Shown here: positions 1-32,000 of the stretch, in pieces | Position numbering within the stretch: the stretch's first letter is position 1 | How the letters are laid out: each line of letters opens with the position of its first letter | Assembly (NCBI GenBank): GCA_949841595.1 | Contig: CATKZB010000011.1 | Span: 1-32,000, forward strand | Direction: 5' to 3' | DNA: 32,000 nt | From: an uncultured Christensenella sp. | GTDB lineage: Bacteria > Bacillota > Clostridia > Christensenellales > UBA1242 | Made by a program: the position numbers and the translations under genes | Notes under the pieces: model-generated | What the model was told of the DNA's origin: nothing | The model's input: the letters and a program-made list of their open reading frames with translations, nothing else | The model's database searches: none

Positions 1-206
1 AAAATTTAAAAAAAGATGGTGGCATTATTGGTAAGTTTTGTGTTATGAGAGGAATTGATTTAATTGATGGGGAACTTGGACTTTTAAATTGGCTTAAATT
101 TGGAAAAGAAATTAAAAGAACAATTAAAAACACTGCAAAAGAAACTCTAAGTTATGTTAAATCAGCTTCAAACAAAGCAGATAACTTGGGTTTGGAAAAG
201 GGTTGA
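1..206 (+). CDS. C-terminal fragment of a hypothetical protein (5' end outside the window)
   Basis: Frame 3 is open from the window edge to TGA at 204-206 (...KFGKEIKRTIKNTAKETLSYVKSASNKADNLGLEKG*). A hairpin and T-run follow. No domain recognised. Confidence 0.45.
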   Translation, partial: NLKKDGGIIGKFCVMRGIDLIDGELGLLNWLKFGKEIKRTIKNTAKETLSYVKSASNKADNLGLEKG

Positions 207-226
207 TTTTTTCAACTCTTTTTTAA
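199..226 (+). terminator. Intrinsic terminator after the partial CDS
   Basis: About 8-bp stem (agggttga / tcaactct) around a T6 loop, followed by a T-run. Confidence 0.5.
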
Positions 227-253
227 TTATATTCATAAAATATTAAAAAACAC

Positions 254-282
254 TTGTCAAATGTTTGTTTTTATGTTAAAAT
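254..282 (+). promoter_or_regulatory. Sigma-A type promoter for tRNA-Leu
   Basis: TTGTCA (254-259), 17-nt spacer, TGtTAAAAT extended -10 (274-282), about 24 nt upstream of the tRNA 5' end. Confidence 0.55.
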
Positions 283-305
283 ATAGCCGTTCAACATCAA
301 TATTT

Positions 306-391
306 GCCGAAGTGGCGGAATGGCAGACGCACAAGACTCAAAATCTTGCGAGGGCAACTTCATGTGGGTTCGACTCCCACCTTCGGCACCA
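306..391 (+). tRNA. tRNA-Leu (anticodon CAA), class II with long variable arm, CCA encoded
   Basis: 86-nt cloverleaf folded by hand: acceptor GCCGAAG/CTTCGGC, anticodon stem CAAGA/TCTTG with loop CTCAAAA, 15-nt variable arm, T arm GTGGG-TTCGACT-CCCAC, discriminator A plus CCA. Confidence 0.9.
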
Positions 392-426
392 GAAAATTAT
401 GCTTCGCATAATTTTTTTTGTTTTTC
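371..426 (+). repeat. Direct repeat copy 1 (tRNA-Leu T-loop to 3' end plus terminator); att-like
   Basis: cgactcccaccttcggcaccagaaaattatgcttcgcataattttttttgtttttc recurs at 1478-1532 with about 4 substitutions and 1 indel. Confidence 0.8.
393..420 (+). terminator. Intrinsic terminator of tRNA-Leu
   Basis: Stem aaattatgc / gcataattt followed by T8. Confidence 0.7.
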
Positions 427-652
427 AAACAAAAGCCCAAAAGTGTTTGGGCTCTGTTGCCGATCAGCGTTCGCTTCGCTCTCTTGCATCAAATTAAACT
501 TAAATCAAACCCAGAGAAAGACTTATCTCATTGGATTGAGTTTTCGTTGAATTTATTTTGTTATCGTGTGAATTGTTGGAGATGCAAAGCTGAGCCACTT
601 GTATGACCATGCATATGACATAGTGCTTTTCCAAACAATTTTTTAATTTTAC

Positions 653-681
653 TTGATAACATTATTGATTTATGTTAAAAT
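653..681 (+). promoter_or_regulatory. Promoter of the lipoprotein gene
   Basis: TTGATA, 17-nt spacer, TGtTAAAAT. AAGGAG RBS at 690-695 before ATG 704. Confidence 0.5.
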
Positions 682-703
682 AAACATATAAGGAGATAAG
701 AAA

Positions 704-1306
704 ATGATAACTTTAAAAAAATATGCAATTAGTTTTATATTACTTTTTGTTATTACTCTATGCCCATTTATGCTGATGGCATGTGGAGAAAATTCTGAAA
801 CATTGAAAGTAGTTCAATCTTTCAAAACTGAATATTATGTTGGTGAAGTGTTGGATGTTTCAACGGGAATTTTGGAATATACTAAAGATGGAGAAACTAA
901 ACAGGTCGCAGTAACTTCAGAAATGATTTCAACTTTTACCACAAGCACTATAGGAACAAGAAATATGGTCTTGACATACAATGATAAAACAATTACAATT
1001 TCTTATACAGTCAAACCTTTTCAACTTGTGGATAATGTCAGATACAACGCAGTGGATAGTGATACTTTCAAGAATTATATGCAATTTGATTGTGCTAACA
1101 ATAAAGCATATTATTATGATGCAGGTGGACAAGAAACAGATATATCGTACTCTGTAATTGAGATGACAATAAGTAGCCAAGTTAAAGACAATGCTGTTGT
1201 CTATACATTAAACTATGCTGATTTTGATGAGCCAGCAACAATAACAATGCTATCTAAAAATTCATTCAAATTTTCCTTAAGAGATGAGGTTTTTGTGTTA
1301 GCATAA
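704..1306 (+). CDS. Putative lipoprotein with a bacterial Ig-like domain
   Basis: Signal peptide with lipobox LMAC-G. YYVGEVLDVSTGILEYTKDGETKQVAV...GTRNMVLTYNDKTITISYTV resembles bacterial Ig-like repeats. Strong RBS. Confidence 0.7.
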   Translation: MITLKKYAISFILLFVITLCPFMLMACGENSETLKVVQSFKTEYYVGEVLDVSTGILEYTKDGETKQVAVTSEMISTFTTSTIGTRNMVLTYNDKTITISYTVKPFQLVDNVRYNAVDSDTFKNYMQFDCANNKAYYYDAGGQETDISYSVIEMTISSQVKDNAVVYTLNYADFDEPATITMLSKNSFKFSLRDEVFVLA

Positions 1307-1308
1307 TT

Positions 1309-1336
1309 AAAAGCATATCAATTTGATATGCTTTTA
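1309..1336. terminator. Palindromic hairpin terminator after the lipoprotein gene
   Basis: aaaagcatatca / tgatatgctttt, about 12-bp perfect stem with A/T flanks. Confidence 0.6.
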
Positions 1337-1401
1337 ATTATTGCTTATAAATTAGTGTTCAATTTAGGCAATTAGTTGAGAGCAAATTAAACGCTTTTTT
1401 T

Positions 1402-1486
1402 GTGGGAGTCAGAACCCACGGTGGCTGCTGGCGAGGCGTGATGACAGAAATGCCAGAAGTTCGCTAATGCTCACAGACGACTCCCA
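1402..1486 (+). other. GC-rich, probably structured non-coding element of unknown class
   Basis: An approximately 85-nt stretch visibly richer in G+C than its AT-rich surroundings. tgggagtc (1403-1410) is perfectly complementary to gactccca (1479-1486). Inner helices include gtggg/cccac and ctggc/gccag. No ORF. Confidence 0.3.
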
Positions 1487-1532
1487 TCTTTTGCACCAGA
1501 AAATTATGCTTTGCATAATTTTTTTGTTTTTC
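1478..1532 (+). repeat. Direct repeat copy 2: partial tRNA-Leu 3' end plus terminator (attR-like)
   Basis: cgactcccatcttttgcaccagaaaattatgctttgcataatttttttgtttttc. Homology to the tRNA begins inside the T-loop, and there is no 5' half, so it is not a functional tRNA. Confidence 0.8.
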
Positions 1533-1559
1533 GGATTCGAGTTTAATTTAAATTGCCTA

Positions 1560-1588
1560 TTGAAATTTGGAAAGAACTTTGATAAAAT
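1560..1588 (+). promoter_or_regulatory. Promoter of avd / TR-RNA / RT
   Basis: TTGAAA (1560-1565), 17-nt spacer, TGaTAAAAT (1580-1588). Confidence 0.55.
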
Positions 1589-1606
1589 ATAATTAAGGAA
1601 AAAGGA

Positions 1607-2175
1607 ATGAACAAAGGAAGAAAATCAGTAGGCATACAGCAAGTGATTCCAGCAATTTCTGACAACAAAGAAAATTTGGAGGACAGGGTTGCAACGGCAA
1701 AAGGAGTTGCTTATGCTGAAAACAAAAAATATAAAGAAAACAAAGCGATTGCAGAAGAGATTCCAAAGATTGACGAAGGTTTGAAGATAAGATCAGGGAC
1801 AAGTGAATTGTTGGTCATAACAAAAGCGAAAAAACTGACTGCATATGTTGTGACAGTAACTGAAAAATCTCCAAAGCGTTTTAGAGCTGTTTTTGTGAAC
1901 AGAATGCAAAACTATTGTTTGGATACACTGGAAAATCTTATTGAAGCAAATTCATTGAGAATGGACAGTTCTAAAAACAGAGAGAAGAGAAAAGAATGTC
2001 AGCACAAGGTATATTTAAAACTGAAACTGCTTGGCTATATAACATTTCTTGCTTTGGAGAGTGAATGTATCTTAAAAAACAATATGAGCAAATTTCGCTT
2101 CAGCTTTCAGATTGTTTAAATTTGTTGGTTGCATGGCGAAAAAGCGATTCAGAGCGCCTTGGCAAAAAGACCTAA
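1607..2175 (+). CDS. avd: DGR accessory variability determinant (Avd-like four-helix-bundle protein), interrupted by a frameshift at A-run 2074-2079
   Basis: The ORF 1607-2119 contains KKLTAYVVTVTEKSPKRFRAVFVNRMQNYCLDTLENLIEAN. The expected last helix KKQYEQISLQLSDCLNLLVAWRKSDSERLGKKT* is in the -1 frame (stop at 2173-2175). The frames join at tt_A_AAA_AAC. Confidence 0.7.
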
Positions 2176-2265
2176 GGGGCAAAGTGAGCGAATATGCGCT
2201 TTTATGATGGATTAACTGTGGCGACACATTAATTAAGACAAGATTTAATAATAGGCGCAGCTTGT

Positions 2266-2375
2266 TTGGCTGCGCTCTGCTTAATCTAAGAACAATGTAA
2301 ACTATGTAAACAATGACGGCGACCTTAACGACAATAATTCAAACAAAACTAATTTAGGCCTGCCTCCAGATTTGC
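2266..2375 (+). repeat. DGR template repeat (TR)
   Basis: 110 nt matching 3949-4061. Read in the VR frame it gives W L R S A * S K N N V N Y V N N D G D L N D N N S N K T N L G L P P D L, which is rich in AAC/AAT codons. It is non-coding and lies between avd and the RT. Confidence 0.85.
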
Positions 2376-2392
2376 CTTAAAAAACAAAAAAC

Positions 2393-3604
2393 TTGTTTAA
2401 TCGGCCAGAAGTGTTTGCATCCAAGTGGAGCAATCGAGTGCTTAAGGCAAAGGAAATCTTGTCTTTTCCAAGTTCTCTTGCAGAATTGGAAGAATATGGT
2501 CATCTTGACAACCAATGCGAAATGCTTTGGAAGTTTACCCACAAGGAGGATGACCACAATTTTAAATACCAGGAGTCGAGAAGAGTGTTTGAAGAAGCAT
2601 TTACATTTGAAAAATTATTAGCTGCTCACAAAAAGTGTAGATGTTCTAAACAACACAAGCGAGCTACGATTTCCTTTGAAATAAATTTGGCAACAAATCT
2701 TTCCAGCATTTCTCAAAAAATTCTTTCTGAGAAGTTTAAATTGAGTGAATATCGAGTTTTCAAGATTTATGAACCCAAAGAGAGATTGATTGAAGCTTTG
2801 CCATATAATGACAGAGTGGTTTTGATGGCATTTTGCACAAACATCATTGAGCCAAAACTCGAAAAAAATTTGATTTATGACAATGTGGCTTGCAGAAAGG
2901 GGAAGGGCACATTGTTTGGTATCAAAAGACTACACAAGTTTTTGCATAACTTTTATCACAAATTTGGCGAAGATGGTTATTTTTTGAAATGCGATGTGAG
3001 AAAATATTTTCAAAGCATAAATCACGAGATTTTGCTTAAGAATTTGCATAAAACGGCTTTGGATGCAGAAGATTTGAAGTTTGTTGTAATCATTTTAAAC
3101 AGCAAAAACAGCGAAAGTGGAGTGGGACTTCCAATTGGAAACCAAACAAGCCAGTGGTTTGGACTTTTTTATTTAAACAAAATTGATCGACTTGTTAAAG
3201 AAACTTTGGGTGTGAAATATTATGTCAGATATATGGATGATATGATTTTGGTGCATCATGACAAAGAGTTTTTGAAGTTTTGCAAAGAACAAATTGAAAA
3301 GTGTGCAAATGAACAACTGAAGCTTCAACTCAACAGCAAAACTCAGATTGGCAAACTTTCAAATGGCATAGACTTTCTGGGTTTCAGACACATTCTAAGT
3401 AAAAATGGTAAGGTGCTATGTTTTTTGAGAGGTCATGGCAAACGGCGACTTACAAAAAACATGAGAAGTTTGCATAAACTGGAAACTGCTGGGCTTATTG
3501 ATGAAGAATATAAAGCTGTAAGGCTGAATGCCTATCAAGCACATTTAAAGCATTCTCATTCAAAAAAGTTGTATCTGAATTTGAAATCGAAATACAAATT
3601 ATAA
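2393..3604 (+). CDS. DGR reverse transcriptase (ORF opens at TTG 2393; the first ATG at 2522 is the more likely start)
   Basis: YEPKERLIEALPYNDRVV, FLKCDVRKYF, GLPIGNQTSQWF (IGNQTSQ at 3134-3154), YMDD (3230-3241), GIDFLGFR. No maturase or endonuclease domains. Confidence 0.88.
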   Translation: MFNRPEVFASKWSNRVLKAKEILSFPSSLAELEEYGHLDNQCEMLWKFTHKEDDHNFKYQESRRVFEEAFTFEKLLAAHKKCRCSKQHKRATISFEINLATNLSSISQKILSEKFKLSEYRVFKIYEPKERLIEALPYNDRVVLMAFCTNIIEPKLEKNLIYDNVACRKGKGTLFGIKRLHKFLHNFYHKFGEDGYFLKCDVRKYFQSINHEILLKNLHKTALDAEDLKFVVIILNSKNSESGVGLPIGNQTSQWFGLFYLNKIDRLVKETLGVKYYVRYMDDMILVHHDKEFLKFCKEQIEKCANEQLKLQLNSKTQIGKLSNGIDFLGFRHILSKNGKVLCFLRGHGKRRLTKNMRSLHKLETAGLIDEEYKAVRLNAYQAHLKHSHSKKLYLNLKSKYKL

Positions 3605-3667
3605 CGCATTTTCGGCATTATATAGTTAAGACTTGGGTGTAACTGAAAAATTTTTTACAAAAATGTA

Positions 3668-3696
3668 TTGAAAATAAGTTGTTTTTGTGATAGAAT
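3668..3696 (+). promoter_or_regulatory. Promoter of the DGR target operon
   Basis: TTGAAA (3668-3673), 17-nt spacer, TGaTAGAAT (3688-3696). Confidence 0.55.
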
Positions 3697-3739
3697 ATTT
3701 TTATAAATGCAAACATGCAAAAGAAAAAGGAGAAATATT

Positions 3740-5830
3740 ATGGCAATAAAAGTCCTTCCTATTGAAATTGGAAATACAGATGAAAATCAAGAAATGGGAA
3801 ACAAAAAATTCAACACAACAGATGCTGTGATTTTGGATTCTTATGATGATGTTAAAAATATCAACTCAAATTATAGAAAACGAAAAGCGACAGATTATGC
3901 AGTTATGAACGGCTGTTGTCTTGGGAGAAGCAATTCGAATGCCTATTATTGGCTGCGCTCTGCTGTCTCTCTGGGCTATGTATTCTGTGTAAGCTTTGAC
4001 GGCGACCTTTACGTCTACTATTCTTCCATCATCACTGATTTAGGCCTGCGTCCAGCTTTGCACCTTGATCTTAAATCTTTTATCTCCACGCGAAGCGTGT
4101 CGGGCACGGTGCATTATGATCCAAATGATAATTTATATAAAGTGCAAATGGGAGAATTCCCTCAAACTTATGTTAAAGACTCAGAAAAACTTGAAAGATT
4201 ATTCAAAAATGGCAGTTTGAGAAAAACTGGAAATACATACACTGGTTATATGAAAGACGATGGCAGTTTTGCTCAACATGAAGAATTTGTGTATAATGGT
4301 CAAAAATATGCCAGAGTCATTGTCAAAAAAGCTGATAGTGACAGCAAATTTAAGGATGGAACACTAGAGCCAGAAACTGGATCTGTGTGTTGGGCAAAGG
4401 TTGAACCAATATCTTTCAAAATAAGAAATTGGGATGATTTGCCAAAAGAAATCAATCCGAATGGAACTGGAAAAGCCAAATTTGTGAAGGTTGAAGCAGA
4501 AGATGCGATTTTGAGTGGGCTTCCTTTCTATCCAGAAAATGGACAAACAGAGCACACAATGTGGCAAAACAGTCTCGTTCGTGCTTATTTGAACGGATAT
4601 AATTTACATAAAGAAATTGACAAAGGAAACGGAAACAAAAAATTTAAAGCCTCCAGAAACTTTGATTTTGAAGGCAAGGGTTTCTTATACGAAGCAGGCA
4701 TAACTGCAGAAATGATTGCAAGTGCAACTGTGGAAGAAGATGAGATGACTGACAAAAAGGTCAATCCGAATCCATATGGTTTTTCTTTTGACGAACTTGA
4801 CAACGATCAACTTTTGAAACTTTATGTTGGTGCAAATGCATCAATCTTTTTGCATGGACCTTCTGGAGTTGGAAAGTCAGGGAGAGTGAAACAACTTGAT
4901 CCTACAGCAACAAGAATCACATTAAGACCTCAAATGAACCCAGAAGAAGTTGACGGAACTCTTGACAGAGAAACAGGAAAATTTGTTCCACCACTTTGGT
5001 ACACTCAACTTTGTGAAAAATGTCAACAAGAGCCAAACAGAAAACATGTGCTTTTTATTGACGAACTTACAAACGTGAAACCTACAGTGCAAAGTTTGAT
5101 CTATTCGATTGTTTTGGACAGAGCAGGAAAAGACGGACTTTGGCCATTGCCTGAAAATGCTGTTGTGGTTGCTGCTGGAAATGAAAATGAAGACAATTTG
5201 GCAGCTTATCCTCTTACAAATGCGTTGTTCAGAAGATTTAGTCACATTTATTATAAGGTTGATAAGTCAAGTTGGCTGGATTGGGCAACTGGCGTGTCAA
5301 AGATTCATACTCAAGTTTGTGAAACAAAAGAAACAGAACCAAGAGCAAGAATTCATCCTGCAATTGTTTCTTATATTATGAGCAGAGATGAAAACGTGCT
5401 TAATCAAGATTTGGATGAAGAAAATCCACAAATTGTTACAGACCCTCGTAAGTGGGAAATTGCAAGCAACGTGCTTTATTCAACGAAAAATCCTCGTGCA
5501 CTTCTTCCTGCAATAGGGGAAAATTTAACAGAAGATTTTGTTGATTTTGTTCAAAGCATTCATGTCAGTGTGGAAGATGTTTTGAAGGGAAATTTTGACA
5601 AACGAGATTTTCTTGAAATGAACATTAGCCAAAAATATTCTTCTTTGTTGGGACTTATTTCTGCAAAGGAAGAAGAACTTCCAAAAGTGCGAGGATTCAT
5701 TTCTGACACTTTGGGCAAAGAGCTTTTGGCTTCTTATGACAGTATTTGGGTGAGAAATGATCCTGAAAGAGCACAAATAATTGCTGAAACCAAGCTTATG
5801 ATGAAGGAGGACAAAGATGTTGTTAAATAG
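3740..5830 (+). CDS. DGR target protein: N-terminal C-type-lectin-like variable domain fused to a MoxR-like AAA+ ATPase
   Basis: The ORF track starts at 3707, but AGGAG lies 7 nt before ATG 3740. YYWLRS...GLRPALHLDL is the typical VR-encoded CLec end. Walker A GPSGVGKS (4856-4879), Walker B LFIDE (5051-5065), VVAAGNE...ALFRRF. No signal peptide or TM segment seen. Confidence 0.8.
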   Translation: MAIKVLPIEIGNTDENQEMGNKKFNTTDAVILDSYDDVKNINSNYRKRKATDYAVMNGCCLGRSNSNAYYWLRSAVSLGYVFCVSFDGDLYVYYSSIITDLGLRPALHLDLKSFISTRSVSGTVHYDPNDNLYKVQMGEFPQTYVKDSEKLERLFKNGSLRKTGNTYTGYMKDDGSFAQHEEFVYNGQKYARVIVKKADSDSKFKDGTLEPETGSVCWAKVEPISFKIRNWDDLPKEINPNGTGKAKFVKVEAEDAILSGLPFYPENGQTEHTMWQNSLVRAYLNGYNLHKEIDKGNGNKKFKASRNFDFEGKGFLYEAGITAEMIASATVEEDEMTDKKVNPNPYGFSFDELDNDQLLKLYVGANASIFLHGPSGVGKSGRVKQLDPTATRITLRPQMNPEEVDGTLDRETGKFVPPLWYTQLCEKCQQEPNRKHVLFIDELTNVKPTVQSLIYSIVLDRAGKDGLWPLPENAVVVAAGNENEDNLAAYPLTNALFRRFSHIYYKVDKSSWLDWATGVSKIHTQVCETKETEPRARIHPAIVSYIMSRDENVLNQDLDEENPQIVTDPRKWEIASNVLYSTKNPRALLPAIGENLTEDFVDFVQSIHVSVEDVLKGNFDKRDFLEMNISQKYSSLLGLISAKEEELPKVRGFISDTLGKELLASYDSIWVRNDPERAQIIAETKLMMKEDKDVVK
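3949..4061 (+). repeat. DGR variable repeat (VR)
   Basis: 113 nt aligned to TR by hand. About 24 substitutions fall at TR adenines, 3 do not, and VR has one extra codon. It encodes WLRSAVSLGYVFCVSFDGDLYVYYSSIITDLGLRPAL. Confidence 0.85.
4086..4110 (+). promoter_or_regulatory. GC-rich hairpin about 25 nt downstream of VR (candidate DGR target-recognition structure)
   Basis: ccacgc-gaa-gcgtg (4087-4099), with the alternative cgtg-tcggg-cacg (4096-4108). It is a conspicuous GC island inside an AT-rich gene and is absent downstream of TR. Confidence 0.45.
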
Positions 5831-6200
5831 TAAAGAAATTATTGAGTTATCAAAAATATCACCAGTTCTTGTGGTTGGTGCAAAAACTGAAGATTTTAAA
5901 AATGCCACTGTTTTGAAGGCAAATATACCTTCAAAAAGTTTGGGAGTGGTGAACACTGCAACAGGAATTAAGACTCCTCTTTGGCTTTTTCAAATTTTGA
6001 AGGGTGATGCAAGTCATCAGATTGTTATCGAAGAAATTGATAGCATTGATGCTTATTCTCAAGAAAAATTTTATGAACTTTTGAAATATAAAACAATAAG
6101 CAATATTGATTTGCCAGAAGATTGCAACATCATTGTGACTGCAAAAAAATTGGAAAATGTTTCTGCAAATATCGCTTGTTTATGTCAAATTGTGAAATAA
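5817..6200 (+). CDS. Small hypothetical protein, translationally coupled to the target gene; possibly a degenerate AAA-like domain without a P-loop
   Basis: ATG overlaps the end of the upstream gene by 14 nt, with AAGGAGG 6 nt upstream. IVIEEIDSIDAYSQEKFYELLKYKTISNIDLPEDCNIIVTAK resembles the Walker B to sensor-1 region. No GxxGxGK motif. Confidence 0.6.
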   Translation: MLLNSKEIIELSKISPVLVVGAKTEDFKNATVLKANIPSKSLGVVNTATGIKTPLWLFQILKGDASHQIVIEEIDSIDAYSQEKFYELLKYKTISNIDLPEDCNIIVTAKKLENVSANIACLCQIVK

Positions 6201-6210
6201 GAGGTGATTT

Positions 6211-7617
6211 ATGGCAGATTTTGATTTGGCAACCTTAAAAAGAAAGATGCTCAGAAAATACCCTGCTTTTGGGGCTGAAATTAATGATGTTAATTACAAA
6301 GTTTTTGAAAATGGTAAAGAAGTTTCAACAGCTTGCACTGATGGGAAAACTATTTATATCAATCAAGGATTTATGGAAAAAATGTCAGAAGAAGAACAAG
6401 TGTTTATTCTTGCTCATGAAGTGAGTCATATTGCACTTAATCATATAATGAGATGTAAAGATAAGGATATGAAACTTTGGAATATTGCAACGGATGCTGT
6501 TATCAATCAATATCTGAAGCAAGATGGTTTGCCTATGCCTGAAGGTGCGATTGATTTTGAAAATGAAAATCATTTTGATGCAGAAGAAGTCTATGAAAAA
6601 TTGTTGGAAGAAAAACAAAAGAAAGAAGAACAATCAAAACAGCAACAACAAAACGGACAAGAGCAACAATCTGGTCAAGAACAAAATGAGCAATCACAAA
6701 ATCAACAAACCAGTTCTGAAGAAAGTGAGAATGGAAATTCTCAACAAGAAAATAAAGAAGAAAACTCTCAAGAGCAAGACGAAGATATGCAAATGGGACA
6801 TGATGACCACTCTATGTGGAAAAAAGCAGTTGAAGAAGCTGAAAAAGAGAAGGAAAAGCATTCTAAAGAAAAAGGTGAGTCACAAGAAAAGAAAGATGAA
6901 CCAGAGGAAAAGATTGTTAGTGAAAAAGACTTTTTCAAGAAAAACGAAGAAGAAAAAGTTAGAATTGCTGAAGAGATTATGAAAAATTTGAGCAGTGAAA
7001 GACGGGGCAATGGTGGAGAAACTCAACTTGTGGAGTTTTCTGATATCGGGGATGCTGGAAAGCCTGTTGTGAATTGGAAAAGAATGCTTATCAGAAATCT
7101 TGAACTTGAAGATGAAGCTTGGGGACATAAGTTTTCTGACAAATCTAATAATTATGCTTCCAGAATTGAAGATGTTGAATATGATGAAAAAGCTGAGACT
7201 GAAATTATTTTGGACACTAGTGGTTCGGTGAGTGTGAATCTTCTTAAGAATTTTTTAAGACAAGTTAAAACTATACTTAAAAATTCAACTATAAAAGTGG
7301 GGACCTTTTCTGATGATTTTTATGGTTGGACGGAAATAAAAAGGGAAGCTGATATTGACAGTTTAAGGCTTTATGTTGGTGGTGGAACAAATTTTGATGC
7401 AGCAAGCAGAGCATTTTCAAAACGAAAAGATGTCAACAAAATTTGTTTTACTGATGGTCAAGATGGTGGAAATGCTGAAATTAGAGAACCAAGGAAAGAT
7501 ATCACATGGATAAGTTTTGAAAATCCAAATTTCAAACCAGATAATGGAAAAGTTATGTTTGTTCCAGAAAATTTGATAAATATGGAAATGGAAAAAAGTG
7601 ATGGGAATGTCAAATAA
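6211..7617 (+). CDS. vWA-domain protein with N-terminal HExxH metallopeptidase-like domain (DUF2201-like MoxR partner)
   Basis: ILAHEVSHIALNH (HEVSH at 6415-6429), WNIATDAVINQYL. A Q/E/K-rich linker of about 120 aa. MIDAS-like LDTSGSV (7213-7227). RBS AGAGGTG. Confidence 0.75.
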   Translation: MADFDLATLKRKMLRKYPAFGAEINDVNYKVFENGKEVSTACTDGKTIYINQGFMEKMSEEEQVFILAHEVSHIALNHIMRCKDKDMKLWNIATDAVINQYLKQDGLPMPEGAIDFENENHFDAEEVYEKLLEEKQKKEEQSKQQQQNGQEQQSGQEQNEQSQNQQTSSEESENGNSQQENKEENSQEQDEDMQMGHDDHSMWKKAVEEAEKEKEKHSKEKGESQEKKDEPEEKIVSEKDFFKKNEEEKVRIAEEIMKNLSSERRGNGGETQLVEFSDIGDAGKPVVNWKRMLIRNLELEDEAWGHKFSDKSNNYASRIEDVEYDEKAETEIILDTSGSVSVNLLKNFLRQVKTILKNSTIKVGTFSDDFYGWTEIKREADIDSLRLYVGGGTNFDAASRAFSKRKDVNKICFTDGQDGGNAEIREPRKDITWISFENPNFKPDNGKVMFVPENLINMEMEKSDGNVK

Positions 7618-7620
7618 AAA

Positions 7621-7646
7621 GAAGACCTAAAAATGGTCTTTTTTTG
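7621..7646 (+). terminator. Intrinsic terminator ending the target operon
   Basis: aagacc-taaaaat-ggtctt followed by T-run. Confidence 0.7.
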
Positions 7647-7711
7647 GTTTGCCTATTGCAAAGACAAGTGAAATGTGTTATTATGCATATAAGAAATTTT
7701 GAAGGTGTGAT

Positions 7712-8719
7712 ATGATTACTGAAAGTTTGAAGAGAAAAATTTTAAGCAAAGATTTTGCAGAAAGATTGAATGAAATTTGTCTGGAATCAAATAGTTTTGA
7801 ATTTTATAAAGAATTGAAAGCTGACTTGCCATTTCTTGACAAGTTTGTCAGAAATATGAAAAAAGATTGCAAAATGATTAATGTTTTTTCTAAAAGCAGG
7901 AGTTTGGAAGAAATGAACTTTCATGCTATGAAATTTTATGAAAATTTGGATGCTGAAATTTATGATCGATTGAAATTCTTATTGTATGACAAATCCACAC
8001 AAGTTTCTGTTTGTGATCCTGTTGAAAAATTTGTTTCTTCTTCTGCCTCACTTTTTGAAACTAATAAGAATGGTATGAGAATTGTTTCTTTGCATCCCAA
8101 AATGGATTTTGAAGGTCTCTTTTGTTATGTGCATGAATATGCACACCTGATGTGTGAGGATTTTGTTAATTTTAAAATGAATAACTTTGAAAACAACATT
8201 TCTGAAGTTCCTAGTCTTTGCATGGAAAAGGTTTATGCAAATTGGCTTGTTAAAAATGGGATTATCAGTATTGATGAATATAATTGCTTTAAACTTAGAG
8301 AAATAACTACCTTTGTTAGTTTTGTTGGAAAATTGTTTTTGGATGCGACGTTTTTTGAAATGGTAAAACCTCCAGTTACAGAACAAAAATTGCTTATGGT
8401 TGAATATATTTTTAATAATCATCCGATATTGAAAGATAATTATGAAGAGTTTTTGTTGAGACTTAATGAAATTGTGACAGAAAATAAACCTACCACTTAT
8501 ATTTTTAGATATGTTGTTGGAGAACTAGTGGGGGGGGTGTTTTTGGATGACTTCAAAAAGGATAGCGTTTCTGCAGTAGAAAGATATAAAAAATTGATTA
8601 AAAATATAGACAAGTTGAAATCTGATGAGGCTGTTGAAACTCTTATTGGAAAAGATTATAAAAAACGAATTGAAAAGAAATATTTAAATTCAAAGTTATC
8701 AAGAAATAAAGCTGATTAA
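7712..8719 (+). CDS. HExxH protein, possible short M3-like metallopeptidase
   Basis: YVHEYAHLM (HEYAH at 8132-8146), with a downstream ISEVPSLCMEK that resembles the M3 third-ligand region. Contains a G8 tract at 8530-8537. Confidence 0.45.
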   Translation: MITESLKRKILSKDFAERLNEICLESNSFEFYKELKADLPFLDKFVRNMKKDCKMINVFSKSRSLEEMNFHAMKFYENLDAEIYDRLKFLLYDKSTQVSVCDPVEKFVSSSASLFETNKNGMRIVSLHPKMDFEGLFCYVHEYAHLMCEDFVNFKMNNFENNISEVPSLCMEKVYANWLVKNGIISIDEYNCFKLREITTFVSFVGKLFLDATFFEMVKPPVTEQKLLMVEYIFNNHPILKDNYEEFLLRLNEIVTENKPTTYIFRYVVGELVGGVFLDDFKKDSVSAVERYKKLIKNIDKLKSDEAVETLIGKDYKKRIEKKYLNSKLSRNKAD

Positions 8720-8737
8720 AATTAGATTTTTATGTAA

Positions 8738-8770
8738 AGTTCTGATTCTATGTCAGAATTTTTCTTTTTG
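8738..8770 (+). terminator. Intrinsic terminator
   Basis: agttctga-ttctatg-tcagaatt followed by a T-rich run. Confidence 0.6.
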
Positions 8771-8842
8771 TTTTAATTTATTTGCTCTTTTGGCAAAAAT
8801 ATATTATAATCTTTTTATAAAGTTTGTTTAAGGTTTAAGATT

Positions 8843-11194
8843 ATGATTTTTAAGAAATTTTTTAACAAAGACTCGGCGCTTGTTGACGAGTTTGCAAAAG
8901 AGTTTAATGTCTTGCCTTCAACAATGTATTTGATTTTATCTCGTGGACTTTCATCTAAGCAAGAAATTGAAGAATATTTGTCTGTTGGGAAACTTTTGGA
9001 CCCTTTTCTTATTAAAAATATGAAAGAACTGTGTGAGAGAATACAGTTGGCAAAACAATTAGACGACAGAGTGCTTATTTTTGGTGATTATGATGTGGAT
9101 GGCGTTAGTGCCACTGCAATAATGCTGAAAACTCTCAAAAAATTGGGTATCAATGCTGATTTTTATCTTCCTAATCGTTACATAGACGGTTATGGCTTGA
9201 CATGCGATTGCATTGATAAAATTGAAAAGCAATTTGCTCCAGATTTGATTATCACAGTGGACTGTGGAATTTCTTGTTTTAAAGAAGTTGAATATGCCAA
9301 AGAAAAGGGCATTGAAATTATTGTTACTGACCATCATGAAATCCCTGAAATTTTGCCTTCTGGTTTGGTGCTTAATGCAAAGATTGAAGGTCAAGATTAT
9401 CCTTTCAGAGAGTTGTGTGGAACTGGACTTGCTTACAAGATAAGCGAAGCTTTGCTTGGGCAAAAAAAAGCTGAAGAATTTTTGCCAATTGCTGCGATTG
9501 CAACAATTGCTGACATTGTTTCGCTTACTGGTGAAAACAGAAATATTGTAAAAAGAGGGCTTAAAAGTTTTGATAAACTTCCTTTGGGTTTGAAAACGCT
9601 TCTTAAAGAAAACAAAGTTTCATTGTCAAAACCTTCATCAACGGATATTGCCTTTAAGATTGCTCCAAAAATTAACTCTTCAGGCAGAATGGGAGATGCT
9701 GGTGACAGTTTGGCACTTTATATGTCGGAAGACCCTGTTGTTGTTAAAAAGTATCTTGAAAAAATCAAAGTTCACAACACAAAACGTCAAGAATTGTCTG
9801 CCAAAATTTTGGAAGATTGTGAAAAGGCAATAAAAAAAATGGATTTGGCAAACACAAGAGTGATATGTTTGGCTTCCAAAAAGTGGGATCAGGGCATTTT
9901 GGGGATCGCTTGTGCAAGACTTGTTGAAACTTACAACAGACCCGTGTTTTTGTTTTCTCAAGTGGGGGACGTTCTTCATGGTTCTGGGCGTAGCATTGAC
10001 GACATCAACATTCATGAATTGTTATCTTCTTTACAAGATATTTTGGAAACTTATGGTGGTCATACAATGGCAGCAGGTCTGACATTGAAAAGAGCACATT
10101 ATGAAGATTTTTGCAACAGAGTTAATGCTTTTGTTTTTGAAAAAATAAATGATAAAGTTTTTATGCCAATCAAATATTATGATTTGGATGTTAAGAATGA
10201 AGATATTACAGCCAGATTTTTGCAAGAACTATCACTCCTTGAACCTTTTGGTTGTGGAAATGCAAGACCTAAATTTAGAATAAGTGCTGAAAATGTGGAA
10301 ATAGAACCAAGAAAGTATAGCCCTGCTCATTGCAAAGTTAAGTTGGGGGATTTGCAACTTGATTATTTCAATTTCACAAAAAGTTATAATGCTCTTAAAT
10401 TTGCGCGATATAAGTCATTTATATTTGAATTTCAAGGTGAAGAAAAAAGTGGAGTCGTAAGTGACTTTGATTGTGGCAGTTTCATTGTGGACAATTCACA
10501 TATGTACACTTACCCAATTCAATATGAACAACTAGCTTTTGATTTTGACAAACCAACAAAATTTGAATTTTATCCACAAAGCCAATTGTTAAATTTTGTT
10601 GCAGGCACACAAAACCAAGTGTTTGGAACAGCATTTGTGGCATATTCTGCATATGATTTTGTGAATTTTTCTAAGAATTATTCTAAGGAAAATATTTTCC
10701 ATGTTGGAATCTGTGAAGAAACTTGTGTTGGTTATAATAGTTTGCTTTTATCTCCAGTTGGGATTGAATGGACAAAAAATTTCAGTAAAATTGTGTTTTT
10801 GTCACAAGTTATGGATGAGGGTTTTTTGGCAAGAATTCGAGAAGTGTCTAAAGCAGAAATTTTTGTTCCTATGGAAAAAGCTGTTGACAAACAAAGATTT
10901 GCTGCTCTTGATTTATCCAGAGAAACTTTTGGTAGGATTTTTAAAGCTTTGACAGCAAAAAATTTTGTTAAATACTATTCAATTTTTGACATATATCAAA
11001 ACAAAATGAAAGGAAAAGTGGGATTTGACACATTTTATGTGGCATATTTGGTATTTTTGGAGTTGGGACTTATTTCAGTTGAAAAGGAAACTTTTATTTT
11101 TATTTCTCAAAATAAAGATGTTAAAAAAGCATTGACTGAGTCTAAACTTTACAACAAACTAACATTATTGAAAAATACAATAGGTGCAATATGA
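8843..11194 (+). CDS. recJ: Single-stranded-DNA-specific exonuclease RecJ
   Basis: DHH motifs IFGDYDVDGVSATAIM, ITVDCG, IVTDHH; DHHA1-like GGHTMAAG. Length 783 aa. Confidence 0.88.
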   Translation: MIFKKFFNKDSALVDEFAKEFNVLPSTMYLILSRGLSSKQEIEEYLSVGKLLDPFLIKNMKELCERIQLAKQLDDRVLIFGDYDVDGVSATAIMLKTLKKLGINADFYLPNRYIDGYGLTCDCIDKIEKQFAPDLIITVDCGISCFKEVEYAKEKGIEIIVTDHHEIPEILPSGLVLNAKIEGQDYPFRELCGTGLAYKISEALLGQKKAEEFLPIAAIATIADIVSLTGENRNIVKRGLKSFDKLPLGLKTLLKENKVSLSKPSSTDIAFKIAPKINSSGRMGDAGDSLALYMSEDPVVVKKYLEKIKVHNTKRQELSAKILEDCEKAIKKMDLANTRVICLASKKWDQGILGIACARLVETYNRPVFLFSQVGDVLHGSGRSIDDINIHELLSSLQDILETYGGHTMAAGLTLKRAHYEDFCNRVNAFVFEKINDKVFMPIKYYDLDVKNEDITARFLQELSLLEPFGCGNARPKFRISAENVEIEPRKYSPAHCKVKLGDLQLDYFNFTKSYNALKFARYKSFIFEFQGEEKSGVVSDFDCGSFIVDNSHMYTYPIQYEQLAFDFDKPTKFEFYPQSQLLNFVAGTQNQVFGTAFVAYSAYDFVNFSKNYSKENIFHVGICEETCVGYNSLLLSPVGIEWTKNFSKIVFLSQVMDEGFLARIREVSKAEIFVPMEKAVDKQRFAALDLSRETFGRIFKALTAKNFVKYYSIFDIYQNKMKGKVGFDTFYVAYLVFLELGLISVEKETFIFISQNKDVKKALTESKLYNKLTLLKNTIGAI

Positions 11195-13284
11195 TTCAAG
11201 ACGATAAAAAACGAATTTTAAATAAAATATATGACAACTTCCAACTTACTGAAAAAGACAAAAGGGTGATGGAAGAGTGTTTTGTTGATGAAATAAATTT
11301 ACCACGTTTAGAAAGTGTGATTGACATTATGGTTGAATATCATATGCAAGCTGAAATTGTTATGCCCTATGTGCTTTTTCAAACCTACAAAACAAATCCA
11401 GAAATGGCAAATGAACTATCGGAAAAATATTTCACAAAAGCCCAAAAGAAATTGTATGAAACTTTCATCACTTTGAAAGATGTTCGTTCTTTGACAAAAA
11501 GTGGCGAAGCTGAAGATATCAGAAAGATGTTTGTAGCAATTTGCCAAGATATAAGAATTGTTATTGTCAAATTTGCAACCATACTTTATGATTTGAAGTT
11601 GATTAAAAATCCAATGAAGATTGAGGACAAGGAATATGTTCAAATTGTAAGTGATATTTTTGCACCTTTGGCAGAAAGACTTGGGCTTTCAATGTTTAAG
11701 TTTGCTTTTGAAGACATATGTTTTGAATTGCTTGAACCTGAGGCTTTTGAAAAATTGAAAAATAGTGTTCTTCTTAAATCTGAAGATAACCAGAAGCAAA
11801 TTGAAACAACAAAAGAAAAACTTAAAAGCATTTTGAAAGAACTTTCAATTGATGGTGACATTCAATATCGTCAAAAACATTTTTCAAGTATATACAAAAA
11901 AATGAGGGCTCAGGGTGGTGGACTTGAAAATATTTATGATTTGATAGCCATGAGAGTACTTGTTGATTCTGTTGAGGATTGTTATTCAGTATTAGGGAAA
12001 ATTCATGCAATTTACAGACCTATGCAAGGAAGGGTTAAGGATTATATTGCAAATCCAAAACCAAATGGTTATCAAAGCTTGCACACGACAATCATTGCAG
12101 AAAACAACCGTCCACTTGAAATCCAAATTAGAACTTTTGAAATGCATAAATTTTCTGAATATGGTGTGGCTGCTCATTGGATTTATAAAGAAAAAAGAGG
12201 CCAAAACAAGTTTGATCAAAAGATGTCTTGGTTTAGGCAAGTTTTGGAAAATGCTAGTCAGCTTTCACCAGAAGAATTTATGGAGACTTTGAAAGTTGAC
12301 CTTTATGGTGAATCTATTTTTGCTCAAACTCCAAAGGGAAAAGTTTTGGAATTTCCTTTAGGTGCAACTGTAATTGACTTTGCCTATGCCATTCATTCTG
12401 GTGTTGGAAACACTTGCGTTGGAGCGAAAATAAATGGAAAGATTGTTCCAATAACTTCAACGTTATCCAATGGAGATGTTGTTGAAATATTGACAAATCC
12501 AAACAAAGTGCCTTCAAGAGATTGGCTTTCAGTGATAAAAACTTCAAGTGCTAGATCAAAAATAAAAGCTTATTTCAAAAGCGAATTGAAAGAAGAAAAC
12601 GTTCGTGTTGGAAAAGCTGTTTTAGAGCAAGCTGTTAAGGCAAGAAATCTTAATTTAAGCAAAATCTTGAAAGAAGAATTTTTGACTGAAATTGCAAAGA
12701 ATTTGATGATTGAGGAACTTGATGTCCTTTATGCAGAAATTGGAGCTGGAAGTTTGTCTGTTAACAGTGTTGTTGGCAGACTTGTAAATCTATATAACAA
12801 AGAAAAGACGCTTGAGCTTAAAGAAAATGTCATTACTGTTAAGAAAAACAAAGATGGAGTTCTTGTCGATGGTGACAGTGGGCTACTTATACGCTATGCT
12901 GGCTGTTGCACTCCGGTTACTGGAGATGAAATCGTAGGTTACATTTCTCGTGGAAGGGGAGTGACAATCCACAGAAGTGGTTGTCAAAATCTTAAATATC
13001 TTGAGCCTGAAAGACTTATCAAAGCAGAGTGGCAAGATACAAAAGGTTCGAGTTTTGTTGCTGTTGTCAAAGTGCATGCCGACAATGTCAATGCTGATAT
13101 AAACAGTCTCAACACAATTGCAAGAGAATTAAAAGCGAAATTGAAAGGTTTTGGCTATAAAGAAATAAAAGATGAGTTGGTGTTTGAGATTGTTGTTGAA
13201 ATTTCAAATAAGACAGAACTTGATGCTGTCATCAAAAGTTTTGAAGGCGTCAAATATGTTAGAAGAGTTTATAGGAGTGAATAA
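11191..13284 (+). CDS. relA: Long RelA/SpoT-homolog (p)ppGpp synthetase with a degenerate hydrolase (HD) domain
   Basis: Synthetase motifs DLIAMRVLV, DYIANPKPNGYQSLHT, EIQIRT, AAHWIYKE. TGS (GKVLEFPLGATVIDFAYAIH) and a C-terminal ACT-like region. ATGA overlap with recJ. Confidence 0.88.
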   Translation: MIQDDKKRILNKIYDNFQLTEKDKRVMEECFVDEINLPRLESVIDIMVEYHMQAEIVMPYVLFQTYKTNPEMANELSEKYFTKAQKKLYETFITLKDVRSLTKSGEAEDIRKMFVAICQDIRIVIVKFATILYDLKLIKNPMKIEDKEYVQIVSDIFAPLAERLGLSMFKFAFEDICFELLEPEAFEKLKNSVLLKSEDNQKQIETTKEKLKSILKELSIDGDIQYRQKHFSSIYKKMRAQGGGLENIYDLIAMRVLVDSVEDCYSVLGKIHAIYRPMQGRVKDYIANPKPNGYQSLHTTIIAENNRPLEIQIRTFEMHKFSEYGVAAHWIYKEKRGQNKFDQKMSWFRQVLENASQLSPEEFMETLKVDLYGESIFAQTPKGKVLEFPLGATVIDFAYAIHSGVGNTCVGAKINGKIVPITSTLSNGDVVEILTNPNKVPSRDWLSVIKTSSARSKIKAYFKSELKEENVRVGKAVLEQAVKARNLNLSKILKEEFLTEIAKNLMIEELDVLYAEIGAGSLSVNSVVGRLVNLYNKEKTLELKENVITVKKNKDGVLVDGDSGLLIRYAGCCTPVTGDEIVGYISRGRGVTIHRSGCQNLKYLEPERLIKAEWQDTKGSSFVAVVKVHADNVNADINSLNTIARELKAKLKGFGYKEIKDELVFEIVVEISNKTELDAVIKSFEGVKYVRRVYRSE

Positions 13285-14688
13285 ATGAAGATTGTTTGTC
13301 AAACGATAGATTTTGAAAAAGATATGCAAGATCTTGTCAATCTTTTCTATGAAGAAGATTGTCCTTTTTCTATCGAGCATCAATCTGAAAAAAATCAAAA
13401 TGAAGTAACAAGCAGACTCTTTATTGGGAGTGGTGTTGATCGAAAAGAATATGTGAAAAATTTTGTTTTGCCAAAAGATGTAAATGCTTTGCAAGAAAAA
13501 AGCTTGTTTAAAAGGAATTTTAAAAATCATTTATACGAAGTTTTGAGTTTGCTTTCACACAGATCTCTTCCTTGGGGATCTTTGACAGGCGTGAGACCAA
13601 CTAAGTTTGCTCGTGATCTTGTGGAAAGGGGAGAAATTAAACCACATCTTATTTCTGAAACATTGGTGAGAGACTATCATGTTTCAAGCGATAAAGCAAA
13701 ACTTGTTGTGCAAATTTTGAAAAATCAAAAATGTATCATAAAAAATGATAAACTGGTGGATCTTTTTATCAATATCCCAATATGTCCAACAAGGTGTAAT
13801 TATTGTTCTTTCATTTCAAATGAGCTTTGGACAATTCAAAACAAAGTGGAAGAATATTTGGACTGTGTTTTGAAAGAATTGGAAGCTGTCAAAAAAATGA
13901 TATTGGACAACTCTTATATTGTGAGAACAATCTATATTGGTGGTGGGACACCAACAGTTTTGAGTGCAGAACAGTTGGAAAAACTTTTATCGCAAATTGG
14001 ATTTCCTGTTTCTGAATTTACAGTTGAGTGTGGGCGTGCAGACACAATAACAAGAGAAAAACTTGAAGTTTTGAAAAATTATGGTGTAACAAGAATTTGT
14101 ATCAATCCACAAACTTTTTGTGAAGCAACACTTAAGCGCATTGGAAGAAAAACTACAAACAAACAAGTTTTGGAAGCATATATGCTTGCCATGGAATATG
14201 ATTTTGTGGTAAATATGGACATCATTGCTGGATTGAGCGAAGAAAGGTTGGGTATTTTTAAAAGAACTATAAACACACTATTGGAGCTTTATCCACAGAA
14301 TATCACTGTTCATACCTTATCCATAAAAAATGCTGCTCAAATCAGAGGAGAAGAAGTTAAATATAAAAATGATGTACCTAAAATGGTGGATTTCGCAGAA
14401 AAAATCTTACTTGAAAATGGTTATAAGCCTTATTATCTCTACAGACAAAAGCACCAATTGGGTGGACTTGAAAATGTTGGTTATTTCAGAGATGATAATG
14501 TGTGCATATTTAATGTTGACAGCATGGAAGATGTTTCTTCAGTGATAGCTGTTGGGGCAGGGGCGATTTCAAAGAGAGTTTTCAATTTGGAGAACAGAAT
14601 AGAAAGACAGCCAAATTGTAAATTTATCAATGATTATATCGAACGCATTGATGAAATGATTGAAAAGAAAATTGAATTTTTCAGTTAA
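13285..14688 (+). CDS. hemZ: Radical SAM protein, HemN/HemZ-like coproporphyrinogen dehydrogenase family
   Basis: CPTRCNYCSF (CxxxCxxC), IYIGGGTPT, 467 aa. Sits downstream of relA. Confidence 0.7.
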   Translation: MKIVCQTIDFEKDMQDLVNLFYEEDCPFSIEHQSEKNQNEVTSRLFIGSGVDRKEYVKNFVLPKDVNALQEKSLFKRNFKNHLYEVLSLLSHRSLPWGSLTGVRPTKFARDLVERGEIKPHLISETLVRDYHVSSDKAKLVVQILKNQKCIIKNDKLVDLFINIPICPTRCNYCSFISNELWTIQNKVEEYLDCVLKELEAVKKMILDNSYIVRTIYIGGGTPTVLSAEQLEKLLSQIGFPVSEFTVECGRADTITREKLEVLKNYGVTRICINPQTFCEATLKRIGRKTTNKQVLEAYMLAMEYDFVVNMDIIAGLSEERLGIFKRTINTLLELYPQNITVHTLSIKNAAQIRGEEVKYKNDVPKMVDFAEKILLENGYKPYYLYRQKHQLGGLENVGYFRDDNVCIFNVDSMEDVSSVIAVGAGAISKRVFNLENRIERQPNCKFINDYIERIDEMIEKKIEFFS

Positions 14689-14690
14689 TA

Positions 14691-14722
14691 AAAAACCACG
14701 TTTTAACGTGGTTTTGTTTTTT
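14691..14722. terminator. Bidirectional terminator between hemZ and the XRE gene
   Basis: aaaaccacg-ttttaa-cgtggtttt flanked by A-run and T-run. Confidence 0.7.
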
Positions 14723-14925
14723 TAGTTTTCTAAGCCAACAAGAAAATCAATTGAACATTTGAAATATCTTGCAAGAAGAATAAGATTTGTCATGTTTGGT
14801 TCATGCAAACAAGCCAACCATCTTGCGATGTTGGATTGACTTATCCCAGTTTCTTTGCTCAACTTGCTCTGAGATAAATTATTTTCTTGCATTAATTCTT
14901 TAAGTCTGTCAGCAAATTCATTCAT
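14722..14925 (-). CDS. XRE-family helix-turn-helix transcriptional regulator (67 aa)
   Basis: LSQSKLSKETGISQSNIARW, a classic HTH_3 core. No SD. TATAAT (complement of 14932-14937) lies 6 nt upstream of the ATG. Confidence 0.75.
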   Translation of the reverse strand: MNEFADRLKELMQENNLSQSKLSKETGISQSNIARWLACLHEPNMTNLILLARYFKCSIDFLVGLEN

Positions 14926-14958
14926 AACTTAATTATATGCTAAAATGCATAAAAATAC

Positions 14959-14988
14959 TTGACTTATGCAAACTTGCATAAGTATAAT
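14959..14988 (+). promoter_or_regulatory. Promoter with a perfect 9+9 palindromic operator in the spacer
   Basis: TTGACT (14959-14964), 18-nt spacer, TATAAT (14983-14988). cttatgcaa-ac-ttgcataag (14963-14982) fills the spacer. Confidence 0.6.
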
Positions 14989-15006
14989 TAAATTAAAGGA
15001 GAAAAT

Positions 15007-15219
15007 ATGAAAATACGTACAGACAAATTATCCTTGGAAAAGATAATCAAATTCATGAATCAAAACAATCTTTCAAAAGAAAGCTTTTCAAAAAAATGTG
15101 GCTTTGATTGCGAAATAATGGACAGAATATGTGAAAGAGAAGGAAAAATCGAACTGGAACAATTGCTTGATATTGCACATGTTATGGGAGTTTCAATTGC
15201 AAGTTTGATTGCAAAATAA
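15007..15219 (+). CDS. Small HTH-like (XRE/Cro-like) protein (70 aa)
   Basis: LSKESFSKKCGFDCEIMDRI...LLDIAHVMGVSIASLI. RBS AAAGGAG. Divergent from the other XRE gene. Confidence 0.55.
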   Translation: MKIRTDKLSLEKIIKFMNQNNLSKESFSKKCGFDCEIMDRICEREGKIELEQLLDIAHVMGVSIASLIAK

Positions 15220-15358
15220 TAAAAAAATGCGATTAAATTCTTTACTTTTTTATTTTGGTATGCTATACTGACAAAGTCGATAAACTTATGACACAGTTTT
15301 GGGAGTCCTTCGACCCTTGGCTTTGTTTAAGTTGTTAAAATTTTAATGGAGGAATGTT

Positions 15359-15628
15359 ATGGATAAACAAGTTAAATCTGAAATTATCTCTAAATTCAAG
15401 CAATCAGAAAATGACACTGGTTCTGCTCAAGTGCAAATCGCACTTTTGACACAAAGAATCAATCATTTGACAGAACACTTGAAAGTCAACAAAAAAGACA
15501 ATCACTCAAGACGTGGTCTTTTGAAAATGGTTGGTAAGAGAAAAGGTTTCTTGCAATATCTTAAAGACAGAGATATTGAAGCTTACAGAAAGCTTATTCA
15601 AGAACTTAATATCAGAGAAATTAAATAA
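15359..15628 (+). CDS. rpsO: 30S ribosomal protein S15
   Basis: 89 aa, [58 protein letters not shown]. Followed by pnp. Confidence 0.95.
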
Positions 15629-15633
15629 TTGTG

Positions 15634-15660
15634 GGGAGCCTTTTTTTTGCTCCCTTCTTT
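15634..15660 (+). terminator. rpsO terminator / pnp leader hairpin
   Basis: gggagc-cttttttt-gctccc followed by ttctttt. Confidence 0.6.
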
Positions 15661-15681
15661 TATCAATTTTAAGGAGAAAAT

Positions 15682-17784
15682 ATGGATTATAAAAAATATG
15701 TAATTAATGTTGCCGGAAAAGATGTGACTTTTGAAACTGGCAAACTTTGTGGACAAGCAAATGGATCTTGTTTGGTTAGATGTGGAGACACGGTGGTTAT
15801 GGTGAATGTGACAATGTCTGATGCACCAAAGCCAGGGATTGACTTTTTCCCTCTTTCTGTTGAATATCAAGAAAAAATGTATTCAGTTGGAAAAATCCCA
15901 GGGGGTTTTAAGAAGAGAGAAGGAAGACCAAGCGATAAAGCTATTTTGGTTTCTCGTTTGATTGACAGACCTTTGAGACCACTTTTCCCAAAAGGATTTT
16001 TCAATGATGTGGTTGTTGTTGCAACTGCACTTTCTATTGACCCAGATGTAAGCCCAGAACCATTGGCTATGCTTGGTTCTTCATTTGCTCTTTCAATTTC
16101 TGATATTCCTTTCCTTGGACCTACAGGTTCTGTTCAAGTTGGTTTGGTGGATGGAAAGTTTATTATCAACCCAAATCAAGATGAAAGAGATAAAAGTGAT
16201 TTGGCTCTCACCGTAAGTGGAACTGATGAAGCTGTGTTGATGGTGGAAGCAGGAGCTAATGAAGTGCCAGAAAGTGTTATGCTTGATGCCATTATGCTTG
16301 CACATGAAGAGATTAAGAAAATTGTTAAGTTCATCAAAGGTGTGAAAGAAGAAATTGGCAAACCAGTTAATTCAAAAGTGGAATATTATGTTGTTCCTGA
16401 AGAAATTGAAACTGCTGTCAGAGCATATGCAGACAAAATGTATGACCATGTGCTTGACACCTTTGTTAGACATGAAAGAGAAGTCCGTGAAGAAGAGGCT
16501 AAGGCTGATATCCAAGCTCATTTTGCTGAAATCTTCCCTGATATGACAAGACAAATCAATGATGTGCTTTACAAAATGAAAAAAGAAAAGGTCAGAGCAA
16601 GAATTTTGAACGAAGGTGTCCGTCCTGACGGAAGAAAATTGGAAGAAATTCGTCCAATTTGGTGCGAAGTCGGCATGCTTCCAAGAGTTCATGGTTCTGC
16701 AGTGTTCACAAGAGGTGAAACTCAAGTATTGTCTGCTTTGACTCTTGGAACAGTAAGTGATGTTCAAAAACTTGAAGGTTTGGATGATGAAGAAGTAAAC
16801 AGATATGTTCATCATTACAACATGCCTCCATATGCAACAGGTGAAGCTATGATGATAAGAAGCACTGGTCGTCGTGAAATCGGCCATGGCGCTTTGGCTG
16901 AAAGAGCTTTAGAGCCTGTTGTGCCAAAAGAAGATGTTTTCCCATATGCATTAAGAATTGTCAGTGAAGTGCTTTCTTCAAATGGATCTTCTTCAATGGC
17001 CAGTGTTTGTGGATCTACGCTTGCATTGATGGATGGTGGAGTGCCTATTTCAGCGCCTGTTTCAGGAATTGCAATGGGACTTATTAAAGATGAAAAGTCA
17101 AACAAAGTTGCTGTGCTTTCTGACATTCAAGGTTTGGAAGATTTCCTTGGTGATATGGACTTTAAGGTTACTGGAACAGCAAAAGGTGTTACAGCAATTC
17201 AAATGGATATAAAGATCAAAGGTATTGACAAGGCAATATTGACTGAAGCTTTGGAAAGAGCTAAAATCGGAAGAATGTATATCATGGAAAAACTTCTTGC
17301 TTGCATTGACAAACCAAGAACAGAACTTTCTAAATATGCTCCAAAGATTATCACTTTCTCAATCAATCCTGAAAAAATTAAGGATGTCATCGGATCTGGT
17401 GGAAAGACAATCAATAAGATTATCGATGAAACTGGCGTTAAGATTGACATTGAAGATGACGGAACTGTTTTTGTGGCTTCTTGTGATGCCGAAATGAATG
17501 AAAAGGCTAAGATGATCATCCTTTCAATTGCAGAAGATGTTGAGGTTGGTGATGTTTATGACGGGAAAGTTATAAGAATCATGGCATTCGGAGCTTTTGT
17601 TGACCTTGGTGGTGGAAAAGAAGGAATGATTCACATTTCAAAACTTTCAAACAAGAGAGTTGAAAAAGTTGAAGATGTTGTTAAAATTGGCGACACGGTT
17701 GAAGTTGAAGTCATCAAAGTTGATGAAAAAGGCAGAGTTGATTTGAAGAGAATTCTTCCAAAAGAAGAAAAATCAGACAAATAA
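15682..17784 (+). CDS. pnp: Polyribonucleotide nucleotidyltransferase (PNPase)
   Basis: 700 aa. Two RNase PH domains (DFFPLSVEYQEKMYSVGKIPGGFKKREGRPS; GRREIGHGALAERAL), KH (IKDVIGSGGKTINKI), S1 (GKVIRIMAFGAFVDL). Confidence 0.95.
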   Translation: MDYKKYVINVAGKDVTFETGKLCGQANGSCLVRCGDTVVMVNVTMSDAPKPGIDFFPLSVEYQEKMYSVGKIPGGFKKREGRPSDKAILVSRLIDRPLRPLFPKGFFNDVVVVATALSIDPDVSPEPLAMLGSSFALSISDIPFLGPTGSVQVGLVDGKFIINPNQDERDKSDLALTVSGTDEAVLMVEAGANEVPESVMLDAIMLAHEEIKKIVKFIKGVKEEIGKPVNSKVEYYVVPEEIETAVRAYADKMYDHVLDTFVRHEREVREEEAKADIQAHFAEIFPDMTRQINDVLYKMKKEKVRARILNEGVRPDGRKLEEIRPIWCEVGMLPRVHGSAVFTRGETQVLSALTLGTVSDVQKLEGLDDEEVNRYVHHYNMPPYATGEAMMIRSTGRREIGHGALAERALEPVVPKEDVFPYALRIVSEVLSSNGSSSMASVCGSTLALMDGGVPISAPVSGIAMGLIKDEKSNKVAVLSDIQGLEDFLGDMDFKVTGTAKGVTAIQMDIKIKGIDKAILTEALERAKIGRMYIMEKLLACIDKPRTELSKYAPKIITFSINPEKIKDVIGSGGKTINKIIDETGVKIDIEDDGTVFVASCDAEMNEKAKMIILSIAEDVEVGDVYDGKVIRIMAFGAFVDLGGGKEGMIHISKLSNKRVEKVEDVVKIGDTVEVEVIKVDEKGRVDLKRILPKEEKSDK

Positions 17785-17793
17785 AACAACAAA

Positions 17794-17826
17794 AATTCTC
17801 AAAAATATTTGAGAATTTTTTTATTT
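17794..17826 (+). terminator. Intrinsic terminator of pnp
   Basis: aattctcaaa-aata-tttgagaatt followed by T-run. Confidence 0.75.
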
Positions 17827-17829
17827 TTC

Positions 17830-17859
17830 TTGACTTGTGTATTTTTGACACATTATAAT
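17830..17859 (+). promoter_or_regulatory. Promoter of the Nudix regulator gene with an inverted repeat in the spacer
   Basis: TTGACT, 18-nt spacer, TATAAT. tgtgt-N7-acaca (17836-17852) lies in the spacer. Confidence 0.5.
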
Positions 17860-17878
17860 AGGTTTAAGGAGTTTACAG

Positions 17879-18526
17879 ATGGATATTTCAAATCCTTTAT
17901 ACAAAAATCAGGGGATTCATGTTGCCCTTGCATTATTCACTGTTGAAAATGGCAGATTTAAAGTGTTTCTTATTCAAAGAAAGAATCAACCTTACAAAGA
18001 TAAGTGGATATTGATTGGTGGAGCTTGCTATAACAATGAAGACACTGAAACAGCCATGAAAAGAGAAATGTTTGAAAAAACAGGCATTAAAGATGTCAAT
18101 TTTCAAATGTTCAACATTTATTCAAGGCCAGACAGAAGCCCGGTTTGTCGTATGCTTGCAGTGGCATATGTGGGTGTTATTGATTGCAAAAGGGTGGAAT
18201 ATTTGAGAGAAACTCTAAAGACACAAGATGCTGATTGGTTTCCGATTGACAAAATTCCAGAATTGGGATATGATCACACAGAAATTTTGGGAGATGCCAT
18301 TGAATATTTGAAAGAAAAGATTTTTGATAGTGCAATTTTGAAACACTTGTTTCCAAAATATTTCACACTGCCAGATTTGCATGGAGCTTATGAAAGCATA
18401 CTCAACAAAAAATTGGACAGGCGAAATTTTCGTAAAAGACTTTTGTTGCAAAATATCATTGAAGATACTGGCATGGTGCAAGAAGTTGCAGGGAAGAAAA
18501 CTGCTAAATTATATAAATTCTTATAG
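17879..18526 (+). CDS. NrtR-like Nudix-domain protein with a C-terminal winged-helix region
   Basis: Nudix box GACYNNEDTETAMKREMFEKTGI, with the second Glu of the EE pair replaced by Lys. C-terminal FTLPDLHGAYESILNKKLDRRNFRKRLL is typical of NrtR. Confidence 0.7.
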   Translation: MDISNPLYKNQGIHVALALFTVENGRFKVFLIQRKNQPYKDKWILIGGACYNNEDTETAMKREMFEKTGIKDVNFQMFNIYSRPDRSPVCRMLAVAYVGVIDCKRVEYLRETLKTQDADWFPIDKIPELGYDHTEILGDAIEYLKEKIFDSAILKHLFPKYFTLPDLHGAYESILNKKLDRRNFRKRLLLQNIIEDTGMVQEVAGKKTAKLYKFL

Positions 18527-18606
18527 TGATTTTAACAAGGCTTTAAAAAAGCCTTTTAAAATAATTTACAAAAGTGTATAAAATACGCAATCAAAAAGGA
18601 GAAAAA

Positions 18607-19674
18607 ATGAAAACAATTTTGGTAAATTTATTGGGAGCCCCAGGTTCGGGAAAGTCTACTTTGGCAGCAGATGTTTTTGCAAAACTGAAAGTTAAGGGGT
18701 ATAGGTGTGAATATGTGGATGAATATGCAAAACATGTTGTTTATGAAGAAAATTATAGAAGACTTAAAAATCAACTTTTGGTGTTTTCAAAGCAATATTT
18801 TGCAATGGATGTGATAAGAGATCAAGTGAATATAATTGTCACTGATTCTCCACTGTTGTTGAGCATTTTTTATAATGAAATAAAACCAGCATCAGATTTT
18901 TTGAAAGTTCCTGATAAGATAATGACAGATTTGGTGATGTATTGTCATTCTACTTTTGACAACATGAATTATTTTATCAAAAGAAACCATGAATACAAAC
19001 AAGAGGGGCGTTGCCAAAATGAAGAAGAATCAAAACAATATGAGGGATTGATTCAAAATATGTTGAAAAGATTGGATATTGATTATGAGTTGTTGATTTC
19101 CACTGATAATTGCGCAGAAAAAATTGTCGCAGATGTTGAAAAACAATGCGAATATTATAATAGTCTTAAAAAGTCTGGATTGGAAATTGAAAGAAAGTTT
19201 CTGCTTTCAAAAACTCCAGAAAATTTGGAAAAATGCAAAAGAAGCAATATTTTACAAGGATATTTAAACAAGAATGGGCATGAACTAAGAGCGAGAAATG
19301 TTGATAATAAAGAATTTTATTTGACAGAAAAATTTGGTTTTGGTTTGCAAAGAGAAGAGTATGAAAAAGCCATAAGTAGCACCGAATATCATAACCTTAT
19401 GGATAAAGCTGGTGGTAGAGTTATCAAAAAAATGAGATATTATTATCCTCTTGAAGAGAACAAAACTGCCGAGATAGATTTTTACTTTGGCAACAATTCT
19501 GGACTTAAAACTGTTGAAGTTGAATTTGATTCGTTGGAGAGCGCAGAAAAATTTGAAGTGCCTTCTTGGTTTGGAAAAGAAATTACCAATGATCCCAATT
19601 ATAAAAATAGTGAGTTGTCTTTAAAAGAATTGAAAGGAAAAAATTTTGAAAAAGGTATAAGTAGATCAATTTAG
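18607..19674 (+). CDS. Fusion protein: N-terminal P-loop NTPase/kinase-like domain plus C-terminal CYTH (triphosphate tunnel) domain
   Basis: RBS AAAGGAG before ATG 18607 (the ORF track starts at 18574). Walker A GAPGSGKST, then IVTDSPLLLS. CYTH signature LEIERKFLL is followed by beta-rich ...IDFYFG...VEVEF. Confidence 0.7.
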   Translation: MKTILVNLLGAPGSGKSTLAADVFAKLKVKGYRCEYVDEYAKHVVYEENYRRLKNQLLVFSKQYFAMDVIRDQVNIIVTDSPLLLSIFYNEIKPASDFLKVPDKIMTDLVMYCHSTFDNMNYFIKRNHEYKQEGRCQNEEESKQYEGLIQNMLKRLDIDYELLISTDNCAEKIVADVEKQCEYYNSLKKSGLEIERKFLLSKTPENLEKCKRSNILQGYLNKNGHELRARNVDNKEFYLTEKFGFGLQREEYEKAISSTEYHNLMDKAGGRVIKKMRYYYPLEENKTAEIDFYFGNNSGLKTVEVEFDSLESAEKFEVPSWFGKEITNDPNYKNSELSLKELKGKNFEKGISRSI

Positions 19675-19688
19675 ATCTACTTTTTTTG
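19661..19688 (+). terminator. Intrinsic terminator overlapping the stop codon
   Basis: gtagatc-aattta-gatctac followed by T7. Confidence 0.7.
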
Positions 19689-19745
19689 ACTCTTGATAAC
19701 AATAAATTAATTAAAATTATATAATGATTTTGGGGCAACTTGTTA

Positions 19746-20523
<778 letters not shown>

Positions 20524-20540
20524 AAGAAAAAAATCATTGA

Positions 20541-20568
20541 AAACAAGCAGAAAAATGCTTGTTTTTTT
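20541..20568 (+). terminator. Intrinsic terminator
   Basis: aaacaagca-gaaaaa-tgcttgttt followed by T-run. Confidence 0.75.
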
Positions 20569-20578
20569 ATATATAGAG

Positions 20579-20607
20579 TTGAAAATGTGAATATTTTGTG
20601 TTAGAAT
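20579..20607 (+). promoter_or_regulatory. Promoter of the ABC exporter gene
   Basis: TTGAAA, 17-nt spacer, TGtTAGAAT. The ORF-track ATG at 20606 lies inside the -10, which argues for a start at 20624. Confidence 0.55.
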
Positions 20608-20623
20608 GAACAAAAGGTGGAAA

Positions 20624-22369
20624 ATGAAAACAAAAAAGGTTAGTGGACTAGGTTCTTTAATACAATTTTACAAAAAACATTGGGTGTTTTTTGTTGGCTA
20701 TGTGCTTTTGTTGGTAGTTAAATCTGTTTTGGGATTTTTATCAGCCATGTATGTGGCAAATATGATTGCTTGCATCATGGATGAAGGAAACTTTGATAGA
20801 GCATTTATCTATGCAGGAATATGTTTGGGAATTGCAGTGCTAAACTCTTTATGTTCCATTTTAAATACATATTTTTTTAAACAACTTGAAAATAGAACGA
20901 AAATAGACATTCAACAAATGGTGTTGAAGCGTTCTCTTGACATTCAAATGAAAAATTATGATTCAATGGGAAGTGGAATTATTGTAACAAGACTTACAAG
21001 TGACATAAATTCACTTTCAACAGAGTTTAAATCTTTTACAACAAGAGTGATTGATCTGTTGCAAAAAGCTGCATATGTTGTTTATATTTTCTTTTTAAAT
21101 TATTGGCTTGGGCTTGTTTTGGTTGGAACGATTCTTCTTACAATTTTAATGAGTCGTATCAGACTTCATTATTTTAATAAATATAAGCCAGGTGTCAGAA
21201 AAGCTGCTGAAAAAGTCAATTCAAAAATTATTGAAGTTGTCCGTGGTGTGAAAGATGTTAAGACTCTCAATTGTGCCGACACAACACTAGAACTTATGAA
21301 ACAAGACCAGAAAGTTTACAGCAAAAGAGATAATTTTGAATGGTATTTGGGTGTAACTTTAAGCAATTTAACAAGCGTGATGAAACACTTGTGCAATTTT
21401 GCATTTATTGCTTTATGTATTTATTTCTTGAGAATGGAAAGTTTGACGCCACTTATTTTCTATACCTGCTTCTTATATAAAGACCATATGTTGGATTTTG
21501 CTCAGATTCTTGAAGACTTGCAAATGAACTTGGGGACAGCAAATATATTTGCAGAAAGAATTTTTAAATTAACCGATCCAACAGTTTATTCAGTTGATGT
21601 TTTTGGTGACAAAAATATTGAAAATTATTCTGGAAGTGTTTTATTTATAGATGTTTGCTTTTCTTACGGGGGTAATGAAGATAAACTTGTTTTGAATAAT
21701 GCAAGTTTTGAAATTAAACCACGCCAGACGGTCGCATTTGTTGGGGAGAGTGGATGTGGAAAAACAACAATCATAAACTTGATTGCTCATCTTTATTACA
21801 AAAATTCAGGAGAAATTCTTTTTGACGGTGTTCCTATTGAGGAATTGTCAAGAGACTTTGTTAAAGATAATATTGCCGTTGTGAATCAATTTCCATACAT
21901 ATTCAACTTGTCTATAAGAGAAAATTTTAAGTTAATCAAAGCAGACATCACTGATGAGGAAATATATGATTTGTGCGAGAAAACGAAAATTTTGGAACAT
22001 GTCAAATCTTTACCAATGGGATTGGACAGTGTGATTGGTGAAAATGGTTGTCAATTTTCGGGTGGTCAAAAACAAAAATTGTGTATAGCAAGAGCGCTTG
22101 CAAGAGATGTTAAAATTTTGATTTTTGATGAGGCCACGAGTGCACTGGATAATGCAAATCAGATGGATATTATGAAAGTTATTGAAGATCTAAAGAGCAC
22201 AATGACTGTGATATTAATTGCACACAGACTTTCGACAATCACATATGCAGATTGCATTTATTTGATGAAAGAAGGCAAAGTTGTGGCACAAGGAAATCAT
22301 GCCGAACTTTTGAAATCAAACAGTTTTTATAAGCAATTATACAACAATTCTAAAAAAGAAAAAAAATAA
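20624..22369 (+). CDS. ABC exporter, fused permease and ATP-binding protein (MsbA/MdlB type)
   Basis: Six-TM N-terminal half. GESGCGKTT, LSGGQKQKLCIARAL, ILIFDEATSALD. SD AAGGTGG before ATG 20624. Confidence 0.85.
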   Translation: MKTKKVSGLGSLIQFYKKHWVFFVGYVLLLVVKSVLGFLSAMYVANMIACIMDEGNFDRAFIYAGICLGIAVLNSLCSILNTYFFKQLENRTKIDIQQMVLKRSLDIQMKNYDSMGSGIIVTRLTSDINSLSTEFKSFTTRVIDLLQKAAYVVYIFFLNYWLGLVLVGTILLTILMSRIRLHYFNKYKPGVRKAAEKVNSKIIEVVRGVKDVKTLNCADTTLELMKQDQKVYSKRDNFEWYLGVTLSNLTSVMKHLCNFAFIALCIYFLRMESLTPLIFYTCFLYKDHMLDFAQILEDLQMNLGTANIFAERIFKLTDPTVYSVDVFGDKNIENYSGSVLFIDVCFSYGGNEDKLVLNNASFEIKPRQTVAFVGESGCGKTTIINLIAHLYYKNSGEILFDGVPIEELSRDFVKDNIAVVNQFPYIFNLSIRENFKLIKADITDEEIYDLCEKTKILEHVKSLPMGLDSVIGENGCQFSGGQKQKLCIARALARDVKILIFDEATSALDNANQMDIMKVIEDLKSTMTVILIAHRLSTITYADCIYLMKEGKVVAQGNHAELLKSNSFYKQLYNNSKKEKK

Positions 22370-22373
22370 AAAA

Positions 22374-22739
22374 ATGGGACAAAATTTTGATATTTATTTA
22401 AAAAAACTAAAAAATTCGAAGTTTAGGGCTAATTTTTCGTTAAAAGCTAGTGATTTTGCATACATTCAGAAAAAAGGAATTGAGACAATAAGATTGCATG
22501 CAGAAGAATTTGTTAATAAAAGAATAGCTCCAAAAGTGATTGTAAATGATGGGAAGCAAACTCCTATGAAAGGGCATCCTGTTTTTGTTGCACAACATGC
22601 AACTGCAACTTGCTGTCGTGGATGTCTGTTTAAGTGGTATGGAATACCACAAAATAAAAATTTGTCAGAACAGGAAATTGATTTTGTTGTCAATCTTATC
22701 ATGGCATGGATTGAAAATGAAATTTCAAATTTGAATTAA
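22374..22739 (+). CDS. DUF4186-like small protein
   Basis: HPVFVAQHATATCCRGCLFKWYGIP matches the motif recalled for DUF4186. Recognised from memory, not searched. Confidence 0.55.
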   Translation: MGQNFDIYLKKLKNSKFRANFSLKASDFAYIQKKGIETIRLHAEEFVNKRIAPKVIVNDGKQTPMKGHPVFVAQHATATCCRGCLFKWYGIPQNKNLSEQEIDFVVNLIMAWIENEISNLN

Positions 22740-22744
22740 AAATA

Positions 22745-22778
22745 AAACATCTTTTATTAAAAAGGTGTTTATTTTTTG
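22745..22778. terminator. Bidirectional terminator between convergent genes
   Basis: aaacatctttt-atta-aaaaggtgttt followed by T-run. Overlaps the stop codon of the minus-strand gene. Confidence 0.6.
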
Positions 22779-23461
22779 TTGTGTACAACAACAGATTTTG
22801 ACTTTTCATCATATACGGCAAGTGCAATGTTTTTAAGTTCTTTTTTTGAAGTTATATTTAGATTTTTGTATAACCATTTCTCATCTTTATTTAGTTCTTT
22901 CAATCCAGATTTTGAAACTTTCCCATCAATAACCAATTCATTTGTAAGAGATGCTTTTTGAATTTTTACATCTTTTAAATTTTCTACCACAGTTGGAGTT
23001 TGAGCTCCTTTTGGAAGAACGGAAAGTTCTCCACTTGTTTCAAAGATTGCATAAGCTACAGAATTTATATCAAAATAGCCTTTTTCTCTTAGCATTGACA
23101 GCAAATCATTTATATCAATGTTGGATTTGCAAATTTGTTTATAATTTATTTTTCCATTATAAATCAAAGTCGCAGGTTTACCTTTAAAAATTCTTTTTAA
23201 AAAAGTGGATTTTCTTCCTATCACAGCAATAAGAAAAGCTAATAAAAAGAAAATTGTCATTGCAATCAGATAATGATAAAATGGTTTGTCAGTTGTTGCC
23301 ATTTCAGCAGCAATTGATCCAAGAGAAATGCCGACAGCATAGTCAATAAATTCTAGTTGTGCTATTTGTTTTTTTCCTAATAATTTTGAAATGATAAACA
23401 AATAAACAAATGAGACAACAGAATTAATCAACACCCAATAAATCAAATCTATGCCAAACAT
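22769..23461 (-). CDS. DUF421/YetF-like membrane protein
   Basis: N-terminal TM helices, LLGKKQIAQLEFIDYAVGISLGSIAA, C-terminal soluble domain. RBS AAGGAG. Confidence 0.65.
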   Translation of the reverse strand: MFGIDLIYWVLINSVVSFVYLFIISKLLGKKQIAQLEFIDYAVGISLGSIAAEMATTDKPFYHYLIAMTIFFLLAFLIAVIGRKSTFLKRIFKGKPATLIYNGKINYKQICKSNIDINDLLSMLREKGYFDINSVAYAIFETSGELSVLPKGAQTPTVVENLKDVKIQKASLTNELVIDGKVSKSGLKELNKDEKWLYKNLNITSKKELKNIALAVYDEKSKSVVVHNKK

Positions 23462-23593
23462 ATTTACTCCTTAAGATGCTTTTATAGATTTCTTGACTTG
23501 AATTGCTTGTTTTATTCATATTTAAAGAAAAAATTTAAAATGATATACAAATTAAAACGCAATATGCTATACTTTTATTGGGAGATTATTTAC

Positions 23594-24070
23594 ATGGAAA
23601 ATCTTGAAGAATTTTTAATAATTGCAAAGTTGAACACATATGCAAATGGAAAATCTGCAAGGGTAGAATCATCAAGACAAGGATCAAAAGACTATCATTT
23701 TGAAAAATTTTATGATGATAAAAAATATATTTATCACGACACATATTTTGGTGGAAAGAAATTTATAGGAGAGGAGATAGTTTATTTTGATTCAAAACCT
23801 AGCTTTGCTATGAATTATTATGGTAGCGTTTTAGATGAAGATGAAAGCGAAATCATATTCAACAATGTTCTTAGAAATGCTTTAATGAAAGTAGGCGAAG
23901 ATAAAAGTGTTTTACCTCTTAGAGGTCCAAGTGAATTTGTTGTTGAAAACTATGTTTATAATTTTAAATCAATTGGAACTTTGGAAAATTTTATTGGGGA
24001 AGAAACAATTACTAAAAATGGTGAGCTAGTTTATAAATTATGTTGCCATGGTGGTGTGATTGAAAAATAA
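23594..24070 (+). CDS. DUF5680-like protein
   Basis: GGAG lies 9 nt before ATG 23594 (the ORF track opens at 23498). FLIIAKLNTYANGK...YHDTYFGGKKFIGEEIVY...AMNYYG pattern. Confidence 0.5.
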   Translation: MENLEEFLIIAKLNTYANGKSARVESSRQGSKDYHFEKFYDDKKYIYHDTYFGGKKFIGEEIVYFDSKPSFAMNYYGSVLDEDESEIIFNNVLRNALMKVGEDKSVLPLRGPSEFVVENYVYNFKSIGTLENFIGEETITKNGELVYKLCCHGGVIEK

Positions 24071-24115
24071 GAAAAAGAGTTTTAGATAAATAATAAATAA
24101 AGGATTATATAAGAA

Positions 24116-24664
24116 ATGAATTTTTTAAAAATGGGTATCAACAGTCCCGAAGATTTGTTAAATTTTTTTCAGAATAAAATGAAATATGGTTTTGTGTATC
24201 GCAAAAAAATTTTTACAGATTCTGAATCAGATTTTAATCAAAATTTTGATAAATTCTACAAGCTTAGGTTGGGAGAAGATTTTATTAAAAAAGGCTATGG
24301 AGTTTGTTGGGACTTTTGCGAATTTGAGAGATTATTTTTTGAAAAATTAAAAATAAAATATGAATGTTATTTTATTGAAAGCTTTATATATCGTCAGGAG
24401 GGTGGACCTACTCATACTTTTGCCATTTTCAACAGAAATGGAAAGTGGTTTTGGTTTGAGTATGCATGGACTTTTTACTGTGGAATTAGAGAATACGAGA
24501 CAAAGGTAGAAGCATTAAAAGATATTCTTAACAAGTTTAATAATTTTTTTAATAGCAAATTTGTTGATGTGAGACTATATAAAACTACTAAAGTTACAAA
24601 ACGACTTGATGCTTTTGAATTTGTAGAGCATTGTTTAAATTGTGAGAAAGTTGAGATTAAATAA
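24116..24664 (+). CDS. Hypothetical protein, possibly a transglutaminase-like cysteine-protease fold
   Basis: GYGVCWDFCEFERLFF ... PTHTFAIF ... WFEYAW suggests a Cys-His-Asp/Glu arrangement. Weak. Confidence 0.35.
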   Translation: MNFLKMGINSPEDLLNFFQNKMKYGFVYRKKIFTDSESDFNQNFDKFYKLRLGEDFIKKGYGVCWDFCEFERLFFEKLKIKYECYFIESFIYRQEGGPTHTFAIFNRNGKWFWFEYAWTFYCGIREYETKVEALKDILNKFNNFFNSKFVDVRLYKTTKVTKRLDAFEFVEHCLNCEKVEIK

Positions 24665-24670
24665 CAATTA

Positions 24671-24698
24671 AAAAACACCGATTATTCGGTGTTTTTTT
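24671..24698. terminator. Bidirectional terminator
   Basis: aaaaacaccg-attatt-cggtgttttt. Confidence 0.75.
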
Positions 24699-27582
24699 AA
24701 AACGCTCGTCTTATTGTTTCCACTGGTTTTTGTTTTGAAATGGATGCTATTGGCATGATAGCTGAAATTGTTCCAACCAAAATGCTCAGTCCAAGAGTAA
24801 TCAAAATTTGTCTTATACCAAATGATGCGAGAGGGATGTAGAGACTGAGATAATTGGATAAGAACATATTTACAAAAATGCTTCCAACAGCTGAAATCAC
24901 GCATGCGACAATGGCATTAATTATGGCGATTGCAACAGCTTCTACAATAAACATCTTCAAAATATCCGAACCTCTTGCACCAAGTGCACGTAATATACCA
25001 ATTTCTGCATATTTGTTTTTGATGCTTGTTGAAATGAAATTTGAAAACATAACTATACTGAAGATGGCAAAAACTCCAGAAATAATCAAGAACAGCATTG
25101 AGAGTTTTGAGAAGAAATCACCATTTGTTCTTATCAAAGCAATTGCATTATTTTTGCAAGAGTAGCAAATTCCACTGTTGTTTAAAAAGATTGAGCCAAG
25201 AGAATTTATGTTACCTTTTCCCAAGTTTGTGGCAAGAAGCGAAGAATATTTTCCTTGCATTAGATTTATTCCAAGATTGCTCATGCCAGATGTTGTCATT
25301 ACAAATGAAGTTGAAGGGGAGATATCAACGCCTGTGAAAAATCCTACAATTTTATAAGTTTTGTTTTCCACTTTAACTTCAACAAGTTGAGAAGTTCCAG
25401 GTTGGTATTTGCTTGTATCCAATTTTTTTACTGTAAGTTCTCTGTTGAATATGCTTTCAGTTCTCTGTTGGTTGTTTATTTTGTCAATTGATGTTTGAAC
25501 TTCGTCAAGATAAGTCAGTGCTCCTCTCATAGCTGAAAGTTTTTCTTCATTAGGAATGTTTTTGTTAAGCATACTGATATAATTTTCTATTTCGCTTGCA
25601 TGGTTAGGAAAATTTGGATTGTTGTTTGCATTGCTTTTTAAGTAAGTTATAAGATCAGAATAAAGATTTGAGAATTGTCTAACGTCAATCATAATTTCAT
25701 TGTTTTCGAGTGTGGTTTTATCTTCATTTATGAATATGTAATTAGATGTAAGTTTCTTTAAATCATCAAAATTATAGAAATTTTCTCGAGATGTTGTTAT
25801 TGTTTTGCCCAAATTTGAAACATCTTTTGTTGTAAATTGATATGCATATGCTCTGTTTATGTATCTACTTAAAGTATTAAATTTTTGATATGCATAATTT
25901 GAAAAGCCTGGTTTCATAAATCCATATAAATAAAAGCCATTATTTATGTAGTTTAAAAATTCATTTTGTTCAATAGTTGAACTATTGTCAAAATTTGATT
26001 TTAAACTGTCAAATTTTTTGTTTATTTTTCCGGTATCTATGATTCCAACAATTTTGTATGAAACCTTGTTTCCTGTTGTGCCAATTGTCAAAACAAGAGG
26101 ATTTTCTTCGTTTATAATTTCGTTTACACTGTTTAAAACAGTCGTTTCATTTTCAGTGTTTTTGTAAGTATACCACCAGTTGACCATGCAGTTTGCAAAA
26201 TATTCAGTAATTGCAATCTCTTCAAAATCTTTTGGAAGTCGACCTTGAGATAGTTTGAAATTGTAATTGTTTAAATCTTCATCATCAAATTCAACAATTC
26301 CACGAAGTGCTTTGTAATAATAATATTTGCTTATAGTGCAAGCATTGTTGTTGTTCAATTCGGTTGGGGTGGTGGTGCCAATATAATAAGAATTATAAAC
26401 ACCTTTCACATCATAGCCTGTTTGAGATGAAAGTGATGAGAGAAGTGCTTCATTAACTGAAATATCATAAGAGTTTCCACTTTCTTCTTTGATGTTTGTA
26501 GTAATTGTTGTTGATGGGGTGATAGAAGATTTTAAAGTGTTGACTGTAAGTCTACCTTCATCATATATTGCCATTGCATCGAAAATTCCAAATACAGAAA
26601 AGGCAATGGCACATAGAAGAATTGTGATGGCAAGCCTTATCTTTTTTGTTTTTAAAGTGTTTAGTCCAAGTTTTATTGTCCCCCAGAGGCTTAACTTTGT
26701 TTTAATGAAAGGTGAGGTTGAATCATACGTTTTTTTGTTTTTTATTGTGGTGTTGTTTGTTACTATGTTTATGTTGTCTGTGACATGCAAATCTTTTCCT
26801 TCTTGTATGCCTTTTTTTATTGTTTTGAGATCTGTTTCTTTTAATTTTGCACCACGCTTAATTGAAATTACATCATTTTTTTCAACTAAGTTGGTCTTTT
26901 TGCTTTCATCCACGTTTATTGTAATATCACTTTCTACTTTTCCGTCTTTAAGGTTTATGATTCTGTCTGCAAAAGTATTGGCAAGTTCAAGATCATGCGA
27001 AACTACGATAACCAATTTTTCTTTAGACAATTTTTTAAGTAAAGACAAAATTTGGAGCCCATTTTCAGTGTCAAGAGCTCCAGTAGGCTCATCTGCAATG
27101 ATGATTGAAGGATTTTTAACAATTGCTCTTGCAATTGCAACACGTTGTCTTTGTCCTCCAGAAAGTTCTTGTGGTTTTCTGTTTTCAACATCATGCAAAT
27201 CAACTTTTTCTAGAATTTCTTTTACAGATTCACCATTGTCTTTCACACCTTGAAGTTCTGTTGCTAAACTTATATTTTTGGAAATTGTAAGATTTTCCAA
27301 AAGATTGTATTCTTGAAAAACAAAACCTATGTAAGTGTTTCTGTAACTGTCATAATCAGCTTTTGTGAAGTCTTTTGTGCTTTTTTCTTTTATAAGAATT
27401 TCACCATCGGAGAAGTTATCCAAACCTCCGATGCAATTTAAAAGAGTTGTTTTTCCAGAACCACTTTTTCCAGTTATGAAAACCATTCCAGTTTCTTCAA
27501 AATAAAGGTTGATATCGTCAAGTGCTTTAACATCTCCACTTTTTGTTGAATAGACTTTTGAGATATTTTTTAATTCTAACAT
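24697..27582 (-). CDS. Fused ABC ATP-binding plus FtsX/MacB-type permease protein with a large extracytoplasmic domain
   Basis: N-terminal GKSGSGKTTLLN, LSGGQRQRVAIARA, IIADEPTGALD. A TM segment, then an N/T/Y-rich domain of about 500 aa, then a C-terminal FtsX-like 3-TM bundle (GILRALGARGSDI). Confidence 0.85.
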   Translation of the reverse strand: MLELKNISKVYSTKSGDVKALDDINLYFEETGMVFITGKSGSGKTTLLNCIGGLDNFSDGEILIKEKSTKDFTKADYDSYRNTYIGFVFQEYNLLENLTISKNISLATELQGVKDNGESVKEILEKVDLHDVENRKPQELSGGQRQRVAIARAIVKNPSIIIADEPTGALDTENGLQILSLLKKLSKEKLVIVVSHDLELANTFADRIINLKDGKVESDITINVDESKKTNLVEKNDVISIKRGAKLKETDLKTIKKGIQEGKDLHVTDNINIVTNNTTIKNKKTYDSTSPFIKTKLSLWGTIKLGLNTLKTKKIRLAITILLCAIAFSVFGIFDAMAIYDEGRLTVNTLKSSITPSTTITTNIKEESGNSYDISVNEALLSSLSSQTGYDVKGVYNSYYIGTTTPTELNNNNACTISKYYYYKALRGIVEFDDEDLNNYNFKLSQGRLPKDFEEIAITEYFANCMVNWWYTYKNTENETTVLNSVNEIINEENPLVLTIGTTGNKVSYKIVGIIDTGKINKKFDSLKSNFDNSSTIEQNEFLNYINNGFYLYGFMKPGFSNYAYQKFNTLSRYINRAYAYQFTTKDVSNLGKTITTSRENFYNFDDLKKLTSNYIFINEDKTTLENNEIMIDVRQFSNLYSDLITYLKSNANNNPNFPNHASEIENYISMLNKNIPNEEKLSAMRGALTYLDEVQTSIDKINNQQRTESIFNRELTVKKLDTSKYQPGTSQLVEVKVENKTYKIVGFFTGVDISPSTSFVMTTSGMSNLGINLMQGKYSSLLATNLGKGNINSLGSIFLNNSGICYSCKNNAIALIRTNGDFFSKLSMLFLIISGVFAIFSIVMFSNFISTSIKNKYAEIGILRALGARGSDILKMFIVEAVAIAIINAIVACVISAVGSIFVNMFLSNYLSLYIPLASFGIRQILITLGLSILVGTISAIMPIASISKQKPVETIRRAF

Positions 27583-27746
27583 GACATCCCTCGCATTTTT
27601 ATATTTATAAATTTATATTATCACAAACTGAAGAAAAAGTTAAAACGAAAATCGAAAGTTGTCGATTTATTTTAATTCATGATGATAACATTAAACATTT
27701 TGTGACATATTATTTTAAAGTGTGATAATTTTATTTTATAAAAAGT

Positions 27747-27775
27747 TTGGAAAATTATTAGGTTTATGTTAAAAT
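27747..27775 (+). promoter_or_regulatory. Promoter of the glycosidase-like lipoprotein gene
   Basis: TTGGAA, 17-nt spacer, TGtTAAAAT. The ORF-track ATG at 27766 lies inside the extended -10. Confidence 0.5.
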
Positions 27776-27804
27776 CAAATCATAGAATTATGGAGAGCAA
27801 AAGT

Positions 27805-29739
27805 ATGGGAAAAGTTTATAAATTTTTATCTCTTTTGATTATACTTCCACTTTTGGGGCTGTTTGCCTTAAGTGGTTGCTCTTTGTTTGAGGTGGACTGG
27901 AGTATCAATGATGGCTTTGACACAGAAGAGTATATTCCACCTGATTATGATTTCTCAGTTTCAGCCAGTCTTGATAAAATAAATGTGGTTGTCTCAAATG
28001 TCGGAGAATATGGAGAGAGTGCCACACTAGTTGCATTGCCAATTTACCAATATCTTTTTGGTGAGGAAATCACTGGACTTTCTGAAAACAACAATTCTAC
28101 ACCTATAGAATTGTCTAGTTATGAATGTGGAACGAGTCAAAAATTTGTTTTTGACAGATATTTTGATGATGTTGATGGAATTTATTTGAAATATTATGTT
28201 GTCAGTGCAGAAGATGAAATTTTGGCAGGGCCAATGTTTTGCACAGAAATAGAGTCAATATATCAGCATGAAGATCCATTGCCAGAAGCAAAAAGCATTA
28301 AAGGTGTTATGTGTGAAGACGACTACACTGATGCCGTAAAGGATTTAGGTTGCTCATATACTGAAATTAATTTTGTTATGGATTATATGATTGCTCCAAA
28401 TGAATATTATAATTCTTCCACTGGAAAAGTTGAACAAATTACTTATATTGAAGGAGAGAATGATAAAGGAGAGTTTACAATTTCAGATGGAAATGAAACT
28501 TGGGCAGCTGAATACATAGATTATAACGGACAAAGATATTATTTTAGATTAGATGTCGGTGATGTTGTAAGTTTAAGGCACTATGATGAGATTATAAAAA
28601 AATATACCGACGATGGCATTAGAGTCACTTTGATTATGCTTTTACATAATGTTAATAATCCTTTCTTACAACCTTATTACATATGTTATCCAGCGACTGC
28701 AGGAGATTCTTCGGCTTTGGTGCAACTCAACACAAGCAATATGTATGGTGCAAATTATTGGGGTGCATTTATGGAATTTTTGGCAAAAAGATATTCGGCT
28801 GAAAATTCAAAATATGGAAATGTTCAAACTTATGTGCTTGGAAACGAAATCGATGCTTCTTCAACTTGGAACAAAATTGTTGCTCCAAACCAACCTCCAC
28901 TCACTTTGGAAAATTATGTTGAAGAATATGAAAGACAAATGAGAATTGCTGATTTGGCAACAAAAAAATATTATCAAATAAATCAAATTTTGGTTTCAAT
29001 AACTCATTATTGGGTGCAAGCATTTGAAGAATATTCTCCAAAAGCTATTTTGGACTATATGACTTTAAAAACGTTGAAGCAAGGGAACTATGACTATGGT
29101 TTTGCAATCCATCCATATGGAGTTGATTTGGGAGATCCTGAATTTTGGTCAAATGACTTGTCATATTCTTCAATGAATGGTTCTTTAAACACATCAAGCA
29201 TCACTTGGAGCAACTTGGAAGTTATTCAACTTTATCTTGAACAAACCTCAAAATTAATTAATGGAAAAGTTCGTTCGGTATATTTGACAGAAGGGGGTGT
29301 TTCATCTTCGTCAGGAAACAGTGAAATGTTTGAAAAAACAAAAAATCAACAGGCTGCAGGTATTGCGTATTTGTATTACAAAAGCACCCAACTCAGTTGC
29401 ATAAAAGCTGTGATATATTACCGACTTGTGGATGCTCCACTTGAAAATGCATATTTTGGACTTTGCACTCCTGAAGGTATTAAAAAACCTGCTTATGATG
29501 TTTATAAATATATAGATACTCAATATTCTTTTGAGGTTTCCGATCCATATTTAAAATATATCACTTGGACAGTGTCCTTAGGGCCAGGTCGTCCTCCTTA
29601 TGCTTTTGGGCAAGAAATTGGTAATGTTAATTCTTATAAAGATACAATGAAACTTTTTGCTAGTAAATTCGATTGGTCAAATTGGAACGAAGATTTGATA
29701 ACAACCAGAATAATAGAAAAGGAGGAGTATTTGGAATAA
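27805..29739 (+). CDS. Lipoprotein with a TIM-barrel glycoside-hydrolase-like (clan GH-A-like, DUF5722-like) domain
   Basis: Lipobox LSGC-S. YVLGNEID (acid/base NE) and VYLTEGG (nucleophile E) motifs. GGAG 9 nt before ATG 27805. Confidence 0.6.
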   Translation: MGKVYKFLSLLIILPLLGLFALSGCSLFEVDWSINDGFDTEEYIPPDYDFSVSASLDKINVVVSNVGEYGESATLVALPIYQYLFGEEITGLSENNNSTPIELSSYECGTSQKFVFDRYFDDVDGIYLKYYVVSAEDEILAGPMFCTEIESIYQHEDPLPEAKSIKGVMCEDDYTDAVKDLGCSYTEINFVMDYMIAPNEYYNSSTGKVEQITYIEGENDKGEFTISDGNETWAAEYIDYNGQRYYFRLDVGDVVSLRHYDEIIKKYTDDGIRVTLIMLLHNVNNPFLQPYYICYPATAGDSSALVQLNTSNMYGANYWGAFMEFLAKRYSAENSKYGNVQTYVLGNEIDASSTWNKIVAPNQPPLTLENYVEEYERQMRIADLATKKYYQINQILVSITHYWVQAFEEYSPKAILDYMTLKTLKQGNYDYGFAIHPYGVDLGDPEFWSNDLSYSSMNGSLNTSSITWSNLEVIQLYLEQTSKLINGKVRSVYLTEGGVSSSSGNSEMFEKTKNQQAAGIAYLYYKSTQLSCIKAVIYYRLVDAPLENAYFGLCTPEGIKKPAYDVYKYIDTQYSFEVSDPYLKYITWTVSLGPGRPPYAFGQEIGNVNSYKDTMKLFASKFDWSNWNEDLITTRIIEKEEYLE

Positions 29740-29780
29740 AAAACATCAAACAAAAAAAATAAAATAAAAAAGGAGAAAAA

Positions 29781-31574
29781 ATGAAAAAGAAATTATTTAC
29801 ATTTTGTTTAGCTTTGTTTGCAATCTGTGGATGTGGAATATTTCTCTTGACAGGTTGTGGCGAGCAAAATTTCGATGTCAATAAAGTGACAATCGAAAAC
29901 ACAACTTCTGTTTATGATGGACAGGCTAAGTCGGTGAAAGTTGAAAATGTTCCAGATTGGGTCAAAACTTCAGTGGCTTATTATGCTGACGAAAGTCACG
30001 AAGAATCTGTTTCTGCACCAGTTGATGCAGGCACATATTATGTTGTTGTTTCTTTTGCTAATGATAAAGGAAACAAACTTGCTGATGATAAAGTTGCAAC
30101 TTTAATTATAGAAAAGGCAGATTTTACCGAAATTGAAGTTACTGTTTCAGCAAATTACACAATCACTGAGATTGTTGATAATGTTCCACAGGAAGTTGAA
30201 AAATCTGTTGTTGCAAGTGTGGATGAAGATGGGGAATATTATTTTGAATATAATTCTCAAATTCAAACATTTAATGTGAGAGCAAGTGTGATAGCAGATG
30301 GAAATAGCTTATCGGGGGGGGTGTATTATTATAATGCAAAGAACCCAGATGGAACATTTGACGAAAACAACAGCGTTCAGTCAAATCCTGTTTTGCAAAA
30401 TGTTGGAGATAAACTCTATTTAAACATGATTTTAAATGATAAAAATCATAATACATATAACTTGACAAAAGAAGTTGTGCTTGAAAGAATCACAGTAAGA
30501 GAAATTAAAACTTATGAAGATTTGTGTGCTATGTATGATGATATCAACAATGACTATGTAAGTGGCTCTGAACAAGTTAATAATGCTGGAGAACTTAGAT
30601 GGAGACGTTGGGTTTTGAAAAATGACATTGACTGCCAAGGAAATGTCTGGAAAGTTATTGGAAGCGCATATTTTGCTGACAATGAAGGAGCTTTCTTTAT
30701 AGGTGAATTTGACGGAAATGGTCACACAATCAGAAACTTGAAAATTACCAATGATTCAGTGGAAAACATAAATGCAACAAATGGAATCAATGTGGGATTG
30801 TTTGGTTATGCAGCGTCTGCATATGTGCATGATGTGAATTTTGAAAATGCATCAATTGAAATTGATACAAATGCCACAGATAAAACAGAAGCATATGCTT
30901 GGAGTGGAATTAACCCTGTTTATGCTGGTGTGGTTATTGGTAGAGCAGGATCAGCACATGATGAAAACAGGCTTGAAAATATAAATGTTAAGAACAGTAA
31001 AATCAATATCGATGCATATAAATCTGTAGTTGGTGGAATTATTGGTTTTGATGAATATAATTATAATCATGACAATGTTACTAGAAACAATTTAGATCTT
31101 GAAAATGTGGATATTTTTGCAATTAACAAAAGTGAACACCAAAATCAAAGAGTTGTTGTAGGTGGACTTGTTGGAGATGTAAGATGTTACACAAATTCTT
31201 ATTATTCAACAATCACATATTCAAACTGTGATTTGAGAGATGTTAATATTGGATTCGACTATGCAAGCTGGAATGATAAATATCAAGAAACCAATGAAAT
31301 AGATAATGAATTTATTTCAAATGCAGGCTTTGTTGAATATTATGTTGCAGGTTTTGTGGCTTATGTGAGAGGACCAATTGTATTCAACAGCTGTACATTA
31401 GAAAACTATAATCTTGCAACTGACAGAACTACTGGATATTTCAGTTTTAAAGATGCTCAAGAAGCTGTGACAATTACATTTGAAGAATGCAGTCAAACTG
31501 AAGGCGAAGGAGAATTTGCTGGTGTTTGGTTTGGTGGAGAAAAAAGGACAGATGTTGTTTGGACAGAAGCTTAA
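29781..31574 (+). CDS. Surface lipoprotein with an MBG-like N-terminal domain and GLUG-motif repeats
   Basis: Lipobox LTGC-G. YDGQAKSV...DAGTYYVVV, GLFGYA, GGIIGF, GGLVGDV. G8 tract at 30314-30321. Confidence 0.6.
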   Translation: MKKKLFTFCLALFAICGCGIFLLTGCGEQNFDVNKVTIENTTSVYDGQAKSVKVENVPDWVKTSVAYYADESHEESVSAPVDAGTYYVVVSFANDKGNKLADDKVATLIIEKADFTEIEVTVSANYTITEIVDNVPQEVEKSVVASVDEDGEYYFEYNSQIQTFNVRASVIADGNSLSGGVYYYNAKNPDGTFDENNSVQSNPVLQNVGDKLYLNMILNDKNHNTYNLTKEVVLERITVREIKTYEDLCAMYDDINNDYVSGSEQVNNAGELRWRRWVLKNDIDCQGNVWKVIGSAYFADNEGAFFIGEFDGNGHTIRNLKITNDSVENINATNGINVGLFGYAASAYVHDVNFENASIEIDTNATDKTEAYAWSGINPVYAGVVIGRAGSAHDENRLENINVKNSKINIDAYKSVVGGIIGFDEYNYNHDNVTRNNLDLENVDIFAINKSEHQNQRVVVGGLVGDVRCYTNSYYSTITYSNCDLRDVNIGFDYASWNDKYQETNEIDNEFISNAGFVEYYVAGFVAYVRGPIVFNSCTLENYNLATDRTTGYFSFKDAQEAVTITFEECSQTEGEGEFAGVWFGGEKRTDVVWTEA

Positions 31575-31583
31575 ACACAAAAA

Positions 31584-31608
31584 AAAGACCAATTATTGGT
31601 CTTTTTTT
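31584..31608 (+). terminator. Intrinsic terminator
   Basis: aaagacca-attat-tggtcttt followed by T-run. Confidence 0.75.
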
Positions 31609-31693
31609 GTTAATGTAAATTTATTCTTTATTTAAGATTGACAAAGACTTAAAATTTTGTAATAATGATTACATATTTAAAAGGATGAAAATT

Positions 31694-32000
31694 ATGTCAT
31701 TTAAAATGCCAGCTAAAGCTGATTTAAAATCAAGAACATCAACAATTTCTAATGCTTTTGCAATTTCAATAACTCCTTACATAAAACCAACAAAAGAGCA
31801 AGAGAAAAAACTTATGGAAATATTAGATATTTCTGAAGGACAGTGTGCTTATTGTTTAAGATATGCAAATTCAACTGACCATTTTAGACCTTTGGTAGAG
31901 AAAGGTGAGCCATCTGGATTTATTTCTGATATACACAACTTGGTGCCTTGTTGTGCCTCTTGCAACAGCAGTAAAGGTAAAAGAAATTGGGACGAATGGT
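31694..32000 (+). CDS. HNH endonuclease-family protein, N-terminal part (runs off the window)
   Basis: Open frame from ATG 31694 (AAGGA 8 nt upstream). CAYCL...STDHFRPL...NLVPCCASCNSSKG is an HNH/zinc-finger nuclease core. Confidence 0.6.
   Translation, partial: MSFKMPAKADLKSRTSTISNAFAISITPYIKPTKEQEKKLMEILDISEGQCAYCLRYANSTDHFRPLVEKGEPSGFISDIHNLVPCCASCNSSKGKRNWDEW

Follow-up and report, generated by a model that had tools for sequence, protein, structure and literature searches.

Which gene does the reverse transcriptase (RT) encoded at this locus act on, and is it still at work? The window analysed here is 32,000 nt of contig CATKZB010000011.1 (GCA_949841595.1; positions 1–32,000, + strand), for which an earlier note had proposed a diversity-generating retroelement (DGR) with the order avd-TR-RT-target. 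Judged by sequence comparison, the region as a whole is very probably a chromosomal DGR together with its own target operon (Table 1); the proposed order is supported by adenine bias between template repeat (TR) and variable repeat (VR), by an RT resembling Brt of phage BPP-1, and by variation confined to the VR in relatives. The kind of element is known and the architecture of its target is undescribed. This DGR is unusual because it targets the front domain of a protease-paired, cytoplasmic MoxR-type ATPase and because the copy seems to have been turned off by a one-base deletion.

Table 1. Features of the DGR and its target operon, in window coordinates.
Feature	Coordinates	Strand	Details
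Promoter-like site, avd-TR-RT	1560–1588	+	TTGAAA, 17 nt, TG-n-TAAAAT; 10/12 matches plus extended -10 TG; putative function
avd (accessory variability determinant)	1607–2119	+	170 aa as read here; frameshift-truncated
A6 homopolymer	2074–2079	+	Site of 1-nt deletion in avd; A7 in relatives (alignment to L001)
Out-of-frame avd remainder	2080–2175	+	Last about 32 codons; intact-frame stop TAA 2173–2175
TR	2266–2375	+	110 nt, non-coding; 38 adenines; direct-repeat match to VR
IMH*-like TR 3' end	2357–2375	+	GGCCTGCCTCCAG-A-TTTGC; A2370 is a fixed TR-specific base
Spacer part of DGR RNA	2376–2584	+	TR to RT start; 15-cassette alignment and RNAalifold
DGR RT	2585–3604	+	339 aa; GTG start; RBS AGGAG 2571–2575
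Promoter-like site, target operon	3668–3696	+	TTGAAA, 17 nt, TG-n-TAGAAT; putative function
Target gene	3740–5830	+	696 aa; RBS AGGAG 3728–3732; 707-aa form from ATG 3707 also called
VR	3949–4061	+	113 nt; target codons aa 71–108 (696-aa numbering)
IMH-like GC-rich VR 3' end	4043–4061	+	GGCCTGCGTCCAG-C-TTTGC; encodes conserved GLRPAL motif
GC-rich hairpin	4087–4099	+	CACGC-GAA-GCGTG; coding; 26 nt after VR
Conserved ORF	5817–6200	+	127 aa; overlaps target stop by 14 nt
Partner protein	6211–7617	+	468 aa; metallopeptidase-vWA (DUF2201)

We realigned the two repeats, whose positions had been given correctly. The best alignment contained one 3-nt gap and 25 substitutions, 23 of which fell on TR adenines (A>T, 12; A>C, 6; A>G, 5), near the 'about 24 of 27' of the earlier hand count; the other two were T>G at 3965 and C>G at 4050. 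The adenine bias therefore persisted on realignment (p = 1.1e-11, hypergeometric; 38 A in the 110-nt TR), in a test that already has the base composition of the TR built in. One of the 23 adenine-site changes, TR A2370 against VR C4056, is present in every related cassette and is thus a fixed difference rather than a product of mutagenesis. The gap corresponds to an insertion of TCT in the VR (4014–4016), beside TR AAC-G, which makes the length difference between the repeats exactly one codon. Read in the VR frame, the TR contains a TAA stop codon, and AAC or AAT account for 10 of its 22 A-containing codons, bearing out the AAC/AAT design described before. A window-wide search returned no second VR for this TR.

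The RT carries IGNQTSQ (3134–3154) and YMDD (3230–3241), both where they had been reported. Against BPP-1 Brt (PDB 8ub7) it scored 127 bits (E = 5.9e-36), whereas group II and retron-type RTs reached at most 39 bits (E about 1e-8), a margin of about 90 bits that groups the enzyme with DGR RTs, as had been proposed. It also matched PHROG 1423 (E = 1.7e-101), and RVT_1 was its sole Pfam domain. NCBIfam models for group II, retron and Drt enzymes gave weak RT matches far under their cut-offs (87 vs 300; 46 vs 235). Its nearest phage relatives are DGR phages, headed by phage nd12 (41.9% identity). The TTG start at 2393 of the mechanical ORF was dropped in favour of GTG 2585, since relative L001 has a TAA stop upstream.

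We then examined the cis elements and the DGR RNA. The IMH and IMH* differ in a fixed manner: every related cassette reads GATTT on its TR side and GCTTT on its VR side. Every DGR-linked relative has the hairpin at this position after the VR, its stem showing compensatory changes (GGCGC/GCGCC, CGCGC/GCGCG, CGCAC/GTGCG, GCCC../..GGGC), and paralogous loci without a DGR do not have it. On the template side, positions 2371–2378 (TTTGCCTT) pair with 2444–2451 (AAGGCAAA) in a TR-spacer helix that RNAalifold retained in 15/15 cassettes from two phyla, with double changes from CG to UA in 6 sequences and from UA to CG in 2. Two blocks of the spacer are invariant (GCAAAGGAA, 2447–2455; TCTTTTC, 2462–2468), and a second spacer hairpin shows many compensatory changes in the 15-cassette alignment. 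The promoter-like site that had been claimed for each unit was found, and both TTGAAA-17-TGnTAnAAT sites are among the best-scoring of the region, where promoter-like sites show no excess over shuffles (28 vs 24 ± 5). In L001, the avd site keeps both hexamers and has several spacer substitutions.

The avd-TR-RT-target cassette recurs in about 20 species-level gut MAGs of Clostridia and Alphaproteobacteria, and mismatches between TR and VR in these related cassettes are A-specific (e.g. 18/18, 19/19, 23/23, 25/25). Two relatives, L001 and L002, have an intact avd and TRs 97–99% identical to that of the window, and their VRs differ. Their target genes differ from each other at 22 of 2121 nt, with 22/22 in the VR, where 19 fall on TR adenines and the other 3 on a T adjoining an A; related genomes thus display the VR-confined, A-templated variation that the earlier note had suggested looking for. 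Each of the two VRs also reproduces the non-A variants that are private to its own TR. Across the target's 90% cluster (14 members), variation lies mainly in the VR and the C-terminal half is nearly invariant. From this between-genome comparison we infer that the DGR is active in relatives with intact avd.

The target opens with an N-terminal DUF6273 domain (aa 5–110), continues with a beta-rich region assigned to no family (aa about 120–330) and ends in a MoxR-type AAA+ ATPase, whose Walker A motif (GPSGVGKS) is at aa 373 and whose Walker B motif is at aa 438. Pfam matches were DUF6273 (E = 6.7e-7; profile positions 60–171 only, at the extreme N-terminus) and AAA_5 (E = 6.1e-5). The AF2 model of the ATPase part best matched NorQ, CbbQ and CHU_0153, all of them MoxR ATPases, and the protein also hit the PHROG 1297 ATPase (E = 7.8e-38). 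No hydrophobic segments were found in the target, which appears soluble and hence cytoplasmic. DUF6273 has been described in the literature as C-type-lectin-like, and a C-type-lectin assignment of the variable domain rests on that description and the Pfam match; a Foldseek search that used a confidently modelled N-terminal part (330 aa) returned no significant match. The 127-aa ORF adjoins the target in many related loci (24–58% identity), with no match in Pfam, NCBIfam, PADLOC or PHROGs and no similarity to the ATPase. In most related loci the target is followed by the partner protein, which joins an N-terminal Zn-metallopeptidase (HEVSH, aa 69) through an acidic low-complexity linker to a vWA-like C-terminus (DTSGS MIDAS-type, aa 335) and which matched DUF2201_N (E = 1.3e-30), DUF2201 (E = 3.2e-10) and PHROG 1314 (E = 6.6e-61). 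A DGR is missing from the neighbourhood of many paralogous target operons, so this protein family can do without hypervariation. PADLOC gave no match to the target operon, and a defence role is thus an analogy and not a finding.

Could part of the gene instead simply have been duplicated, leaving a decaying copy of the target's 5' region next to an RT of retron, group II intron or defence type that has nothing to do with it, with an adenine bias that stems from AT-rich composition? The genome is indeed AT-rich (the TR is 35% A), the sub-threshold NCBIfam matches point in that direction, and PADLOC lists many DRT-type RT models. Yet the bias holds at p = 1e-11 with TR composition accounted for, it recurs in about 20 independent cassettes, and the pair is asymmetric, the TR being conserved between strains while the VR varies. 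The strength of the Brt match over all others and an Rfam search of the window that found neither group II intron nor retron RNA likewise argue against a duplication, an explanation that we regard as refuted, with hardly any probability left to it. A phage or prophage DGR, whose variable protein would serve virion assembly or host recognition in the manner of tentaclins and jumbo-phage MoxR and peptidase-vWA chaperone pairs, is also very improbable, if less so. The closest phage RT, that of nd12, stands in the same order, ahead of a target with N-terminal DUF6273; PHROG families include the ATPase as well as the DUF2201 protein, and such MoxR and peptidase-vWA pairs have been proposed as virion-assembly chaperones (PMC7824862). 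A 54-nt copy of the tRNA-Leu(CAA) 3' end plus terminator lies at 1478–1531, just ahead of the avd promoter. The tRNA itself (306–391), which the earlier note had placed next to the element, is not directly adjacent, being 1.2 kb upstream of avd with a lipoprotein gene between. Against a phage origin, genes for capsid, tail, terminase, integrase or lysis are absent from the window, and the locus is flanked by the lipoprotein gene, recJ, relA/spoT, a radical SAM gene and pnp. No relative appeared in a scan of 2.9 million IMG/VR contigs, and the fused target occurs in no phage record, where the ATPase half alone matches (23–27% identity). Moreover, the ATPase protein has no signal peptide or transmembrane segment and would be an unlikely receptor-binding protein. 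The setting is chromosomal and non-phage.

We next consider the state of this chromosomal DGR. An Avd homologue does precede the TR, as had been claimed, but it is frameshifted in the window genome. The truncated protein matched NCBIfam DivGenRetAVD over profile positions 1–81 of 104 (E = 3.2e-8, under the curated cut-off), the PHROG 'Avd protein of DGR' (E = 2.5e-11) and Pfam bAvd (E = 0.0025). The intact 189-aa Avd of L001 covers the whole profile (1–104) and is also under the curated cut-off (46.5 vs 80 bits); the frameshift thus costs positions 82–104, and intact Avd proteins of relatives end in ...KKQYEQISLQLSDCLNLLVAWRKSDSERLGKKT. The A6 allele recurs in independent assemblies, among them strain L084, which differs from the window by 5 SNPs and has identical TR and VR, the 3-nt insertion included. 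C2364 in the TR is a point change private to the window's lineage (L001 and L002 have G); the VR keeps its one-codon insertion and is without this TR change, as expected if there has been no homing since. The A6 frameshift, together with a VR identical in a second A6 strain despite the SNPs, suggests that the copy is probably inactive. On balance, these comparisons favour a DGR copy most likely inactivated recently, or switched off, by a 1-nt deletion in the A7 tract of avd, with a VR that looks frozen. The opposite view, that the DGR is still active here, would have the frameshift bypassed by transcriptional or translational slippage, or the A tract acting as a reversible on/off phase-variation switch that toggles the population between diversifying and fixed states. 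The break does fall exactly in a homopolymer (A6 vs A7), a classic slippage substrate; RT ORF, TR, spacer helix, IMH and hairpin are all intact, and the 23 A-site changes in the VR speak of extensive past activity in the lineage. However, the two A6 strains, 5 SNPs apart, share one VR, whereas two A7 strains of comparably low divergence differ at 22 VR positions, a contrast drawn from one strain pair of each kind. The retained insertion, the uncopied C2364 and the shortness of an A6/A7 tract for efficient phase variation also count against continued activity, which we judge unlikely, though with a real chance of being correct.

As a chromosomal DGR, the element would work by steps taken from the BPP-1 paradigm. 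The avd, TR, structured spacer RNA and RT would form one transcription unit, an RT-Avd complex would copy the TR into cDNA with misincorporation opposite template adenines, and the cDNA would replace the VR of the next gene, guided by the GC-rich IMH and the hairpin just downstream. Diversification could reach up to 36 adenine-templated positions in 22 codons, or about 1e18 possible proteins, and the rewritten positions would fall in the N-terminal DUF6273 domain. By analogy, the variable domain may be a programmable intracellular receptor in which ligand capture is coupled, via the MoxR ring and the vWA adaptor, to proteolysis or remodelling; we advance this tentatively, at somewhat less than even confidence. 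If so, the system would be a sensor of the conflict or immunity type, with a counterpart in the vWA-MoxR systems that DGRs diversify. The domains fit a chaperone or assembly role just as well, like the one put forward for the phage pairs (PMC7824862).

Compared with the prototype, the Bordetella phage BPP-1 DGR in which avd, TR and brt diversify mtd, the locus shares an RT homologous over fingers and palm (IGxxxSQ, YMDD), an Avd homologue, a TR between avd and RT, adenine-specific mismatches, a TR 3' end that pairs with spacer RNA, and a VR that has a GC-rich IMH at its end and, after it, a GC hairpin whose loop is of the GAA type. In contrast to BPP-1, the target lies downstream rather than upstream of the RT and is not a tail-fibre tip but a cytoplasmic ATPase, the element sits in a chromosome instead of a phage, and avd is broken; the VR is also close to the start of a long gene, which places IMH and hairpin within coding sequence. 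The DGRs of gut phages nd4 and nd12 diversify 'tentaclins' (PMC10743442), with mismatches at A in 14/14 cases for nd12, whose RT is the closest in the phage collection. They too have the RT ahead of the target, the TR just upstream of the RT, and the VR in an N-terminal DUF6273 domain, at its C-terminal edge. Tentaclins, however, are phage structural or adhesion proteins with a full-length DUF6273 (profile 1–172) followed by Ig-like/Fn3 domains, whereas our target has profile positions 60–171, then the beta-rich region and the MoxR ATPase, and no phage genes lie near it.

Group 2.2 jumbo phages pair a MoxR AAA+ protein with a metallopeptidase-vWA protein (Iyer et al. 2021, PMC7824862). This pair resembles the present operon, as do NorQ-NorD and CbbQ-CbbO, in being a two-gene MoxR and vWA module, with the metallopeptidase of the jumbo-phage pair likewise at the N-terminus of the vWA protein and NorQ and CbbQ among the best matches of the ATPase model; unlike it, these modules are without hypervariable receptor domain or DGR, and they have been proposed to serve in cofactor insertion, enzyme activation or virion assembly. 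CPR DGR targets with an AAA-type ATPase (2017 work, as cited in PMC10907252) are said there to join variable domain and ATPase in one polypeptide, and the AAA_5 domain found here belongs to the dynein/midasin-related subfamily, recalling the 'Midasin/P-loop' targets of Wu et al. (2018, PMC5758913). As far as the published descriptions allow comparison, the CPR proteins have the ATPase motif upstream of the VR (category g, PMC5758913), the reverse of the order here, and come from different lineages. Cyanobacteria and gammaproteobacteria have vWA-MoxR conflict systems of the 'VMAP ternary' kind that are diversified by DGRs (Kaur et al. 2020, PMC7159879; Dore et al. 2024, PMC10907252). These likewise link a DGR with a MoxR AAA+ ATPase and a vWA protein, peptidase included, and a variable lectin-like domain is the predicted intracellular sensor. 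No VMAP component was detected in the window system. Their FGS/CLec variable domain is C-terminal, fused to the vWA protein or to a separate target, and their hosts are multicellular bacteria; here, in MAGs of gut Clostridia and Alphaproteobacteria, it is the MoxR ATPase itself that bears the variable domain, fused at the N-terminus, and the vWA protein carries a DUF2201_N metallopeptidase.

Both repeats proposed in the earlier note were recovered where they had been placed, a template repeat (TR) and a variable repeat (VR) inside the downstream target ORF. Their best alignment contains a single 3-nt gap, with the extra TCT of the VR beside TR ...AAC-G, and leaves 25 substitutions, 23 of them at TR adenines (A>T 12, A>C 6, A>G 5; hypergeometric p = 1.1e-11, with 38 A in the 110 nt of the TR), so the claimed adenine enrichment survived realignment by mismatch class, as expected of a diversity-generating retroelement (DGR). 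The TR was likewise correctly described as rich in AAC and AAT, which make up 10 of its 22 adenine-containing codons in the VR frame, and a TAA stop is present when the TR is read in that frame. Copying of this TR could recode 19 residues, giving about 1e18 variants; blastn found no second VR for it in the window. Since indels occur in about 7% of DGRs and mostly adjoin AAC (PMC5758913), the one-codon length difference beside AAC is a known minority feature of such elements. Two substitutions lie outside adenines, and one of them, the C>G, is, judged from the sequences of close relatives whose TRs carry G, a point change private to the TR of the window.

Coordinates of features in the window
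Feature	Position (nt)	Detail
tRNA-Leu(CAA) 3' end and terminator, original	371-424	
Big_3 lipoprotein gene	704-1306	
Element containing the tRNA copy	1404-1531	the about 75 nt before the copy have ends GTGGGAGTC ... GACTCCCAT that can pair
tRNA-Leu(CAA) 3' end and terminator, copy	1478-1531	54 nt, 89% identity
Homopolymer in avd	2074-2079	A6
TR	2266-2375	110 nt
TR base of the fixed 3'-end difference	2370	A
Helix, TR 3' end with spacer	2371-2378 with 2444-2451	
RT ORF, mechanically called start	2393	TTG
Equivalent of the stop in L001	2567-2569	TAA in L001
RT, most likely start	2585	GTG; 339 aa
RT motif	3134-3154	IGNQTSQ
RT motif	3230-3241	YMDD
Target gene, most likely start	3740	ATG, AGGAG 8 nt 5'; 696 aa
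VR	3949-4061	113 nt
Non-adenine substitution	3965	T>G
Extra codon in VR	4014-4016	TCT
Non-adenine substitution	4050	C>G
VR base of the fixed 3'-end difference	4056	C
Hairpin 3' of VR	4087-4099	CACGC-GAA-GCGTG
127-aa ORF	5817-6200	overlaps target by 14 nt
DUF2201 metallopeptidase-vWA gene	6211-7617	
335-aa ORF	7712-8719	HEYAH (HExxH)
Collagen-repeat protein gene	19759-20523	BclA C-terminal domain

The public 90% cluster that includes the target protein has 14 members, whose C-terminal halves are nearly invariant and whose differences are concentrated in the VR. DNA was compared for two cluster members from different sequencing runs, the close relatives L001 and L002, in which avd is intact. Their TRs are nearly identical to that of the window, and a comparison of their target genes over 2121 positions shows 22 differences, every one of which lies within the 109-nt VR (19 at TR adenines, 3 at a T immediately 5' of AA). 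A stable TR is thus accompanied by a VR that varies between close relatives at templated positions, the kind of variation that the earlier note had suggested looking for in related genomes. Where the TRs of L001 and L002 differ, each VR has the base of its own TR, and information therefore flows from TR to VR. We also observed that non-adenine changes in the window and in L001 and L002 repeatedly hit the same two TR sites, the first being CTTAA (window 3965; repeat positions 15, 58 and 59 in the VRs of L001 and L002). Each such site has an AA doublet with a T one or two bases away on its 5' side, and one such T opens a TAA codon in the VR frame. This pattern suggests context-dependent misincorporation beside adenines and not random drift.

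The ORF 5' of the TR, previously described as Avd-like, is indeed homologous to Avd (E 3.2e-8 with NF033474 and E 2.5e-11 with the PHROG family 'Avd protein of DGR'; the intact Avd of a relative scores 46.5 bits against a curated NF033474 cut-off of 80), but the gene is frameshifted here. One A is missing from a homopolymer (A6 vs A7), so that the product has 170 aa against 189 aa in L001 and L002 and is without the last fifth of the profile (positions 82-104). The same 170-aa Avd has been recorded for the window's MAG, for a second MAG and for both assemblies, ENA and Logan, of run ERR3199641; the frameshift is therefore not an assembly accident. The ERR3199641 contig has the same TR and VR as the window, extra codon included, and differs from it at five positions (154, 186, 3840, 3851, 3876). 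The last three of the five SNPs that separate the window from L084, a second strain with its A6 allele, fall inside a 37-nt stretch of the target gene that begins some 70-110 nt 5' of the VR; this cluster could be a small recombination patch, or the constant part of the variable domain could be under selection. The avd-intact strain pair thus differs in the VR only, whereas the avd-broken pair differs elsewhere and not in the VR. Because the VR is frozen, the TR point change has not been copied and the indel has not been corrected, we think it rather probable, from one strain pair of each kind, that this copy has undergone no homing since the frameshift. A less likely alternative is that slippage on the avd A tract keeps the element working. 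Strains with intact avd, which vary in the VR alone, and strains with frameshifted avd, in which the VR is frozen, form a natural control, which makes the dependence of diversification on Avd directly testable in public metagenomes.

The mechanically called RT ORF begins at a TTG. Since L001 has an in-frame TAA downstream of the equivalent position, followed by AGGAG and GTG, the most likely start is that GTG. The 339-aa product contains RVT_1 alone in Pfam, which agrees with the claim that no maturase or endonuclease domain is present, and its two motifs lie where they had been read. Among all PDB sequences the best match is 8ub7 (E 5.9e-36, 127 bits), which is 100% identical in sequence to Brt of Bordetella phage BPP-1 (a literature search found no publication mentioning 8UB7), while group II and retron-type RTs score at most 39 bits in the same search. 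When the two proteins are aligned, LPIGNQTSQ stands opposite IPIGSLTSQ and RYMDD opposite RYMDD; the enzyme accordingly carries the [I/L/V]GxxxSQ of the DGR clade (group II: QGxxxSP) together with YxDD, and against DGR, retron and group II enzymes it is closest to the DGR RT Brt, as placed by sequence searches and motifs. Within the phage collection its closest relative is the RT of phage nd12 (41.9% identity), with further matches in Vibrio VP585, Faecalibacterium FP_Brigit and Bordetella phages. A group II intron is not supported, TIGR04416 scoring 87 bits against a cut-off of 300 and the RT being a 339-aa protein with RVT_1 only. Nor is a retron: retron_St85_RT reaches 46 bits against a cut-off of 235, and the non-coding sequence beside the RT is a TR that pairs with a VR. 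All Drt RT models of NCBIfam score far under their cut-offs, and Rfam finds no group II intron or retron RNA in the window.

A scan of one genome per species identified 79 loci encoding relatives of the target. The majority come from gut MAGs that carry the labels Clostridia, Eubacteriales or Christensenella, and gut Alphaproteobacteria form a further group. At about 20 of the 79, avd and RT lie directly 5' of the target in the same order, and in all of these the TR is between avd and RT and the VR at target residues about 65-120. TR/VR mismatches across the family are nearly all at A (for example 18/18, 19/19, 16/16, 23/23 and 25/25). All cassettes share a fixed difference at the 3' ends of the repeats, TR GATTTGC against VR GCTTTGC, which we read, from sequence, as the IMH*/IMH distinction. 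A GC-rich hairpin, its loop being GAA or GCA, follows some 26 nt 3' of the VR, and its stem varies by compensatory changes between lineages; the hairpin is not present in paralogous loci without a DGR and is therefore tied to the retroelement, not to the protein sequence. An IMH differing from IMH* and a GC-rich inverted repeat downstream are both features of the DGR class. The TR-RT spacer is non-coding and about 210 nt long, and a helix between the TR 3' end and this spacer was found in 15/15 aligned cassettes, with double compensatory changes and with invariant blocks GCAAAGGAA and TCTTTTC to its 3' side; the TR-spacer RNA matches no Rfam family (gathering and E <= 1). IMH, downstream cruciform and TR-spacer RNA are all like the cis elements of BPP-1, and we infer their functions here.

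Length differences between TR and VR of 1, 2 or 6 nt were seen in four further cassettes (L004, L029, L030, L076), of which those of 1 and 2 nt would shift the VR frame unless compensated nearby. Four alphaproteobacterial loci (L069, L071, L073, L076) have, besides the conserved downstream hairpin, an extra perfect 7-bp hairpin, TGCCTCC-ATC-GGAGGCA, just after the VR, beginning inside an IMH-like GCTTTGCC. Many related target operons are without a DGR: target-127aa-DUF2201 operons that have neither avd nor RT within 7 kb and that lack the post-VR hairpin include L005, L006, L009-L012, L020, L031, L048-L068 and others. Some genomes have several paralogues, and at least three were counted in several of them, among these MGBC144555 and MGBC157798 (two of those in MGBC157798 share a contig).

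The surroundings of the cassette are chromosomal, with a lipoprotein gene upstream and recJ, relA/spoT, a radical-SAM gene and pnp downstream. No phage record with the fused target was found, and the family alignment, searched against the viral contigs of IMG/VR, returned no relative. Just before the avd promoter lies a copy of the 3' end and terminator of tRNA-Leu(CAA), preceded by about 75 nt (the 1400-1490 element has no Rfam family at gathering and E <= 1), and the two tRNA 3'-end copies bracket the lipoprotein gene alone. This layout, which is the same in L001 and L002, resembles, from sequence, the scars that att sites would leave where a tRNA is an integration hotspot. The copies could have been the att sites bounding a DGR island, an idea that we rejected because they enclose only the lipoprotein gene and no credible third copy lies downstream. 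Elsewhere, in other species, the cassette sits just 3' of a tRNA gene (tRNA-Pro, tRNA-Met, tRNA-Thr; L072 4508-4584, L074 4642-4718, L004 2713-2788), and in L072 a second tRNA (Arg, 10977-11053) follows the DUF2201 gene, which hints that the whole cassette may move as a tRNA-associated island; no integrase was seen at the tRNA-adjoining cassettes. An IS-type transposase with an rve integrase core, about 1-2 kb 5' of the window start and near tRNA-Leu (L003 183-1250, contig CAPKSR010000003.1), is a further sign of a recombination-prone neighbourhood. The 335-aa ORF after the DUF2201 gene has no family, no tblastn homologue in the 79 related loci of other genomes and no PADLOC match, and is probably not part of the system. 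Further along, the collagen-repeat protein, of exosporium type, fits a spore-forming Clostridia host.

Residues 5-110 of the target match the C-terminal two thirds of DUF6273 in Pfam, with the VR at the end of the domain, as is also the case in gut-phage DGR targets (PMC11792537, PMC10743442, bioRxiv 2024.10.15.618418). Only DUF6273 profile positions 60-171 match, at the extreme N-terminus, and the VR domain is followed by a conserved motif, VEPIxWxIxNW ... MWQNSxxRxYLNG, which on visual inspection recalls the N-terminal half of canonical DUF6273 (nd12: HSNILQWLNS). A circular permutation of DUF6273 is nonetheless unsupported, with no DUF6273 match in residues 121-330 in Pfam. Two related proteins of 1030-1190 aa (P0041 and P0058, L035, L037 region) carry tandem N-terminal modules, DUF6273-like plus WQNS region, twice before one ATPase. 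Residues about 120-330 match no Pfam family, and AlphaFold2 models residues 1-330 as a single compact confident unit (pLDDT 93, pTM 0.92). Against PDB and BFVD this model gave no Foldseek match below E 0.02, the sole relevant row being a phage DUF6273 protein at E 0.47, and the C-type lectin (or Ig-like) fold in which DGR VRs lie is accordingly putative here; the full-length model gave AAA+ matches only. The C-terminal half is a MoxR-class AAA+ ATPase (AAA_5, Walker A and B intact) whose best structural matches are NorQ, CbbQ2 and CHU_0153. The overlapping 127-aa ORF is conserved in many relatives and matches no family in Pfam, NCBIfam, PADLOC or PHROGs; it was considered as a degenerate AAA domain and rejected, having no BLASTP similarity to the ATPase half. 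The product of the third gene, which is syntenic with the target in most related loci, combines a DUF2201_N metallopeptidase (HEVSH) with a DUF2201 vWA-like domain (E 3.2e-10, DTSGS at aa 335). All three proteins lack hydrophobic segments, and an ATPase must be cytoplasmic.

By the BPP-1 paradigm, RT and Avd would copy the TR-spacer RNA, misincorporating at its adenines, and the resulting cDNA would then replace the VR. By domain logic, the variable DUF6273 domain would be a ligand-binding module that sets the specificity of the MoxR motor. MoxR ATPases act together with a vWA adaptor, and since the adaptor here would supply a metallopeptidase, the output is most likely ligand-dependent remodelling or cleavage. 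Such an activity may serve a chaperone or processing role, as proposed for phage MoxR with peptidase-vWA pairs (PMC7824862), and PADLOC matched neither the target nor the 127-aa ORF nor the DUF2201 protein to any defence system. By analogy with DGR-diversified vWA-MoxR systems (PMC7159879, PMC10907252), we tentatively favour a possible conflict or immune role. A bolder form of this immune reading, which we consider unlikely, is that the cassette (avd-TR-RT, DUF6273-MoxR, small ORF and metallopeptidase-vWA) would be a distinct, undescribed class of anticipatory intracellular immune receptor in unicellular gut anaerobes, common to Clostridia and Alphaproteobacteria, in which the DGR would write the substrate-recognition specificity of the ATPase, ligand capture would license the protease and the avd A7 tract would be an off-switch freezing a useful specificity. 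Should the variable domain pick substrates for the motor and protease, the cassette would be a compact programmable recognition-and-processing machine, and DGR-diversified antigen sensors would extend from multicellular bacteria to ordinary gut anaerobes.

To our knowledge, DGRs are the sole system known for targeted protein diversification in prokaryotes, and the present element, with its DGR-type RT, TR, VR, adenine- and VR-restricted strain variation and conserved cis elements, is a clear member of that family. The rare phage cassettes that diversify tentaclins have the same gene order and a 5'-proximal VR in DUF6273 (in nd12 the target follows the RT, and 14/14 mismatches are at A); here the N-terminal DUF6273 and VR are shared, but AAA_5 takes the place of Ig-like/Fn3 and there is no phage context. 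With the VMAP ternary system the cassette shares a MoxR-class AAA+ ATPase and a co-encoded vWA protein with a MIDAS (DTSGS). It differs in that the VMAP system has VMAP as third component and a variable FGS domain carried by the vWA protein, whereas here the third gene is the 127-aa ORF and the variable domain is on the ATPase. In published MoxR-linked DGRs the variable domain belongs either to the vWA protein or to a separate target (PMC7159879, PMC10907252), and CPR DGR targets with an ATPase motif upstream of the VR are described in PMC5758913 and PMC10907252. Our literature search, whose coverage was incomplete, found no publication joining DGRs and DUF2201, and the architecture may sit in the supplement of a large catalogue. 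No published description was found of a variable domain fused to the N-terminus of a MoxR ATPase with a metallopeptidase-vWA partner in gut Clostridia and Alphaproteobacteria. Characterised DGR targets are for the most part proteins of the cell surface or the virion, with binding partners outside the cell; the variable domain of this cassette belongs to a cytoplasmic AAA+ motor with a vWA-protease partner, an arrangement kept across two phyla of gut bacteria.

Follow-up and report, generated by a model that had tools for sequence, protein, structure and literature searches.

A predicted cytoplasmic MoxR-like ATPase carrying a DGR variable repeat in an apparently circularly permuted N-terminal DUF6273 module

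Genetic organization of the DGR and its target gene

Positions 1607-7617 of the window (i.e. the whole 32,000-nucleotide stretch of DNA analyzed here, derived from an uncultured Christensenella sp.) comprise a full DGR, consisting of Avd, template repeat (TR), reverse transcriptase (RT) and a single variable repeat (VR), together with the target gene and its partner genes; all features described below are located on the forward strand. The Avd-like accessory gene (1607-2119, 170 aa) matched the PHROG family "Avd protein of DGR" (E 2.5e-11) and, below the curated cut-off, NCBIfam DivGenRetAVD (E 3.2e-8), the match to Pfam bAvd being weak; its position 5' of the RT is conserved in 23 related loci. 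The TR (2266-2375) is located between Avd and RT, a placement found in 23 other loci, and contains 10 AAY codons and 20 variable codons (coding capacity of ~10^19 theoretical variants from ~20 variable codons). The ORF of the DGR reverse transcriptase (2393-3604; RVT_1, E 3e-16; PHROG reverse transcriptase, E 4.5e-101) begins 18 nt past the end of the TR; its true start is probably GTG 2585, resulting in a protein of 339 aa that matches the gene call in locus L001, a relative with 96% nucleotide identity to the window. The DGR-type motif-4 ([I/L/V]GxxxSQ) is present as IGNQTSQ (3134-3154) and the YxDD motif as YMDD (3230-3241).

The target gene (3740-5830) encodes a protein of 696 aa, which starts with a permuted DUF6273 module; a linker connects this module to a MoxR-like AAA+ domain, and the C-terminal domain is helical. 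The ORF spans positions 3707-5830, and translation is likely to start at ATG 3740, with the RBS AAAGGAGA upstream at 3727-3734. The N-terminal module contains YYWLRS (aa 69-74, 3944-3961), GLRPALHLDL (aa 102-111, 4043-4072) and MWQNSLVRAYLNG (aa 274-286, 4559-4597); the ATPase motifs are Walker A GPSGVGKS (4856-4879), Walker B LFIDE (5051-5065), VAAGN (5168-5182) and LFRRF (5225-5239). Start, length and motif coordinates given in an earlier sequence-only reading of this DNA were all reproduced, as was its central observation of a DGR target with an N-terminal variable region: the VR (3949-4061) corresponds to aa 70-108 of 696 and is thus not positioned at the extreme C-terminus, the usual (albeit not obligatory) placement in DGR targets. 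More than 100 full-length homologues on independent contigs (36-91% identity, 93-100% coverage) rule out an assembly fusion or chimera of two genes, a possibility raised in that reading.

Evidence for an active DGR

The alignment of TR (2266-2375) and VR (3949-4061), the latter being the only TR copy within the 32 kb window, revealed 25 substitutions, 23/25 of which are at TR adenines and 2 at non-adenine positions, and one 3-nt insertion in the VR. As seen from this mismatch pattern, the RT evidently copies the TR into target codons 70-108 with adenine-specific errors. Some DGRs have a hairpin immediately 3' of their VR; in the window, no inverted repeat was found in 4030-4160. Between the window and L001, 13 TR positions differ, and at these positions 17/18 non-A TR bases are reproduced in the VR of the respective strain. 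In the P0017 lineage (718 aa), 12 natural variants hardly differ outside the VR (3 single-residue differences); residues 85-112 show up to 8 different residues per column. Hypervariability is likewise confined to the VR in the window's own lineage. The VR therefore varies while TR and remaining gene do not, the pattern looked for as a sign of ongoing retrohoming. Related loci are in agreement with this: in 22 of them, TR/VR pairs with A-specific mismatches were detected (e.g. 25/25, 23/23, 19/19), the VR being located 200-330 nt into the gene in all 22.

As judged from these alignments, the DGR of the window is real and active. It is extremely improbable that it represents a decaying relic, or its target a chimeric assembly, so that the architecture would be without functional meaning. 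The two non-adenine mismatches, the 3-nt indel and an in-frame TAA codon inside the TR might be taken as signs of decay (TAA and VR insertion imply that some retrohoming events would kill the target gene), and so might the missing adjacent RT in 39/67 family loci, which indicates that diversification is optional. However, the VRs track their own TRs (17/18 sites) and hypervariation is VR-confined in two lineages, which together largely rule out a dead DGR; furthermore, the TAA is common to the TR of L001, where the VR reads TTT, and the numerous full-length homologues as well as a confident AF2 model (see below) speak against a chimera.

Circular permutation of the N-terminal DUF6273 module

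Pfam DUF6273 (PF19789) matched aa 4-110 of the target (E 5e-7; 30.3 bits versus a gathering cut-off of 23.5 bits) over profile positions 59-171 only; a DUF6273 Pfam match was obtained for 30/50 family members. In the canonical unit, the N-terminal half (…W..S.R.WLN…) precedes the C-terminal half (…WWLRS…RPAL). In the target this order is swapped: the C-terminal half (3740-4099, aa 1-120), which carries the VR, is placed first, and the N-terminal half of the extended unit (4142-4621, aa 135-294), which contains the third motif listed above, is placed second. The Pfam search of aa 120-330 alone gave no DUF6273 match, and the permutation was demonstrated by comparison with P0177, a protein with tandem canonical units: by BLASTP, aa 135-294 of the target correspond to residues 25-206 of the canonical P0177 unit (E 9e-28) and aa 25-111 to residues 235-336, i.e. 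the end of that unit (E 8e-6), and one collinear HSP with the target (E 1.5e-34) extends from one tandem unit into the next. According to this comparison, with which the Pfam profile coordinates agree, the first ~320 residues form an extended DUF6273 (CLec-like) unit in circularly permuted order; the CLec assignment of DUF6273 is taken from PMC10743442.

The circular permutation accounts for the N-terminal position of the VR and likewise for the "second" WQNSLVRAYLNG region. The latter, regarded as a separate region in the sequence-only reading, was identified by BLASTP as the relocated N-terminal half of that one DUF6273 unit. The VR codons reside in the part of DUF6273 that normally ends the protein; as the permutation has put this half in front, the VR has become N-terminal but still ends the DUF6273 homology region, while the other half leads into the ATPase.

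For aa 1-345, AF2 produced a model with a pLDDT of 91.8 and a pTM of 0.89. A Foldseek search with this model yielded no PDB match below E 0.1, recovered no CLec structure and hence did not confirm the CLec fold; against BFVD, the matches were weak, led by H7BW95 (an unnamed protein, E 7.6e-4) and a DUF6273 protein of viral origin (E 9.8e-3). PDB sequences gave nothing for the N-terminal module or the canonical DUF6273 unit, and a scan of the fetched loci for canonical DUF6273 proteins found none.

The MoxR-like ATPase and its partner proteins

The C-terminal half of the target (4790-5827, aa 351-696) models as a MoxR-type AAA+ ATPase with a helical C-terminal domain; its motifs are intact and ATPase activity is predicted. 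Pfam AAA_5 matched aa 369-500 just above the gathering cut-off (E 6e-5; 23.4 versus 22 bits) and was matched by 46/50 family members. The best Foldseek matches were NorQ, CbbQ, RavA and CHU_0153 (2r44), all at E ~1e-7, with similar scores for MCM and BrxL; hmmsearch against 2r44 gave E 0.0015, and a full-length profile retrieved nothing but AAA+ chains from the PDB sequences. The AAA+ module matched the phage ATPase family phrog_1297 (E 7.8e-38), and Walker A, Walker B, the sensor-1 VAAGN and the arginine motif LFRRF are conserved in 46-48 of 50 homologues. Foldseek, AAA_5 and the intact motifs thus concur with the earlier assignment of a MoxR-type AAA+ fold. Genomic coupling to a MIDAS-bearing vWA protein, a trait of MoxR proteins, was observed as well: a DUF2201 vWA protein is encoded two genes downstream.

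This partner (6211-7617, 468 aa; DUF2201_N, E 1.3e-30; DUF2201, E 3.2e-10; phrog_1314, E 6.6e-61) combines an N-terminal Zn-metallopeptidase (HEVSHIALNH, 6415-6444) with a C-terminal vWA domain that carries the MIDAS motif DTSGS (7213-7227), the two being joined by an E/K/Q-rich linker. Among its homologues, HExxHxxxxH is present in 58/58 and DxSxS in 56/58; the gene is located near the target in 52/70 loci. The intervening gene (5817-6200) begins before the target gene has ended and encodes a 127-aa protein, a degenerate piece of an AAA+ core that spans Walker-B to sensor-1 and lacks a P-loop. This assignment is supported by an alignment of 30 homologues and by hhalign, which matched the protein to the AAA region of the target (probability 93.9%, E 1.5e-7). 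The gene adjoins the target in 51/70 loci, mostly just downstream. As judged from this recurrence, target, 127-aa degenerate AAA fragment and metallopeptidase-vWA protein are a conserved triad.

A 335-aa ORF further downstream (7712-8719; HEYAH, 8132-8146) had no Pfam, NCBIfam, PADLOC or PHROG match, and its homologues were confined to L001 and L002, two loci of the same species, so that its membership as a fourth component is doubtful. The cassette is compact (six genes, about 6 kb), and all catalytic motifs are intact.

The target protein looks cytoplasmic, as the sequence-only reading had proposed from its lack of signal peptide and TM helix: according to a hydropathy heuristic, no 19-residue Kyte-Doolittle window exceeded 1.4 in the target or 49 homologues (a neighboring lipoprotein ORF, 704-1306, scored 2.57 as positive control), and the partner proteins contained no hydrophobic segment by the same heuristic. 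It is correspondingly very unlikely that the target is an extracellular or surface-bound DGR binder, exported non-classically or freed by lysis, with an ATPase serving for assembly only. Such a role would conform with the canonical relatives of the N-terminal module, P0177 and P0143, which are surface proteins with signal peptide and Flg_new repeats, and with further relatives fused to BspA-type LRRs. However, besides the hydropathy results for 50 family members and the equally soluble partners, the intact and conserved ATP-binding site on the same polypeptide requires cytoplasmic ATP.

Distribution and genomic setting

The family loci (n=79) originate from gut Clostridia/Christensenella-like MAGs, gut Alphaproteobacteria MAGs and one Alistipes. 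Recurrence of the fusion beside DGR RTs, a check suggested in the earlier reading, was confirmed in many genomes: the RT is located directly upstream of the fusion gene in 28/67 loci. The N-terminal domain is exchangeable: in P0056, an ATPase of ~65-70% identity is fused to WG repeats instead, and in P0007 the same ATPase is combined with another repeat domain and a duplicated AAA module (P0007 adjoins an MmeI-type restriction-modification gene). At least 10 MAGs contain 2-3 paralogues. PADLOC (PADLOC-DB 2.0) contains no model for the system and gave no match at the level of a whole system, reporting only generic RT models and weak matches to DolB (E 0.006) and CapP (E 2e-4).

In the window, the cassette is surrounded by housekeeping genes (RecJ, RelA, PNPase) and not by a defense island. 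Whether it might serve an integrated mobile element, by superinfection exclusion or by neutralizing host defense proteins with a phage-derived couple and a phage-type DGR, was weighed against this setting, and we consider such an origin of its function improbable. It is suggested by the strong matches of ATPase and partner to phage families (phrog_1297 and phrog_1314, see above), the occurrence of the ATPase/vWA couple in 553 phage records, and DUF6273 being a typical gut-phage DGR target (PMC10743442; bioRxiv 10.1101/2024.10.15.618418); in addition, locus L004 adjoins MobL and an integrase, L087 adjoins SNF2 and a primase, and a partial copy of a tRNA-Leu 3' end is located just upstream of the cassette. 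Against it, the window contains no phage structural, integrase or other mobility genes; 2.9 million viral contigs yielded only bare ATPases at 26-36% identity and none with the N-terminal module, which was also without tblastn match in 50,697 phage genomes; and different strains retain the gene order rpoC ... cassette ... recJ-relA.

Proposed function and implications

On balance, we favor the interpretation that the cassette is a MoxR-vWA conflict system with its DGR-diversified sensor on the motor rather than on the vWA protein; an anti-phage role, as envisaged in the sequence-only reading, would be plausible. The permuted CLec module might act as a reprogrammable sensor of an intracellular macromolecule, most likely a phage or mobile element protein. 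Its ligand, bound on the N-terminal face of the AAA+ ring, would gate the ATP-driven remodeling of the vWA co-chaperone in a manner comparable to NorQ-NorD, CbbQ-CbbO and RavA-ViaA, and this remodeling may switch on or position the fused metallopeptidase with the result that the captured ligand or host proteins are cleaved.

The same components could also be read as a non-immune chaperone or quality control system, in which the variable module is a substrate adaptor for the cell's own fast-changing proteins, e.g. envelope or sporulation components prior to export. The characterized MoxR-vWA couples named above, which include the best structural matches, are indeed assembly or maturation chaperones, the phage homologues have been proposed to function in assembly and processing (PMC7824862), and the housekeeping context of the window would fit as well. 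We nevertheless regard this reading as unlikely, as a housekeeping substrate gives no reason for ~10^19-fold hypermutation or the VR turnover in populations and leaves the swapping of N-terminal domains and the several paralogues per genome without reason; moreover, the distribution is patchy and extends across phyla.

If the cassette is a conflict system, a more far-reaching model can be tentatively formulated, to which we give distinctly less than even credence: unicellular gut bacteria may possess an adaptive-like, protein-level immune receptor, distinct from VMAP and STAND systems, in which a DGR-rewritten permuted CLec pocket is displayed six-fold on a MoxR ring; once a variant captures a cytoplasmic protein of phage or plasmid origin, the vWA-tethered metallopeptidase would be activated in an ATP-dependent manner and would finally destroy the captured protein or kill the cell.

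With the cassette, DGR-diversified intracellular sensing would no longer be limited to a few multicellular lineages but would extend to uncultured anaerobes that are common in the gut, with a different wiring, i.e. the hypervariable domain residing on the motor itself. The circular permutation can be understood as a structural answer to the placement of a fold with polypeptide-ending variable loops before another domain, and might help to engineer DGR-evolvable binders that are fused N-terminally. Owing to its compactness, intact catalytic motifs and natural VR libraries, the cassette offers a tractable model system for DGR-based anticipatory immunity and likewise for the role of the widespread MoxR and metallopeptidase-vWA couple in phages and bacteria.

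Comparison with known systems

The wiring of DGR-diversified CLec sensors to MoxR ATPases and vWA proteins has already been described, with a predicted cytoplasmic location for some of the sensors (Kaur et al. 2020, PMC7159879; Doré et al. 2024, PMC10907252), and we therefore regard the cassette as a variant of such systems. The VMAP-ternary and related systems of cyanobacteria and gammaproteobacteria resemble the cassette in the combination of a DGR-diversified CLec-type domain with a MoxR-like ATPase and a vWA protein, in the predicted cytoplasmic location of some targets, and in the proposed function as hypervariable antigen sensor. However, the described MoxR-vWA systems have the CLec/FGS domain with the VR at the C-terminus, usually as part of the vWA protein, and encode MoxR by a separate gene, whereas in the window the permuted DUF6273 module is N-terminal and part of the ATPase itself. 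The third component is a degenerate AAA fragment instead of VMAP (no cassette gene had a match to a VMAP component family in Pfam or NCBIfam); the vWA protein carries an N-terminal metallopeptidase only, in contrast to the trypsin, caspase, TIR or EAD modules of the described systems; and the family was found in MAGs of gut Clostridia and Alphaproteobacteria, unlike VMAP-ternary systems with their preference for multicellular lineages.

The MoxR and metallopeptidase-vWA couple has been described in jumbo phages, with a proposed role in virion assembly (Iyer et al. 2021, PMC7824862). The phage ATPase (phrog_1297) is homologous to that of the target, the partner (phrog_1314) shares the metallopeptidase-linker-vWA architecture, and the gene order of the operon is the same, a small ORF separating the ATPase gene from the partner gene; this ORF showed no similarity to the 127-aa protein and is not considered its homologue. 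In contrast to the target, the phage ATPases comprise ~340 aa and possess neither an N-terminal sensor domain nor a DGR.

Gut-phage DUF6273 DGR targets including the "tentaclins" (Baykov et al. 2023, PMC10743442; bioRxiv 10.1101/2024.10.15.618418) also have the VR near the 5' end, positioned in the WLRS...RPAL end of an N-terminal DUF6273 domain of a longer protein, and share the gut setting. They are, however, virion receptor-binding or decoration proteins in which Ig/Fn3 domains follow, whereas in the target a permuted DUF6273 unit precedes an ATPase, and the protein is chromosomally encoded and predicted to be cytoplasmic. A cytoplasmic pattern receptor logic, i.e. an oligomerizing P-loop NTPase fused to a swappable or hypervariable sensor, is common to the STAND/NLR-like DGR targets (NACHT or nSTAND1 with C-terminal CLec; PMC10907252) and the Avs-type sensors; in contrast to the STAND targets, the NTPase of the cassette is of the MoxR/AAA_5 type (helix-2-insert clade), the sensor is N-terminal, and the effector resides on a separate vWA protein.

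The view that the architecture is unlike any described is consequently too broad for the wiring of DGR, CLec, MoxR and vWA components (PMC7159879, PMC10907252) but may hold for the fusion of the permuted VR domain to the ATPase, of which no description was found in a literature covering subscription journals incompletely.

Organization and chromosomal setting of the cassette

The overall anatomy of the DGR-MoxR cassette can be read with near certainty. All cassette genes lie on the plus strand: an Avd-like gene (1607-2119), the template repeat (TR) of 110 nt (2266-2375), a reverse transcriptase (RT) with IGNQTSQ and YMDD motifs (start at 2393 or 2585, end at 3604), the target gene (3740-5830, RBS AAAGGAGA at 3727-3734), an ORF of 127 aa overlapping the stop of the target (5817-6200), a 468-aa metallopeptidase-vWA protein with DUF2201_N and DUF2201 (6211-7617), and a 335-aa HExxH ORF of doubtful membership (7712-8719). 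A tRNA-Leu (306-391) and a lipoprotein-like Big_3 ORF (704-1306) precede the cassette; recJ, relA, a radical-SAM gene, pnp and further chromosomal genes follow from 8843 onward. The G+C content is about 33% across the window, in which neither phage structural genes nor an integrase or other mobility genes were found; the setting is chromosomal.

The last 21 nt of the tRNA-Leu (371-391) and the next 33 nt, i.e. 371-424, recur at 1478-1531 with 89% identity (3 mismatches in the tRNA part; 0 such matches expected by chance). These repeats flank the Big_3 lipoprotein gene directly upstream of the DGR cassette and may represent an att-like scar of integration at the tRNA. The 335-aa ORF carries its HEYAH motif at 8132-8146, had no match in Pfam, NCBIfam, PADLOC or PHROGs, and has homologues in same-species loci only; its counterpart in L001, a same-species relative of the window, was called as an ORF of 279 aa plus one of 34 aa, which suggests that the strains differ by a frameshift or stop. 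An exosporium-type glycoprotein with collagen repeats and a BclA C-terminal domain, encoded at 19759-20523, suggests that the organism is spore-forming.

Activity of the DGR

The sequence-only reading had placed the variable repeat (VR) at the N-terminus of the target; this position was confirmed (3949-4061, residues 70-108 of 696), and the motif coordinates proposed for the protein proved accurate throughout. TR and VR differ at 25 positions, 23 of them TR adenines, plus one 3-nt insertion in the VR. The 32 kb window contains no TR-like sequence besides this VR; 10 AAY codons and 20 changeable codons of the TR correspond to about 10^19 theoretical variants. L001 is part of a 337-kb metagenomic scaffold and 95.8% identical to the window over 13.8 kb. 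The two TRs differ at 13 positions, and at these sites 17 of 18 non-adenine TR bases recur in the VR of the own strain: As each VR reproduces its own TR, retrohoming postdates the divergence of the TRs. Within the window's 90% cluster (11 proteins), variation is focused on the VR, with essentially no change in the ATPase half. In a second target lineage (P0017; 61% identical to the window protein, Avd and RT upstream in locus L087), 12 full-length proteins are near-invariant over 718 residues, with up to eight different residues per column at residues 85-112 and 3 single-residue differences elsewhere. Judged from these sequence patterns, the DGR is active and rewrites a short patch of the DUF6273-type module; the rival explanation of a relic or artefact is very unlikely.

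The TR holds an in-frame TAA codon (2282-2284; VR counterpart 3965-3967) as well as AAG and AAA codons able to mutate to stops. L001 likewise has TAA in its TR, with TTT at the VR counterpart; being common to both TRs, the TAA is ancestral. The GTC of the window VR at 3965-3967 needs a non-adenine T-to-G change. Owing to the 3-nt insertion at 4011-4016, the window VR is one codon longer than the TR; TR length is equal in the window and L001, the L001 VR equals its TR in length, and the cluster member P0271 contains a different one-codon VR insertion. The length differences in the window and P0271 imply that VR indels arise and persist between homing events. Among cluster members, aa 57-69 directly upstream of the VR (3900-3948, NGCCL-GRSNSNAYY) fall into three discrete haplotypes with indels; located outside the TR, this variation is not explained by retrohoming, and recombination or older divergence are possible sources.

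Circular permutation of the N-terminal module

In Pfam, target aa 4-110 match positions 59-171 of the 172 in DUF6273, i.e. the C-terminal two-thirds only. A phmmer search with aa 1-345 against 1.84 billion representative proteins yielded 721 relatives (98 at E <= 1e-30), most of them collinear over aa 5-320. One of them, the surface protein P0177, has a signal peptide and Flg_new repeats; it contains two canonical DUF6273 units in tandem and ends in ...WWLRS...GVRPALVLALS. Compared with a single P0177 unit, the order is swapped: Unit residues 25-206 correspond to aa 135-294 of the target (E 9e-28), and unit residues 235-336 to aa 25-111 (E 8e-6). When the tandem protein is used for comparison, aa 25-294 align to it in a single collinear HSP that spans the unit junction (E 1.5e-34). 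Because of these matches, the "second WQNSLVRAYLNG region" of the sequence-only reading is not separate, being the N-terminal half of the same DUF6273 domain. On this alignment evidence the N-terminal module is a circular permutant such as a tandem duplicate would be expected to yield, and the permutation accounts for the N-terminal VR. The AF2 model of aa 1-345 revealed one confident body (pLDDT 91.8, pTM 0.89). Elsewhere, the permuted module occurs alone (330-500 aa; some may be fragments), in BspA-type LRR fusions and in giant surface proteins.

Recurrence of the fusion

The protein search returned 379 relatives, more than 100 of them full-length (36-91% identity); a scan of species-representative genomes gave 144 relatives, from which 79 loci were retained. 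Since retrieval was pattern-limited and capped at 80 loci, locus fractions are sample estimates. Most of the 79 loci belong to gut Clostridia, Eubacteriales and Christensenella-like MAGs; gut Alphaproteobacteria MAGs contributed about 20, Alistipes one. Among the 67 loci that have the N-terminal module and 2.5 kb or more of upstream sequence, profile searches detected an RT directly upstream in 28 and Avd in 23; the fusion thus recurs beside DGR RTs, a point the sequence-only reading had raised for checking. In 22 of these loci, TR/VR pairs with A-specific mismatches emerged from a blind scan, always with the VR 200-330 nt inside the target gene and the TR flanked by Avd and RT; given this constant position, the N-terminal VR is a family trait in two phyla. 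Target genes are multiplied within genomes: At least 10 MAGs contain two or three paralogues.

Directly downstream of the ATPase fusion, the loci L054 (from 9148) and L056 (from 9126) encode a free-standing paralogue of the permuted module (382-384 aa, motif WLRT...[VI]RPCVQL), the small protein and vWA genes being upstream instead. Locus L036, without an RT beside its ATPase, contains a second TR/VR-like pair outside the ATPase gene (2482-2570 versus 11944-12032, 9.4 kb apart; 19/25 mismatches at adenines, 2 gaps) that may mark a further DGR target or have arisen by chance.

The ATPase motor and its partners

The full-length AF2 model of the target (pLDDT 85.8) comprises a disordered linker (aa 323-340), an AAA+ core (about aa 355-520), as had been supposed for the C-terminal half, and a helical domain to aa 692. 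Among the best Foldseek hits in the PDB are CbbQ, RavA, CHU_0153 and NorQ, the last both by itself and together with the vWA domain of NorD; MCM subunits and BrxL gave E-values similar to those of MoxR-type matches, and the family profile matched 2r44 at E 0.0015. Walker A, Walker B, sensor-1 and RRF motifs are kept in 46-48 of 50 homologues; the N-terminal module is, as the sequence-only reading had it, covalently joined to a MoxR-like ATPase with intact catalytic motifs. The 127-aa protein, adjoining the target in 51/70 loci, resembles the target's own AAA core from Walker B to sensor-1 (hhalign: 93.9% probability, E 1.5e-7), has no P-loop and bears a strongly conserved motif (hhhhDxhD...Q.KFY.LLKY...LP); by this similarity it is a degenerate AAA+ core fragment, which may cap or bridge the ATPase ring. 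The 468-aa partner (52/70 loci) retains HExxHxxxxH in 58/58 and the MIDAS DxSxS in 56/58 homologues, and contains a 135-residue E/K/Q-rich linker. The ATPase is thus genetically coupled to an intact metallopeptidase-vWA protein and a degenerate AAA fragment.

The N-terminal domain can be exchanged: In bacterial ATPases with about 65-70% identity to that of the window, other N-terminal domains occur, e.g. WG repeats (P0056). In P0007 (locus L085, 281-2737; ATPase 70% identical), two tandem AAA modules follow an N-terminal array of ~30-residue repeats (...GADIKAHGQAVIDSGD...). Both types of loci retain the small protein and the vWA partner, followed in the P0007 locus by an MmeI-like methyltransferase/restriction gene and an HATPase_c_3 gene.

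In phages, the ATPase corresponds to phrog_1297 (E 7.8e-38) and the vWA protein to phrog_1314 (E 6.6e-61); 553 phage genomes encode ATPases 24-28% identical to the AAA part of the target. An N4-like Acinetobacter phage shows the order MoxR-like ATPase, unrelated small ORF, DUF2201_N plus DUF2201; Iyer et al. (PMC7824862) noted this couple of ATPase and DUF2201_N/DUF2201 in jumbo phages. Among 2.9 million viral contigs, the bare ATPase was detected (26-36% identity, query residues 357 onward) and the fusion with the N-terminal module was absent. The rival explanation that the cassette serves a mobile element is favoured by these phage relatives, disfavoured by the chromosomal setting, and unlikely overall.

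Localization and proposed function

No 19-residue window exceeded a Kyte-Doolittle value of 1.4 in the target, 49 homologues or the 127-aa, vWA and 335-aa proteins, compared with 2.57 for the neighbouring lipoprotein; this agrees with the supposed lack of a signal peptide or TM helix, hydropathy being a heuristic rather than a dedicated predictor and the sole basis for localization. All cassette components accordingly look cytoplasmic, which speaks against the rival explanation of an extracellular role of the target, a very unlikely one.

A function as conflict sensor is given an even chance. By analogy to NorQ-NorD, CbbQ-CbbO and RavA-ViaA, and to what Kaur et al. and Doré et al. proposed for conflict systems, the N-terminal module would sense a macromolecule inside the cell, probably one of a phage or another mobile element; binding of this ligand would gate ring assembly or ATPase activity; the ring might remodel the vWA co-chaperone via its charged linker or MIDAS; and the tethered metallopeptidase would thereby be activated or aimed, at the captured ligand or at host proteins. 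A non-immune chaperone is an unlikely rival explanation.

Comparison with known systems

The sequence-only reading had not recognized the exact architecture as a described system. In a literature search of limited coverage, neither a DUF6273-AAA_5 fusion nor a permuted DUF6273 was found described; the concept itself is not new, as DGR-diversified CLec sensors in MoxR-vWA systems, including predicted cytoplasmic targets, have been published (PMC7159879, PMC10907252). The window locus falls outside the VMAP-ternary system by its membership tests: It has no VMAP, its CLec-like domain is not on the vWA protein, its MoxR is not stand-alone, and its hosts are not multicellular lineages. Wu et al. 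(PMC5758913) listed only three DGRs with N-terminal VR; where their targets contain an NTPase, it is upstream of a C-terminal VR. The phage "tentaclins" (PMC10743442) share with the target an N-terminal DUF6273 with the VR near the 5' end but, unlike it, are virion proteins.

Follow-up and report, generated by a model that had tools for sequence, protein, structure and literature searches.

The window analysed here, a stretch of 32,000 nt from an uncultured Christensenella sp., raises the question of what a DGR target protein that joins a hypermutated binding domain to an ATPase might do together with the two proteins encoded directly behind it. The target gene (3707–5830, plus strand, 707 aa) follows a candidate promoter, TTGAAA-17-TAGAAT with TG (3668–3696, plus strand), which was found by a consensus scan only (10/12 matches), and it closes with TAG at 5828–5830. 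A 127-aa ORF opens with ATG at 5817 and thus overlaps the target gene by 14 nt, and its Shine-Dalgarno sequence AAGGAGG (5804–5810, plus strand), read directly from the sequence, lies within the target coding sequence, 6 nt before this ATG. The small ORF ends with its stop codon at 6198–6200 and is separated by the 10-nt spacer GAGGTGATTT from the ATG of a DUF2201 gene at 6211. These junctions had been outlined in the preliminary description, and in each of them the sequence bore it out. The terminator-like hairpin placed there at 7621–7646 is likewise present, at 7622–7647 on the plus strand, as a pattern of stem AAGACC, 7-nt loop and GGTCTT (7622–7640) with a following T-run; the terminator scan had assigned it to the minus strand, but the T-tract comes directly after it when read on the plus strand. 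Target, 127-aa ORF and the 468-aa DUF2201 protein form a single, translationally coupled unit. Since a sequence scan of the three proteins showed none of them to contain a hydrophobic segment, a cytoplasmic location of the trio is predicted.

The target consists of a DUF6273/C-type-lectin-like domain, a beta-rich middle part, a MoxR-type AAA_5 ATPase and a helical C-terminal region. Pfam DUF6273 matched aa 15–121 (E = 4.5e-7) and phrog_1297, annotated as 'ATPase', covered aa 368–691 (E = 8.2e-38). The assignment to MoxR was marginal by sequence, with AAA_5 on aa 380–511 scoring just above its cut-off of 22 at 23.4 bits (E = 6.3e-5), and found its support in structure: the AF2 model (pLDDT 80.8) retrieved NorQ, CbbQ2, RavA and CHU_0153 as best Foldseek matches, and BchI is among its further structural matches. 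Within Walker A (GPSGVGKS, aa 384–391, 4856–4879, plus strand) G387, G389 and K390 do not vary among 36 homologues, and Walker B D452-E453 (5060–5065), sensor-1 N492 (5180–5182) and R510 (5234–5236), all on the plus strand, are each conserved in at least 90% of these. The C-terminal half of the target is an intact MoxR-type AAA+ ATPase with Walker A, Walker B, sensor-1 and arginine motifs.

Upstream of the target, and likewise on the plus strand, the DGR cassette comprises the 170-aa accessory protein Avd (1607–2119), recognised by profile matches to NCBIfam DivGenRetAVD (E = 3.2e-8, below the cut-off) and Pfam bAvd (E = 0.0025), the template repeat TR (2266–2375) and a 403-aa reverse transcriptase (2393–3604; Pfam RVT_1, E = 3e-16; PADLOC RT, E = 1.7e-33). 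The TR aligns to a variable repeat VR (3949–4061, plus strand), which encodes aa 81–119 of the target, with one 3-nt indel and 25 mismatches; 23 of these 25 fall at TR adenines (12 A>T, 6 A>C, 5 A>G), as expected from the description of this domain as DGR-diversified. Among proteins that share at least 90% identity with the target, variation is concentrated at aa 41–120, and aa 361–707 are nearly constant. The adjacent DGR hypermutates the N-terminal lectin-like domain of the target. A-specific TR/VR pairs were also found in L012 and L022–L024, and Avd homologues precede the RT in L012, L020–L024 and L028–L029.

The 127-aa ORF (5817–6200, plus strand) is a real, conserved protein: 23 homologues share 54–98% identity, and its family counts 211 representatives in 1.8 billion proteins, nearly all of them standalone and 115–140 aa long. 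It had been called AAA-like and P-loop-less from its letters, and the structural comparison led to the same result. The AF2 model (pLDDT 92.3) matched only AAA+ cores in PDB and BFVD by Foldseek, hhalign related the ORF to the AAA region of the target (probability 97.8%, E = 1.1e-12), and in tblastn aa 412–514 of the target directly matched the small ORF of L020 (E = 5.6e-5). Not only Walker A, the loss of which had been noticed before, is missing: neither GK[ST] nor a conserved DE, Arg or sensor-1 Asn was found among 152 sequences of the family, and the P-loop is gone together with its helix, as is the lid. The IEEID pattern reported earlier does not hold as a conserved Walker B, because position 72 varies between D, E and N and position 73 between N, G and D; only D75 is conserved. 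A P54-x-W56 motif (5976–5984, plus strand), in which the helix-2-insert hairpin ends, has been kept (P54: 134, W56: 143 of the 152 sequences), and hhalign aligns it with PPLWY in the target (PPLW being aa 428–431). The small ORF is a paralogue of the ATPase core of the target, to judge from its motifs catalytically dead, and has retained the helix-2-insert hairpin.

For the third gene (6211–7617, plus strand) a metallopeptidase and a vWA domain of the DUF2201 type had been proposed, and both profiles matched significantly: DUF2201_N with 107 bits (E = 1.3e-30; cut-off 23.2) and DUF2201 with 40.6 bits (E = 3.2e-10; cut-off 26.4). It is also matched by phrog_1314 (E = 6.6e-61) and weakly by the minigluzincin MJ1213 in PDB (E = 4e-4). 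HEVSH, located correctly at 6415–6429 (plus strand), provides the HExxH residues H69, E70 and H73, conserved with H78 and D95 in 20 of 21 orthologues. A MIDAS does lie at 7213–7227 (plus strand), but this span fits the five residues of the DxSxS core DTSGS (D335, S337, S339; 21/21 orthologues) and not the seven of 'LDTSGSV'. Further MIDAS residues, on the same strand, are T393 (7387–7389; 19/21) and D415 (7453–7455; 20/21). The protein is thus predicted to join an N-terminal zincin-like HExxH peptidase, via an acidic, E/K/Q-rich linker of 133 aa (net charge -16), to a vWA-like domain whose MIDAS is complete.

Conservation of the trio as a neighbourhood with and without DGR was confirmed by about 25 tightly coupled loci in gut Clostridia, Bacilli and Tenericutes MAGs. 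In most of them ATPase gene and small ORF overlap or are separated by no more than 12 nt in either case, the gap between small ORF and DUF2201 gene is 5–11 nt, and the small ORF strictly co-occurs with both partner genes. Avd, TR and RT lie upstream in about half of the loci; in the others the fetched flanks contain none of them, so that the module does not depend on hypermutation.

How these proteins could work together is proposed here from the solved MoxR-vWA machines NorQD, CbbQO, CobST and Mg-chelatase I/D. By analogy, the target ATPase would assemble as a ring, onto which the vWA domain of the partner would dock with its finger in the pore, touched by the helix-2 inserts. The dead paralogue would join this ring by AAA-AAA contacts and break its symmetry or regulate it, in the manner of the ATPase-dead AAA+ domain in ChlD/BchD. 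ATP hydrolysis would twist the vWA domain relative to the N-terminal zincin and stretch the linker, whereby the peptidase would be switched on or exposed, and the input licensing this remodelling would be a ligand bound at the hypervariable lectin tip. The earlier suggestion that recognition through the VR leads to ATPase-driven activation of the peptidase is plausible by analogy to NorQD. With a hypermutated binding tip on a motor, a dead motor core and a docking domain attached to a metal-dependent protease, the trio resembles a tunable intracellular sensor controlling a protease.

We consider the chances even that the trio is an immune-like (conflict) sensor-effector, its most likely role, in which a ligand at the lectin tip gates the ATPase-driven remodelling of the peptidase partner; the ligand recognised would be fast-evolving and intracellular, such as a phage protein. 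Several findings count against this conflict reading. Besides the loci with no DGR in their fetched flanks, PADLOC gave no defence-family match for the three proteins; classic DGR targets have their VR at the C-terminus, and here it lies in the N-terminal part; the lectin fold of the target may be interrupted; the closest relatives characterised by name, phage N4 gp24 and gp25, stand amid replication genes; and, to our knowledge, the solved MoxR-vWA machines are maturation chaperones and not protease switches.

Among the alternatives, the most probable one concerns the dead core, which could act as an inhibitor or cap that sits on a protomer position or on the face of the ring and holds the ATPase inactive before the sensor engages. 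This is a tentative possibility: as the small ORF has no arginine finger, it would cripple the adjacent ATP site, and the hairpin motif it kept contacts the vWA finger in NorQ, so that it could compete for the partner; yet an obligate subunit is equally compatible, because tight coupling and strict co-occurrence fit either role.

Rather unlikely is a programmable AAA+ protease, in which the hypervariable lectin, instead of triggering the system, would select the substrate and the ring would remodel the bound protein and pass it to the tethered zincin. In FtsH and Lon, AAA+ ring and peptidase act on one client, and the parts of the trio would fit this reading too, the binding domain being fused straight to the motor and not, as in published systems, to the vWA protein; by Foldseek, the fold of the small ORF also resembles Lon AAA+ modules. 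MoxR-family rings, however, are not known to thread substrates, the vWA finger fills the pore in NorQD, and the peptidase is located on a separate chain, linked only via the vWA domain.

A housekeeping MoxR-vWA chaperone for client maturation or metal insertion, as in NorQD, CbbQO and CobST, with the lectin as adaptor and the DGR as secondary, is improbable. Although the nearest solved structures are maturation chaperones and many loci occur without DGR amid housekeeping genes (in L001 the trio is placed between nifU and ruvX), the neighbours differ at every locus and no conserved client gene flanks the trio. Moreover, known maturation pairs have no conserved HExxH peptidase, sustained diversification by the DGR argues for a changing ligand, and the trio occurs patchily, its copies in L007 and L030 being decayed or interrupted. 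A phage-derived module, i.e. a domesticated or still mobile relative of N4 gp24/gp25 that would serve element replication, host takeover or superinfection exclusion and not host sensing, is no more probable, for although phrog_1297 and phrog_1314 match, homologues occur in 550 and 303 phage records with the pair adjoining helicase and polymerase genes, a tRNA-Leu with an att-like repeat adjoins the locus in the window, L029 has a relaxase and an integrase and a terminase lies near L004, identity to the phage proteins is only 25–31%, their pairs have neither the lectin domain nor the small dead paralogue, and several trio loci are in plain chromosomal context.

The homology to phage N4 is nevertheless part of the comparison with known systems: gp24 (AAA ATPase) and gp25 (vWFA) correspond to the ATPase (phrog_1297) and the DUF2201 protein (phrog_1314) of the trio, the genes are adjacent and in the same order, and the phage pair shares with the trio ATPase the Walker B/helix-3 signature FLDEITNAP..Q..YQLVLDR. 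The gp24-type ATPases comprise 340–445 aa, without lectin domain or DGR; no dead AAA paralogue was found with the phage pairs, as gp60 of XC38 is unrelated and BFVD held no small standalone match. Neither this homology nor the missing VMAP component is mentioned in the mechanistic sentence of the preliminary description. NorQ/NorD and CbbQ/CbbO are the nearest solved structures to the ATPase half of the target, and NorD/CbbO-type partners are arranged like the partner in the trio, with an N-terminal domain followed by a linker and a vWA domain, but these chaperones have defined clients (cNOR, Rubisco), no peptidase motif, no sensor domain on the ATPase and no dead paralogue. In ChlD, an ATPase-inactive AAA+ paralogue is followed up by an acidic linker plus a MIDAS domain, and ChlI is bound via AAA+ domains (PMC6604950). 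Mg-chelatase ChlI/ChlD (BchI/BchD) resembles the trio in pairing an active AAA+ motor with an ATPase-inactive AAA+ paralogue and in having, next to an acidic linker, a vWA/integrin-I domain that bears a MIDAS (PMC6604950). In ChlD, however, a single chain comprises dead AAA+ domain, linker and vWA domain, whereas in the trio the dead core is separate, 127 aa long and without lid, the linker-vWA chain carries a zincin, and there is no ChlH-like client; this likeness is to be understood as an architectural analogy, not membership.

MoxR-vWA systems are known to include DGR-diversified lectin domains (PMC7159879; PMC10907252). The DGR-linked vWA-MoxR-VMAP systems (Kaur et al., 2020, PMC7159879; Dore et al., 2024, PMC10907252) have a MoxR-type ATPase, a vWA protein and a peptidase in common with the trio, and in both a DGR-diversified C-type-lectin-like domain is the proposed invader sensor and the targets are predicted to be cytoplasmic. 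Profile searches found no VMAP domain in the trio, the third component of which is the dead AAA+ core. The lectin domain is at the C-terminus of the vWA protein in the published systems but at the N-terminus of the ATPase in the trio, and their separate VMAP protein mostly bears a trypsin or caspase as the peptidase, in place of the zincin that the trio has fused to its vWA protein. Their distribution favours multicellular cyanobacteria, actinobacteria and Chromatiales, the trio being found in gut Clostridia, Bacilli and Tenericutes MAGs. The trio is classed with the DGR-coupled MoxR-vWA conflict systems as a variant outside the VMAP ternary family.

The three genes of the trio encode the DGR-diversified target ATPase (707 aa, 3707-5830, plus strand), a small ORF of 127 aa (5817-6200, plus strand) and a DUF2201 protein of 468 aa (6211-7617, plus strand), and they were found to be packed as tightly as the preliminary description had claimed. 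Target and small ORF overlap by 14 nt (target TAG at 5828-5830, small-ORF ATG at 5817), the AAGGAGG ahead of the small ORF was read at 5804-5810, and the DUF2201 gene begins 10 nt past the small-ORF end, separated from it by GAGGTGATTT. A promoter-like site was placed at 3668-3696 on the plus strand by a consensus scan, a site scan of the same strand returned no terminator-like site between one gene of the trio and the next, and the terminator said to close the unit was recovered as a 6-bp hairpin at 7622-7640 followed by a T-run. As a further member of the unit a 335-aa ORF at 7712-8719 was rejected, since a terminator-like hairpin precedes it and no homologue was found beside the trio elsewhere; it displays an HEYAH motif and had no matches in Pfam, NCBIfam, PADLOC or PHROGs. 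A simple heuristic detected no hydrophobic segment in any of the three trio proteins, for which a cytoplasmic location is hence predicted.

The identity of the parts is regarded as secure. The C-terminal half of the target, taken as a MoxR-type AAA+ ATPase (helix-2-insert clade), exceeded the Pfam threshold of AAA_5 only just (23.4 bits, cut-off 22), found no match in NCBIfam and, as a profile against PDB sequences, retrieved 2r44 alone (E=8.5e-4). Across 36 homologues of the target, G387, G389 and K390 of Walker A are invariant, and Walker B D452/E453, sensor-1 N492 and R510 are kept in at least 90%. The best 17 Foldseek PDB matches of its AF2 model (pLDDT 80.8) were NorQ, CbbQ2, RavA and CHU_0153, all of them MoxR-family ATPases; aa 368-691 matched phrog_1297 'ATPase' over the full family length (E=8.2e-38), and a vWA partner with MIDAS is encoded next to it. 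This partner, the third protein, is a COG3864-type vWA-metallopeptidase and had been described as DUF2201-type, an identity borne out by DUF2201_N (E=1.3e-30, 107.4 bits, cut-off 23.2) followed in N-to-C direction by DUF2201 (E=3.2e-10, 40.6 bits, cut-off 26.4), both well over the Pfam gathering thresholds. Both motifs lie where they had been noticed, HEVSH at 6415-6429 and DTSGS, the MIDAS core, at 7213-7227; the peptidase residues H69, E70, H73, H78 and D95, as well as the full MIDAS (D335, S337, S339, T393, D415), are kept in 19-21 of 21 orthologues. The two domains are joined by a linker of 133 aa, rich in E, K and Q and with a net charge of -16.

The small ORF had been characterized as AAA-like and devoid of a Walker A motif, and both statements held. 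A word-indexed search yielded 23 homologues with 54-98% identity, each of 125-129 aa, and an exhaustive profile search among 1.8 billion representatives extended the family to 211 members, nearly all standalone and 115-140 aa long, so that with conservation and a confidently predicted fold (AF2, pLDDT 92.3, pTM 0.86) a gene fragment or chance ORF was ruled out. Foldseek matches with E<1e-3 comprised only AAA+ modules (alpha/beta core, TMq up to 0.73), namely dynein, Lon, MCM, NtrC, CbbQ and NorQ in PDB and phage AAA_5, gp24-like and MoxR-like ATPases in BFVD. Searches by family and sequence gave little: there were no matches in NCBIfam, PADLOC or PHROGs, only chance-level matches of the profile to PDB sequences, and, in Pfam searches of 24 members, Sigma54_activ_2 as the sole family, sub-threshold in 7. 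A BLASTP comparison of small ORF and target returned no match. However, when its profile was compared by hhalign with that of the AAA region of the large proteins, small-ORF aa 30-111 aligned with target aa 403-493 (probability 97.8%, E=1.1e-12), and target aa 412-514 matched the small ORF of a divergent orthologue locus (L020) in tblastn; judging from these two alignments, the small ORF is a paralogue of the motor core of its own neighbour. Within the family a protein of 2270 aa (P0149) matched profile positions 13-47 in 21 separate stretches and appears to be a repeat protein made of this segment.

Among 152 small-ORF sequences no G or K is conserved at aa 21-30, where GxxxxGK[ST] is absent, and in the model a 10-residue loop takes the place of the P-loop helix. 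The Walker B pair is likewise unconserved (D/E/N at position 72, N/G/D at position 73), neither a conserved Arg finger nor the sensor-1 Asn is present in these sequences, and the C-terminal helical lid is missing, the modelled chain stopping after beta-5 at aa 126. With P-loop, Walker B, Arg, sensor-1 Asn and lid all lost, the small ORF is predicted to be catalytically dead. Two elements are retained: the hairpin of the helix-2 insert, whose P-x-W motif recurs in the target as PPLW, and, in helix 3, the signature Q-x-K-F...K.

In the window three DGR components lie upstream of the target on the plus strand, Avd at 1607-2119 (two Avd models, E=3.2e-8 and 0.0025, under the curated cut-offs), TR at 2266-2375 and RT at 2393-3604 (RVT_1, E=3e-16). 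The TR was aligned to the VR at 3949-4061 (target aa 81-119), and 23 of the 25 mismatches fall on TR adenines. A DUF6273 match at target aa 15-121 (E=4.5e-7, 30.3 bits, cut-off 23.5) encloses the VR, which would accordingly sit inside a C-type-lectin-like, ligand-binding fold; the variable domain is thus N-terminal, which is unusual among DGR targets. Proteins with 90% or more identity to the target differ mainly at aa 41-120, and the ATPase half is near-invariant, a distribution that fits diversification still ongoing in natural populations. The DUF6273 profile aligns only from profile position 59 on, at the extreme N-terminus of the target (3749-4069), and an invariant WQNSxxRxxLNG follows about 170 residues on, past a beta-rich insert, at aa 286-297 (4562-4597); the lectin-like fold may be interrupted or permuted. 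Further upstream, the last 21 nt of a tRNA-Leu(CAA) gene (306-391) and the 33 nt downstream of it are duplicated (54 nt, 89% identity, 371-424 and 1478-1531). The copies flank a lipoprotein-like ORF of 200 aa (704-1306, Big_3 match), the second one lying just upstream of avd, and the repeat resembles a duplication of the att type, as an integrating element would leave behind.

As a neighbourhood, which the preliminary description had suggested checking with and without DGRs, the trio was found in about 25 loci of GTDB representative genomes and metagenome contigs, some with a DGR and some without. According to the source titles, the loci stem from MAGs of uncultured Clostridia, Eubacteriales, Christensenella, Bacilli and Tenericutes, sampled from human, mouse and ruminant gut. 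The commonest gene order is ATPase, small ORF, DUF2201, and one clade (L001-3, L010, L014) displays small ORF, ATPase, DUF2201; in nearly every locus neighbouring genes of the trio either overlap by 1-32 nt or stand 5-12 nt apart. The window, L012, L020-L024 and L028-L029 have Avd-TR-RT immediately upstream, with A-specific TR/VR pairs confirmed in L012 and L022-L024 and partial RT matches in L006 and L011. The flanks fetched for L001-5, L010, L014, L017, L019 and L025 contained no RT, and most proteins of these loci still possess the lectin-like domain. ATPase relatives with other N-termini include a tandem AAA_5-AAA_5 form, which in L018 keeps small ORF and DUF2201 gene, and a WG-repeat form.

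Further observations concern individual loci. L021 (8067-17529) contains the sensor-ATPase gene four times, with 98-100% mutual identity and an identical VR in all four; one copy stands ahead of the small ORF and DUF2201 gene, both single and shared, and the other three lie downstream of these in tandem with a period of 1967 nt, which reflects either recent amplification or an assembly artefact. In L030 (9161-16148) an insertion with a serine recombinase, HTH regulators, an SMC-like gene and RecT breaks the DUF2201 gene after about 140 aa. In L007/L009 (6050-7780) the DUF2201 gene behind the small ORF is broken into ORFs of 102 and 337 aa; these loci lack an ATPase gene nearby and probably represent a decaying copy. 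In L029 (12599-16144) genes for a MobL relaxase, an HTH_17 protein and a phage-type integrase come after the DGR and the trio, so that this module may be carried by a mobilisable element.

Relatives of the ATPase and DUF2201 genes are dispersed among phages. The DUF2201 protein matched phrog_1314 (E=6.6e-61), and tblastn detected its homologues in 303 phage records; for the ATPase half the number was 550. The two genes adjoin in an N4-like Acinetobacter phage as well as in a Klebsiella jumbo phage, with helicase, polymerase or thymidylate-synthase genes beside them, and their annotation relates them to N4 YP_950502 and YP_950503 as homologues. In a roseophage paper the latter two appear as N4 gp24 (AAA ATPase) and gp25 (vWFA), of unknown function (PMC2784036). 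By family matches and adjacency the two trio genes correspond to a gp24/gp25-like pair. The phage pairs have neither the lectin domain nor the dead paralogue; a 135-aa gene lying between the ATPase and DUF2201 genes of the N4-like phage XC38 was examined as a phage counterpart to the small ORF and proved unrelated. Phage DUF2201-type vWA-metallopeptidases are labelled 'HNH endonuclease' in phrog_1314 and in the RefSeq records NC_055823, NC_019526 and NC_027399, which looks like a propagated misannotation.

How the parts could work together is suggested by two characterized systems. In NorQD a finger of the vWA domain inserts into the pore of the MoxR ring, where it is gripped by helix-2 inserts, and upon ATP hydrolysis the vWA turns against the domain at the N-terminus of NorD and stretches the linker, a mode its authors expect to be general to AAA+/vWA pairs (PMC13036017). 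NorD and the DUF2201 protein are alike in layout (N-terminal domain, linker, vWA), and since the N-terminal domain of the latter is a zincin, ATP-driven stretching of its linker could expose the peptidase or switch it on. The hypervariable lectin domain, placed on the motor, would be a natural input; alternatively, it might pick the substrate for proteolysis instead of triggering it. The whole module might also serve a mobile element. The ChlD subunit of Mg-chelatase joins an AAA+ paralogue of ChlI that lacks ATPase activity to an acidic linker and then a MIDAS domain; its contact with ChlI is made by the AAA+ domains (PMC6604950). The trio has the same ingredients, differently divided among chains, which suggests that the small protein might cap or join the ATPase ring and regulate it, unless it acts as an inhibitor rather than a subunit. 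The weakest alternative, a maturation chaperone formed by ATPase and DUF2201 protein for some client, is disfavored by the lack of a conserved client gene near the trio, by the conservation of the peptidase motif and by the coupling to a DGR. By analogy alone, the sensor-to-protease mechanism has moderate support; an immune role is a hypothesis.

Taken to its full extent, this mechanism would give unicellular, small-genome gut Firmicutes/Tenericutes a cytoplasmic, retroelement-diversified antigen receptor fused directly to a MoxR motor, which, aided by a P-loop-less paralogue for symmetry breaking or gating, would mechanically activate a vWA-tethered zincin, a proposition we consider rather doubtful as a whole. 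For intracellular DGR-diversified sensors coupled to NTPases an immune-like function has been proposed chiefly in multicellular bacteria, where it lacks biochemical proof; if the proposition were true, such adaptive-like sensor-effectors would extend beyond them, and a first functional handle on the widespread, unexplained N4 gp24/gp25 pair would be gained. The trio ties a cellular system to this pair, which hundreds of phage genomes contain, and would be a clear example of a free-standing pseudo-ATPase paralogue teamed with a predicted MoxR ring. The module is compact, with three small soluble proteins and one VR, and common in gut MAGs. As the variable binding domain resides on the motor itself, input (ligand), transducer (ATPase and dead paralogue) and output (zincin) should be easily separated in vitro.

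Literature searches on DUF2201, DUF6273 and COG3864 retrieved no account of the trio. Pfam includes VMAP models, and a VMAP-type domain was absent from all three proteins and from 24 small-ORF homologues. DGR-diversified lectin domains in MoxR-vWA-peptidase systems were proposed to be sensors of invaders (PMC7159879; PMC10907252), and the trio fits this logic, not membership in the vWA-MoxR-VMAP family of ternary conflict systems. The third component is VMAP in the latter and a dead AAA+ core in the trio; the lectin or effector domain resides on the vWA protein there and on the ATPase here; the peptidase is a trypsin or caspase in the ternary systems, whereas the vWA protein of the trio bears an N-terminal zincin; and the hosts differ as well.
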